NCBI RefSeq assembly: GCF_963921235.1
Contig: NC_086108.1
Coordinates: forward strand, 62,374,001 to 62,438,000
Origin: Mobula hypostoma
Taxonomy: Eukaryota
DNA: 64,000 nucleotides
Direction of reading: 5' to 3'
A program made the position numbers and the translations under genes. The notes under the pieces were generated by a model, which worked only from the letters and a program-made list of their open reading frames with translations, was not told the origin of the DNA and searched no databases. Below are positions 1 to 64,000 of the stretch, in pieces (the stretch's first letter is position 1; the number at the start of each line of letters is the position of its first letter).

Positions 1-389
1 ACGGGCAGTGAGGACCTTGATCAGAAAGACTTTGTATTGAGTAAGACAAGACAGAAGGGTGCAAAGTACAATGGGAGTGGGTGATAGTTCCAAGCCAAAT
101 ATACCCATTAGTTGTTTTCATTCAGATATGACTGCAATCTACAGTAGATTGTAAATAGACAGGTGTAAGAAAGAGATTTCAAGGGTGGAAATAGGAGAAA
201 CTGACAGAAAACTAAGGACACAGTCTAGATCTGAGGTGGTTGAACTAAATTTCAGGATGGAAAAGACAGATACTATAAAAGATCAGCCATGTTCTAAATG
301 AAGGGGAGACCAGGCACAAGGGCCTGAATGGCCTTCACTGCCTCACTTTCTTATGTTCTCAGGAGGAGCATTTCGGACAGCAGTAATTA

Positions 390-2965
390 TGCCTCCATAA
401 TGGGTTCGGAAAGAACTTAAACTTAAAATCAGGGGGCTTGAAGGGGCTGTGAAACGTCCTTGGTGAGTAGGATTAAAGTAAATCCTATTGCATTTTATTT
501 ATGTAATAGAGAGGAAGAGGGTACAACGAATCAAAGAGGGAATTTATGTTTGGAGCTAGACAGAGTGATTGAGGTACTTCACTTTGGTATTCACTCAGGA
601 GGAAAACATTATGGAGAGTGATATCATGGGGAGGTATGCTGGTACTCCGGAGGCATGTTGATGTCAGGAAGGGGGAGATATCAGGAAGAACGTTAAGGTG
701 GATAAGTCCCCAAGGCCTAAAGAAGCAAGTGTGGAGATTTGCTATAGCTTTGACGGAGATCCTTCTATACTGTTTAGCTACAGGCAAGGTCCCAAAGAAC
801 ACAAGGACAGCCAACGCTATTCTTTCTTTAAGAAAGGCATCAGAGATAATCTAACAAATGACAAATCAACAAGTTTTTCATCAATGGAAGGGAAATTATT
901 AAAGAATTTCTTAGGGATATGGAAAGTTTCATCTCTACTGAAACTGATAGAGTTTTTTGAGGAGTTGAAGAATATAACTGATGAGGGCAGGGCGATGGAT
1001 GCATCTACATGGACTTTAGTAAAGCATTTGACAAGGGCTCTCATGAGCATAAGCTTAACCGGAAGGTTAAGACACTTTGAAGTACAAAGTTTAAAGTTCA
1101 AAGTAAATTTATTATCAAATTACGTAATTGTCATGATATATGACCCTGAGATTAATTTTCATAAGGAGAGTAAAGATAAAAATGAAGGTCAGCCAGCCAA
1201 TAGCATCAAAGAGGATACCCAAGGTGTTTTCAGATATATAAAGAGTAAAAGAGAGGTGAAAGTGGATATCAGATCACTGGAAAACGACACTGAAGAGATA
1301 GTAATGGGGACAAAGAAGTGGTAGATGAACTTATTAAGTATTTTGTTTTAGTCTTCACTGTGGAAGACACCAGCAGGACACCAGAAATTTGAATGTGTCG
1401 GGGCAGAAGGGAGTGTAATTGCTCATATTGAGGTGAAGGTGCTAAGAAGCTGAAAGGTCTGAAGGTAGATAAGTAACTTGGACCAGATGGACTACACCCA
1501 GAGTCCTTTCAAGAATCATGAGATTCTGGAACGGCTCCAGATGACTGGAGAATTGCAAACGTCACTCCACTCTTTAAGAAGGGAAGGTGGCAGAAGAAAG
1601 GAAATTACAGGCCAGTTAGCCTAACTTCAGTGGTTGGGAAGATGTTGGAGTCATTACTAAGGATGAGGTTTTGGGGTACTGGGGAGCATGGGATAAAATA
1701 GGCCAAAGTCAGTATGGCTTCCTTAGTGGAAATCTTGCCTGAGAACTGTGTTAGAATTCTTTAAGGAAATAACAAGTAGGATGGACAAGGGAGAGTCTGT
1801 GGATATTGTTTACTTGGATTTTCAGAAGGTCTTTGACAAGGTGCTGCACATGAGGCTGTTTAACAAGATAAGAGCCCATGGTATTATAGGAAAGATACCA
1901 ACATGGATAGAAGATTGGCTGACTGGCAGGAGGCAGACAGTTGGAATAAAGAGGGCCTTTTCTGTGGCTGTCGGTGACTAGTGATGTTCTGCAGTGGTCA
2001 GTATTGGGATTACTTCTTTTCAATGATATGGATGATGGAAATGATGGCTTTGTGGCCAAGTTTATAGATGATACAAAGATAGGTGGAGGAACATGTAGTG
2101 TTGAGGAAGCAGGGAAAGATTGGGAGAATGGGCAAAGAAATCGCAGATCAAATATAGTATCAGAAAATGTATGGTCAGGCACTTTGGTAGAAGGAATAAA
2201 GGCGCAGACTATTTTCTAAGCAGGGAGAAAATATAAAATTCAGAAATACAAAGGGACTTAGGAGTCCTTGTGTAGGATTCCCTGAAGGTTAACTTGCAGG
2301 CTGGGTCAGTGGTAAGGAAGGCAAATGCAATATCAGCAATCATTTTAAGAAGACTAGAATATAAGAGCAAGGATGTGATGCTGAGGCTTTATAAGGCATT
2401 GATCAGACTCCTCTTGGAGTATTGTGAGCAGTTTTCGGTGCCTTATCTAAGAAAAGATGTGTTGGCATTGGAGAGAGTCCACAGAAGGTTCATGAGAATG
2501 ATTCCAGGATGAAAGGGTTAACATATGAGGAGCGTATGAATGCTCTGGGCATGTACTCGTTGGTGTTTAGAAGAATGAAGTTGGGGGGGGGGTGGGATTC
2601 TCATTGAAACCAATCAATTATTGAAAGGCCTAGATAGAGTAGATGTGGAGAAGCTGTGAGGGAATCTAAGACCAGAGGACACAACCTCAGACTAGAGGCA
2701 TGTCCAGTTAGAGGAGAGATGAAAAGGAATTTCTTTAGCTGGAAGGTGGCGAATCTGTTGAATTCAATGCCATGGACAGCTGTGGAGGCCAAGTCATTGA
2801 GTACATTTAAGGTGGAGGTTGATAGGTTTTTGGTTAGTTAAGGCATCAAAGGTTAAGTGGAGAAGGCGGGAAAATGGGGTTGAGAGGAATAATATATCAG
2901 CCATGATGGAATGGCGGAGCACATTCAATGGGTTGTGGCCTAATCCTACTCCTGTCTGATGATCT
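390..2965 (+). mobile_element. Degenerate CR1 LINE ORF2 fragments and 3' end
   Basis: ORF pieces LEFFKEITSRMDKGESVDIVYLDFQKVFDKV, AKFIDDTKIGG, LYKALIRLLLEYCEQF and TRGHNLRL are typical CR1 RT and C-terminal motifs, with many stops and frameshifts. A short Rex1-type tail lies at about 1085-1160. Confidence 0.9.
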
Positions 2966-3703
2966 TCATGTGGGTATTCAATATGGCGCTGGTGATATAG
3001 TCAATGTTTTCCTAACTACTGCGAAGAAAACTACTAACTGTTCTACAAGATATACTTTTCCTGGACTATGATCACTGCAATCTGCAGCCTGTAATTTCCC
3101 TTTGGGAGTTGTGCTTTTGAACTGTCTGAACAATCAGGCATTTTTGTGGTATCCTGAAGGATTTGGCAAACTACACTCTCCAAGTTGCAGGTACGGCCAT
3201 GGCCGTGGCCATTGCTGGAGTGGATTCTGGCAAGATTGAAGCAGCAGGCCCGGGGCCTAGGAGTGAAAAATGAATCCATGTTTAGCTAATATAAGCTTCG
3301 AGCCAGATTAAAAAGATTTAGGCGTCAAGGCCAAAGGTGGAGGATGAACCAGTGTTCAGCTCACTTATCCCTGTCTTCCTCGCCTCAGCACTGCCCTGTC
3401 TTAGCAACTGTGGCCTGCAGCCATCAGGCTCCTGGACCAGCTGTAGTACTGAACTGGCTCTGTGGCTATGGCCTCACCTTCAGGGACTCTGCAGTTCATG
3501 TTCTGTGTGTTATTTGTTTACTTTTTCATTCTTTGCATGATTAGTTCTCTTTTTCTTACACTGGATGTTTGACGGTATTTCTTGTGTGGATTTTTTTGTG
3601 GAATCTATTCTGTTTCTTCCTTCTGTGGCTGCCTGCACAAAAATGAATCTCAAGGTTGCCTGTGGTGCACATCTTTTGATAATAAATGCATTTTGAACTT
3701 TGA

Positions 3704-5010
3704 ACATATAAATACAACAGAATCAATGAAAAATACTACATACAAAGACCAGAAAACAACCCATATGCAAAAGGAGTCAAACTGTGCAAATAAAAGAAAG
3801 AAACTAAGTATTACTGAGAACGCGAGTTGTAGAGTCCTTGAAAGTGAGTCCATATGTGGTAGAAACAATTCCGTGTTGAGGTGAGTGAAGTTACCCAGGC
3901 TCATTCAAAAACCTAATGGTTCCTGAACCTAGTGGGGTGAGACCTAGGTACCTTCTTCCTGATGGCAGAGGTGAGAAGAGAAGATGGCCTAGATGATGGG
4001 AGTCCTTGATAATGGATGCTACTTTCTTGTGGCAGTGCTCCTTGCAGAAGTGCTCAATGATGGGGAGGACTTCCCTGTGATGGACTGGGCCATATCCTCT
4101 GTTTTTTGTTGGCTTTTTCATCCTTGGACATTGATGTTTCCATACTAGGCCATGATCAAAGCTCAAAGTTCAAAGTAAAATTTATTATCAGATTACATAC
4201 ATGGCACCACATGCAATCTTGAGATTCCTTCTCCGTGGGCATACTTAGCAAGTCTATAGAACAGAAACTGTAAACATAAAGAACTGTTAAAGGTAAACAA
4301 ACTTTGCAAATGCAGATATAAATAAATCGCAAGAAACAACGGGAATGAAATAACAATATAACAGAGTCCTTAAATGAGTGTAGCTATCCCCTTTTGTTCA
4401 AGAGCTGTTGGCTGAGGGGGTAGTAACTGTTCTCGAACCTGGTGGTGCAAGTCCTGTATCTTTTACCTGACGGCAGCAGCAAGAAAAGAGCATGGCTTGA
4501 GTGGTGAGTATCTTTGATAATAGATGCTGTTTTTTTTACAGCAACATTTCAAGTGGATGTGCTTAATGGTTAGGAGGGTTTTACCCATGATATAGTGGCC
4601 AAATCCACTACCTTTTGTAGGATTTTACGCTCAAAGGCTGTAAATGCAGCCAGTCAGCACACTTTCCGCCACACATCTGTAGCAGTTTGCCAAGGTTTTG
4701 AATAACATGCCGAACCTCCACAGACTCCTGAGGAAGTAGAGGCACTGTCGTGCTTTCTTCACAAGATGAACTCTGAACTTTTGAACTTTTAACTTCTTGG
4801 GTATTGTTGTTTCCATGCCAGGCCATGATGCAACCATTCAGGATACTCGCCACTGTGCATCCATAGAGGTTTCTTGAGGTTTTAGATGACATGCTGAATC
4901 TGTGCAAACTTCTAAGAAAGTAGAGGCTCTGCCTTGCCTTCCTTCTCATAGCACTTCCATGCTGGTACCAGGACAGACCCTTGGAAATGAAAATGCCAAG
5001 AAATTTAAAT
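3704..5010 (-). mobile_element. Cluster of nested Rex1/Babar-type LINE 3' fragments
   Basis: Minus-strand ORFs KARQSLYFLRSLHRF, LANCYRCVAESVLTGCI and KKVASIIKDSHHLGHLLFSPLPSGRRY; (TTTGAAC)n-like tails. Confidence 0.8.
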
Positions 5011-5019
5011 GAGATCTAC

Positions 5020-5960
5020 ATGATTTTGTAGAGTGAATCTCCAGAAGACTGAAGGTAGTGGTGAAGGAATGTTATTCTGACTGGAGATCTGTGACGGTCA
5101 GTGTTGCTTGTGACATATATAAATGATTTGCCTAAAAATTTATGCAGCTTGATTAATAATTTTGCAGATGACAATACAATTGGCAGAATTGTGGAGAATG
5201 ACAACGGCTGTCAAAGGATAAACAAGACATGTATCATTTGGAAATCTGGGCAGAGAAATAGCAGATGGAGTTTAATCTGGACAAATTGTGAGGTATTGCA
5301 CTTTGGAGGTTAAATGCAGAAGGAAAGTAATGGCAGCATCCTTCGGAGCACTGAAGTACAGAGGAGTCTTGCCACGCAAGCCTATAGTTTCCTGAAAGTG
5401 GCCATAGAAGTAGATAGGGTAGTAAAGAAGTTGTATGCATGCTTGCCTTCATCATTAGGGCACTGAGCATAAAAGTAGGGAAGTGATATTGCGGCTGTGT
5501 AAGACTGGTTAATGTAGGCCACATTTGGAATATTGTGTGCTGTATAATAGGAAGTAGGTGAAGGCCTTGGAGAGGGTGCAGAAGAAGTTCACCAGAATGC
5601 TACCTGGATCAGAAAGTATAAGGAGAGTTTGGACAAACTTGTATTTTTTTTTCTCTGAATCATTAGATGCCAGAGTTATAAGAGACATAGACAGAGTCAT
5701 TTTCCATGGTGGAAGTGAGAAAAGCTGGAGGGCATGGTTTTAAACTAAGAGCAGGAAGGTTTAAATGCGGATTTACAAGCCAAGATTTTTTTTACACATC
5801 AAGCTGTTGGTGACTGGAACAGCATTGATATTAGATGGTGGAAGCAGATATAAAAACAACAGGTGAACAAGCTGGGAATGGAGGGATGCAGACCATGGGC
5901 AGGCAGGTGGTCAGCACGGACATTAAGGGATGGAGGAACTATCCCTCTGCTGTGCTGTAT
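5020..5960 (+). mobile_element. Old CR1 LINE 3' fragment
   Basis: YINDL..FADD, CEVLHFG and ALERVQKKFTRMLPG motifs, followed by a CR1-like 3' UTR. Confidence 0.8.
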
Positions 5961-6409
5961 ATGTATGTATGAATGACTGTTCTTTATGTTAGCATTGAAT
6001 AGTGTGGTATGAAGGTAGAACAGTCATTTAGAGAGGGAAAATGAAATGATGGTGATTCTCAGGGAGCTTGCTTTACGCAGATAGTGATTAGAATGCAGAG
6101 TACATTACTACTGAACTTATTGAGTCTCAGATTGACCTGCCACACGATGGTGAGTCGCTCAAATGCTAACACCCAAAACCTTTCCACTTGCTAACAAAGC
6201 ACCCATTAGGAGCATGATGGAATACTCTCCACTTGCTTAGATGAACATAGCCCCAAAATGACTCTCGAGAAACTCAACAGGAAAACAGTGCTAACCCATC
6301 GCTGCCAATGTACAGCTTGGTTTACTGTGCATGAAATACACTATAGTTACTTGCTTAACTTATAATTCTTCCATCAGGAAGGGCAAGGGTAGCAAATATA
6401 AAAGCAAGT

Positions 6410-6995
6410 GACTAGAATAGAAAAGCAAGGATATAATGCCTCACTTGGAGTATTGTGAACATTTTGGGCCCCTTATCTAAGAAAGAATGCGCTGACATTG
6501 GAGATAGTTCAAAGGACATTCACAAAAATGATTCCGGGGTTGAAAGGCTTGTCATATTAGGAGCGTTTGATGGCTCTGGGCCTCTACTCACTGGAATTCA
6601 GAAGAATGATGGTTGACCTCATTGAAACCTCCTGAATATTGAAAGGCCTTGAAAGAGTGGATGTGGAGAAGATGTTTTCTATTATAGGGGATTCGAGGAC
6701 TCAGCTTCAGAATAGAGGAGCGTCATTTTAGAATGGGAATGAGGAGGAATTTCTTTAATTAGAAAGTGATGAATCTGTGGAATTCATTGCTACAAGTGGC
6801 TGTGGAGGCCAAGTCATTGGATATATTTAAGGCAGAGGTTGATAAATTCTTGATTAGTCATGGCAGGAAAGGATATAGGGAGAACACAGGAGATTGGGGC
6901 AGAGAGGGAAAATGGATCAGTCATGTTGAAATGGCAGAGCAGACTCGATGGGCCAAATGGCCTAATTCTACTCCTATATCTTATGGTCTCATGGT
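6410..6995 (+). mobile_element. CR1 LINE 3' end
   Basis: NLWNSLLQVAVEAKSLDIFKAEVDKFL and the 3' stem-loop GGGCCAAATGGCCT followed by a TCTTATGG tail. Confidence 0.85.
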
Positions 6996-9509
6996 CAGAT
7001 GCATGGCAATACCACCACCCATGGGCTTCACTCCTGGTCACACACCTTGGAAGCGTACCTTCGTTGTTGTTGGATTCACATCCTGGAACTCTCCATCTCA
7101 GTCCTGTGACAGTGGTCCACCATCATCTTCTCAAGGACAGCTCATCTTCTCATCTCACCAGCAAAGCCTAGATCACCCCAAAAATGGAACAACTGAAAGA
7201 ATGGTCAAAAGGACTGATACGATTGTAAGGAAGATAGTTAAACAGATGAAAGAGAAAAGGAATATACAGAAATGCTGCAGGGATGACAGGAAAAGAGGAA
7301 GAAGGAGGCATGTGTGAAATGTATTCACATGCATGGACTGAATGGTTTGGTTCTGTGCTGTAAATAATTTATTTTCTAAATACAAAATAGGAACATATGG
7401 TGAGAAAAGAGGCATTCTGCATAGTGTTCTCACAATCTATTTCTGTTCTCTCTGAAAGAGGGGAACTGGCTGAGCAGAGAGTGGTGTGTTGATCGGAGGT
7501 GATTGAAGACTACTTTGGCCAGAGAATGCAAAGGCAGATGAAAGGTTCACCCTAATTTACCATACTCTGTCCCTTCAACAGTGTCAACTAACCTTCCTTA
7601 TACTTCTGCCAATCTGAGCCGAATATACCAGATCAAGTAATGCGTTGTTATCCTTACATGAACAAAGATTTGCTCCTCGATACTGGCAAGGAGGGAATGG
7701 GTTTTGGAAACTGGCGAGTGGGGTTTCGGCTGAGGGTCTCTGATGTTCTTAAGACCATAAGACATAGGAGCTGAATTAGGCCATTTGGCCCATCGAGTCT
7801 GCTCCATCATTCCATCATGGCCAATCTCTTATCTAATTCATGGGTTTCCATGCATCATGTAGCTCCTATTGCTTATTCTACCACTTACTGGAATTCTGAT
7901 TAAAGGGTTCAGCTGTTTGTTGTGTGAAAAATGTTCTGAAGGTTGATGTGGGTGCAGGCAGGAGCCTTGCTGATGTGTTAACATTGGGTCGGGTTTGGGT
8001 CCTATTGCTGACCTGAGTTGCCTGACTAATCCTAAAGTGTTCCTGGTCACTGGGTGGGTATGAGTTCTTATTCAATGTTATTAGATGAGCTTCTTCCAGT
8101 AAAATGGCGGTGCGATTAGACTCAGCGGCTTCTATGGGGCGAACCAAAAGTGGCATTGTATTTTATTAATCGTATTTTTACAATTGCAAGACCCTTCTGG
8201 ACATTAAGAAATTAAAGTCCTGCAGGTCTACCCCATCAGTGAGTTGTTTGTTGCTGGAGAAACTGAAGGAGTGGAACTTGGTGCGGATCGTGCTGCTGCC
8301 TGCATCAGGGAGGTGTCAGAGAAGTCGGTGCACGAAGGAGGTGTGCAGTCTAACAGCGAGTAGTCAACTTAGTCGCTTTTTGAGTGGTTGCAAGACCCTG
8401 TTGGACATTGTTAATGTGAAATGCTACAAGACTGATTCACTGGTTTATTAGCGAATGGTGGGGGATCTGCATGGCGTCAGTCATAGTGAGCACTAGGCCT
8501 TGAGCCATGGTGTGGCCAGTTTGCAGCCACCCAGGAGAGAGGTGTCGGAGTCGGTGTGTTGCACTGGAGTTCTGGAGGTGGTGTGGTGTGGCTTGCAGGC
8601 TGGAGTCCGTGCTGCTCCCCAGAGTTCGCTTGGCAGAAGACAAGCTGTATTACGTTCGACTGCAGACTGTTGCAACATTCATGGACTCAGGGACTTGAAC
8701 TATATTTCTTTGTGTGACTGTACTACTGTCTTGCATGTGCTATGTGTGCCTTGTGCTGTATATGACTGATTAAACTTGAACTTGTGGCATTATATGAGGG
8801 GAGTCAGTGGTATGGATGAAGTAAATGTAGGGGAATGATGGGGAGAAGACAATATTCTAATTGCTCTGTTGGTAAAGAGGTGCTCCAGCTATACCTGACT
8901 CACAATAGGAGTTTCTTTTTCCTCAGATATAGTCTCATCTCCCTTGAACACCCTTGAAAATGGGCCAGGCAACTTTAAATCCACTGGGAAAGATGAACTT
9001 GCTGGTCAGTTTAAATGCCCAGTTCATATACCAGGAAATGTGTTGAGTATCTGGCTTTGTTAAATCTACACTCATGCTGCATGCAGTTGGTATTGTAATT
9101 CTAAAAAAAGCTTTAACTCTCAGTCTCTGACATTTATTCCCCTGAAGTTCACCCATCCATTAATTGGGTTACAGCTGCTTTGGGCATAATCCAGGAAAGA
9201 GTTGACCTACTGAAGGTCACTGCCCTTCTGCACTTCTGACCAAGCAGTTTATCGGGACTGGCTGTCAGACTCAGATAACTGACCTGCATTCCGACTCTCT
9301 TGCTGTTATACCCCATTCTGTGTTCCTTACACCTTTTTGTGGTCTCTGGAGGAGCTTCCAACATAAACACGTCCGTCAAAGAATTTCAGCTCCATTCTAC
9401 ATCAATATTATCCTTACTGGCTGTGTCACAGCAAAGTAGCTGTAGCTGATGGACACACCCAAGAACAAACAGCAAAACACAACAGGCCAACCTTCTGATG
9501 ATTGTTCTA

Positions 9510-10276
9510 CTTTATACTTCATTGTCGCCAAACAATTGGTACTAGAACGTACAATCATCACAGCGATATTTGATTCTGCGCTTCCCACTCCCTGGATTAC
9601 AAATATTAAATATTAAAATATTAAAAATGGTTAAAATTAGTAAATATTAAAAATTTAAATTGTAAATCATAAATAGAAAATAGAAAAATGGAAAGTAAGG
9701 TAGTGCAAAACAACCGAGAGGCAGGTCCGGATATTTGGAGGGTACGGCCCAGATCCGGGTCAGGATTCATTCAGCAGTCTTATCACAGTTGGAAAGAAGC
9801 TGTTCCTAAATCTGGCCGTACGCAAGCTCCTGAGCCTTCTCCCGGAGGGAAGAGGGACGAAAAGTGTGTTGGCTGGGTGGGTCGTGTCCTTGATTATCCT
9901 GGCAGCACTGCTCCGACAGCATGCAGTGTAAAGTGAGTCCAAGGATAGAAACAACAGGAATTCTGCAGATGCTGGAAATTCAAGCAACACACATAAAAGT
10001 TGCTGGTGTACGCAGCAGGCCGGGCAGCATCTCTAGGAAGAGGTGCAGTCGAGGTTTCAGGCCGAGACCCTTCGTCAGGACTAACTGAAGGACGAGAAGA
10101 TTGGTTTGTGTGATGTGCTGCGCTGTGTTCACGATCTTCTGCAGCTTCTTTCGGACTTGGACAGGACAACTTCCATACCAGGTTGTGATGTACCCTAGAA
10201 GAATGCTTTCTGCGGTGCATCTATAAAAATTAGTGAGGGTTTTAGGGGATAGGCCAAATTTCTTTAGTTTTCTCAG
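9510..10276 (-). mobile_element. Rex1/Babar-type LINE 3' fragment interrupted by a Penelope pLTR
   Basis: LRKLKKFGLSPKTLTNFYRCTAESILLGYITTWYG and ARIIKDTTHPANTLFVPLPSGRRLRSLRTARFRNSFFPTVIRLLN. Confidence 0.85.
9948..10090 (-). mobile_element. Penelope-like element pLTR fragment with hammerhead motif
   Basis: Near-identical to 27906-28045 and 49390-49536. Minus strand reads AGTC-CTGACGA-AGGGTCTCGGCCT-GAAAC-CTC-GACT at 10047-10082. Imperfect AAGGA(T/CG)AGA duplication of the host site. Confidence 0.8.
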
Positions 10277-10863
10277 GCCTTTTAACTTCTCCTCTGTGCT
10301 GGATCCACACGACATTCAATAGCTTGATTTTTCAAACGTTTGTCTACTTCCACTTGAAATGCTTCCAATCAACCACACTCTGTAAATCACTGGGCAGAGG
10401 ATTCCAGAGTACTATTCCTACAAGAAAAGGCTCTGCATACCTCTGTTTTCATTAATCAGCTCCTTCTCTTGACACTATGTTCCCTCGTTCTAGATTCTGC
10501 CACAAATGGAAACTGCCCTACAGTCACTATTGGTGCATCTGACTTACGAAAAGTGTTCTACCAATTCTTATAGTATCATGGAAAGAGCATACCTTGCTCT
10601 CTTGCTCCTTTCTCAGCAGTTCTGCTCTATCCTTACCATCATTGTGGTGTAAGAAGATTCATCTCTACAATTGCTCTTCAGTAAACAAGCAGAGCTCTCT
10701 TATCAAAGGCTAATAATAGCCATTGCAGAAATAGCTGGTACAATACACAAATATCACACCATGTTGCAGGTATAGTTAAATTATAATTAAAACTTGCTAG
10801 TAATTCCATATTTTTGTATGATTTCTCAGTGGTATTTGGCCCATTTTAATGAAATGTCATAGG

Positions 10864-11195
10864 TTAAGAGAGAAACAGCACGGAAACTGGCCTAATGACC
10901 CAGTGAGTCCATGCTGACCACCAACCTTTACAACATCCGACATTAATCTCATTTATTATATTTTCCCCAAGTCCCAATGACTTCCCCTGAGTTTCTACCA
11001 CTAACCTACACACCAGTGACAACTTACATTTGCTGCTTAACCTACCAACTTGAACGTTTCTGGGATGCAGGAAGAAACTAGGCCATTCAGGAGAAACCTG
11101 TCCAGTCACTGGCGATCATGTGAACTTGACACAGACAGTACTCAGACTGCATCCGGGTCTGTGGCGCTGCGAGGCTGCTGCTCCACTAACTGTCT
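10864..11195 (-). mobile_element. Degenerate HE1-type V-SINE (tRNA head, V-domain, CR1-derived tail)
   Basis: Minus strand: tRNA-like head GCAGCCTCGCAGCGCCACAGACCCGG, V-domain-like GTTTCTCC..GTTTCTTCCTGCATCCCAGAAACG, tail GGCCAGTTTCCGTGCTGT shared with CR1 3' ends. Confidence 0.65.
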
Positions 11196-12006
11196 ATATG
11201 GGGTTGGATTCTGCTGTCATTTATTATTGAGATCAGACACCTGAACCTGACAAGGCTCACCTCATGCCTGTTGTGAAAGTATTTTGAAAACTGAAATGAA
11301 AATGAATGACTCACATATTTCTTAGAATTTGTCTAAAAAGTGCATGGTCTTTTATTCTTACAGAAGAATATTTCATTTCAACAGGTTAATCTATCTAAAA
11401 TAAAGTTGTAAAGTAATTATATACAAAATTATTTTCCATTACTGATGATTCACATTTGACAAAGGAGAGGTGGGATGTTAGATGCTTGAGTTATTATGTA
11501 TTTTACCTAATAGCTTGATAAACAAGTGGAAATTTAAAATCATAAGTACAATGCAAATAAATGGAATTATATATCAACCATAACAAGGACAGGAAGCTTC
11601 TTAAAGTGTTGGCTCATAGAGTTTTAATAGGCATGGAGTTTTCTTTGCACATAAGCACATATGATATTTGCATTAAGTTTCAGTGTACTGGTGAATCAGA
11701 CACAGGTGTATAATGGGTTGATTGGTAAAATGGTAATTATATTGAACTTTAAACATCTGCACTTTGTTAATGAGGAAACGGATATTAATGCTTGCTTATC
11801 TTTGATAATATGACAATGATATTTCTGGGTACCCTTTGAGTATGATATTTTGACCTCTGGTGAATAACAATTAACATCTGAAATTACATATTGCAAGAAG
11901 TCAAATTTTACTTCAGGTCGGAGAAAGGTTTGTCAGGCTGATTCTTAGGAACATTTTCCTCAAACATTATAGTGCTGAAGTATTCCCACCAAAATTCCCA
12001 CCAAAA

Positions 12007-12461
12007 GCACATCACACAAACCAATCTTCTGTCCTTGGACTCACTTTACACCGCACGCTGTTGGAGCAGTGCTGCCAGGATAATCAAGGACACGACCCAC
12101 CCAGCCAACACACTTTTCGTCCCTCTTCCCTCCGGGAGAAGGCTCAGGAGCTTGAAGACTCATACGGCCAGATTTGGGAACAGCTTCTTTCCAACTGTGA
12201 TAAGACTGCTGATCGGATCCTGACCCGGATCTGGGCTGTACCCTCCAAATATCCGGACCTGCGTCTCAGTTTTATTTTTGCACTACCTTACTTTCCCTTT
12301 TCTATTTTCTATTTATGATTTATAATTTAAATGTTTAATATTTACTATCGATTTTTAATATTTACTATCGATTTGTACTCCAGGGAGCGCGAAGCACAGA
12401 ATCAAATATCACTTTGATGATTGTACGCTCTAGTATCAATTGTTTGGCGACAATAAAGTAA
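12007..12461 (+). mobile_element. Rex1/Babar-type LINE 3' end (same family as 9510-10276)
   Basis: HITQTNLLSLDSLYTARCWSSAARIIKDTTHPANTLFVPLPSGRRLRSLK; 3' UTR ends CAATTGTTTGGCGACAATAAAGTA. Confidence 0.85.
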
Positions 12462-13162
12462 ATTGTTGTTTTATCTCTTCACTAGCAATCTTTTGGAAGG
12501 GGAAAATCTATATTCATGTTCTAGTCAGGTCCACAGATAGTTCTGCCCTCTACTATGGGTGCACATTGACTCTAAGTTAATCTCCAACAGAAGGATACAC
12601 AGGGATGAATTTTAAATGCCAATTGGGTGATGAGAGAAGGTGAGGACGAAGAGGGGATGGAACCTGTGCTGGTGATTATGGGAAACCTGGAGCTAAGTAC
12701 AACATTTCATCTGTGGTATTGGAATCCAGTTACTGCATTTCCGATAAGGAATTGGCGGAAGTCATTCATTGGAAAACAAAATGAAAACAGATTTTGGAAA
12801 TCCAAGATGAAATCAGAAAATGACGGAAAACGTAACAGGCCAGACTACATCTGTGGAAAGAAAATAAAACAGTTTATGTTTCAGGTCAAAGCACTTCATC
12901 AGATATTAGTAATGAGGCATGAAATTTTGAATTGATTTGTTTAAATTATATTGTAGTGTTGTAGTTCAGAGGACTAGATAACAAGCAGATTTTTTGTGTA
13001 GCTAAATCTATAAATAGATTGATTGAATATATTTGTGGTTTGTGAATATTATCTGTACAATTTAGTATTGTACTGTATTTAAATAGTTAATCAATAAAAA
13101 TATGTGTAGTATGTTATTTTTGTCATGGGTTTGTTTTAGTTGAGGAAATCAGTGTAGGAGAG

Positions 13163-15425
13163 CATGAGACTGTAAGCCATAGGAGAGGAATCAGGCTCTT
13201 TGGCCTATCAGGTCAGCTCGACTATTCCATCATGACTGATTTATTATCCCTTTCAACCCCATTTTCCTGCTTTCTCTCTGTAACATTGACACCCTGATTA
13301 ATCAAGAATCTATCATCTTCCTTTTTAAGTATAAACTGGCTTCCACAGTTGTTTGTGGCAATGAATTCCACAGATTCACCACCCTCTGGTTAAAGGAATT
13401 TTCCTTATTTCTATTCTACATGGATGTCCCTCTATTCTGAGGCTGTGCCCTCTGGTCCTGGATTCTCCTACCTTAGGAAATATCATCTCCACATCCACTC
13501 AATCTGGGCCTTTCAATATTCAATAGGTTTTTGTTAGATCCTCCCTCATTTTTCCAAATTCCAGTGAGTACAAGCCAGATCCATCAAACGATCCTCATAT
13601 GTTAACCCTTTCATTCCTGGGATCATTCTTTTGAACCTCCTGCTCTGGACCTTCTCTAATGCCAGCTTATCTTTTCTTACATTAGGATCTGAAAATGGCT
13701 CACAATACTCCAAGTGCTTTCTGACCAATGTCTTATAAAGACTCAGCATTACAGCCATGCTATTAGATCCTAGCCCTCTCAAAATGAATGCTAACGTTGC
13801 ATTTGCCTTCATTACCACTTACTACAAGTCTACCTTCAGGGAATCCTGCACGAGGACTACCAAGTCCCTTTGCACCCCTGATTTTTGAATTTTCTCCCCA
13901 ATTGGAAAGTAGTCTATGCCTTTATTCCTCTACCAATGTGCATGACCATGCAGTTCCCTTCCATATATTCCATCCACCACTTCTTTGCCCATGCTCTCAA
14001 TCTGTCCAAGTCCTTCTGCAGACACCCTGCTTCCTCAACACTACCTGCCCCTCCACATATATTCATACCATCTGCAAACTTGGCCACAAAGCCATCAATT
14101 CCTTCATCCAAATCATTGACATATAACAGGAAAAGAAGCGGTCCCAACACAGACCTCTGTGGCACGCCACTAGTCATCAGCAGCAAACCCGAAAAGACCT
14201 CCTTTATTATGACTCTTTGCCTCCTGCTAGTCAGCCAATCTTCTATCCTTGCTGGTATATTTCCTGTAATAACATGGGCTTTTATCTTGTGCAGCACTGT
14301 GTTCTAGGACTTTGAAAATCCAATGACTCTCCTTTGTCTATCCTACCCATTATTTCCTCAACGAATTCCATCAGATTTTTTAGGCAAGATTTCCCCTCAA
14401 AGAAACCATGCTGACTTTGGCCTAATTTATCATGTGCCTACAAGTACCCCAAAACCTCAACCATACTAATAGACTCCAACGTCTTTCCAACCACTGAAGT
14501 CAGGCTAAATGGCCTATAATTTCCATTCTTCTGTCTCCCTCCTTCTTAAAGAGTAGAGTGACTTTTGCAATTTTCCAGTTCTCTGAAGCCGTTCCACAAT
14601 CTAGTGATTCTTCAAAGATAATTTCAATTGCTTCCACAATCTCTTCAGCTACCTCTTTCAGAACCATGGGCTGTAGTCCATTTGGTTCAGTGGCTTATCT
14701 ATCTTCAGACTATTCAGCTTCCAAGTACCTTCTCCTTAGTGATAAGAACTGTACTTATTTATCCCGCTGGCACTCTAGCATTTCCGGTATACTGCTAGTG
14801 TCTTCTATGGTGAAGACATGCAAAATACATATTCAGTTCATCTGCCATTCTTTGTCCCTCATTACTATACCTTTAGAGTCATTTTCCAGTGGTCTGATAT
14901 CCACTCTCATCTCCCTTTTACTCTTTATATATCTGAAAAAGATTATATCCTCTTTTATATATTTGGCAAGTATACTGTGATATTTCACCTTCTCTCTCTT
15001 TTAGGCTTTTTTCATTGCATTCTGTCTGTTTTAAAAAAACTTTCCTATCCTTTACTTTCCCCAAATTGTTGCTATATTGTATACTCTCCCTTTTACTTTT
15101 ATGCTATCTTTGACTTCCCTTGTTTGCAATGGTTGCCTCACCACCTTTTATAGTACTTCATCTTTTGCAGTTTTCTTCCCTGCACCTTCTGAATTGTTCC
15201 CAGAAACTCAAACCATTACTGTTCTGGCATCATCCTTGTTAGTGTCACTTTCTAATCAACTTTAACCACCTTGTTTCTCATGCCTCTGTGATTCCATTTA
15301 TTTCACATCCAATACAGATACATCCAATTTTCACTTGGCCTTCTCAAACTGCTGGGTGAATTCTATTATATTATGATCACTGCCTCCTTAGGGTTCCTTT
15401 ACCTTGAGCTCCCTAATCAAATCGG
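13163..15425 (-). mobile_element. 5'-truncated degenerate CR1 LINE
   Basis: Minus ORFs [35 protein letters not shown] and LYKTLVRKHLEYC; CR1 3' end near 13165-13260. Confidence 0.9.
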
Positions 15426-16329
15426 GGTCTCAGGAGATATGTGTGTAAATATAATTTTAGGCACTGTCTACTATTATTTGACTTAATACATTGGTGTTTG
15501 CCATCAATTAAGAATGTTCAGCCCAATGTTCTACTCTGTTTACTGCCTGACTAAAGTCAAAGTTGAAATCGAGTTTGTATAAATATAAGGCAGAGAGCTG
15601 TTGTTTATCTTCTCTTTTTCTTGTGTATTGTAATGTTGTATTGACAACATTAATTATAACCTAATGTTGACAATGCAACATCTTCCTCCAAGTCACGGCA
15701 GTCATTTTAGTTGACAACCCAGTTCCTTTTGGAATAAGGATAAAATTGAGTTTTTGAAGCCGACTGAGATTCTGTGAAATCCTTGAGTGCTACAAGTTTA
15801 CCATGCTTTGGAGTGACTGTCAAATGTAGAAGTATGTGAGGATCCTAATATTCAGATGGAGGCTGATTGTGAGGAGGAGACACCTTGAGAACTGAAAAGG
15901 CAGTGGTGATCAGCAAATAAATACTGCAGTCTATTGCAACATGTGTAAAGTCCTTTGAGGATCAAAAAATAATTTCCCACAGGTTAAATTGACCGAACAT
16001 TTGTTCACCATATGTGCTCTTTTGTCGGCCTCTTTCAGGAGACTACGGGACAACACAATAGTTAAAGGTTCAAAAGGCATGCATGCCAACTTGATGGGAC
16101 AGTCTGGGTGAAGCATGTTTACAGACTATTCATTTTCCCAAAAGTCCCTCGGCATCTTGTTGTAATGATGACTGAAAAAAAGTGAAGTCCACATGACACA
16201 ATTTGAAAATAAAAGTTCTTCTTCAAAATTCATATGAGTTCAGCTCGGACCATTCACACCCCCTCCCCACGGCAATGACCCACAAACATTTGAACACGCA
16301 GAATTCACTCATGTAGCATTCACTCAGTG

Positions 16330-17900
16330 AGTATTTATACCCACTGCTTTGACTTAATCAGCATTCTCACAGCGTTCAAACACATCCTGACAAAAAGATT
16401 CAGCATTCACTGTATTGATAATCATTCTCACCACATTCACTCACTCAGGATCAATGCACTGAATGAGCACACGAAGTGTTCTCCAGCGTACGTCATTCAT
16501 TCATGCAGTTCCCAAGCATGTAGTCTACACTTTCAATGTGTAAAGTTAAACATACCATTCATTCCCATTGTATTCACACAATCTATTCACATATGCATTG
16601 CATTCACACACACACTCATTCTCACACAATTCACACACAGACACTCATTCTCACACAAGTCACACACACCATTTTCACACAATTCACACACACACTCATT
16701 CTCACACAATTCACACGCACTCACTCACACACACTCAATCACACACACATTTCTGCACAATTCCCACACACTCATTCTTACGCAGTATTCACACGTACTC
16801 ATTCACACTCACATTCATTCTCAAACTGTACTCACACACACATACTCATTCACACCCACACTCATTCACACACTGTATTCACACACACACTTTATTCACA
16901 GACAAGCTCATTTTCACACAATTCACACACACACTCATTTACACACTATTCACATGCACTGTATTCACATACACACACATTCCTACACACATTGTATTCA
17001 CACACACACAGTCACACACACTGTATTCATACACCCATTTACACGCTATTCACACCCATGCTCACTTGCACACTATTCACACGCACACTAATTCACATGC
17101 TCATTCACACATACCCATAATATTTACACATTCATTCAACACATACTATATTCACACACACTCATCTACCCTCTGTATTCACAGTCTCATACTGTATTGA
17201 CACACACACTCACTCACTCACACACACTAATTCACACACTATTCACACACACTCATTCACTTGCTCATTCACACACATTGTATTCACACACACATTCACA
17301 CACACAGTATTTACACACTCATTCACACACACATTTACATTGTATTCACAAACTCAGTCTCGTAATGTATTGACACACTCACTCATTTACACACTATTCT
17401 CATGCAAACTCACACACTATTCACACACACACTCATTCTCACCCTGCATTCACACACACACTCATGCACACCCTTGCTCATTCACACACAAGCTCATTTG
17501 CACATTCATTCACACACACTCATTCACATACTCATTTACACATACTGTACTCAGAGACACCCATTAACACACAATTCACATACACACTCATTCACACACA
17601 CACACTGGAATCACAATACACTCATCTACACATGCACTCATTCACAAACTGTATTCACATACACACATTCTCACACCATTCCACACAGACACTCATTCTC
17701 ACACTGTATTCACACACACTGTACTCACATATACACACGCCATCATTCAAACACACACCCATTCATGTGCTATTCACACACACTCATTCGCACAGTTTCA
17801 CACTCACACTCATTTACACTCTATTCACACACACTCATTCATACACTATACTCTCACACACACAATTTACACTCTATTCACACACACTCATTCACACACA
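16330..17900. repeat. Long CA-rich cryptic satellite / low-complexity tract (TATTCACACAC and CTCATTCACAC motifs)
   Basis: Directly visible; G-poor on the + strand; continues in degraded form at 18190-18755 and 19640-19895. Confidence 0.95.
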
Positions 17901-18756
17901 TTTAGTCAATTCACGTCAGGCCAAATGGAGCTTATTGTCATTTAACTATATACATATATAATGTATATAACCAGATAATATATGTTGAATGCAGTCAAGT
18001 TTCTCCAAACTAGGGTGTAAAGCGCAGTAGTGCACATAACACACAATAACTTATGAAGCTACAGATAAAATCTGCAAATGAATCACACAAAAATAACGAA
18101 CTAAAGTGCATTAATTTTAAATATTGGAAAGTACAGAACAGATTAACTTTGAATACTACGTGGCCGGGAGTTCAGAAGCCTAATGGCCTGATTCACTCAC
18201 ACAATATTCACACACAGAGTGGTCACACCTCAATATTATTATACCACAATATTGATACACATAGGAAGAATATAAACACAGCATCCATACATACAGCTGT
18301 AATGCACACAGAATCTGCCCACATGGCATTCATGAACTATTCACTGTTAGAGCTTTCACACACTCGGTACCAACTTACAATTTGTGCTCACAAACTCTGT
18401 ATTGAATCATACTGCAATCACTCACCCAGTATTCAGTCACTCAGCGGTTGCACACATTCCGTTCATTCACACAGCATTAACATATTTAGCACTCCCCATT
18501 CACCCAGAGAGTATTCACACATTGCATTCAACATAGCTATATCGATCCATATGGCATCCACATATTGCATTCACACACACTACAAACATACACACAATAT
18601 TCACACAGACATCAATCACACATACAGTGTTCATCTAATCTCTCATACAACATTCACACACACAGTATTTATATAAGCCTCATTCACACATATAATATTT
18701 ACACACACACACTACTCACATACCAGTTTTCACACAAACATCATACACACACAATA

Positions 18757-19639
18757 CAGTGGATTCCAGTTAATTGGCCCTTTGGTTAATCAGGTAGAAC
18801 TAGGGACAACTCTTAAAGAACAGCAATCAATCAAGAAAATTTCCAGGATTTGTTTTGTTCATTCGGGACACTATGCTGCTTAATTGGGGCAGGAACTTGC
18901 AGCAGTCACGCATACTTGTGTGGCCATTATTTGCTTAGAGTAAACTGTTTTAAATAGCATCAGTTGGGTGTGTTTGTGTTCAAAATGCAGTTTTTTTATG
19001 TTGCTGATAGCTGGCAAGAATTGAGTAATAAGGCAATTCTGAACCGTTTTGCTCACTGCGGTTTCAAGCATTCAGGCTTGGATATGCTAGAAATGGCTGG
19101 GAGTAAACATGCAACTATAACAGAACGTCAACAAGTTAGGAACTATGATGAATTTGAAGGTATCTGCAATCATCTTGAATGCTAAGGTGAAAATGAAGAC
19201 ATGGAGGATGCAACCTTTGAAAGTATTGTATAAAGGCAGTCACAAGCAAGAAAAAATCTGCAGATGCTGGAAATCCAAGCAATGTACACAAAATGCTGGA
19301 GGAACTCAGCAGGCCAGGTAGCATCTATGGAAAAGAGTACACTCGATGTTTCAGGCCAAGACCCTTCGGCAATGCAGTCCATTATTTGCACAAGGTGGCT
19401 TCACTGATTTTATTCATTGAGTACAATGGATTAATTCCTCTGTTGATAACTAATAGGAACTAATATAGTTTTATAGTACTGTAGTACTATTGGTGGTGTT
19501 CTAATTTGTTATGTATTTCATTAAAATACATAATTTGTTTCACAATTTTTATTCTTTTTCAACTACTACAATTAAACTTCAGCTAATTGGGGCCAAAATG
19601 TACTGGTCTTGATGTGTCCCAATTAATTAGAATTCACTG
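18757..19639 (+). mobile_element. Tigger/pogo-like (Tc1-mariner superfamily) non-autonomous DNA transposon
   Basis: Imperfect TIRs CAGTGGATTCCAGTTAATTGG (18757) and CCAATTAATTAGAATTCACTG (ending 19639), TA on both sides; internal transposase-like remnant VADSWQELSNKAILNRFAHCGF; nested Penelope fragment at 19242-19368. Confidence 0.8.
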
Positions 19640-20001
19640 TAATCACATGCACAGTGTTCACATAATCATCATACCCACATAGAATATTCACACACATAGT
19701 ATTTACATATACTTCATACACACACAGTATTAGCATAAATATCGTTCACACACATTCTTCACACAATCATTCACATATACAATAATCACACATATGACAT
19801 TCACTAATTCAGCTTTCGCATACAATATTCATACAAACAGTGTTCATACACATACTATTCACAGATAAAGCTTCATACATATTGCATTCACACAGCTGGT
19901 ATCATAGAAACATAGAAACATAGAAAATAGGTGCAGGAGTAGGCCATTCGGCCCTTCGAGCCTGCACCGCCATTTATTATGATCATGGCTGATCATCCAA
20001 C

Positions 20002-23000
20002 TCAGAACCCCGCCCCAGCCTTCCCTCCATACCCCCTGATCCCTGTAGCCACAAGGGCCATATCTAACTCCCTCTTGAATATAGCCAATGAACTGGCCTC
20101 AACTGTTTCGAATTCCACAGATTCACCACTCTCTGTGTGAAGAAGTTTTTTCCTAATCTCGGTCCTAAAAGGCTTCCCCTTTATCCTCAAACTGTGACCC
20201 CTTGTTCTGAACTTCCCCAACATCGGGAACAACCTTCCTGCATCTAGCCTGTCCAATCCCTTTAGGATTTTATACGTTTCAATCAGATCCCCCCTCAATC
20301 TTCTAAATTCCAACGAGTACAAGCCCAGTTCATCCAGTCTTTCTTCATATGAAAGTTCTGCCATCCCAGGAATCAATCTGGTGAACCTTCTTTGTACTCC
20401 CTCTATGGCAAGGATGTCTTTCCTCAGATTAGGGGACCAAAACTGCACACAATACTCCAGGTGTGGTCTCACCAAGGCCTTGTACAACTGCAGTAGTACC
20501 TCCCTGCTCCTGTACTCGAATCCTCTTGCTATAAATGCCAGCATACCATTCGCCTTTTTCACCGCCTGCTGTACCTGCATGCCCACTTTCAATGACTGGT
20601 GTATAATGACACCCAGGTCTCGTTGCACTTCCCCTTTTCCTAATCGGCCACCATTCAGATAATAATCTGCTTTCCTATTTTTGCCACCAAGGTGGATAAC
20701 TTCACATTTAATCCACATTAAATTGCATCTGCCATGAATTTGCCCACTCACCCAACCTATCCAAGTCACCCTGCATTCTCTTATCATCCTCCTCACAGCT
20801 AACACTGCCACCCAGCTTCGTGTCATCCGCAAACTTGGAGATGCTGCATTTAATTCCCTCATCCAAGTCATTAATATATATTATAAACAACTGGGGTCCC
20901 AGCACTGAGCCTTGCAGTACCCCACTAGTCACCGCCTGCCATTCTGAAAAGGTCCCGTTTATTCCCAATCTTTGCTTCCTGTCTGCTAACCAATTCTCCA
21001 TCCACATCAATACCTTACCCCCAATACCGTGTGCTTTAAGTTTGCACACTAATCTCCTGTGTGGGACCTTGTCAAAAGCCTTTTGAAAATCCAAATATAC
21101 CACATCCACTGGTTCTCCCCTATCCACTCTACTAGTTACATCCTCAAAAAATTCTATGAGATTCGTCAGACATGATTTTCCTTTCACAAATCCATGCTGA
21201 CTTTGTCCGATCATTTCACTGCTTTCCAAATGTGCTGTTATCACATCTTTGATAACTGACTCCAGCAGTTTCCCCACCACCGACGTTAGGCTAACCGGTC
21301 TATAATTCCCCGGTTTCTCTCTCCCTCCTTTTTTAAAAAGTGGGGTTACATTAGCCACCCTCCAATCCTCAGGAACTAGTCCAGAATCTAACGAGTTTTG
21401 AAAAATTATCACTAATGCATCCACTATTTCTTGGGCTACTTCCTTAAGCATTCTAGGATGCAGACCATCTGGCCCTGGGGATTTATCTGCCTTCAATCCC
21501 TTCAATTTACCTAACACCACTTCCCTACTAACATGTATTTCGCTCACTTCCTCCATCTCACTGGACCCTCTGTCCCCTACTATTTCTGGAAGATTATTTA
21601 TTGCCTCCTTAGTGAAGACAGAATCAAAGTAATTATTCAATTGGTCTGCCATGTCCTTGCTCCCCATAATCAATTCACCTGTTTCTGTGTGTAGGGGACC
21701 TACATTTGTCTTTACCAGTCTTTTCCTTTTTACATATCTATAAAAGCTTTTACAGTCAGTTTTTATGTTCCCTGCCAGTTTTCTCTCATAATCTTTTTTC
21801 CCCTTCCTAATTAAGCCCTTTGTCCTCCTCTGCTGAACTCTGAATTTCTCCCAGTCCTCAGGTGAGCCACTTTCTCTGGCTAATTTGTATGCTTCTTCTT
21901 TGGAATTGATACTATCCTTAATTTCTCTTGTCAGCCATGGGTGCACTACCTTCCCTGATTTATTCTTTTGCCAAACTGGGATGAACAATTTTTTTAGTTC
22001 ATCCATGCAACCTTTAAATGCTTGCCATTGCATATCTACCGTCAATCCTTTAAGTGTCATTTGCCAGTCTATCTTAGCTAATTCACGTCTCATACCTTCA
22101 AAGTTACCCCTCTTTAAGTTCAGAACCTTTGTTTCTGAATTAACTATGTCACTCTCCATCTTAATGAAGAATTCCACCATATTATGGTCACTCTTACCCA
22201 AGGGGCCTCTCACGACAAGATTGCTAATTAACCCTTCCTCATTGCTCAAAACCCAGTCCAGAATATCCTGCTCTCTAGTTGGTTCCTCGACATGTTGGTT
22301 CAAAAAACCATCCCGCATACATTCCAAGAAATCCTCTTCCTCAGCACCTTTACCAATTTGGTTCACCCAATCTACATGTAGATTGAAGTCACCCATTATA
22401 ACTGCTGTTCCTTTATTGCACACATTTCTAATTTCCTGTTTAATACCATCTCCGACCTCACTACTACTGTTAGGTGGCCTATACACAACTCCCACCAGCG
22501 TCTTCTGCCCCTTGGTGTTACGCAGCTCTACCCATATCGATTCCACATCTTCCCGGCTTATGTCCTTCCTTTCTATTGCGTTAATCTCATTTTTAACCAG
22601 CAACGCCACCCCACCTCCCCTTCCTTCATGTCTATCCCTCCTGAATATTGAATATCCCTGAACGTTGAGCTCCCATCCTTGGTCACCCTGGAGCCATATC
22701 TCTGTGATCCCAACTATATCATAATCATTAATAACAATCTGCACTTTCAATTCATCCACCTTATTACGAATGCTCCTTGCATTGACACACAAAGCCTTCA
22801 GGCGCTCTTTTACAACTCTCTTAGCCCTTATACAATTATGTTGAAAAGTGGCCCTTTTTAATGCTTGCCCTGGATTTGTCGGCCTGCCACTTTTACTTTT
22901 CTCCTTAGTAGTTTTTGCTTCTACCCTCACTTTACACCCCTCTGTCTCTCTGCACTGGTTCCCATCCCCCTGTTGTGAACTAACCTCCTCACGCCTAGCC

Positions 23001-23026
23001 TCTTTAATTTGATTCCCACCCCCCAA
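20002..23026 (-). pseudogene. CR1 ORF2 (APE endonuclease + reverse transcriptase), one frameshift near 20708
   Basis: 772-aa ORF with NARSIRNK, GITE.W, GDFN, SDH, NYRPVSL, DFQKAFD, GVLQGSVLGP and FADD; the C-terminus continues in the 20002-20871 ORF. Confidence 0.95.
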
Positions 23027-23031
23027 CCATT

Positions 23032-23940
23032 CTAGTTTAAAGTCACCTCAGTAGCCCTCGCTAATCTCCCTGCCAGGATATTGGTCCCCCTAGGATTCAA
23101 GTGTAACCCGTCCTTTTTGTACAGGTCACGCCTGCGCCAAAAGAGGTCCCAATGATCCAAAAACTTGAATCCCTGCCCCCTGCTCCAATCCCTCAGCCAC
23201 GCATTTATCCTCCACCTCATCACATTCCTATTCTCACTGTCGCGTGGCACAGGCAGTAATCCCGAGATTACTACCTTTGCGGTCCTTTTTCTCAACTCCC
23301 TTCCTAGCTCCCTATATTCTCCTTTCAGGACCTCATCCCTTTTCCTACCTATGTCATTGGTACCTATATGTACCATGACCTCTGGCTCCTCACCCTCCCA
23401 CTTCAGGATATCTTGGACACGATCAGAAATATCCCGGACCCTGGCACCAGGGAGGCAAACTACCATCTGGGTCTCTGGACTGCGTCCACAGAATCGCCTA
23501 TCTGACCCCCTTACTATCGAGTCCCCTATCACAACTGCCCTCCTCTTCCTTGCCCTACCCTTCTGAGCTACAGGGCCAGACTCTGTGCCGGAGGCACGGC
23601 CACTGTCGCTTCCCCCGGGTAAGCTGTCCCCCCCAACAGCACTCAAACAGGAGTACCTATTGTTAAGGGGCACAGCCACCAGGGTACTCCCTATTACCTG
23701 ACTCTTCCCCTTCCCCCTCCTAACCGTGACCTACTTGTCTGCCTCCCGTGGCCCCGGCGTGACCACCTGCCTGCAACTCCTCTCTATCAACTCCTCACTC
23801 TCCCTGACCAGACGAAGGTCATCGAGCTGCAGCTCCAGTTCCGTAACGCGGTCCCTTAGGAGCTGCATCTCGATGCACTTGGCGCAGATGTAGACGTCCG
23901 GGAGGCTTCGAGACTCCAGGGCCTCCCACATCCGACATCG
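23032..23940 (-). pseudogene. CR1 ORF1 (ZnF/leucine zipper + SGNH/GDSL esterase), one in-frame stop at 23731-23733
   Basis: CRMWE..YICAKC..LELQLDDL then VIGDSIVR, HIGTND and DGLHLN; the two ORF pieces are in the same frame. Confidence 0.93.
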
Positions 23941-25624
23941 GTCATCAACTTTCCATTTTGTAACCAGTAAGTAATTGCACTGCACATTATTCATGTACAC
24001 AATAACCTGTCAGATAACATTGTTTCAGGGTGTGAATACTTTGAAAGTATTCATGGACATAACATTTACTTTATACTTTATACTTTATACCAATGATAAA
24101 CCTAGTTTTCCCCAGACTTCATTCGCAATCTTTTATTTCAGTTAAGACCATTCAAACTTGCAAACCTTACTTGAACAGAATCTGCCCAAAACATGCAAAA
24201 CAAATACTCCATGGTTTTCTCCTCTGACACATGCTTTCCTGTACCCTTACTCTATAGTAATTGGCCTATATCAATACCAAAATTATGCACAAAATTTGTC
24301 CCAGCATCTCCTCCTCTGTTCCAATTCCACAGCTTCATTTGTCTGACTTTTCAAAACGAATCATTGCATGCTGTTCACCAGCAAACCCTCTCATCAGTTC
24401 ATGAACCCTCATCGATCAAAACTGGCATCCATATTTATGCCTTGTTATATTGAATTTCTGATGGTTTGGGGACTTTCTGTTGATGAACATGAGGTCACTG
24501 CCTACCTCCTTTGTTTATCCTTAACTACCAACAATTTTGGTAAGTGTTTACCTGACTGACTCTTTCATACAGAGAGCCGAGGAGAAAGCGCTCAATGGGG
24601 ATAATCTGCTCCTCTACCAATGCCAGAGCAAATGACATTAATTCTACTACAAAAACATATAGGGCTAGCTGGAGGATAGAAACCTGATTTTTTGAGTCTG
24701 TCTGTGATTTCTCTATTTACCCCCACACCATCAAGTCTGCTCCTCCTTCTTTGATGTCATTCTCCCTCAATGACTAATGTTTTACCTGGAGATTCAGATC
24801 ATTTTTCAAAGTGGCGGAGGATTCTGCTGTTCTTCTTGGCCTTGGATTCTCTGTCACAGTCTGTGGTGAAAGATTCAGGTCTTTTTTCTTACCGAGCCTT
24901 CCCCCTGAAGTACAAACATGGAAAACATAAATATTCTAGTTATGAATACAGGTCTGGATGAATACATTGTATGTTCTTGACTCTTCTGCATGTCATAAAA
25001 CTGCTACTTTTAAAAAATTATTGCTATTACTGTTAATAGTATCCTTGTAATGCAGAAAATTTATAACTGGGGATAAGGTGAATTTGAAACAATAAGGCAA
25101 TCTTCCATTCCAACTTCAGTGTAACTGCAGGATCCAATTGCTTGCTGAGGCAGATGGTGCAGGAACTGTAACAGGGATCAGCTATAAACGGTTAACTGAA
25201 TTTCATTTAGAAAGATAAGGGGAGCAGGATCAGTGCGGCTGGCTTGACAAAAACAGAACAGAATTGCTGGAGAGGATGGGGCAGTTAACATCTTGCTTGT
25301 GGATCTTTCTCCCAGCGCCTGCTGGTGTGCTGACAGCATCTTAATTTCAGCAGATTTTCAACAGCTGCAAGTTTTCTTTAAACTTACCATGGCTCTTGTT
25401 TAAATCCGAGGGCAGTTGTGGATGTTGTTAAATTGTCTATCTGCTGAAAACAGTGTGGGACCTGAATTAAACTGAAGCTGTAGACAAGAACGCGTAAGTA
25501 GTAAGACCAAGATTAGACCTACTATTCAGGCTCTGGCTGCTTCAAAATTCTTTGCCCATCCTGCCATTTTCCTATAAACCTTAATTCGCAAACTTAGAAG
25601 TTTATCTATGTCAATCTTAAATAT

Positions 25625-26520
25625 ATCAAAAGATAGAGATGAGAAGGAATTTCTTTAGACAGAGGGTGCTGAATCTGTGGAATTCATTGCCACTGATGTC
25701 TGTGGAGGCCAAGTCATTGGGTGTATTTAAAGCAGAGGTTGACAGGTTCTTGATTAGGAAGGATGTCAAGGGTTGTAGGGAGAAGGTAGGAGAATGGGAT
25801 TGAAGGGGATAATAAATCAACCATGTTGGAATGGCAAAGCATACTTAATTCTGCTCCAATGTCTTATGGTCTTATTTAACTCTCCATAAAAAAGTTGTTT
25901 CAGAGATTCACATTGTTTCACAGAAAAAATTCTTCATTTCAGTCTGGTGCTGGGCCTTTCCAGGTGAGGAAATATCCTCTCTGCATTTACGCTCTCTAGC
26001 CCTCTAAGAGTCTTATATGAGTCACCCCTAAATTCAAATGAGTGGCGTCCCAGCCTGATTACTCTTCCTCCATTGGAAAATCTGTCCTTATCCAGGATTA
26101 CCATAGTGAACTTTCTTTGAATTGTCTCCAAATGAAATAATATCCTCCCATTACTTGTGGGATAAAATTTGTCCACAGTGCACTGGATGTGATCTCACCA
26201 GTGCTTTGTCCAGCTGCAGTGGGATTTTTCTACCTTACACTTCAACCCTCTTCAAAGAAGGTCCAACATTCCATTAGTCATTCTGAAGATCTGCAGCACT
26301 TGTGTGCTGCTTCCTGTGTTTCCTGCACAATGGCCCCTGAAACCATCTGTAGAGCAACTTCTTGCAGTTTTCTTCCCTTTAGTTAATACCCTGCTACAAA
26401 AATAAACAACTTGACATTTCCCACATTCTACTTCATTTGCCAACTTTTGGGTCAATAGCTCTTCACAAGTTAATTTCCTACCTACTTTTGTGTCATGTAC
26501 AAATCTGGTGACCTTACGTC
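25625..26520. mobile_element. Degenerate CR1 fragments in both orientations
   Basis: Plus-strand 3' end at 25625-25875 (GAATCTGTGGAATTCATTGCC); minus-strand LETIQRKFT and VECGKCQVVYF. Confidence 0.7.
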
Positions 26521-26635
26521 AGGGGTTCAGTTAATGGTAAGGTTCCATGGCATAGGAAAGGTTGGGCACCTCCACATTACATTTGCCATCACAACATTAA
26601 TATGTATTAATGACCAAACACCCGAACGCTTGGCC

Positions 26636-27587
26636 AAACACCTGAGTAATCACATTGTTAAAGTTCACCGATAACACAATAGCCATGGGGCTCATCACCA
26701 ATAATGGTGATACAGCCTACAGAGAGGAGGTGGAAGACTTCGAGGAATGGTGCCAGGCAGATAACCTCTTTCTCAATGTCAACAAGACAATGAAGATGAT
26801 TACCAACTTCAGAAGAACTTGCACCACTCTGCCCTGCCCCTTTTTACATTAGTGTCACAGCAGTGGAAACTATGAGCAATTTCAAACTCCTGGGAGTGCA
26901 CATCTCGCGCAAACTCTCATGGTCCCAGACCACATCTTACACAATCTAGAAAGTTCACCAACGCCTCTACTTTCTGAGAAGGCAGAAGAGAGCCGGATTA
27001 TATACATCAAAACTCATGACCTTCTACCATTATACACCAGAAAGTGACCTAACACGCAGCATCACTGCGTGGTACGGAACCAACACTGAAGCAGACAGAA
27101 AGGCTCTACAACGGATAGCCAAATCCACCCAGCACATCCCCGACACCAGCAAGCTGCTGGGAAAAGGCCAGCAATATCATGAAGGATCCCATACGCCCTG
27201 TTGGTCTCACTCTGATCTTGGATGAGGCTATGTAGGATTCACGCTAATACCATCAGACTCAAAAACAGTTACCTTCCCCAAGCAGTAAGGCTGATCAACA
27301 CCTCCACCCACCAAAGAGACACCACCGCACCCCCCACCATCACTACTTTATATAATTTCCTGTCAGAGTTGCCTTATGTACAGACATTCCTGTAGCCAGT
27401 GTCACTTTATGTACACACAATCAATCTCCGTATATAAGTGATATTGTGTATTTATATTTACTATGTTTTTTAAATTATTGTATTCTTTATCTTATTGCAT
27501 TTTTTTGTGCTGCATCAGATCTGGAGTAACAATTATTTTGTTCTCCTTTACACTTGTGTACTGGAAATGACATTAAACAATCTTGAA
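26636..27587 (+). mobile_element. Old Rex1/Babar LINE 3' fragment
   Basis: KFTDNTIAMGLITNNGDTAYREEV..WCQADNLFLNVNKT and SITAWYG..DRKALQRI. Confidence 0.85.
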
Positions 27588-28000
27588 CCATTGTAGACAA
27601 TTGCAGTCCCAGCACTAATCCCATGGTTACAGATTGCCAAGTTCTAAATGACCCCCTTCTCCCAACTTCCCAGCTCCTGCCTTGTAGCCCTTCCTCTATC
27701 CATGGCAATATGTCACTTCCACCAACATTCACCCCTGTCCTGCGAAGAATCTTATCAAACACCTTCTGGAAGTACAAAAAATGGACAGAGCCATCAGGAA
27801 AGGCAGTTGAATGTGCCATTAAGGTATAGCACCACCAACCCTTAGTGATCCTATGCATCCTGCTTGGGGTTCTCTTTGTGTGCAAAACACCACATTGTAC
27901 CTCTACACGAGGAATTCTGCAGATGCTGGAAATTCAAGCAACACACATCAAAGTTGCTGGTGAACACAGCAGGCCAGACAGCATTTCTAGGAAGAGGTAC

Positions 28001-28036
28001 AGCCGACATTTCAGGCTGAGACCCTTCGTCAGGACT
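28001..28036 (-). ncRNA. Minimal type I hammerhead ribozyme motif (Penelope-associated)
   Basis: Minus: AGUC-CUGACGA-AGGGUCUCAGCCU-GAAAU-GUC-GGCU; stem I AGUC/GGCU. Confidence 0.75.
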
Positions 28037-28523
28037 AACTGAAGAAAGAGATAGTAAGAGATTTGAAATTGGGAGGGGGAGGGGGAGATCCAAAATGATA
28101 GGAGAAGACAGGAGGGGGAGGGATGGAGCCAAGAGCTGGACAGGTGATTGGCAAAAGGGGTATGAGAGGATCATGGGACAGGAGGCCCAGGGAGAAGGAA
28201 AAGGGGGAGGGGGGGAAAAGCCCAGCGGATGGGCAAGGGGTATAGTCAGAGGGACAGAGGGAGAAAAAGGAGAGTGAGAGAAAGAATGTGTGTATATAAA
28301 TAACGGATGGCGTACGAGGGGGAGGTGGGGCATTAGCGGAAGTTAGAGAAGTCAATGTTCATGCCATCAGGTTGGAGGCTACCCAGGCGGAATATAAGGT
28401 GTTGTTCCTCCAACTCCTGTCCAGCTCTTGGCTCCATCCCTCCCCCTCCTGTCTTCTCCTATCATTTTGGATCTCCCCCTCCCCCTCCCACTTTCAAATC
28501 TCTTACTAGCTCTTTCTTCAGTT

Positions 28524-28559
28524 AGTCCTGATGAAGGGTCTCGGCCTGAAACGCCGACT
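28524..28559 (+). ncRNA. Minimal type I hammerhead ribozyme motif, cleavage triplet mutated to GCC
   Basis: AGUC-CUGAUGA-AGGGUCUCGGCCU-GAAAC-GCC-GACU. Confidence 0.7.
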
Positions 28560-28589
28560 GTACCTCTTCCTAGAGACATTGTACCTCTA

Positions 28590-28900
28590 TGAGTTTAACT
28601 TACTGACCACAGTCTGTGAAGCAATTCCTGTCAATGCAATGGACTAATAAATTATTGTCATAAACACAAGAAAATCTGCAGATGCTGGAAATCCAAAGCA
28701 CACACAAAATGCTGGAGGAAGTCAGGAGCCCAAGCAGCATCTAAGGGAAAGAGTAAAAAGTCGACATTACAGGGTCCTGGCCCAAAATGTCAACTGCTTA
28801 CTCTTTTCCATTTTGTGTATGTTGAGTGCACTGTTGTCCTTTGGAGGGAGGAATCTGCCTCCTTATCTGCTACGGTCTGCATGTGACTAAAGTCTCACAT
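28590..28900 (+). mobile_element. LF-SINE-like remnant interrupted by an older Penelope fold-back (about 28660-28825)
   Basis: CACTGTTGTCCTTTGGAGGGAGGAATCTGCCTCCTTATCTGCTACGGTCTGCATGTGACT resembles the LF-SINE core as recalled (TGTCCTTTAGGGAAGGAAATCTGCCGTCCTTACC..ATGTGACT); not aligned computationally. Confidence 0.55.
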
Positions 28901-29030
28901 TAATTTTTTTATATCCTTGGGGTATGCAGTGAAGAAGGGCACCCATTGCCTGCAGGTATTAACCAAGCTCCAAAGTCAAAGAAATTAGAATAACTAAAAG
29001 TTGCAGTTTAACATATTTTTAAATGCTGTA

Positions 29031-29719
29031 CCTTACCACCAAGCTGAAGGTCTACTGTGCAGTGGTCCTTACCACCCTCCTTTACGCCAGCGAGACCTGG
29101 ACTGTCTGCAGCAGACACGCCAAACAGCTCAACCATTTTCACCTGAGCTGTCTCCGCAGACTCCTCCACATCAGGTGGCAGGACAAAGTCCCCGACACGG
29201 AAATCCTAGAACGAGCTGGGCTCTGCAGCGTCTACACCCTCCTGCTGAAAGCCCAAGCCAGGTGGGCTGGACATGTGGTCAGAATGCCAGATAGCCGATT
29301 GCCTAAGCAGCTGCTGTACGGAGAACTGTGTCAGGGCAAGCGCTCAGTCGGGGGGCAGAAGAAACGTTACAAAGACTGCCTGAAAGCGTCCCTCAAAGGC
29401 CTGGGTGTCGACATCAACACGTGGGAGACGCTTGCCCTCGACCGTCCAGCTTGGCGCAGCAAGATCACCACAGGAGCCCGTGCAGCTGAAGTCAGGCGCA
29501 TCATCGAGGCGCAACGAAAGCGTGCTGTGCGCAAGGCCCGAGCAGCATCCACTGCCACGACAGCACCCACCCACTTGTGTCCCACATGTGGGCGAGCCTT
29601 CAGGGCCCAGATTGGCCTCATCAGTCACCTCCGGACCCACAGCCGCCAATCTCCCATTTGACTTTGAAGCCATGGTCATCTTCGACTACGAAGGACGAAC
29701 AACAAGCAACAACAACAAC
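29031..29719 (+). mobile_element. Young 5'-truncated RTE-clade LINE with C-terminal C2H2 zinc finger
   Basis: Uninterrupted ORF LLYASETW..RWAGHVVRMPDSRLPKQLLYGEL..CPTCGRAFRAQIGLISHLRTH; (CAA)n tail; TSD AAATGCTGTA at 29021-29030 and 29720-29729. Confidence 0.93.
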
Positions 29720-30744
29720 AAATGCTGTAAATTGTAATGAAGTCTGTAACAGATAGCTTGTCCCTTAATCCTCCCAGTCAGAAGATGAATGTGAATGAGG
29801 TCTATTGTTCAGGAGTCAATTTTAGCCTATCAATCCGGAAAATCTATACACCCTCATCATTGCTTTCACTTGTCTAGTTAACTAATTTTTGTTTCTTGAA
29901 GTGTATCTCATCTGTGACAAATCTCTAAGTGAAAAAGAATTTGTTGAAATCAGTTTCAAATTTGCCCTGGTTAGTCCTCATTGCAGTATTGCAGTACCCA
30001 TTCTATTGTCGTTTATCAGCACCTGTGGGGGGCAGGGGGGGGGAAGAAATTGTCAATGCTTTGGGATGAAACTCTGCATTATGATTTTGACCCAAAACAT
30101 TTACAATTCTTTTTCACCCCGCAGATGCTGCTCAACCCCTTGAACTCTTCCAGGGAGCCTTTGCTCCAGATTTCAGTATGTACAGCCTCTTGTGTCTCCT
30201 GTGTATCATTATTTTATCTTATAACCATATAGCAATTACAGCATGGAAACAGGCCATCTAGGCCCTTCTAGTGCTGAACGCCGTGCCAAATCTTGTCCAG
30301 GACTTTTTTTTTGAATTTACTTTGAAGTTTCAAAGTTGAAGTTGAGTTTATTGTCATACACAAGTGAAATGAAAAACTTACTTGCAGAAACATCACAGAC
30401 ACATTGAATCATATAAGCAGCACTCACAAGAAAAACATTTGACATTAAAGACAATTTTACATGAAAAAGCACAATCAGAGCAAAAAAATCAATTTTAATG
30501 TGAAGTTATTAAAGTGGTCACAGTTTTGCTAAAACTTAGAGATTAGGGCTGTACTGACACATTGTTCCCAGAATCGTGCTGATCAGGCATGAAAACTTTG
30601 ACATATGTGGTATACCTGTATTATCTGTTGGCCCTTATATTTCTTGACCATTGGATAATGTGCCAAATCAATCACTTGTGCCTTGTTAGTTTTATAAAAT
30701 CAGAATTGAATGCAATACTGCACATGAGGACTAACCAGCATTTT

Positions 30745-31625
30745 ATAGAACAGTACAGCAGATGAACAGACCATTTGGTCTGCAACATTATGCTGAATTA
30801 ATTAATTTAGTAATCAAATGTCTAACTAAGCTAATCCCTTCTACCAACACAATGTCCATATCCTTTAACTTTTTGCACATATATGTGCCTAACAGCCAGT
30901 TGAATACCACCAACACACATCAAAGTTGCTGGTGAACGCAGCAGGCCAGGCAGCATCTCTAGGAAGAGGTACAGTCGATGTTTCAGGCCGAGACCCTCGG
31001 GGTCTCAGCCTGAAACATGGACTGTACCTCTTCCTAGAGATGCTGCCTGGCCTGCTGCGTTCACCAGCACCTTTGATGTGTGTTGCTTGAATTTCCAGCA
31101 TCTGCAGAATTCCTGTTGTTTGCAGTTGAATACCACCATTGTATCTACCACCATCTCTGGCATCACATTCCAACCACTCACCACACTCTGTGTAAACACT
31201 TGCCATGCACATCTCCTTTGAATTTATCCTCTCTCACCTTTAATGCATACTGTCTGTCGACGACTGTCTGGAATTAGAAATATCAACCCCTGAAGACAGA
31301 TACTGGCTGCCTACGCTATCTATGCCCCATAGAGTCCTACCAGATTTGTCCTCACCCTCCACCATTCCAGAGAAAGGAACCCAAGTTTGTCCAACCTCTC
31401 CTGATAGTTCATGCCTTCTAATCCAGGCAGCATCCTGGTAAACCTCTTCTGCACCTTTACAAAGTATTGACATCCTTTCTATAATGGAGCAACCCGTATT
31501 GAATGCAATAGTCAGGATGTAGCCTAACCAGAGTTTTATAAAGCTGCAGCATAACTTCTCAACTGTTGAACCCCATTCTTCAACTAATAAAAGAAAGCAT
31601 ACCATATGCCTTCTTTACCACACTT
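30745..31625 (-). mobile_element. CR1 LINE 3' fragment hosting a Penelope hairpin insertion
   Basis: Minus-strand CR1 C-terminal and 3' UTR sequence continuous across the 16-bp TSD. Confidence 0.8.
30913..31122. mobile_element. Penelope pLTR fold-back (palindromic) insertion
   Basis: 86-bp inverted arms 30911-30996 and 31000-31085 with a 3-nt spacer; TSD CAGTTGAATACCACCA at 30897-30912 and 31123-31138. Confidence 0.9.
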
Positions 31626-32214
31626 GCGTTGTGGTGTATTAAATTTTGCGAAAACATTAGATGAAAGTGTAAACATTTCCAAGTGGCAGATTGTGAGTTG
31701 GCAGCATGTGAGGTGTCTGTACAAGTTAAACACTGTAGGCTTGTTAAAGCAATTGCAGGTAGTGGCTGGAGTCTTTTCTGGCCTCAAGGCCCACTAGCAT
31801 TAGGATGTTTGTCGATAAACACTTCAGTTGTTTGAATGAAGAAATGATGCTGAGTTAGTGGCATGAGAACAGAAGATCAAAGGGTTTCTCTGTGTCTGAG
31901 TGTCTCTCGCTACATTTGTGGATTGAACCCCTATTTATTGAGGTACCTTTCCCTCCATTCTTGGAACTTCTCCTAGACCGAGAGATTGTGATCGGTGCCT
32001 AGGACGGACTCAGCGTGATTTCACAAGTCGGAATTCGGAGTTCCCCTGACAACAATGGCAATCAAGACCCCGACAACAACATCAATCAACTGGAGGTTAA
32101 GAATCATGAGCCCTGAAATTTTTTCTACCATTAGTGTAAGACTCACCGGTCTGTAGTTTCAAGGATTATGTCCATTACCCTTCTTGAATAGTGGAACATA
32201 ATTAGCTATTATGT

Positions 32215-34285
32215 TCCATGGGAGCGCATTTGCTGCCCGTGCCTCCAAAGACTCTCAGATTAACATTGATTTATATACCAACTCTGTCCTTAAGCACATC
32301 AACAAGTGTGTAGATAGAGTGACATGACAAAAACAAGTAAAAGTTTTCCCCAATCAGAAACCACGGATGAACAGAGAAGTTCGCCTCCTGCTCAAAGCCA
32401 GAGATTCAGCCTTCAGGTCTGGAGACCGGGAGGCTTACAGCTCAGCCAGGGCCAACCTGTGGAGAGGAATCTCTCAGGCTAAACACATATACAAACAGAG
32501 AATCGAGGAGCATTTCAACTCCTTGGACCCCCGGTGCATGTGGCATGGCACACAGGTCATTACAGACTTCAAACCACCTAGTACTGTGCCCTCTTCCAGC
32601 TCTGCTTCCCTCCCTGATGAGCTCAATTACTTCTACGCTCGCTTTGACCAGGAGAACAAGGAGGTCACCCTCAAAGCGGATCTCCCACCTGGTGAACTGC
32701 CTCTCTCACTTTCCACCTCTGATGTTTGCGCCACCTTGAGCAGGGTGAATGTACGGAAGTCAGCTGGTCCAGATGGAAGACCTGGCCATGTGCGCAGAGT
32801 CTGTGCAGAGCAGTTGGCCGGGATCTTCACGGACATTTTCAATCTGTCCCTGGCCCAGGCAGTTGTCCCCACAAGCTTCAAGATCACCACCATCATGCCA
32901 GTGCTAAAGCATTCCACTGCCACCAGCCGGAATGACTTCCGCCCAGTTGCACTCACCCCCATCATTGCAAAGTGCTTTGAGAGACTGGTTCTATCACATC
33001 TGAAATCCTGTCTGACCACTCTACCCTGGATCCCATCAATTTGCCTATCGCACCAACAGGTCAACAGAGAACGCCATCTCCACAGCACTTCACTCTGCCC
33101 TGACCCACCTGGACAGCCCCAACTCTTACATCAGAATGCTGTTCATTGACTCTAGTTCGGCATTCAACACTGTGATCCCCTCCAAGCTGATCGCCAAACT
33201 TCACAGCCTTGGTATCAGCTCATCTCTCTGCAATTGGTCCTTGGACTTTCTGACTAACAGACCCCAATCAGTTAAGTTAGACAACCCCTCCTCCTCCACT
33301 CTCACCCTGAACACCGGCGTGCCTCAAGGCTGTGTGCTGAGCCCTCTTCTGTACTCCCTTTTCACCTATGATTGCGTTCCTGGTTCTAACTCCATAATCA
33401 AGTTCACAGATGACACCACTGTGATTGACCTGATCAGAGGGGATGATGAGCCGGCCTACAGGGACGAGGTCCAGCACCTGGTCGCGTGGTGTGCCGACAA
33501 CAACTTGGCCCTTAGCACCCAGAAGACCAAGGAGATCATTGTGGACTTCAGGCATGCTAGCAGCCACACTCATGTCCCCATCTACATCAACGGAGCTGTA
33601 GTGGAGCGTGTATCAAGCTTCAAATTCCCTGGTGTCCACATTTCCGAGGATCTCACCTGGTCCCTGAACTCCTCCATCCTGGTCAGAAAGGCACAACAGC
33701 ACCCTTATTTCCTGTGGAGCATCAAGAAAGCTCACCTCTGTCCCAGGATACTGACGGACTTTTACCGCTGTACCATTGAGAGCATACTCACCAACTGCAT
33801 CTCAGTGTGGTATGGCAATTGTCCCATATCGGACCGCAAAGCACTCCTGCGTGTGGTGTAAACTGCCCAGCGGATTATCGGCACCCAATTGCCCACCATT
33901 GAGAACATCTATTGTAAATGCTGCCTGGACTGGGCAAAAAGCATTATCAAGGATGCATCTCACCCTAACCATGGACTTTTTACTTTCCTCCCATCTGGTA
34001 GGTGCTACAGGAGCCTCCGCTCCCGCACCAGCAGGCACAGGAAGAGCTTCTTCCCTGAGGCTGTGACCCTGCTGAACCTCACATCACAGCGCTAAGCAGT
34101 ATTGCACCCATATTGTACTGTCTCAGTACTTTTATATTTGTGTTCTGTAGCACTTACTTTTTATTCGCAGTTATTTTGTAAATAACACTATTCTTTGCAT
34201 TCCTGGTCAGATGCTAAATGCATTTCATTGGCTTTGTATCTGTACTCAGCACAAGGACAATAAGTTGAATCTAATCTAATCTAAT
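32215..34285 (+). mobile_element. Rex1/Babar LINE, 5'-truncated, RT nearly intact
   Basis: [60 protein letters not shown]; (AATCT)n tail at 34268-34285; inserted into an older minus-strand CR1. Confidence 0.93.
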
Positions 34286-34289
34286 ATTT

Positions 34290-35340
34290 GCCAGTCATCT
34301 GGTACCCCATCTGCAGCAAGAGAAACACAAAAATACTTGCCAAGTCCCTAGCAGTCTCTTCTCTTAACTGTGTCAGTAACCTGGGGTGTAACCCTTCAGG
34401 CGCTGTGGACTTATCCACCTTAGTGTTTATCTCCAGTGTCCTGTCATATTATTATGTACCATGCCAGTCACCCTACAATCCATGTCCTTCTCATTGGTTA
34501 AATACTGATTACTGATTGGTTAAATACTCAGCTGACCTCACCCACAAACTCCACCTCCAAGCATTTGTTCCCTCCTTTATCATTGAATGGTCCTCCCTTC
34601 TCTCTAGTTATCCCCTTGCTCTTGATGCACATATAAATGCCAGAATGATGAGATTCTGTTTAATCTTACTCGCCAAGGCTTTTCATGGTTCCTGCTGGCT
34701 TTCCTAACTCATTTCTTGAGTTATTTTCTGGCTTCTTTATAATCCTCAAGGCCTCTGTTTGATTTTAGCTTCCCATACCTTGCATATGTTTCCTTTTTGC
34801 TCCTTGACTAAATTCATCACCTCTCTTAATAAGTTTCCCTTACCTTGGCATCCTTGTTCTTCCTTCTCACAGGAACATACCTGTCCTGTACTCTGCACTT
34901 GTTTTTTAATCACCTTCCGTACGACGGATGTGGACATGAGCTGTTCCCAATTAACTCTCTCTAGTTCCTGGGTATAGTCCCATAACTTGCCCTGCTCCAA
35001 TTTAATACTTCCTTGGAAGATCCATGCTTGGCCTTATCTATAACTATATTAAAACGTAAGGAGTTGTGATGGCCATTTCTTAACTGTTCTCCACAGAAAG
35101 GTTAGTCACCTGGCCAGACCATTACCTAGCACCAGGACTAGTATGTCCCCTATTCTTATTGGACTACCTACATATTGATTTCAGGAACCCTCCTGGATGC
35201 ACCTAGCAATTTGTGTCTTGATGAAATCTCTTTCACTAAGTAGGTCCTAGACTATTTTAGGGAAGTTGAAGTCACCCACTACAATTATGCTTTTGCCTTT
35301 GCACCTTTGCTTAATCTGCCTGCATATCTGTTCCTGAGTG
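34290..35340 (-). mobile_element. Old CR1 ORF2 fragment (endonuclease/linker)
   Basis: EQICRQIKQRCKGKSIIVVGDFNFP and QELERVNWEQL; continues left of the Rex1 insertion at 32130-32210. Confidence 0.8.
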
Positions 35341-35899
35341 ACCCCCATATAATGGATTGCACCTTTCTTGTGATGAGCTTTGATGATGTTATCATTCTTA
35401 GCTGCTTTGCAGTGGTGTTCTTCTAGGCATATGTAAAATTTCTTAGGTAACTGAAAATCAGGAAATTGCAGATGCTGGAAATCTAAAATTAAAACAGAAG
35501 ACACTAGAAACAGCCAGCAGATACATGAAGTGATTAACATTTCGGCTGATTCGCTGCGTATTTCCTGCATTTTTTATTTTTATTTGAAACTTTTTTTAAC
35601 CTTTCCTTAATCTAACACACTGAAAACTACAAGCTAAAATAATGATGATTGATGTTATTTCCAGATGAAGAAGATACAGTACTGGATTATTTTTTGCTAA
35701 TCCAAGTATTTTTCTAATTCTGAGAAAAATCTCCACAGTTTGCTTTCTCTCCCTTTCCAAGTGAATATCAATTCTGACCAAAGTCAGAAGAAGAAACAGA
35801 TGTCATTGCTGCTTTTCGCATTATATTTTCCTCTATAATCTCATTACTGTCCGAGTCTGGCCAATGATTTCTGGCTCCAGGGGAATGATGTACTGTGAT

Positions 35900-37320
35900 T
35901 CCCGCCATTGCAGAAGGCAATATCCAGACAAGCAGTTTATATGATATGAAGAAAAGGCAGAGAACACAGGATCTGACAAATGCTACAGGACCAGACAACA
36001 TCAAAACTGTAGTACTGAAGACCTGCATCTAGAACCATTTGCACGTCCATCCAAACTTTTCCAGTGCAGTTACAACTACTTGACAATGTGGAATATTGCC
36101 CACATCTTCCCCATTTAAAAGCACAGGATAACTCCAGTCCGGCTAATAAGCTTCCAAGCACCCCGCTTGGAAACGTCTACAGTGATGGAAGCTGTTCTCT
36201 GATGGTGCTATCAGACAGCATTTACTTATCATGAACTATGGGCTGATGCCCAGTTTGCGTCTCACTGGCACCATTTGGGTTCAGATCACATCACAGTCTA
36301 AATTCAAACGTGGAACAATGAGTACCTACTGAAAGGTGAAGTGAGAGTGACTGTCCTTGACATCAAGATGACATTTGATCAAGGATGGTGTCAAAGCACC
36401 CTATGACACTGAGATCAATGGAAATCAAGGGGAGAACATGAAAGGAAATTGGTGTGATCCAAAATCAATCATCCCAGTCCCGGGAACATCACTGCAGCTG
36501 CTCCTCGGGCAGTGTCCTTGGCTCAACCATCTTCAGCTGCTTTATTGCTGACCTTCCTTCTGTCATAAAGTCAGAAATGGGGATGTTTGCTGCTACAATT
36601 GCAGTTCTTCATAAATGAATCAATTGCACAAAAGATCTGGACAACACTCAGGCATGAAGGTAACATTTACACCACAAAAGTGCTAGGCAACGATGATCTT
36701 GAACTAGAGAGATTCCAGCCACCTCCCCTTGGCAGTCAATGGTTTTATTATTATTGCTGCATCCACACCGTGACCAGCATCAATATCCTGGACATCTCCA
36801 ATAAGTTGAAACTCAATGTGACTCGCCACATCAGTGCTGTGGCTACAAGGACATGGCAGAAGCTGAGATTTTGTGGCGTGTCATTTATCTCCTGACATCC
36901 TGAGGCTTTTCCATCACCTACAAGGCATATCAGAACTATGATGGAATACTTTTCACTTGTCTAGTTGAGTGCATCACCAACAACTCTCAAGAATAATAAC
37001 ACCAATCAGCACTTTAGGACAAGGTGTCCACTTGATTTGCCCTCTATGAATTACCGACAGCACTCCAAGCGTAAGACCTTTACTATCAAGTGGGAAAAGG
37101 GTAGAAAGTTCATGGGAGCAACACAATTTACAGAATCCCCTCTCAAATTACAAACCAACCTGACGGGAGAATACGCCACCGGTCTTTCATCGTCGAAATC
37201 CAACATCCAACATCACTATAGGAGTACAGTACCTTCACCAGAAAGGTCAGAGTGGTAGCTTACCACAAGGGTAATCAGGACTGAGCATCAAATGTTGCCC
37301 AGATACTGAAAATGAATTCA
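35900..37320 (+). mobile_element. Ancient degenerate LINE (CR1/L2 group) RT plus 3' end with LF-SINE-like tail
   Basis: Decayed motifs ATGPDNIKTVVLKTC, GEVRVTVLDIKMTFD, PRAVSL and YKAHIRTMMEY; the 3' end resembles the LF-SINE-type tail. Confidence 0.7.
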
Positions 37321-37896
37321 GGTGGACCCCAGGTTCCAGCACAGTTCTCTTCTTGCCAAATGCTTGTAACCCATTACAGTCAGTAAAACCATACCACACA
37401 TCTCCCAAACACCTCTTTGTGTATATGAGCTGTATTAGTTGCACCTAAGTTAGGTGTTCATAAGCTGGAGAAGACTTTTAAGTGCAAATATACAATAATT
37501 GCTATTGGTAGTTTTACTATACTGCATCTTATTAAGAGCTCATCTGTTTTATTTGATTATACACATTGTTAGTAATTTATCAGATACAAAGAGAACGCTG
37601 TATTAGACATCTGATGAGATAGCCATAAATCTCGATACCTTTAACCGAACTTTATTTTATGACCTTTGTTATATCACAAGGCTCCGATATCTCGTGAGCT
37701 CCACTTTTTGAACTCAGACTGACGGTCGAAACCTTGTGTAATTAATGTTATTTTTCAGTTGCTCATTCAAGGGCAGGGCCATTTGCTGTTGACAAACCCA
37801 GCATTTATGATCATTTTCTTTCTGCACATTAGCCCCTTTCTTGAACTGCTGCAGTGGGTGTGGTGCAGTGCTGTTAGACGGTACTTCCTAGGATCT

Positions 37897-40433
37897 TGTC
37901 ACACCTCACTGTCAGGTGCGGGTAAGTGTGCTGGACGACGATTACCAGCTGGAAAAACAAAAATGGTAAAGTGCATCAGCATGTTAGTGCAAAGGGTTTT
38001 ATTTAGTGCCAGGTGGTAGGTCTCCTTTGGCATCTCTCCAGCTGGCACAGACCTCCCCCAGAACCTCAGTTGATAGGTCTCTGGTGACATGTCGAATTTT
38101 GCCAGGAGGGCCTCCTTCAGTTCAGGGCAACAGTTGGACCTTTTCTCATCCATGGCTGAGTCGACTTCCAATGCTCTACCAGTCAGGAGAGGGATGAGTC
38201 GACGTGCCATGTCTTGGCCAGTCGTTTGAACCACAGGAGAAAATTCTTAATATCCTCTCCCTTAGGCCATAGACCATAAGACATAGGAGCAGAATTAGGC
38301 CATTCTACCCATCGAGTCTGCTCCGCCATTCATCATGGCTGATCCCAGATCCCACTCAGCCCCCATACACCTGCCTTCTCGCCATATCCTTTGATACCCT
38401 AACCAATCAGGAAATGATCAACTTCAGCCTTAAAAATATGCATGGACTTGGCCTCCACCACAGTCTGTGGCAGAGCATACCACAGATTCACCACTCCCTG
38501 GCTAATAAAATTCCTCCTTACCTCTGTTCTAAAAAGTCTCCCCTCAATTTTGAGGTTGTGCCCTCTAGGTATGGATACTGCCACCATGGGAAACATCCTC
38601 TCCACACCCACCCTATCTACTCTTTTCAACATTCAATGAGATCCCAACGTATTCTTCTAAATTCCAGTGAGTACAGACCCAAGGCGGCCAAACACTGGTC
38701 ATATGTTAACCCCTTCATTCCTGGAATTATCTTTCTGAACCTCCTTTGGACTCTCTCTAATGACAATACATCCTTTCTGAGATATGGGGACCAAAACTAT
38801 TGACAGTGCTCCAAGTGCGGCCTGGGTAGTGTCTTACAAAGGCTTAGCATCATCTCCGTGCTTTTATATTCTATCCCCCTTCAAATAAATGCCAACGTTG
38901 CATTTGCCTTCTTTACCACAGACTCAACCTGTAAATTAACCTTCTGGGAGTCTTGCACGAGGACTCCTAAGTCCCGCTGCACCTCTGATGTTTGAACCTT
39001 CACCCCATTTAGATAATAGTCTGTACTACTGGTCCTTCTACCAAAATGTATTATCATACATTTCCCAACACTATATTCCATCGCCACCTTTTTTGCTCAT
39101 TCTTCCAGTTTGTCTAAGTCCTGCTGCAGTTGCATTGGTTCCTCAGCACTACCCACCCCTCCAGCTATCTTTGTATCATCGTCAAACTTTGCCACAAAAC
39201 CATTAATTCCATTATCCAAATCATCAACAAACAATGTGAAAAGTGGCGGCCCCAATACTGACCCCTGAGGAACACCACTAGTCACTGGCAGCCAACCAGA
39301 AAAGGCCCTTTTTATTCCCGCTCACTGCCTCCTGCCTGTCAGCCATTCCTCTATATCCATGCCAGTATCTTTCCTGTAATGCCACAGGATTTTATCTTGT
39401 TAAGCAGTCTCGTGTGTGGCACCTTATCAAATGCCTTTTGAAAATCCAAGTGAATGACATCCACTGCCTCTCCTTTGTCAAACCTGCTTGTTACTTCCTT
39501 GAAGAACTCTAACAGATTTGTCAGGCAAGGTTTCCCTTTTATCATTAGTCTCCTACTGGCCTATAATTCCCTTTCTTTTGCCTTCCTCCCTTCTTAAAGA
39601 GTGGAGTGACATTTGCAATTTTCCAGTCCTCCGGGACCATGTCAGAACCAAGTGATTCTTGAAAGATCATGACCAATGCATCTGTTTTCTCTTCAGCAAC
39701 CTCTCTCAGGACTCTAGGATGTAGTCCATCTGGCCCAGGTGACATGGACCTCTGGCATACTGCTGGTGTCTTCCACAGTGAAGACAGATGCAAAGTACTC
39801 ATTAAATTTATCTGCCATTTCTTTGTCCCCAATTACTACTTCACCAGTATCACTTTCCAATGGTCCAATATCAACTGTCACCTCCCTTTTACTCTTTATA
39901 TAACTGAAAAAAACTTTTGGTATCCTGCTTTATATTATTGGCTACTTTGCCCTCATATTTGCCACATGTGTCCACGTGGTCAGATGAATACAAAAGAATA
40001 ATGCCTCCCCACCAGTGGTGTTGCCTGCGTAGGGTGTAGTGCGCCTGCCACCACTAACCCAGGCCTTATTTTAGGATGCCCCAAACTGTTCCTCAGGCCT
40101 TTTGGGTCCGTTCCGCTGTCTACAAACCGATGTAACAGTATGAGAGAAAATAAATGAAACTGTTTGGAACGCCTGCGTCCAGAATCCTTATCTTTATGAG
40201 TTATAAACCAGTAGAGCATGTTAACTGAAGGGATTGTTTTGATTAGCCAAGCTAGTGATTGTTTTACTGTTGTCGTGTGTAAATAGTGAACTCCCAAGAA
40301 CGGCAGAATGGGAGGGCAAAGTGTGTGAACTACTGAGGAAACTAGACTTAGGACAGAACAAGGAGGAGTGACTAACCGGGCAAAGGGGCAAAGCAAGCAG
40401 GAGAATTAGCGTTGCCAACCTTGTTCTGTCACA
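37897..40433 (-). mobile_element. Deleted Gypsy (Gmr1-like) LTR retrotransposon with gag/SCAN-like fragment, split by a CR1
   Basis: Minus 38005-38262 encodes RLIPLLTGRAL..LKEALLAKFDMSPETYQLRFW..EMPKETY; TGT...ACA termini; flanks GATCT (37892-37896) and GATTT (40434-40438); host LINE sequence resumes on both sides. Confidence 0.65.
38267..39962 (-). mobile_element. CR1 LINE, truncated and internally deleted
   Basis: [38 protein letters not shown] and AKFDDDTK; TCTTATGG tail. Confidence 0.92.
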
Positions 40434-41759
40434 GATTTAGATCCAGATTTAAAATGGGAATGGGCAGTATTTTTTGGGGTCACAACACACTATGGCGGCA
40501 GCTGGAACCTTCAGGTGGGCCCTCACAAGCTCCTGCAGGCCTTGACTCTGTTAATGGTAGAAGTCATGTCTTTGAGAGATTCTGGTCCAGCTTGTCTTGA
40601 CAATTTGTTGCAGTCTATTTTGTAAGGGAGTGGGTGAAGGCATCTCAACACAAGATTACCTACAACTGAGATACATAAGGGCTTCTTACGGGGAGTGATG
40701 AATCTCTGCAAATTGCAACTCCAGATAGTTGTGGAGGCTAGATCACTGGAAGTACTTATACAGGAAGTAGATACATTTTTGAAACACCAGGGAATTGAAG
40801 GCACTGGTGAATAGAGACAGAAGAGAAAATGAAGCCTCGGACAGATCACCCATGACAATATTGAATGACAGGGTAGGATTGAGGAGCAGAGTAACCTACT
40901 CCTTATCCTATTTTGTTATGTCCTTGTTTTCCAATGGAAGAAGGATCATCAACATCCTGCTTTGTCTTCAATAGTATCTATCTTCTTTTGATCTTCTAGA
41001 TCAGTGAGGCTCCCAGCCATCTGATCTGCTCTTGTAGGCACAGTGCTTATGTGGCTAGACTTGTGAAAGTTCTCACCACTGGTGACTTTTGAGTTATTCA
41101 ACCATGCCATTGAAAACCAGGCAGATCTGGTTGGACTTCCTCTTGCTGAAGGTGGTCTCTGGTTGGAACTTGCGCGGCATGTATTACTTGCCACTTAACC
41201 AACCCAAGCTTGTTGCATGCAGCTATGGCCAGCTCTATTTTCTGAAGAGCTACAAATGGAAACCAACATTGTGAAGCCATCTGTGACTACCTTTACTTCT
41301 GAGCTTATGGTGGAGAAAATTTATAATGACAAAGCGCGTGAAGATGTTTGGGGGATAGAACAATGCCCAGAGGAACCCCTGAAGAGAATGGCCTCCATCA
41401 CTCGCAACCACTCTCATTTGTTCTGAGTATAACTCCAGCCAGTGAAGTATTATCCCCCAGATTTCCACTGACATCAATGTGATTAACATTTGTTCACACA
41501 ATCCTTTCCTGCCCTACTTTCAGGGGCAGTCACGCTCACCTCTCTTCTTGAAATCCCTGGGAGCAGAGCAAAGTCCAAATTGAGCTGCCCTAAGCTGATT
41601 GTTGAACAGTATGTACTGTTTTACATTGTCCTTATTTCAATGGTGATTCAACAGAAATTTTGGGGGTAGGAAATAATTAAAATGAATTGGTCTTGTGTTA
41701 AGTTTTGGCAAGGTATACTTGGGCAGACTTACACTTCATCACATTAGTGGGGGCAGTAT

Positions 41760-42705
41760 AGATGTGTGGTGGAACCTATAGTGACTGGCTGAACACAGCC
41801 TGGGGTGGAAACAGCAATGCCCTTGAATGGAAAATTCTACAAAGAGTAGTGGATACAGTCCAGTTCATCACAGGTAAAGCCCTCCCCACCATTGAGCACA
41901 TCTACATGGAGCATTGTTGCAGGAAAGCAACATTCATCATCAGGAACCCCCGACCCAGCACCAGGACCTGCTCTCTTCTTGCTGCTGCCATCAGGGAGAA
42001 GGTACAGGAGCCACTAGGTTTAGGAACAGTTATTACCCCTCAACCATCAGGTTCATGAATCAGAATCAGGTTTATTATCACCGGCAAGTGACGTGAAATT
42101 TGTTAATTTGGCAGCAGCAGTTCAATGCAATACATAATCTAGCAGAGAGAACAACAAGTAAATCAATTATGTATATTGAATAGATTTTTTAAAATGTGCA
42201 AAAACAGAAATACTGTATATTAAAAAAAAGTGAGGTAGTGTCCAAAGATTCAATGTCCATTTAGGAATCGGATGACAGAGGGGAAGAAGTTGTTCCTGAG
42301 TGGCTGAGTGTGTGCCTTCAGGCTTCTATATCTCCTACCCAATGATACCAGTGAGAAAAGGGCATGCCCTGGGTTCTGGCGGTCCTTAATAATGGACGCT
42401 GCCTTTCTGAGACAGAGGGATAACTTCACTCAACTTCACTTGCCCCATCTCTGACTTGTTGCCACAGCCTATGAACTCACTTTCAAGGACTCTCGCTCTC
42501 ATGTTCTCGATTACTATTGTTGCTATTTCGCTTTTGCTTTCTGTTTGTATTTGCACAGTTTGTTGTCTTTCGTGCACTGGTTGTCTGCCCTGTTGGTGCC
42601 CTCTTTCATTGATTCTATTATGGCTATTAGACTTATTGAGTATGCCCACAAGAAAGTTAATCTTAGGATCCATGATGAAATATATGTACTTTGAACCAGA
42701 TTGAA
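41760..42705. mobile_element. Rex1/Babar 3' fragment (+) with a nested second Rex1 3' end (minus, about 42057-42412)
   Basis: LQRVVDTVQFITGKALPTIEHIY on the + strand; GAATCAGAATCAG tail marks the nested minus copy. Confidence 0.75.
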
Positions 42706-43195
42706 GATTTACATATTTTCATTTTACTTCTTGACTAAATTCTTCACCTCCCTCAATATCCAATATTCTCTTACTTTGCCATCCTTGTCTTTCCTTCTGA
42801 CTGGAACATAACTGTCCTGTACTATTGGTCTTTAAAGACCCTCTACATGTCAGTTGAGGACTTGCCCAAAAATGGCTGTTCCCAATTACCTCTCCCTAGT
42901 TGCTGCCTAATGCTCCCATAATTTGTCCCGCTCCAATATAATACTCTTCCACAAGGTCCATGCATACCCTTATCTGTAACTACCTTGAAACTTGTAGAGT
43001 TGTGGTCACTGTTCCCTGACTGCTCACCTACTGAAAAGTAGGTCACTTGGCCATGCCCATTACCCAGTAGCAGGCCCAATACAATCCCTCTTGTTGTTGG
43101 ACTATCTACATATAGATTGAAGAAACCCTACTGAATACACCTAACAAATTCTGCTCCATCTAAACCTCTTGCACTATGAAAATCCCAATTTATAA

Positions 43196-46100
43196 GTCCA
43201 GTGAAGGAGTGGAGCTTTGAGGCTTTAGCTCGAGCAGTTTAGACAGTTGGATTGTGCAATCAAGTTAATCAAGATTTGAATAGCTCAGACTCAGCAGAAA
43301 GTAGCTGAACAGGCAATCGAGGTCAGGTGACCAAGCAGTTTGATTGGGCAATCGAAAATTGAAAAGCTCAAACAAATAAAAAGAGAGGTAGCTCAAGCAG
43401 AGCAGCCAGTGAAGGAGTGGAGCTTTGAGGCTTTGGCTTGAGAGGCTTCGGCGAGAAGAGGCGGAGACGAGCTTTCTCCAAGAGTGCTAATGCCGGGGAA
43501 GTTATTTAATGAATTTAATTAACTTAGGAGTTGGTAATGGAGGCAGTAGATAGGGCAGTCCAGTGCTCCGATTGTCGGATGTGGGAAGTCAGGGACGGCG
43601 GAGTTGTCTCTGAGAACAGCAGCACCTGTTAAAACGAGTTCGGAAACTGGAGCTGGAGCTGGATGAACTTCGGATCATTCGGGAGGCAGAGGCAGTAATA
43701 GATCAGAGTTTCAGGGAGGCAGTCACCCCTAAAAGTCAGGAGACAGGTAACTGAGTGACTGTCAGGAGAGGGAAGGGGAATGGACAGAAAGAGCAGAGCA
43801 TCCCTGTGGCTGTTCCCATGAACAATAAGTATACTGTTTTGGATACTGTTGGTGGGGATGATCTACCAGGGATAAGTTGTAATGGTCGTGTCTCTGGCAC
43901 CGAGACTGGACCCTCAGCTCAGAAAGGAAGGAGGGAAAAGAGGGGAGCAGTAGTGATAGGGGATTCGATAGTTAGGGGGACAGATAAGAGGTTCTGTGGG
44001 AGAGATCAAGAATCCCAGATGATCTGTTGTCTCCCTGGTGCCAGGGTCTGCGATATCTCGGATCGAGTTCTCGGTATTCTCAGGAGAGAGAGTGAGCAGA
44101 CAGATATTGTGGTCCACGTGGGGACCAATGACATAGATAGGAGTAGGGATGAGGTCCTGAAGAAGGAATATAGGGAGTTAGGAAAGAAGTTAAAAAGCAG
44201 GACCTCAAGAGTGGTAATCTCGGAATTGCTGCCTGTGCCACGAGACAGAGAGGGTAGGAACAGGAAGTTATGGCAGATGAATGTGTGGCTGAAGAGTTGG
44301 TGCAGGAGGCAGGGGTTCAGATTTCTGGATCATTGGGATCTCTTCTGGGGAAGGTCTGACCTGTACAAAAAGGATGGGCTGCACCTGAACTGGAAAGGGA
44401 CCAATATCCTGGCGGGCAGGTTTGCTAGAGCTGTTGGGGAGGGTTTGAACTTGTTTGGCAGGGGGGTGGGAATCAGAATGTGAGTGCAGAGATTAGGGTA
44501 GAAGGACAAGGGCATGATGCTATGTGTTCTGAGTTGGTGAGGAAGGACAGGCAAGGGACAAAGCATAAATGTAGCCAGTTAGAGGGGTTGAAATGTGTCC
44601 ATTTCAGTGCTAGGAGTATTAGGAATAAAGGGGATGAACTTAGACCATGGATCAGTACGTGGAACTACGATGTTGTGGCCATTACTGAAACTTGGCTGGA
44701 GGAAGGGCAGGATTGGCTGATGCAGGTACCGGGGTTTAGGTGTTTTAAGAGGAATAGGATGGGAGGTAGAAAAGGGGTGGGGGGGTGTAGCATTACTGGT
44801 CAGGGATATTATCACGGCTAGAGAAAGGGAGGACGCTGCAGAGGGAGTGTCCACTGAGTCAGTGTGGGTGGAAGTCAGAAATAGGAAGGGATCAATCACT
44901 GTGCTGGGAGAAGTCTATAGGCCCCCAAATAGCCCATGGGAGACTGAGGAGCAGATAAGCAGGCAGATTTTAGAATGGTGCAGGAAATACAGGGTCGTAG
45001 TTATGGGTGATTTCAACTTCTCTCATATTGACTGGCACCTCCTGACTGCAAGGGGGATAGATGGGCTGAATTTGTCAGGTGTGTTCAAGAAGGATTCCTG
45101 ACACAGTATGTGGACCGGCCGACGAGAGGAGAGGCCATACTGGATCTAGTTCTGGGTAATGAACCTGGTCAGGTGGCAGACCTCTTGGTGGGGGAGCATT
45201 TTGGTGAGATTGACCACAACTCCCTTAGCTTCAGCAAAGCTATGGAAAAGGATAAAAACAGACAAAATGGGAAAGTGCTTAACTGGGGAAGGGCTAACTA
45301 TGAAGGGACGAGGCAGGAACTAGCGAGAGTAAATTGGAAACAGATGTTCAAGGGTGAAAGCACAGAAGTAATGTGGAGGAAGTTTAGGGGCCACTTGTGC
45401 TGGGTTCAGTACAGGTTTGTCCCACTGAGACAAGGCAAAAATGGTAGGAAAAGGGAACCCTGGCTGACGAAACACGTGAGGCAACTCGTCAAGAGGAAGA
45501 AGGAAGCATATGTTAGATGCAGGAAGCAGGAGGGGCTCATGAGAAATACAGGGTAGCCAGGAAGGAGCTTAAGAAAGGACTTAGGAGAGCTCGAAGGGGC
45601 CATGAGCAGGCCTTGGCATGTAGGATTAAGGATGATCCCAAGGCGTTCTGTGCGTATGTGAACAGAAGGATGACAAGAATGAAGGTGGGGCCGCTAAAGG
45701 ATAAAGAAGGCAACATGTGCGTGGAGGCAGAGGAGGTTGGGGAGGTCCTAAATGAATAATTTGCTTCCGTATTCACAAGTGAAAAGGACATTGATCAGGG
45801 TGATGTAGAAATTGAACAGGTCTGTATGCTGGACAATGTGGAGATTAAGGAAGAAGAAATGTTGAGTCTTCTTAAAAACATCAAGATTGCTAAGTCCCCA
45901 GGGCCGGACGTGATATACCCCAGGTTGCTGTGGGAAGTGAGAGAAGAGATCGCTGGTGCTGGAGGATTGGAGAATAGCAAATGTAGTTCCCTTGTTTAAA
46001 AAAGGTAATAGGGAAAATCCTAGGAACTATAGACCGGTGAGTCTTGCGTCGGTGGTCTGCAATCTATTGGAAAGGACTCTTAAGGATAGGATCTACGAGC

Positions 46101-47417
46101 ATTTGGAGAAGTACAGTCTACTCAAGGATAGTCAACATGGCTTTGTGAAGGGAAGGTCATGCCTCATGAGCCTAATTGAGTTTTTTGAAGAGATAACAAA
46201 AGAAATTGACGAGGATAGGGCGGTAGATGTGGTCTACATGGATTTTAGCAAGGCATTTGACAAGGTCCCCCACGAGAGACTCATCCAGAAAGTCATGAGG
46301 CATGGGATCAGTGGAACCTTGGCTGCTTGGATAAAAAATTGGCTTACAGGAAGAAAGCAGAGGGTAGTAGTGGAAGGAAAGTATTCTGCCTGGAGGTCGG
46401 TGACTAGTGGAGTGCCGCAAGGATCGGTCCTGGGACCGCTGCTCTTTGTGATTTTTATAAATGACCTGGATGAAGAGGCGGAAGGATGGGTGAGTAAGTT
46501 TGCGGATGACATGAAGATTGGAGGAGTTGTGGATGGAGCTGTAGGTTGTCGAAGAGGATATAGACAGGATGCAGAGTTGGGCAGAAAAGTGGCAGATGGA
46601 GTTCAATCCGGATAAGTGTGAGGTGATGCATTTTGGAAGGACAAACCAGAAGGCTGAGTACAGGGTTAATGGTCAGTTACCTAAGAGTGTGGATGAACAG
46701 AGGGACCTTGTGGTTCAAATCCATAATCCCTCAAGGTCACTGCACAGGTTGATAGGATAGTTAAGAAGGCCTATGGGATGCTGAGTTTCATTAATAGGGG
46801 GATTGAGTTCAAGAGTAGAGAGGTCATGTTGCAACTCTACAAATCTCTGGTGAGACCACACTTAGGGTATTGTGTTCAGTTCTGGTCACTTCATTATAGG
46901 AAGGATATGGAAGCTATGGAGAGGATGCAGAGGAGGTTTACCAGGATGTTGCCTGGATTGGAAAACAAGTCTTCTGAGGCAAGGTTAGCAGAGCTGGGAC
47001 TTTTCTCTTTGGACTGTAGAAGGATGAGAGGGGACTTGATAGAGGTCTACAAGATTATGAGAGGCACGATAGGGTGGCTAGCCAGTACCTGTTTCCCAGG
47101 GCACGAATAGAAAACATCAGAGGGCATATGTACAAAGTTAAGAGAGGGAAGTTCAGGGGAGACATCAGGGGTAAGTTTTTTACACAGAGGGTTGTGAGTG
47201 CTTGGAATGACTTGTCAGGGATGGTGGTGGAGGCTAAAACATTAGGGATATTTAAGATCCTCTTGGACAGGCACATGGATGAAAGAAAAATAGAGGGTTA
47301 CGGGGTAGTGTGAGTTTAGTACTTTTTTTGAGGAATATGTTGGTTGACACAACGTCAAGGGCCGAAGGGCCTGTACTGTGCTGTAGTATTCTAGTGTCTA
47401 GTGTCTAGTGTTTAGTG
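43196..47417 (+). mobile_element. Full-length-like CR1 LINE (5' UTR, ORF1 from ATG 43537, ORF2, tail), multiply disabled
   Basis: MEAVDRAVQCSDCRMWEV; esterase GDSIVR/GTND/DGLHLN; APE and RT motifs; (CTAGTGT)n tail at 47390-47417. Confidence 0.96.
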
Positions 47418-47831
47418 TTATTTTAGGGATTCTGAACTCGCCCATGACAACACCCCTATTGTTTTTACATCTTTCTTTGATTTGCCTCAATATCCTCAAA
47501 TGTCCTGGAGGGTCTATAATGCAATCAGAACAGAGTGATTGCACCTTTCCTATCTTCGAGTTCTATCCATATAGATTCGATGAACGAGTCTTCCAATATG
47601 TCCGTCCTCGGCGCAGCAGTGATATTGTCCCTCGTTAATAGTGCAACTCCTCCGCCACCTCTTTTACCTTGCTGAATGCCTTGTCGAAAATAGCAAAGCC
47701 ATTGGACATGCAGAGCCCATTCCTGTTCCTCTCTAAACCAAGTCTCTGTAATGGCCACAACATCATAGTTCTATGTACAGAACTGTACTCCCAGGTCATG
47801 AACTTAGCATAAAATATTCCCAGCATTAAAA

Positions 47832-48270
47832 TAGATAGATAGATAGATAGATATACTTCATTGATCCCGAGGGAAACTGGGTTTCGTTACAGCCGCACCA
47901 ACCAAGAATAGAGCATAAATATAGCAATACAAAAACCACAAACAATCAAACAACAAAATGCAAACTATGCCAGATGGAAAAAAATCCAGGACCAGTCTAT
48001 TGGCTCAGGGTGTCTGACCCTCCACGGGAGGGGCTGCGTTCGACCCCCCCGTGCCACCCAGTGTTGTACCTCGGTGGAATGTGGCCGAAGTCCAACAGTA
48101 AAAAGTTCAATATCAGGTCTACAAACATGTTCCTCGATCGTAATATGACCCGGATTGCACCATCTGTTGTTAACCAGAACAGTAAGCACCCAACTCCTTT
48201 ACGCTTACAGCTCTCAGTGCACTTCCGGTCAGCCGGAACAGTCTGGAAGCCGTCCATGGAGAAGTTTTGA
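47832..48270 (-). mobile_element. Internally deleted Rex1/Babar LINE (endonuclease piece fused to 3' UTR)
   Basis: NFSMDGFQTVPADRK and VLVNNRWCNPGHITIEEHVCRPDIELFTVGLRP joined to a 3' UTR with a (CTAT)n tail. Confidence 0.75.
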
Positions 48271-49371
48271 TCATATCTATCATATCTATTACTTTGCGTT
48301 TGCCTGTTTTTACTGGCCTTGATTCTACTTTCCTCTGCATTCCTCCACTTCGGGATCTTATGCTCTGGTTCCCATCCCTCTGCCAAACTATTTCAACCCT
48401 CCCGAGTAGCCCTAGTGTGCCTCCCAGCCAGGATATGGGCTCGCCTCCAGTTTATCTGAATACTGTCTCTATTATACAGGTCACCTCTGCCCTCGAAAAT
48501 GTAGCAATGATCCAACAACCTGAAACCCTGATCCTGCCCCAGTTCCTCAGCCACTTACTCATCAATACTAGTATCCTATTCCTGCCCAGAACATGGCACC
48601 AGGACTAATCTAGAGATTACTACCTTGGAGGTCCTACTCTTCAGCCTCTTTCCTAACTCCATATACTCTCTGTGCGGGACCACTTCCCCTTTCTGATGAC
48701 ATCATTAGAGACAAAGTACACCATTCCCCCCAGCAGTATCCAAAGGGTTACTGAGGGGGAATGACCACAGGAGAACCCTGCACTGACTACTTACTCCCAT
48801 TATGTCTCCTGGTGCTCACCTATCCATGATCTGAAACCTACGCTCTGGGCGTGGCCAACTCAATACAAGTTTAATCTATGAGGTTTACAGCCTCCCGGAT
48901 CCCCCTGAGTCCGTCCAGCTCCAGCTTCAATTCTTTCACCTTGTCAGTCAGGAGCTGACGTTGGGTGCGCTTCGTGTAGTCATCAGTGAGACTGTCAGGT
49001 ACTCTGAAGTCCCACATCTCGCAAGAGAAGCATTCCACTCCCTTAACCATCTTGCCCACATTGAACAAAGGACTGAGGATTACAGACAATAAAAATAGCT
49101 TACCTCTTCTTACCTGTGCCTTCCCTCTGAAAACATTATGTTTTGTACTCATCGAGGCCACTTACTCAGTGTCCTCTTCCCGAGCTTTTTATATTTTCAT
49201 CTCCACCTTCTCAAGCCCAGGTTCTACAATCAAAACAAATGATATCAAACCACTCAGCACCCTTAGCCTCTGCCCATTTTCACCAAAGCCTATTGAGCCA
49301 AAGCCTGAGCTTTGTAACAGTCCAATCTTTACAAAGTTAGATCATTCACAAACATATGAAAACCAATATAA

Positions 49372-49536
49372 TCAAATCTCTTACTAACTCTTCCTTCAGT
49401 TAGTTCTGACGAAGGGTCTCGGCCTGAAACGTTGACAGTACCTCTTCCTAGAAATGCTGGCTGGCCTGCTGCCTTCACCAGCAACTTTGATGTGTGTTGC
49501 TTGAATTTCCAGCATCTGCAGAATTCCTGTTGTTTG
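49372..49536 (+). mobile_element. Penelope pLTR 3' fragment with hammerhead
   Basis: Same family as 27906-28575. Confidence 0.85.
49402..49437 (+). ncRNA. Minimal type I hammerhead ribozyme motif with intact core
   Basis: AGUU-CUGACGA-AGGGUCUCGGCCU-GAAAC-GUU-GACA; NUH triplet GUU. Confidence 0.75.
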
Positions 49537-50569
49537 CATAATTAATATTGATAATGTTTTCTCATCTTTTTACCTTGTTGTAGATCCCTTGATTTACTGC
49601 TCAAAGTGATAACTCTTTGTATTTTACATCCAAATCACAAATCAGTGTCTCTCAGTGTGTACACAGGCATGGCTATTATGCTGGTGATTGTGAAGCCTTG
49701 GCTCAAGTGAATGCTTTCAGATGGTTGGAGTGTGCCACAGTATTATCTTAACCAGATGAATGATATCATTGAATGTTTCATGCCACCAGCATCAGGTCTA
49801 CAATGATTCATTCCTGATATTTAGACTTCTTCCCTGTACGTGCCTCTTCCACTGAGAACTTCGTGGGGTTCTCCAGACAAAGCTTTCTGCTCTCCACCTT
49901 ATCATTGAGACTATTAAGGTTCTTGTCTCTAAACTGGGGATCCCCTCCCTCTCCAGTCAAGGCAGTGTGTAAACCCCTGAACAATTCCTGCAGCTGGGGT
50001 AGACTTAAGTCCGCCTGCACTTTAAGAGCTGGATATCAGACACTGAGCAGCACGGGATCAGTCTCACAGGGTTGATGACATTCATTTAATAGTAAGCAGT
50101 TAAAAAATCAAGACATCATGTGTTTGAAACATGCGCCTGTTCTTGCATGAGGACTGCATAGAAAGTGGTGCTCCGACCGTCAAACACATGCCCTCCAGGC
50201 AAGCGAAGCTTGCTGATATGATCGAAAGGATGTGTAACTTTCTGACCTTAACTTGCACTTGTTTAATGTTATTGAAATGTGGAAGCAGATTTACTTGGAG
50301 GATGCACTGCAGTAACTTGAACTATACTCCGCCACAAACAGAAATGTAAGATCACTGAGCAAGGAGCAACAGTTTATTTTCAGTGTTGAGTTTTCAAGTA
50401 ACTGGAAAGAGATTGCAGTGTTAAGGATGGGGAGGAAGACAAGTACAACCTCCTCTGGATAAGAGATATTTAAATCTGAGTTTGCGTTACTTTAGTCTTT
50501 GATCTTTATAACTTTTGCTTAATCTGGCTTCCTGAATGAATTGTGGTGAATTCCAACAAAAAACATCAA

Positions 50570-50950
50570 CAAAACAATGTGTATTTAAATGGCTCTTCTG
50601 ACAGAGAAAATTCTTTGATGGCTAAACAGGTTTGGAGAAGGACTTCCAGATGGGGAGCTGGGCAGCTGAAGGCAGAGCCACAACTGTGAGACGAAGGAAA
50701 GGGCAGATGAGGAGATCAGTGTTACAGGAACAAACATTGACAGCCGGGGGCTGCAGTGTTGTAGATCACAGAGATAGGCTGAAACAATGTAAGCATAGAC
50801 ATGAGAATTTTAAATGTGAGGCTCTGGAGCCTGGATCCAATGCCAGAATAGGGCTGATGAACAAACTGAACTTGCAGGAGAAATCATGACCAGTTTAGAT
50901 GGATTCTGCTTAATGATTGAAGGTTGGGATTCCGGCCAACAGAATGGTGT
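50570..50950 (-). mobile_element. Highly degenerate L2-like LINE 3' fragment
   Basis: GACTTCCAGATGGGGAGCTGGGCAGCTGAAGGCAGAGCCAC resembles antisense L2 ORF2 C-terminal sequence as recalled. Confidence 0.45.
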
Positions 50951-51212
50951 TTCCATGTGAATTTCTCTCAGCCTGCTGTTGTAAATTCATCAGTAGTTTG
51001 GCTGAAATCTCTCCAGAAGTGATTTGCATGTATGATTTGAACCATATAAACTAAGACTTTTAGTACTCCGCTTGCCACAATATACTCTCCATCTGTAGAC
51101 TGCTCCTGTTTCTGAAATTTTGAAGTTCAAAGTAAATGTATTATCAATTAACATATATTTCACCATATACAACTCTGAGATTCATTTTCTTGCTGGCATT
51201 TGGAGTAAATAT

Positions 51213-51531
51213 TAAATTAAAGGCATCCATTAGTCTTGCGAGACCATGGATCTGCGCCTGGAAAGCCTTCACTCTCCAGGGCGCACGCCTGGGCAAGGTT
51301 GTATGGCAGACCGGTAGTTGCCCATGCTGCAAGTCTCCCCTCTCCACGCCACCGATGTTGTCCAAGGGAACGGCATCAGGACCCATACAGCTTGGCACCA
51401 GTGTCATCGCAGAGCACTGTGTGATTAAATGCATTGCTCAAGGACACAACACATTGCCTCGGCTGGGGCTCGAACTCACGACCTTCAGATCGCTAGTCGA
51501 ATGCCTTAACCACTTGGCCACGTGCCCACGC
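51213..51531 (-). mobile_element. Complete tRNA-derived SINE with CORE-like central domain
   Basis: A box TGGCCAAGTGG, B box GTTCGAGCC, CORE-like TGTGTCCTTGAGCAATGCATTTAATC, (TTTAA)n-like tail; TSD TAAATAT at 51206-51212 and 51532-51538; nested in a Rex1-type 3' UTR (about 51115-51775). Confidence 0.88.
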
Positions 51532-51852
51532 TAAATATAAGAAACATAATTGAATCAGTGAAAGACTGCGCTCAGTAGGACGGGCAAACAACCAATGTGC
51601 AAAAGACAACAAATTGTACAAATCCAAAAGCAAAAATAATAATAATAATAAATAAGCAATAAATATTGAGAGCATCAGATGAAGAGTCCTTGAAAGTGAG
51701 CCCAGTGGTTGTGGGAACAGTTCAGTAATAGGGTGAATGAGGATGTGAAGTTACCCACTCTGGTTCAAGAGCTGAGTTCAATACTTTCCTGTTTTCCCCT
51801 TGTCCCTCATAAAAATGTTAACTTCCATCAGTTGCTCCCCTTTCTCCAAGTT

Positions 51853-52052
51853 CAAGGGGCACAGACTTGAGTTTTTCCTCTTCACCTGTCCCCTATACAA
51901 GGGGCACAGATGTGATTTGAACCCCTTCTCCTTTCCCCCGTACAAGGAGCACAGACTTGAGTTGTTCCTCTTCACCTTTCCCCCTGTACAAGGGGCACAG
52001 ACGTGAACTGATCCCCTTCACCTTTCCCCTGTACAAAGGGCACAGACTTGAG
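51853..52052. repeat. 45-bp minisatellite, about 4.5 copies, alternating A/B units
   Basis: CAAGGGGCACAGA-like starts at 51853, 51898, 51943, 51989 and 52034. Confidence 0.9.
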
Positions 52053-53042
52053 TGTACCTAATGAAGTACTCGACAAACCTTGTTCTTCTAGGCCTTCATT
52101 TCCTCTACAATCCTTGGATTACACCTCAAGCGAGGATGTTAAACTCCTGCTCCCTGACCTCCTCAACCCCAAACAAGAGAAAAGACACATGATACCTCAT
52201 GCTCACACTACTGGGTGAGTTTAAATGTCACCAGAAGGGCAAAGTTAGTAACAGCACATTGATTTTATTTCCCACTGACAGCAAATGGCAGAAATTTTGA
52301 TCAAACGACTTGGAAGCCTCAGCGTTTATGTATATGAGGGCACCACGAATTAAAAACATGTGAAATTCATTCTGGGACCAATTTTATCCACTTGCATCAG
52401 ATTTTTGGCTCTTTTGCCAATAGGTTCATAGAGTACAGCCCAAAAACTGTTAAAATTAATGTCATGAGATCACCCCAAGTTTGCTGAGGCCAATCTTCCT
52501 GATTTCAAGAGACTTTATTAAAAAGATAGCTATTAGTGCCATTCTCCATTTTCAGAGTTCCCGCCACTTCATTTGGCTGAGTAAGACACTGCTTCAGGTA
52601 CACCAAACAGCTGTATCATCAACTGATACTACTTCCTTAACTCCATGTCAGGCTTTATTGGGTGAGGCCCAAGTTGATGGAAACAAGATGGTGACTGACT
52701 TCCTGCACTCAGAGTTGAGGCAACTCCCCAAATGCTGCATGGCTGAAAACTTTCAAACATGCTCTCCTGCTGCAGCTGCAAGTTTGGGAAACAACAGACA
52801 GAAAGTACTGTATATGCAAAGGTATCTCAGGAAGTTCAAAGGTAAATGGCCAGTTAATTTCTTTCTGTGCTATTGATCACAAGATGGATATTGGCACGAG
52901 GAGAATTTGTGCTGTTCACTCCTGAGCCCATCTCTCTTTGCTTAGCTATCTGGCTTGACTGTAGAATGCTAGCAATAATGTTTAAGCCAGATGTTTGATT
53001 TGGAGTAGCAGAGTGTATTGCTGAGATATCTCCTTCCTGTTT

Positions 53043-54078
53043 ATGAGACGATAAGACATAGGAGCAGAATTAGACCATTTGGCCCATCGAGTCTGCTCCA
53101 TCATTCAATCATGACTGATCCCTCTTTCCTCCTCCTCAGCCCCACTCTCCAGCCTTTGATGCCATGGCCAATCAAGAACCTATCAATCTCTGCCTTAAAC
53201 ATACTCAAAGACCTGGCCACCACAGCTGGCTGTGGTAATAAATTCCACAAATTCACCACCCTCTGACTAAAGAAAATTCTCCGTATCTCCGTTCTGAATG
53301 GACACCCCTCTATCTGTGCCCTGTTGTCCCTGACACCCCAAACATGGGAAGCATCCTTTCCACATCTACTCTAGGCCTTTCAACATTCAAAAGGTTTCAG
53401 AGATCGTCCCCTGTCCTTCTAAATTCCAAAGAGTACAGGTCCAGAGCAATCAAATGTTCCTCATATGATAACCCTTTCATTCCTGGAATCACCCTTGTGA
53501 ACCTCCTCAGAACCCCCTCCATGCCAGCACATCTTTTCTTAGATGAGGAGCCCAAAACTGTTCACAATACACAAGGTGAGGCCTCACCAGTGCCTTATAA
53601 AGCCTCAGCATCACATCCCTGTACTTGTATTCTCTTGAAATAAATGCTAACACTGCATTTGCCTTCCTCACCACCAGCTCTACATACAAGTTAACCTTTC
53701 GGGTATTCTGCACAAGGACTCCCAAGTCCTTTTGCATCTCAGATATTTAGATTTTCTCCCTGTTTAGAAAATAGTCTGCACAGTTATTTCTATGACCAAA
53801 GCTCATGACCGTGCATTTTGCAACATTGTACTTCATTTGCCACTTTCTTGCCCATTCACTTAATCTGCTTGAGTCCTTCTGCAGCCTACCTGTTTCCTCC
53901 ACACTACCTGCCCCTCCACCAATCATTGTACCATCTGCAAACATGGCAACAAAGCCATCTATTCCATCATCTAAATCATTAATATACAGCATAAAAAGAA
54001 GCAGTCCCATCACCCACCCCTGTGGAACACCACTAGTCAATGTCAGCCAACCAGAAAAGGATCCATTTATTCCCACAA
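53043..54078 (-). mobile_element. CR1 LINE 3' fragment
   Basis: SGVPQGWVMGLLLFMLYINDLDDGIDGFVAMFADG and LYKALVRPHL. Confidence 0.9.
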
Positions 54079-54456
54079 TGGATTGCATATTGAGTTGAAA
54101 AATGATCCTTGCTTTGTTCCTGATCAGAACATAAGAATGTAAGAAATAGGAGCAGGAGTAGGCCATTCGGCCCATCAAACCAGCCCCACCTTTCAATAAG
54201 ATCATGGCTACTACTATTACGTCGACTGAGGCCTAGGGGGCCGGCGTCAGGCACGATGACGGACTCTCCACTTCTGCCTCTCCCTCATCAGTGTGTTCAG
54301 TTGCTTGGGCTCCCCTGTGATGACTAGGCTGGCAGGTAGCTCGGAGTGGCGTAGACAGTGCCCCGTTGTTGCAGTCTTCTCGCCTCGATTTTAGTGGTGA
54401 GCATCGGTATGTTGTTACAGAACTCAACGTTTGTCATGTGCTGTTGCCAAATCACG

Positions 54457-55815
54457 TCAAGAGCCATCCGGAGCATTCGTGTATAGCAACCATCTAGAGA
54501 CTTTCGCATCATCTTGATTGAGTGTCCACGTCTCGCATCCGTACGTGAGAATGGACTCTATGACTGCTATGAAAATCCTCTTTTTAAGCCTTCTGGTCAG
54601 GTTTGACTTCCAGATTTCCTTCATGTCGTTCATAGTCCTCCACGCCAGTGCCTTCCTTATCTTTATGTCCTTCTCTGAACTCATCATTCTTGACCCGAGG
54701 TACTTGTAGTCAAAGACTTTCTTAATGGTATCATTCTCTACGGTCTTGAGAGTACCTTTGTCGCAGTTAAATGCCATGTACTCTGTCTTTTTAGCATTTA
54801 GGTGAAGTCCAACTTCATTGCACTCAATTTCCACTTTTGTCAGCAGCTGCTGTGCTTCCTCCATCTGGTCAGAGAGCAGGACTATGTCATCTACAAAATC
54901 GAGATCAGTGAGCGTAACTGGTCTGACCCTTTTGGTTCGTCCTGGTTTTATGGTAAAACCAAGCTTGTCATGATCTTTGGTAGCTTGACGCAGAGCATAA
55001 TCAAGGGCGATTATAAAGATGTAGGGTTCCAGAGTGTCTCCTTGCAGCACACCAGCTAGGAGCTCAAACACTGCTGTTTCTCCATCTGGTGATACAACTT
55101 TCGCCATGGGTTTGGTATAGCTGGACTCTATTGCTCTTAGTAGATGGTCTGGCACTCCATAAGCTTTCAGGATCTTCAGCATTTTACCTCGGTGAATGGA
55201 GTCAAAAGCTTTGCGAAAATCGATGAAAGTAAGCACAGCTGGTAGGTTGTTCTTCTTGACTTCCTCGATGATCCTACGGAGAGCAAGTATTTGCATTACA
55301 GTTGTGTGCTTCTGCCGAAAACCATTCTGATTGAATCTTAGCTTAGGGTCATTGGCGGTGCGAATCCTGTTCAAGATCATCCGATTGTATAACCTTGCTA
55401 AGATGCAGGTCAAGCTGATACCGCGGTAGTTATCTGTCTTTGTGAGGGATCCAGACTTGGGTACTGGGATAATGTTTGAGAATGACCACTGTTCTGGTTT
55501 GTTGCCTTTCATCAGTGCCATATTACATATGTCCAGCAAGATGTCGTCCAGGTCGCAGTTCTTCAGGACATCTGGTGGTATCCCATCTGGTCCAGCGTTC
55601 CTGCCCTGTTTGAGTGCATATTTGGCCTTCTTTGGTTCCTCAGTGGTGAATGGGCTGTCATTGATGTCGACTTGCGTTAGTATCGTGGGTATGTCCTCTT
55701 CTTCTTCCGTGATCATTGGAGGGCTTCCCAGCAGGTTCTTAAAGTGGGTAAACCATATCAGGACACGGTCCTCTGCTGTTTTACCACTTATTTGACCTGA
55801 TGGGGACTTCTTCAT
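54457..55815 (-). pseudogene. RTE-clade reverse transcriptase (452-aa open segment)
   Basis: AGPDGIP, NYRGISL, QNGFR, FIDFRKAFDSI, GVLQGDTL, DLDFVDD, YKYLGS and YGCETW. Confidence 0.93.
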
Positions 55816-56700
55816 TCTACTGATCTCATTGACTAGGCGCCATGCTTCTCCACGCTGTATGTCTTCATTAGCAGCTTCTATCTCTCTAATCCTCTCAGTT
55901 AGTTCCTCTACCTTCAGTCAGTCATAGGTGGCAAAGAGGTTCTTCTTTGCTGTTTTGAACTTGTTTCTTAGCTCTTCTGTTTCGCTCCTTCTAAGTTCGG
56001 CATGACAAGCACTGACCACACCTCTTGCTGCGACGACGTCAGGATGTTTCGAGATCCAACTCTTCTTGATTCGCTTCACAGTAGGCAAAGTCTTTGTTGC
56101 ATCTGTGTGTGCGTCTATGAGCCGTTGTTAGTGGTTGGTGGCAGTCTTTTCCTTCCCCCCCTTCCAGTGGGCCGGAGCGATTTCTCACCTCCACTGTGTA
56201 CTGGACATGAAGAATAGGTTGTGAGGATAATGCCTTCCAGTCTATCTTCTCCTTGGGACCTGTGGCTTTGGGTTGCCACAGGCTCAAGCTCAGCCTGGCT
56301 TTCCCACACGAGCCCATCCGCCACAGCACCTGATACCTCATCACTCAAAACTCTGCAGCCTTACCTCTCCCAGCCACACATATACATCCACCAGCCCAAC
56401 ACTCAAACCTAATCCTAACGTCCAGGGGGAAGACACCCCCACAAACCCTAGGCACATCCCAATTAACCCTGGCCACACCCCTACAAACCCTAGGCACACC
56501 CCGATTAAACCTGGGCACACCCCCACAAACCCGATCACCTTTGTCAGGAGGGGCCAGATCCAAGAAAGGCAAGTGTTGGACCTGGTAAATGAAGACGTCA
56601 TGGGTCAGATCAAAGTGGCAGGGTTGCGTGAAACTGAACCTCAAGTGACAAGATCAAAAAAGCACAAGAGGGCTGATTCGCCCACTGCCTGAATACTGTC

Positions 56701-56738
56701 AACCTACCCCTAACCCCTAACCCTAACCCTAAACCTAA
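56701..56738. repeat. Telomere-like (CCCTAA/TTAGGG)n degenerate array
   Basis: AACCTACCCCTAACCCCTAACCCTAACCCTAAACCTAA. Confidence 0.9.
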
Positions 56739-56851
56739 TGCGTGGGCCAGATCAAAGTGGCAGGGTTGCATGAAACTGAATCTCAAGTGACGAGATAAAA
56801 AAAACACAAGAGGGCTGATTTGCCCACCGCCCGAATACTCTCGTGGCTCCC

Positions 56852-57668
56852 ATAAGATCATGGCTGATCTGTCCGTAAACTCAGCTCCATCTACCTGCCT
56901 TTTCCCCATAACCCTTAATTCCCCTACTATTATAAATCTATCTAACTGTATCTTAAATATATTTAGTGAAGAAACCTAAACTGCTTCCCTGGGCAAAGAA
57001 TTCCACAGATCCACCACTCTCTGGGAAAACAGTTTCTCCCCATCTCCGTCCTAAATCTTCTCCCCTGAATTTTGAGCAATGTCCCCTAGTTCTTGCCTCA
57101 CCTACCAATGGAAACAACTTTCCTACTTCTATCTTATCTATCCCTTTCAAAATTCTGTATGTTTCTATAAGATCCCCTCTCATTCTTCTGAATTCCAGTG
57201 AGTATAGTCCCAGGCCACTCAATCTCTCCTCATAAGTTAACCCTTTCATCTCTGGAATCAACCTGGTGAACCTCCTCTGCACTGCTTCCAAAGCCAGTAT
57301 ATCCTTCCTCAAGTATGGAGACCAGAACTGCAACCAGTACTCCAGGTGCAGTCTCACCAGTACCTTGTATAGTTCCAGCAATATCTCCCTGCTCTTGAAT
57401 TCAATACCTCTAGCAATGAAGGCCAATATTCCGCTTGCCTTCTTAATAACCTGTTGCACTTGCAAGACAACATTTTGCAATTCATGCACAAGCACTCCCA
57501 GTCCCTCTGCACAACAGCATGCTGCAATCTTTCACCACTTAAATAATAATCTGCTCTTCTATTATTCCTTCCAAAGTGGATGATCTCGCATTTACCGACA
57601 TTATATTCCACCTGCCGGACTTTGGTCCACTCACTTAACCTATCTATATCCCTCTGCAGAACATCCAC
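56852..57668 (-). mobile_element. CR1 LINE 3' fragment (its tail is at 54127-54209, displaced by the RTE insertion)
   Basis: LAFIARGIEFKSREILLELYKVLVRLHLEYWLQFWSPYLRKDILALEAVQRRFTRLIP. Confidence 0.92.
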
Positions 57669-57682
57669 TGATTGGAGAAGTT

Positions 57683-58719
57683 TAATGCATGTTGAAATGC
57701 TTATTCTCTGGTCTTACTTCAATGGCTTCCTTCACCAGGCCGTCCCAAAAGCCATTGGTGTGACACAGTAGTTTTGTGCCATCATAGTCAATCGTGTGAT
57801 CATTGCGAATGCAGCGTTCTGCTACTGCTGATTTCTTTGGGTAATCCAAATGGATACGCCTCCTAAGCTCCTTGATCTGGGTTGCTACTGTGCGCTCCGT
57901 CTGGCTGATATTCACTGGCCTGCATTCACAGGGAATTTTGTAAACACCAGCTGTCCTGAGTCCCAGATCATCTTTGGCCTGCATAAGCTGTGATTTGAGC
58001 TTCCTTATGGGGTTGTGGATGGTATTTATCCGTTATTTCTACAGGACCCTAGTGATCCTTTCAAAAACCGTGGAAATAAGGGAAGACAGGTGATGCGTTC
58101 TTCCTCGTTGTTAGGTTTCCTGGTTTTTCCATTGACCCTTTTAAGGGCCTGATTGATTTCCTTCACCTTGTAGCCATTCTGTAGGAATGCCATGTGTAAT
58201 TGTCTTATTTCCTTATGGAGAATTTCTAAATCCGAAATTGTTTTCAGATGGTTAATCAAAGTAGAATGAACTACTCTATGTTGGGAAGCGTGATGGTGGC
58301 TGTTATTGTTGAGATACAAGTCTGTGTGACTGAAGTTCCATGCCCAAGTCTACCGTCTAGAAATACTGTGCTACGCCAAAGACCTTTAGGAGCGCCTGGT
58401 GAAGGAAGCCTTTGAAATAAGATGAGAGAATAAGAATTTCAACAAAGCTGAAGGTCTTGCTCTAAGTAAGAACTGGAATACTATTTTAAACAAGGTCAGA
58501 TAGCAGAAAACTGATTGGTTGAGAACTAACCAATCAGGAGGGATGCACAACAGAGTTGAGTATGTATACCACCAGACTAGACATGCCTAGGTATCATCCC
58601 TGATGAAGATGGTGGAGTTTGTCATTGAAATGTTGGTTAAAATTGACATCTGGACTCACCTGGAAGCCCGAGAAGAATTTATGCATCATATACATTGGGA
58701 AAGCATGAAATCTTTTTTC
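57683..58719. mobile_element. Penelope-like (Poseidon-type) element: inverted RT-end/GIY-YIG segment (minus) plus pLTR (+), 12-bp TSD
   Basis: Minus: YLNNNSHH..FLQNGY and GVYKIPCEC..SQTER..SAVAE..LVKEAIE..FN. Plus 58362-58719 repeats the GIY-YIG end and continues into the 3' UTR. TSD ATTGGAGAAGTT at 57671-57682 and 58720-58731. Confidence 0.88.
58596..58638 (+). ncRNA. Hammerhead ribozyme motif of the second Penelope family
   Basis: CC-CUGAUGA-A-GAUGGUGG(AGU)UUGUCAUU-GAAAU-GUU-GG. Confidence 0.6.
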
Positions 58720-58859
58720 ATTGGAGAAGTTCTTTATTTCATCTGAAGCAGGAACTTTTTGTCTGTGTCTGCTAACTTCTCAAGGTTAGCCTGCATCTTT
58801 ATTTTGCTGCCCACCTTTGTAAAGTGGTTTTAGAAGAAAAATTTGGTGTGTTCTTTGAA

Positions 58860-59037
58860 TAGCACCATGAAATGCTTTTTGAGAAAGCAAACACATGCTT
58901 AGTTTTTTACATCCTTCCCAGTGTGTAACTCGAAAATTAGACTAGAATATCATTCCAGGTTATTTGTTTAAGTTTTTGGAGTGGAGTTGAAACCATAAAC
59001 TTTTACTTTGGAAGTTGCAGTGAGGCAAAGCTGACAC
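58860..59037 (-). mobile_element. Possible degenerate DeuSINE (SacSINE1/AmnSINE-like) remnant
   Basis: TGGAGTGGAGTTGAAACCATAAACTTTTACT..AAAGCTGACAC resembles the antisense tRNA-derived head of this family as recalled. Confidence 0.4.
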
Positions 59038-59919
59038 TTTAATAGGTGAGTCAAATGATGCGGAATGCTAAATTGTTGATGCCTCTTATAATAACAAAAT
59101 TCAGTGGGAATATAATATTAGAATTAAGGCAATCAGTCAACAGTCTGTCTTTAAACAATAAGTACCTTATCCTCCATCTGGTATTGACACTTTCATCCTG
59201 ATCTGATTTTTGTGTGAGATATTTTGAACAGATGGGAGGAATCATAACAAGTTCTGTGAGATGGATAAACATACATTCCAATGATTATAAACTATTTGCA
59301 CTTTCATCTAATGGAGAAACTGTTTTAGGAAAACTACATACAGTTTCGCACGTGAGTAACTGATGCTTTCCAGGGTGCCTGTAGTCCCAGTTGTTTATTA
59401 GAAATCTTGGTGACAAATTCTTATTGCTCAAGTCTACATTTGAAGTTACTATCTCTCTGAAAGATAACAAACAATGTAGTTTAAAAATAGGTTTGGAAGA
59501 AAAGTTCTCTTACTAGTAAGAGGTCATTAGGTAAAGTTCTGTACATTTAAAAGAAAGACTAGAGAACATTAATTACTTTTGATCTCTGCATCCTAAACAA
59601 AGAAGATGCTGCTGTCAGTTAAAGTTGGATTCATTTGATGTTTATCTCCTTCCCATTCCTCCAACTTGCAGCTGTTCAAATGAAGTAGTACTTTGTACAG
59701 GAGATGCGACATTGCTTTGTATGTAATACAGTGTACACTTGGTGCTTGAGATTTACTCCGCTTGTCCCTCTGCACTGCGTAGACTGTGGCTTCAGTAGGA
59801 TGTAGCTTCACATGGATCAATGGTGACTGATAGCTTTCCAAGTCTTTGTGTCAATGTAAAGTCATTTCAATAATGGCTTGAAGGAGTCCACAAATGTTCT
59901 TGCTCAAATTATTTTCTCT

Positions 59920-61135
59920 GCAGAAGGTAGTCTGAGCAGAGGTGCAAAGGGGCTTGAGAGTCCTACTGCAGGATTCCCTAAAGGTTAACCTGCAATTTGG
60001 GTCGGTAGAAAAGAAGGCAAAAGCAATGTTAGCATTGATTTTGAGAGGACTAGAATATAAAAGGAGGTAATGCTGATGCTTTAAAAGGCATTGCTCAGAC
60101 TGCAATTGAAACATACTGAGCAGTTTAGGATTGTCGCAGGAGACATCTGGGACCCCCACCACCCAGGTTATGCTCGCCTCTCACTGCTGCCATCAGGAAG
60201 GAAGTACCTCGCATTAGGGTTAGGACCCTCAGGATCCACACCACCAGGTTCAGGAACATTTATTACCCCTCAGGTCCTTGAACCAGAGGGGGTAACTTCA
60301 CGCAACTTAACCCACCCCATCACTGAAATGTACCTACAACCTATGAACTCAATTTCAAGGACTCTTCATCTGATGTTCTTGATATTTATTGCTTTATTAT
60401 TATTATTTATTTTTTCTTTCTTTTTGTATTTGCACAGTTTGTTGTCTTTTTCACATTGGTTGTCCACCGTGTTGGTATGGTCTTTAATTGATGCTATTAT
60501 GATTACTGGATTTATTGAGTATGCCCACAAGAAAATTAATTTCAGGGTTGTATATGGTGACATATATGTACTTTGACAATAAATTTACTTTGAAATTTGA
60601 ACTTATTTAAGAAAGAAGGTACTGGCATTGGAGAAGGTCCAGATAAGGTTCATGAAAATGAGCTTGGGAAAGAAAGGGTTAACATATCAGGGGCATTTGA
60701 TGGCTCTGGGCCTGGCTTGCTAGAATTTGAAAGAATGGGCCGGGGGTGTGTGTGGTGGGGGAGCTATCTCACTGAAATCTACAAATATTGAAAGGCCTAG
60801 ACAGAGTGGATGTGGAGAGGATGTCTTCTATAGTAAGGGTGTCTAGGACCAGAGGGTACAGCCTCAGAATACAAGGACCTGCCTTTAGAACAGAGGTGAA
60901 GAGGAATTCCTTTAGGCACAGAGTGAAGAATCTGTGGAATTCATACCACGGATGGCTATGGAGACCAAGTCATTAAGTATATTTGAAGCGGCGGTTAGTA
61001 GGTTCTTGATTAGCGAGGATATCAAAAGTTACAGGGAGAAGGCAGAATGGGGTAGAGGAAGATAAAAAAAAATGAGCAGACTCAATGGGCCAAATGGCCT
61101 TAATTCTGCTCCTATGTCCTGTGGTCTTATGGTCT
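59920..61135 (+). mobile_element. CR1 3' fragment interrupted by a Rex1-type 3' end (about 60140-60598)
   Basis: KGLDRVDVERM..TRGYSLRI and the CR1 tail; nested WDPHHPGYARLSLLPSGRKY. Confidence 0.8.
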
Positions 61136-61889
61136 GTGTTGTTTTGTCATGGCCTGGTAATTCAATTTGCCGTCCCAGCTGTGACCTCATCAGCAGAGTG
61201 TAGGTGCTTGGATTACCTGCCTCAGTGTCTGGGATCTTACCTTATCCTCCTGTTTTACCATCATCAATCTCCTCTAACCGCTCATGTGAAAGTATTTTAG
61301 CTCAAAGTGTGTCACCTCCAGGTTTTTACATGCACACATCAAAGTTGATAGCAAAAATGGCAACTAGATCTGCTGATAAACAAACAGCTGCATGTGTTGA
61401 AAGTCTTGAGTGGGATCAGAAAGTGCTTCTAAATACTCAGCAGACCATGCAGCATCTATGGAAAGAGAAGCATTGTTACCATTCCAGTACAATAGCCTTT
61501 CAGTACAGTCCTGATCTAAGCAATAACGTCTCTCCCCAAAAAATGCTGTCTGACCTGTTGAGTATTTACTGCATTTTTATTAAGTGAAATCTTCTTCTGT
61601 CAGCTAATACCCCTTGTACTTCCCCATGTTCGCATATCACCCGCTAAAGCACACCAGGCGGTTTTGCCCATGGAAACCAAGTGTGACCATGGCACCAAGG
61701 TTATTCTTGGCTTGGAGATGCTGAATGTCAAAATGATGGCAAGTTCTTCAATTTGAAGAGATTGCAGATCTAGACAAAATTAGTGGAAGTGATGATGGTT
61801 CATGACCTTGTGAATCCCAAACTTGGTTCTGACAGTCAGTGGAATCTAGACCAAATTTCTTCAAAACTGATCTAGTCTCATCATTAATT

Positions 61890-62340
61890 TTCAATTAATT
61901 CTACGCTGTAGTCTACTGGGGCAGCAGGGTGAGAGCAGCTGATGCCAAGAAGATCGATAAGGAAGGCTGGTTCTGTTCTGGAGAAGGAACTGGATTCCCT
62001 GGTGGTTGTGTCTGGGAGGAGGATGCTGCAGAAGCCGTGGAGCATTATGGACAATCCCTCCATGCATACTGGACAAACACAGGAGCACTTTTAGAATCAG
62101 ACTGATTCCACCGAGGTGCACCACTGAACGCCACAGGAGATCCTTTCTCCCTGTGGCAATAAGATTCTACAATTCCTCAAGTGTATAAGTATATGGTTTC
62201 ATTGCACATTTTGTACAAATGTTTGTATTTTTTTCATACCTCAATGCTTACATTTTGCATTTTAAAGTATATATTTCTGACTAAGCAACCTTGCTACAAT
62301 AATTTCCATCCGGATAAATAATGTTTTATCTTATTTTATA
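61890..62340 (+). mobile_element. Rex1/Babar LINE 3' end
   Basis: HRSTFRIRLIPPRCTTERHRRSFLPVAIRFYNSS followed by an AT-rich 3' UTR. Confidence 0.8.
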
Positions 62341-64000
62341 TGATGTGCAAATGTCATTAAACAAAAATCAATATAAAGCTGGATACAAAGGATGGTTATC
62401 GCTTCATACAAGTAGTTAATTAAAATCAATTTGTTAATGATTTTAATAGGTCTCAATAGGTACATTTAATGTCAGAAACATGCATATAATACACATCCTG
62501 AAATTCTTTTTCTTCGCAAGCATCCTCAAAAACAGAGGAGTGCCCCACAGAATGAATGACTTTTAAATGTTAGAACCCCAAACCCCCCAGCTCCCCCTCC
62601 CACGTGTAAGCAGCAGCAAATGATGGAGCCCCTCCCCCACCAGCACTGCACCCTCCACAGAGTATGAAACGCGCAGCAAAGCATCAATTAAGACATATAC
62701 TTGCAGTACCCCAAAGACTACTCGTTCACCCAGTAATTCGACATACCACAGGCTCTCTCGCTCCCTAATAAGAGGAAAAAAGGTGTCCCTGCTAATCACA
62801 GCAACTTTGTGTTACTAAAGTTTGGTGCAATATATGTCAGAAAGACACTAAGTCGAATGGATGCCTAACTCATCTCTTGTGTGATGTTCTGATTTTAAAA
62901 TATATGTTTACTTTACTTCCATGCAAAATTGTTTTGAACTTGCTGTTGGCATAGAGATTCTCAGTGGCAGGAATTCAGTGCAAAGGTACAGTATGGCATG
63001 GCTCATCATGTGCACAAAAATAAATTAGAAAAATGCAGGTCTCCTAATACCAATGCAATTGTCATGGAATTGAATTAGGAACCAAATTCCACACAGTACT
63101 AGCATGCAAGAGGCTCCTGGATAGGCGCATGAATGTGCAGAAAACAGAGGGTTATGGATTATTGCAGAAAGTGAAGAAGTTGATATAGTTAGGTATTTCA
63201 TTACTAGTTTACTTAGTTTGGTACAACATGGTGAGCTGAAAGGCCTGATGCAAAATTGTAATGTTCTATGTTCTACATTAATAATTTATGTCACATCACT
63301 CTGACATTGCAACTAAATTTAAATCAATTACAAAACTAGTAATTTAGGAACTTTCAAGAAAGACAATGTTGACAATTTCTTTATTCTAGATGAAGGGCAG
63401 AAGCGTGGAAGGATTTGCAGAATTATTTCGCCCAAAGACACCATGTCAGAAGCCGCCATAAGCTACCTATTGCGAGAGCTGAACCCAAAGCCATCTGAAA
63501 TAATAATGAAATGTACAGATTAGAATGTAAGTGAATGATTTTTGCTCTCTGTCTTTGCTGGAATACATATATCTTAAGGCTAATTCTTTTACCTCACTTC
63601 CTCCTTCCTTCATACTTGGGGAATCAAACCCAGTCAGTGCTTACAGATCTGCAGGAAAAGTAAATCCTAACACTGAAGTAGAGGACTTGCCTCACGAAAT
63701 GAAAACTCTGAAGCATTTCAAAGAAAAGAAAAATCACAGAGTTGTACCATAGCTGCTCTAATATCATGGCTTATCAGGGAACACAATATCTGGAGGTATT
63801 ATTAATTCCTAGAGTTTCTATTTTTCTTATTTTCTTTTCCGGTTTCATTTAAAGGATCTGTTTTCAATTAGCATTGGGTATTTCATGCTGCTTTCCCCTT
63901 ACAGAGCGCCCACTATTTTTTCACAAAAACCTTTATAAGTCATCTGAACCAGATGGTTCTTAAGCACATGCAGATTACTTTTTGTCAGTAGGTTTTGTTT

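What the first reader, a model, noticed from the sequence alone, without database searches (positions are those of the whole stretch)
56300..56865. RTE insertion carries a non-coding 5' module with tandem units and telomere-like repeats inside its TSD
Seen: RTE coding similarity ends near 56300 with no endonuclease domain, but the 14-bp TSD lies at 56852-56865. The intervening 550 bp holds two 97-bp direct repeats (56601-56697 and 56743-56839) separated by degenerate TTAGGG repeats (56701-56738; sense strand GGGTTAGGGTTAGGGGTTAGGGG, G-quadruplex-competent), and a 21-bp repeat with alternating units (56434-56532). Inference: either a chimeric retrotranscript formed by template switching onto a subtelomeric or Helentron-like RNA, or an endonuclease-less RTE subfamily with a repeat-built promoter. 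Either would disperse interstitial telomere-like sequence by retrotransposition.
Basis: partly seen in the sequence, partly recalled or inferred. Interest (0 to 1): 0.7.

Follow-up and report, generated by a model that had tools for sequence, protein, structure and literature searches.

The report
Truncated RTE fused to foreign repeat
A dead, front-shortened jumping gene (an RTE-type LINE) carries, inside one target-site duplication, a 558-base piece of another repeat with a short telomere-like run, likely picked up when the copying enzyme switched templates, which is a known kind of accident rather than a new endonuclease-free family.

Summary
The anatomy is real. A 14-bp duplication (54196-54209, 56852-56865) encloses a 5'-truncated RTE-group LINE plus a 558-bp module holding 21/42-bp repeats, two 100-bp units and a short TTAGGG-like tract. 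LINE similarity begins at codon 56299, four codons past the endonuclease's last catalytic motif; the closest relatives found carry an endonuclease. In runs of two related organisms, summed contig depth falls 37-45-fold along the LINE toward its 5' end, then rises again over the module: 0.8-5x in organism A, 9-64x in B. So the module behaves as a separately amplified repeat, not as an endonuclease-less subfamily's promoter. Module matches stop at 56294, which suggests a 6-nt overlap with the LINE. Most likely (0.6) this is a one-off chimeric retrocopy made by template switching or twin priming onto an abundant repeat RNA, as described for U6/RTE and fungal MINE chimeras. The main rival (0.2) is the LINE's own 5' region left after internal deletion of the endonuclease. 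The parent repeat is unidentified. Helentron ends and ribozyme patterns were not found, subtelomeric position could not be tested, and a weak antisense coding signal remains (p about 0.05).

The parts
54130..54209 (-). 3' end of the host CR1/L2-type LINE (left piece of the element that was interrupted; start approximate)
   Evidence: collinear with other copies in the window when joined to 56866-57000
54196..54209 (.). target-site duplication, left copy (14 bp)
   Evidence: exact, only two places in window
54210..54300 (-). RTE 3' end: end of the ORF, short 3' UTR and short (TAG)n-type tail whose repeat runs on into the first two TSD letters
   Evidence: sequence; tblastn hits end at 54268-54322
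54301..56299 (-). 5'-truncated RTE-group ORF: linker plus RT and C-terminus, no endonuclease; frameshifts near 56154 and 54515, stops at 56128-56130 and 55918-55920
   Evidence: RVT_1 E=2e-33; up to 63% identity to full-length EN-RT proteins; frames; start codon-exact at 56299; both stops absent from most depth in relatives
56294..56299 (.). inferred 6-nt overlap (microhomology) between LINE and module
   Evidence: LINE frame starts at 56299; module contigs match down to 56293/4 in three runs; inferred, no DNA consensus available
56294..56851 (.). 5' module: piece of a separately amplified, unidentified repeat family
   Evidence: depth rise over the module and run-on into non-RTE letters
56303..56689 (+). 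129-codon open frame antisense to the LINE (Pro/Thr/His-rich 7-aa repeats); coding status weak
   Evidence: 9 of 17 repeat differences synonymous, 5.7 expected, p=0.053; frame length p=0.076; no specific homolog
56433..56532 (.). 21-bp minisatellite with alternating units (42-bp period)
56551..56600 (.). third, diverged copy of the start of the 100-bp unit
   Evidence: local alignment to both copies; family D12
56601..56700 (.). 100-bp unit, copy 1
   Evidence: 90% identical to copy 2
56703..56738 (-). degenerate TTAGGG tract; G4 pattern at 56707-56729
   Evidence: G4 folding not tested
56743..56842 (.). 100-bp unit, copy 2
56843..56851 (.). 9 nt at the 5' junction that are not part of the 100-bp unit (filler or parent sequence, unknown)
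   Evidence: sequence
56852..56865 (.). target-site duplication, right copy (14 bp)
   Evidence: host-LINE joints land at 56852
56866..57620 (-). host CR1/L2-type LINE, right piece (3' UTR and end of ORF2; end approximate)
   Evidence: ORF 56953-57531; collinear empty site; family label from own knowledge

Best explanation
This is a dead, 5'-truncated RTE-group LINE copy whose 558-bp front end was likely copied from the RNA of a different, abundant repeat during the same insertion event. Shown: one 14-bp TSD encloses both parts; the LINE stops at codon 56299; the module is a multi-copy sequence whose abundance relative to the LINE differs more than tenfold between two related organisms. Inferred: an endonuclease-bearing master nicked the host LINE tail and reverse-transcribed about 2.1 kb from the 3' tail. 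It stalled just past the endonuclease domain and was joined through about 6 shared bases (56294-56299) to a copy of the second RNA. This happened either by a forward template switch onto the G-rich strand, or by twin priming on the C-rich strand from the second nick. The telomere-like tract is then a passenger of the parent repeat. The copy has no endonuclease, carries stops and frameshifts, and would not be autonomous.
For: TSD and collinear empty site. Codon-exact start of LINE similarity. Summed contig depth along the LINE falls 37-fold (X1) and 45-fold (X2) toward 56139-56237, then rises over the module to 0.8-5.4x (X1), 8.7-63.5x (X2) and 0.7-8.7x (X10) of that bin. In X2 the left part of the module (434k-535k) exceeds every LINE bin (max 374k) and the LINE tail bin (326k). 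X1 record 7 fits 56294-56459 and runs on for 269 letters unlike the stretch. An X2 loose end matches 56304-56314 in register at 11 of 11 letters and 1 of 9 further left (compared by eye). The module has no TSD or terminal repeats of its own. Chimeras of RTE/RTEX with U6, and inverted twin-primed chimeras inside a TSD, are published (PMC4476161). So are foreign 5' parts on truncated LINEs in MINE (PMC2104539).
Against: The tool warns that summed contig depth is no copy number, and internal tandem repeats inflate it. In organism A the module is only 0.01-0.07 of the tail depth, which a genuine 5' region or a bipartite derivative would also give. The 269-letter run-on of record 7 could be further 5' UTR or endonuclease sequence of a full-length LINE. 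Depth in X2 and X10 falls toward 56851, as a 5'-truncated element of the LINE's own orientation would (partly a masked repeat). The insert begins with GGG directly at the TSD. Only 24 of 39,462 pieces and 15 of 212 joints were shown, none from the window's own organism (best share of words 0.36). The parent repeat was not identified. The 6-nt overlap is inferred, and an internal deletion would leave one too.
Confidence: 0.6

Rival explanations
1. The module is the authentic 5' region of the full-length RTE. This copy lost the rest of the UTR and the endonuclease by an internal deletion or intramolecular RT jump at the 6-nt overlap, and the excess depth comes from a bipartite non-autonomous derivative (5' part plus short tail) that amplified in organism B.
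For: RTE is one of four clades reported to make bipartite non-autonomous LINEs (PMC5786205 section 23). Module and LINE are both covered in X1, X2 and X10 and both uncovered in X21. Module depth in A is of the same order as the LINE 5' bins and well below the tail. Depth falls toward 56851. The insert starts with GGG at the TSD.
Against: In X2 the tail bin 54258-54356 (326k) shows no excess over ORF bins (323k, 374k), while the module reaches 535k. In X1 the tail has an excess (258k against 101-127k) but the module is only 3-18k. So module and tail do not co-vary. No module-to-tail joint among the 15 of 212 shown. No HDV-like or hammerhead pattern and no Rfam hit. A tail under about 50 nt would hide in a bin dominated by the host LINE and is not excluded.
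Confidence: 0.2
2. The module arrived separately: a later insertion or DNA-templated patch (repair, gene conversion) at the 5' end of an already truncated RTE, or DNA filler captured while the 5' junction was resolved.
For: The first 9 nt of the insert (56843-56851) resemble 56296-56305 with a 2-nt gap, which could be a decayed duplication. The module is abundant in relatives.
Against: No exact repeat longer than 5 bp and no inverted repeat longer than 6 bp joins the two module boundaries. The host TSD abuts the module intact. A later insertion would have had to hit within about 10 bases of the 5' end of a 2.1-kb target. Module contigs themselves cover 56294-56305.
Confidence: 0.1
3. An endonuclease-less RTE subfamily uses the repeat module as its promoter and spreads telomere-like, G4-forming sequence.
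For: The break falls neatly after the endonuclease's last motif. 5' end switching is described for plant RTEs (bioRxiv 2022.11.04.512097).
Against: The best distance-to-end values at 56332 (39) and 56341 (48) both point to a stop at 56293/4, so the best-covering module contigs do not continue into the LINE. No listed piece bridges the junction. The closest homologs carry the endonuclease. LINE depth falls smoothly with no plateau up to 56299. A small subfamily private to the window's organism is not excluded.
Confidence: 0.07
4. Assembly artefact joining two repeats.
For: The insert is made of two multi-copy sequences, and no run of the window's own organism could be laid.
Against: An exact 14-bp TSD with a collinear empty site flanks the composite, which a mis-join would not create.
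Confidence: 0.03

Closest known systems
LINE 5' chimeras: U6/L1, U6/RTEX-2 (Anolis), inverted U5/L1 twin-primed chimeras (PMC4476161; passages and section 6 read)
   Same: Foreign sequence joined to a 5'-truncated LINE inside one TSD; RTE-clade LINEs are reported to do this.
   Different: The 5' part here is not an snRNA (no Rfam hit) but a 558-bp piece of an unidentified repeat with minisatellites and a TTAGGG-like tract; its transcribed strand is unknown.
MINE (WEIRD-MGL) chimeras of Magnaporthe grisea (PMC2104539; passages read)
   Same: A long 5' module of unknown function on a 5'-truncated LINE, with 10-20 bp direct repeats.
   Different: WEIRD was found only fused to MGL, in 31 chimeras. 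Here the module appears far more abundant than the adjoining LINE in one relative, and recurrence of the fusion is not shown.
Bipartite non-autonomous RTE elements (Bov-A, RTESINE, WALLSI3; PMC5786205, passages and section 23 read)
   Same: 5' non-coding part plus RTE 3' part moving as one unit.
   Different: This insert keeps 2 kb of ORF, and the module is not shown to be RTE-derived; module and tail depth do not co-vary.
5' UTR switching of plant RTEs (bioRxiv 10.1101/2022.11.04.512097; abstract and section 12 read)
   Same: A non-homologous 5' end on an RTE body, with template switching proposed.
   Different: There the ORF is kept whole and variants amplify; here the endonuclease is lost and the copy is dead.
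Helentron/HINE (DINE-1) elements (PMC4067079; passages read)
   Same: Internal tandem repeats and a microsatellite-like tract.
   Different: No 12-15 bp subTIRs, no TT flanks, only a 4-bp hairpin stem; the module sits inside a 14-bp TSD.

Membership tests
RTE-group non-LTR retrotransposon | RT domain related to single-ORF APE-endonuclease + RT proteins | tested here: met
   RVT_1 E=2e-33; 581 proteins at E<=1e-50 among 7999 candidates, best 63%; P0001 has Exo_endo_phos + RVT_1
RTE-group non-LTR retrotransposon | Placement in RTE versus RTE-X by tree with named reference elements | not testable with these tools
   No Repbase/Dfam references held; the labels RTE and RTE-X are recalled from motifs and come from no call
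RTE-group non-LTR retrotransposon | Short tandem-repeat 3' tail and TSD (TPRT marks) | tested here: met
   (TAG)n-type tail; 14-bp TSD
LINE 5' chimera (template switch / twin priming) | Both parts inside one TSD | tested here: met
LINE 5' chimera (template switch / twin priming) | 3' part is a 5'-truncated LINE | tested here: met
   truncation gradient
LINE 5' chimera (template switch / twin priming) | 5' part comes from an independent source, not the LINE's own 5' end | tested here: inconclusive
   Depth excess and run-on favour it, but no full-length consensus of this family was available
LINE 5' chimera (template switch / twin priming) | Donor is a transcribed RNA of known strand | not testable with these tools
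   No stranded RNA run was listed
Helentron/HINE | 12-15 bp subterminal inverted repeats | tested here: not met
   Longest end-to-end inverted repeat 6 bp; the piece may lack the parent's ends
Helentron/HINE | T-rich (TT) flanks without target duplication | tested here: not met
   Flanks are the LINE body and the 14-bp TSD
RTE 5' UTR with HDV-like ribozyme | Nested double pseudoknot at the 5' end | tested here: not met
   0 hits of a loose, recalled descriptor on either strand, while 19 of 60 sense shuffles hit; no Rfam match; folding z -1.08 to +0.31
Subtelomeric (TERRA-like) repeat | Copies cluster next to chromosome ends and are transcribed toward the telomere | not testable with these tools
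   No genome held
Endonuclease-less RTE subfamily | Module-RT junction recurs in independent insertions | tested here: inconclusive
   No bridging piece among 24 of 39,462 shown, and best module contigs stop at 56293/4, in two related organisms; own genome not searchable

The most novel reading that the evidence does not exclude
The module is the head of an undescribed RTE-mobilised retroposon, or a subtelomeric TERRA-like transcript repeatedly captured by RTE reverse transcriptase. It expanded more than tenfold in one lineage and seeds short G-quadruplex-forming TTAGGG tracts across chromosome arms by retrotransposition, an RNA route to interstitial telomeric sequence that needs no telomerase.
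Probability: 0.15. Interest if true: 0.6.

Novelty: new member of a known kind. Interest (0 to 1): 0.3.

Why it matters
As a single dead chimera it matters little. It adds one more case of a non-L1 LINE capturing a foreign template, here a repeat rather than an snRNA or mRNA. The by-product is of more use: an unidentified repeat family with minisatellites and a TTAGGG-like tract whose abundance differs strongly between two related organisms. If that family proved to be retro-mobilised or subtelomeric, it would give a testable retrotransposition route to interstitial telomeric sequences.

Tried and rejected
Whole-genome search: no genome held. Rfam at E<=10: two weak snoRNA matches far below gathering score. 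RNA folding of the 100-bp units: no better than shuffles. HDV-like and hammerhead patterns: none. Module 22-mer in metagenome contigs: 0. RT protein in metagenome contigs: 160 pattern matches, none confirmed. Viral contigs: two 17-mer matches with no further similarity, and 0 for a 20-mer, so no support for a viral origin. No protein from the same LINE family above 65% identity in the rows listed, so the junction could not be fixed at DNA level. Module + strand frame: 40 hits at E<=0.001, none at 1e-10, best stretches centred on the Pro-rich repeat; Atlas best score 0.79; none for residues 76-129. A first codon test gave p=0.005 but fell to p=0.053 with a null that keeps the type of base change; the RTE ORF itself gave 8 of 22 synonymous, so this test has little power. 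No RNA holder listed; X10 is only guessed to be RNA and is not used as evidence of expression. X21 (about 6 in 100 of the run read, 10 reads laid, all on the left host flank) shows neither LINE nor module, which is weak evidence of absence. A bacterial promoter scan is irrelevant to this eukaryote. Earlier-finding look-ups by sequence found nothing, even for a stretch holding the common host LINE, so the blanks are uninformative. Literature: no paper held all of TERRA, template switch, retrotransposition, telomeric repeat, chimeric. Searches listed nothing on this repeat or on RTE in rays (listings only). No supplementary files were read; repeat libraries in supplements or Repbase/Dfam could already hold the module.

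Full report
Observation. All described features are present. The 14-mer ATAAGATCATGGCT occurs only at 54196 and 56852, with no extension either way. Removing the insert restores a sequence collinear with other copies of a CR1/L2-type LINE tail in the window, and contigs of 2 of 4 laid runs show the collapsed form. The insert is therefore 54210-56851 (2,642 bp), on the minus strand, ending in a short (TAG)n-type tail. The repeats are as reported: two 100-nt units 90% alike, a 21/42-bp array and a 36-bp CCTAAC tract, and a G4 pattern at 56707-56729. There is also a diverged third start of the 100-bp unit at 56551-56600.

The LINE part. The RT is related to single-ORF endonuclease + RT proteins of about 1,000 aa, best 63% identical. 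Named hits come from lancelet, echinoderms and coral and from brittle star and teleosts. P0001 carries both domains. I call it RTE-group from recalled motifs; RTE versus RTE-X was not tested. Of 120 homologs, 114 have the endonuclease's SDH motif. In the seven columns from S onward the window residue matches 0 of 114. At the next column, Ala codon 56299, it matches 84 of 114, and at the following one Lys or Arg stands in 82 of 114. The coding remnant thus starts at 56299. The copy has two frameshifts and two stops; both stops are absent from most depth in relatives, and three contigs of X10 differ from it at 7 of 206, 7 of 195 and 7 of 180 letters.

Evidence from other organisms. No genome was held. 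Twenty runs of eight coded organisms hold part of the insert, none more than 0.36 of the words, so the window's own organism seems not to be among them. I laid 4 of the 24 listed runs. Summed contig depth, which the tool warns is no copy number, falls along the LINE from 3' to 5' by 37-fold (X1), 45-fold (X2) and 21-fold (X10): an ordinary truncation gradient. Over the module it rises again, to 0.8-5.4, 8.7-63.5 and 0.7-8.7 times the last pure LINE bin. In X2 the left part of the module is deeper than any LINE bin and than the tail. In X1 the tail shows an excess but the module does not follow it. X2 also shows variant 21-bp units and a go-back joint at 56373->56342, signs of tandem change within the module family. 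X21 (organism I, 10 reads laid) covers neither LINE nor module.

The junction. X1 record 7 fits 56294-56459 with its letters 1-169 and then runs on for 269 letters unlike the stretch; I read the orientation from the clipping of records 6, 15 and 16. The distance-to-end values at 56332 (39 in three runs) and 56341 (48 in two) also point to 56293/4. An X2 loose end matches 56304-56314 at 11 of 11 letters and 1 of 9 further left (compared by eye). With the LINE frame reaching 56299, this suggests a 6-nt overlap at 56294-56299; this is inference, as no DNA consensus was at hand. No listed piece bridges the junction, but only 24 of 39,462 pieces and 15 of 212 joints were shown.

What the module is not. 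It has no Rfam match, no unusual fold, no HDV-like or hammerhead pattern, and no TSD or subterminal inverted repeats of its own (Helentron features from PMC4067079, passages). No viral or metagenome match was found. Telomere-like hexamers are concentrated in the 36-bp tract and not clearly enriched overall (120 of 2000 shuffles reach the count). The + strand has a 129-132-codon open frame in which 9 of 17 differences between repeat units are synonymous (5.7 expected, p=0.053; frame length p=0.076). It has no specific homolog. A coding ancestry of the parent is a lead only. If true, the 'TTAGGG' tract could be the antisense of Pro-Asn codons, and the piece would have been captured in reverse.

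Mechanism. Best reading (0.6): during target-primed reverse transcription of an endonuclease-bearing RTE RNA, synthesis stopped after about 2.1 kb and was joined through a few shared bases to a copy of a second, abundant repeat RNA. A forward template switch would use the G-rich strand; twin priming from the second nick would use the C-rich strand. Both are published for LINE chimeras inside one TSD, including U6 with RTEX-2 in Anolis (PMC4476161; passages and section 6), and MINE in Magnaporthe is a close structural analogue (PMC2104539; passages). Unchecked earlier notes on this genome describe it as a devil ray and report several RTE 5' chimeras and twin-primed copies. They raise my prior but are not evidence.

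Rivals. The module may be the LINE's real 5' region after internal deletion, with a bipartite derivative explaining the excess (0.2; PMC5786205 section 23). For it: co-occurrence of both parts, low module-to-tail ratio in A (0.01-0.07), depth falling toward 56851, and a run-on in record 7 that could be endonuclease sequence. Against it: module and tail do not co-vary, though a tail under about 50 nt would be hidden. A later or DNA-templated addition (0.1) lacks its own marks. An endonuclease-less subfamily (0.07) lacks any recurring junction in the relatives; plant RTEs do switch 5' ends but keep the ORF (bioRxiv 2022.11.04.512097; abstract and section 12). An assembly artefact (0.03) would not give the TSD.

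Novelty. This is a new member of a known kind. A search for all of TERRA, template switch, retrotransposition, telomeric repeat and chimeric found no paper, and six other searches listed nothing on this repeat (listings only). Of bioRxiv 2025.02.02.635956 I saw the listing and two passages. Repeat libraries were not available and may already hold the family. Interest 0.3: a clean but ordinary chimera, with an unidentified, lineage-variable, TTAGGG-bearing parent repeat as the open lead.

Noticed in passing
window 57682-58444: Penelope-like remnant: two minus-strand frames with GIY-YIG-like and RT C-terminal motifs (recognised from memory; no Pfam hit at E<=0.01 for the first), with 84-nt inverted arms at 57690-57773 and 58361-58444, 82% complementary.
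   Followed up: partly
window 51836-52053: 45-bp minisatellite (4.4 copies, 91-bp higher period); two minus-strand frames read as 15-aa Gly/Lys/Glu repeats interrupted by stops and shifts; origin unknown.
   Followed up: partly
window 54258-54356 in runs X1 and X10: The RTE tail bin is 2.5 times deeper than the next bin in X1 and 1.3 times in X10, but in X2 no deeper than the ORF bins; this may mark a short non-autonomous element or very short copies sharing this tail in organism A.
   Followed up: no
window 29023-29661 (+): C-terminal part of a second, different RTE-type ORF ending in a C2H2 zinc finger.
   Followed up: no
window 20002-23730 (-) and 43755-46615 (+): Long CR1/L2-type LINE copies with an esterase-like ORF1 (label recalled); the first keeps a 779-aa open ORF2 stretch.
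   Followed up: no
window 16600-17900: 1.3-kb degenerate CA-rich array with nested periods of 12-80 bp.
   Followed up: no
module 56337-56633 in run X2: Very high depth in organism B with variant minisatellite units and a tandem go-back joint: a strongly expanded, unidentified repeat worth characterising on its own.
   Followed up: partly
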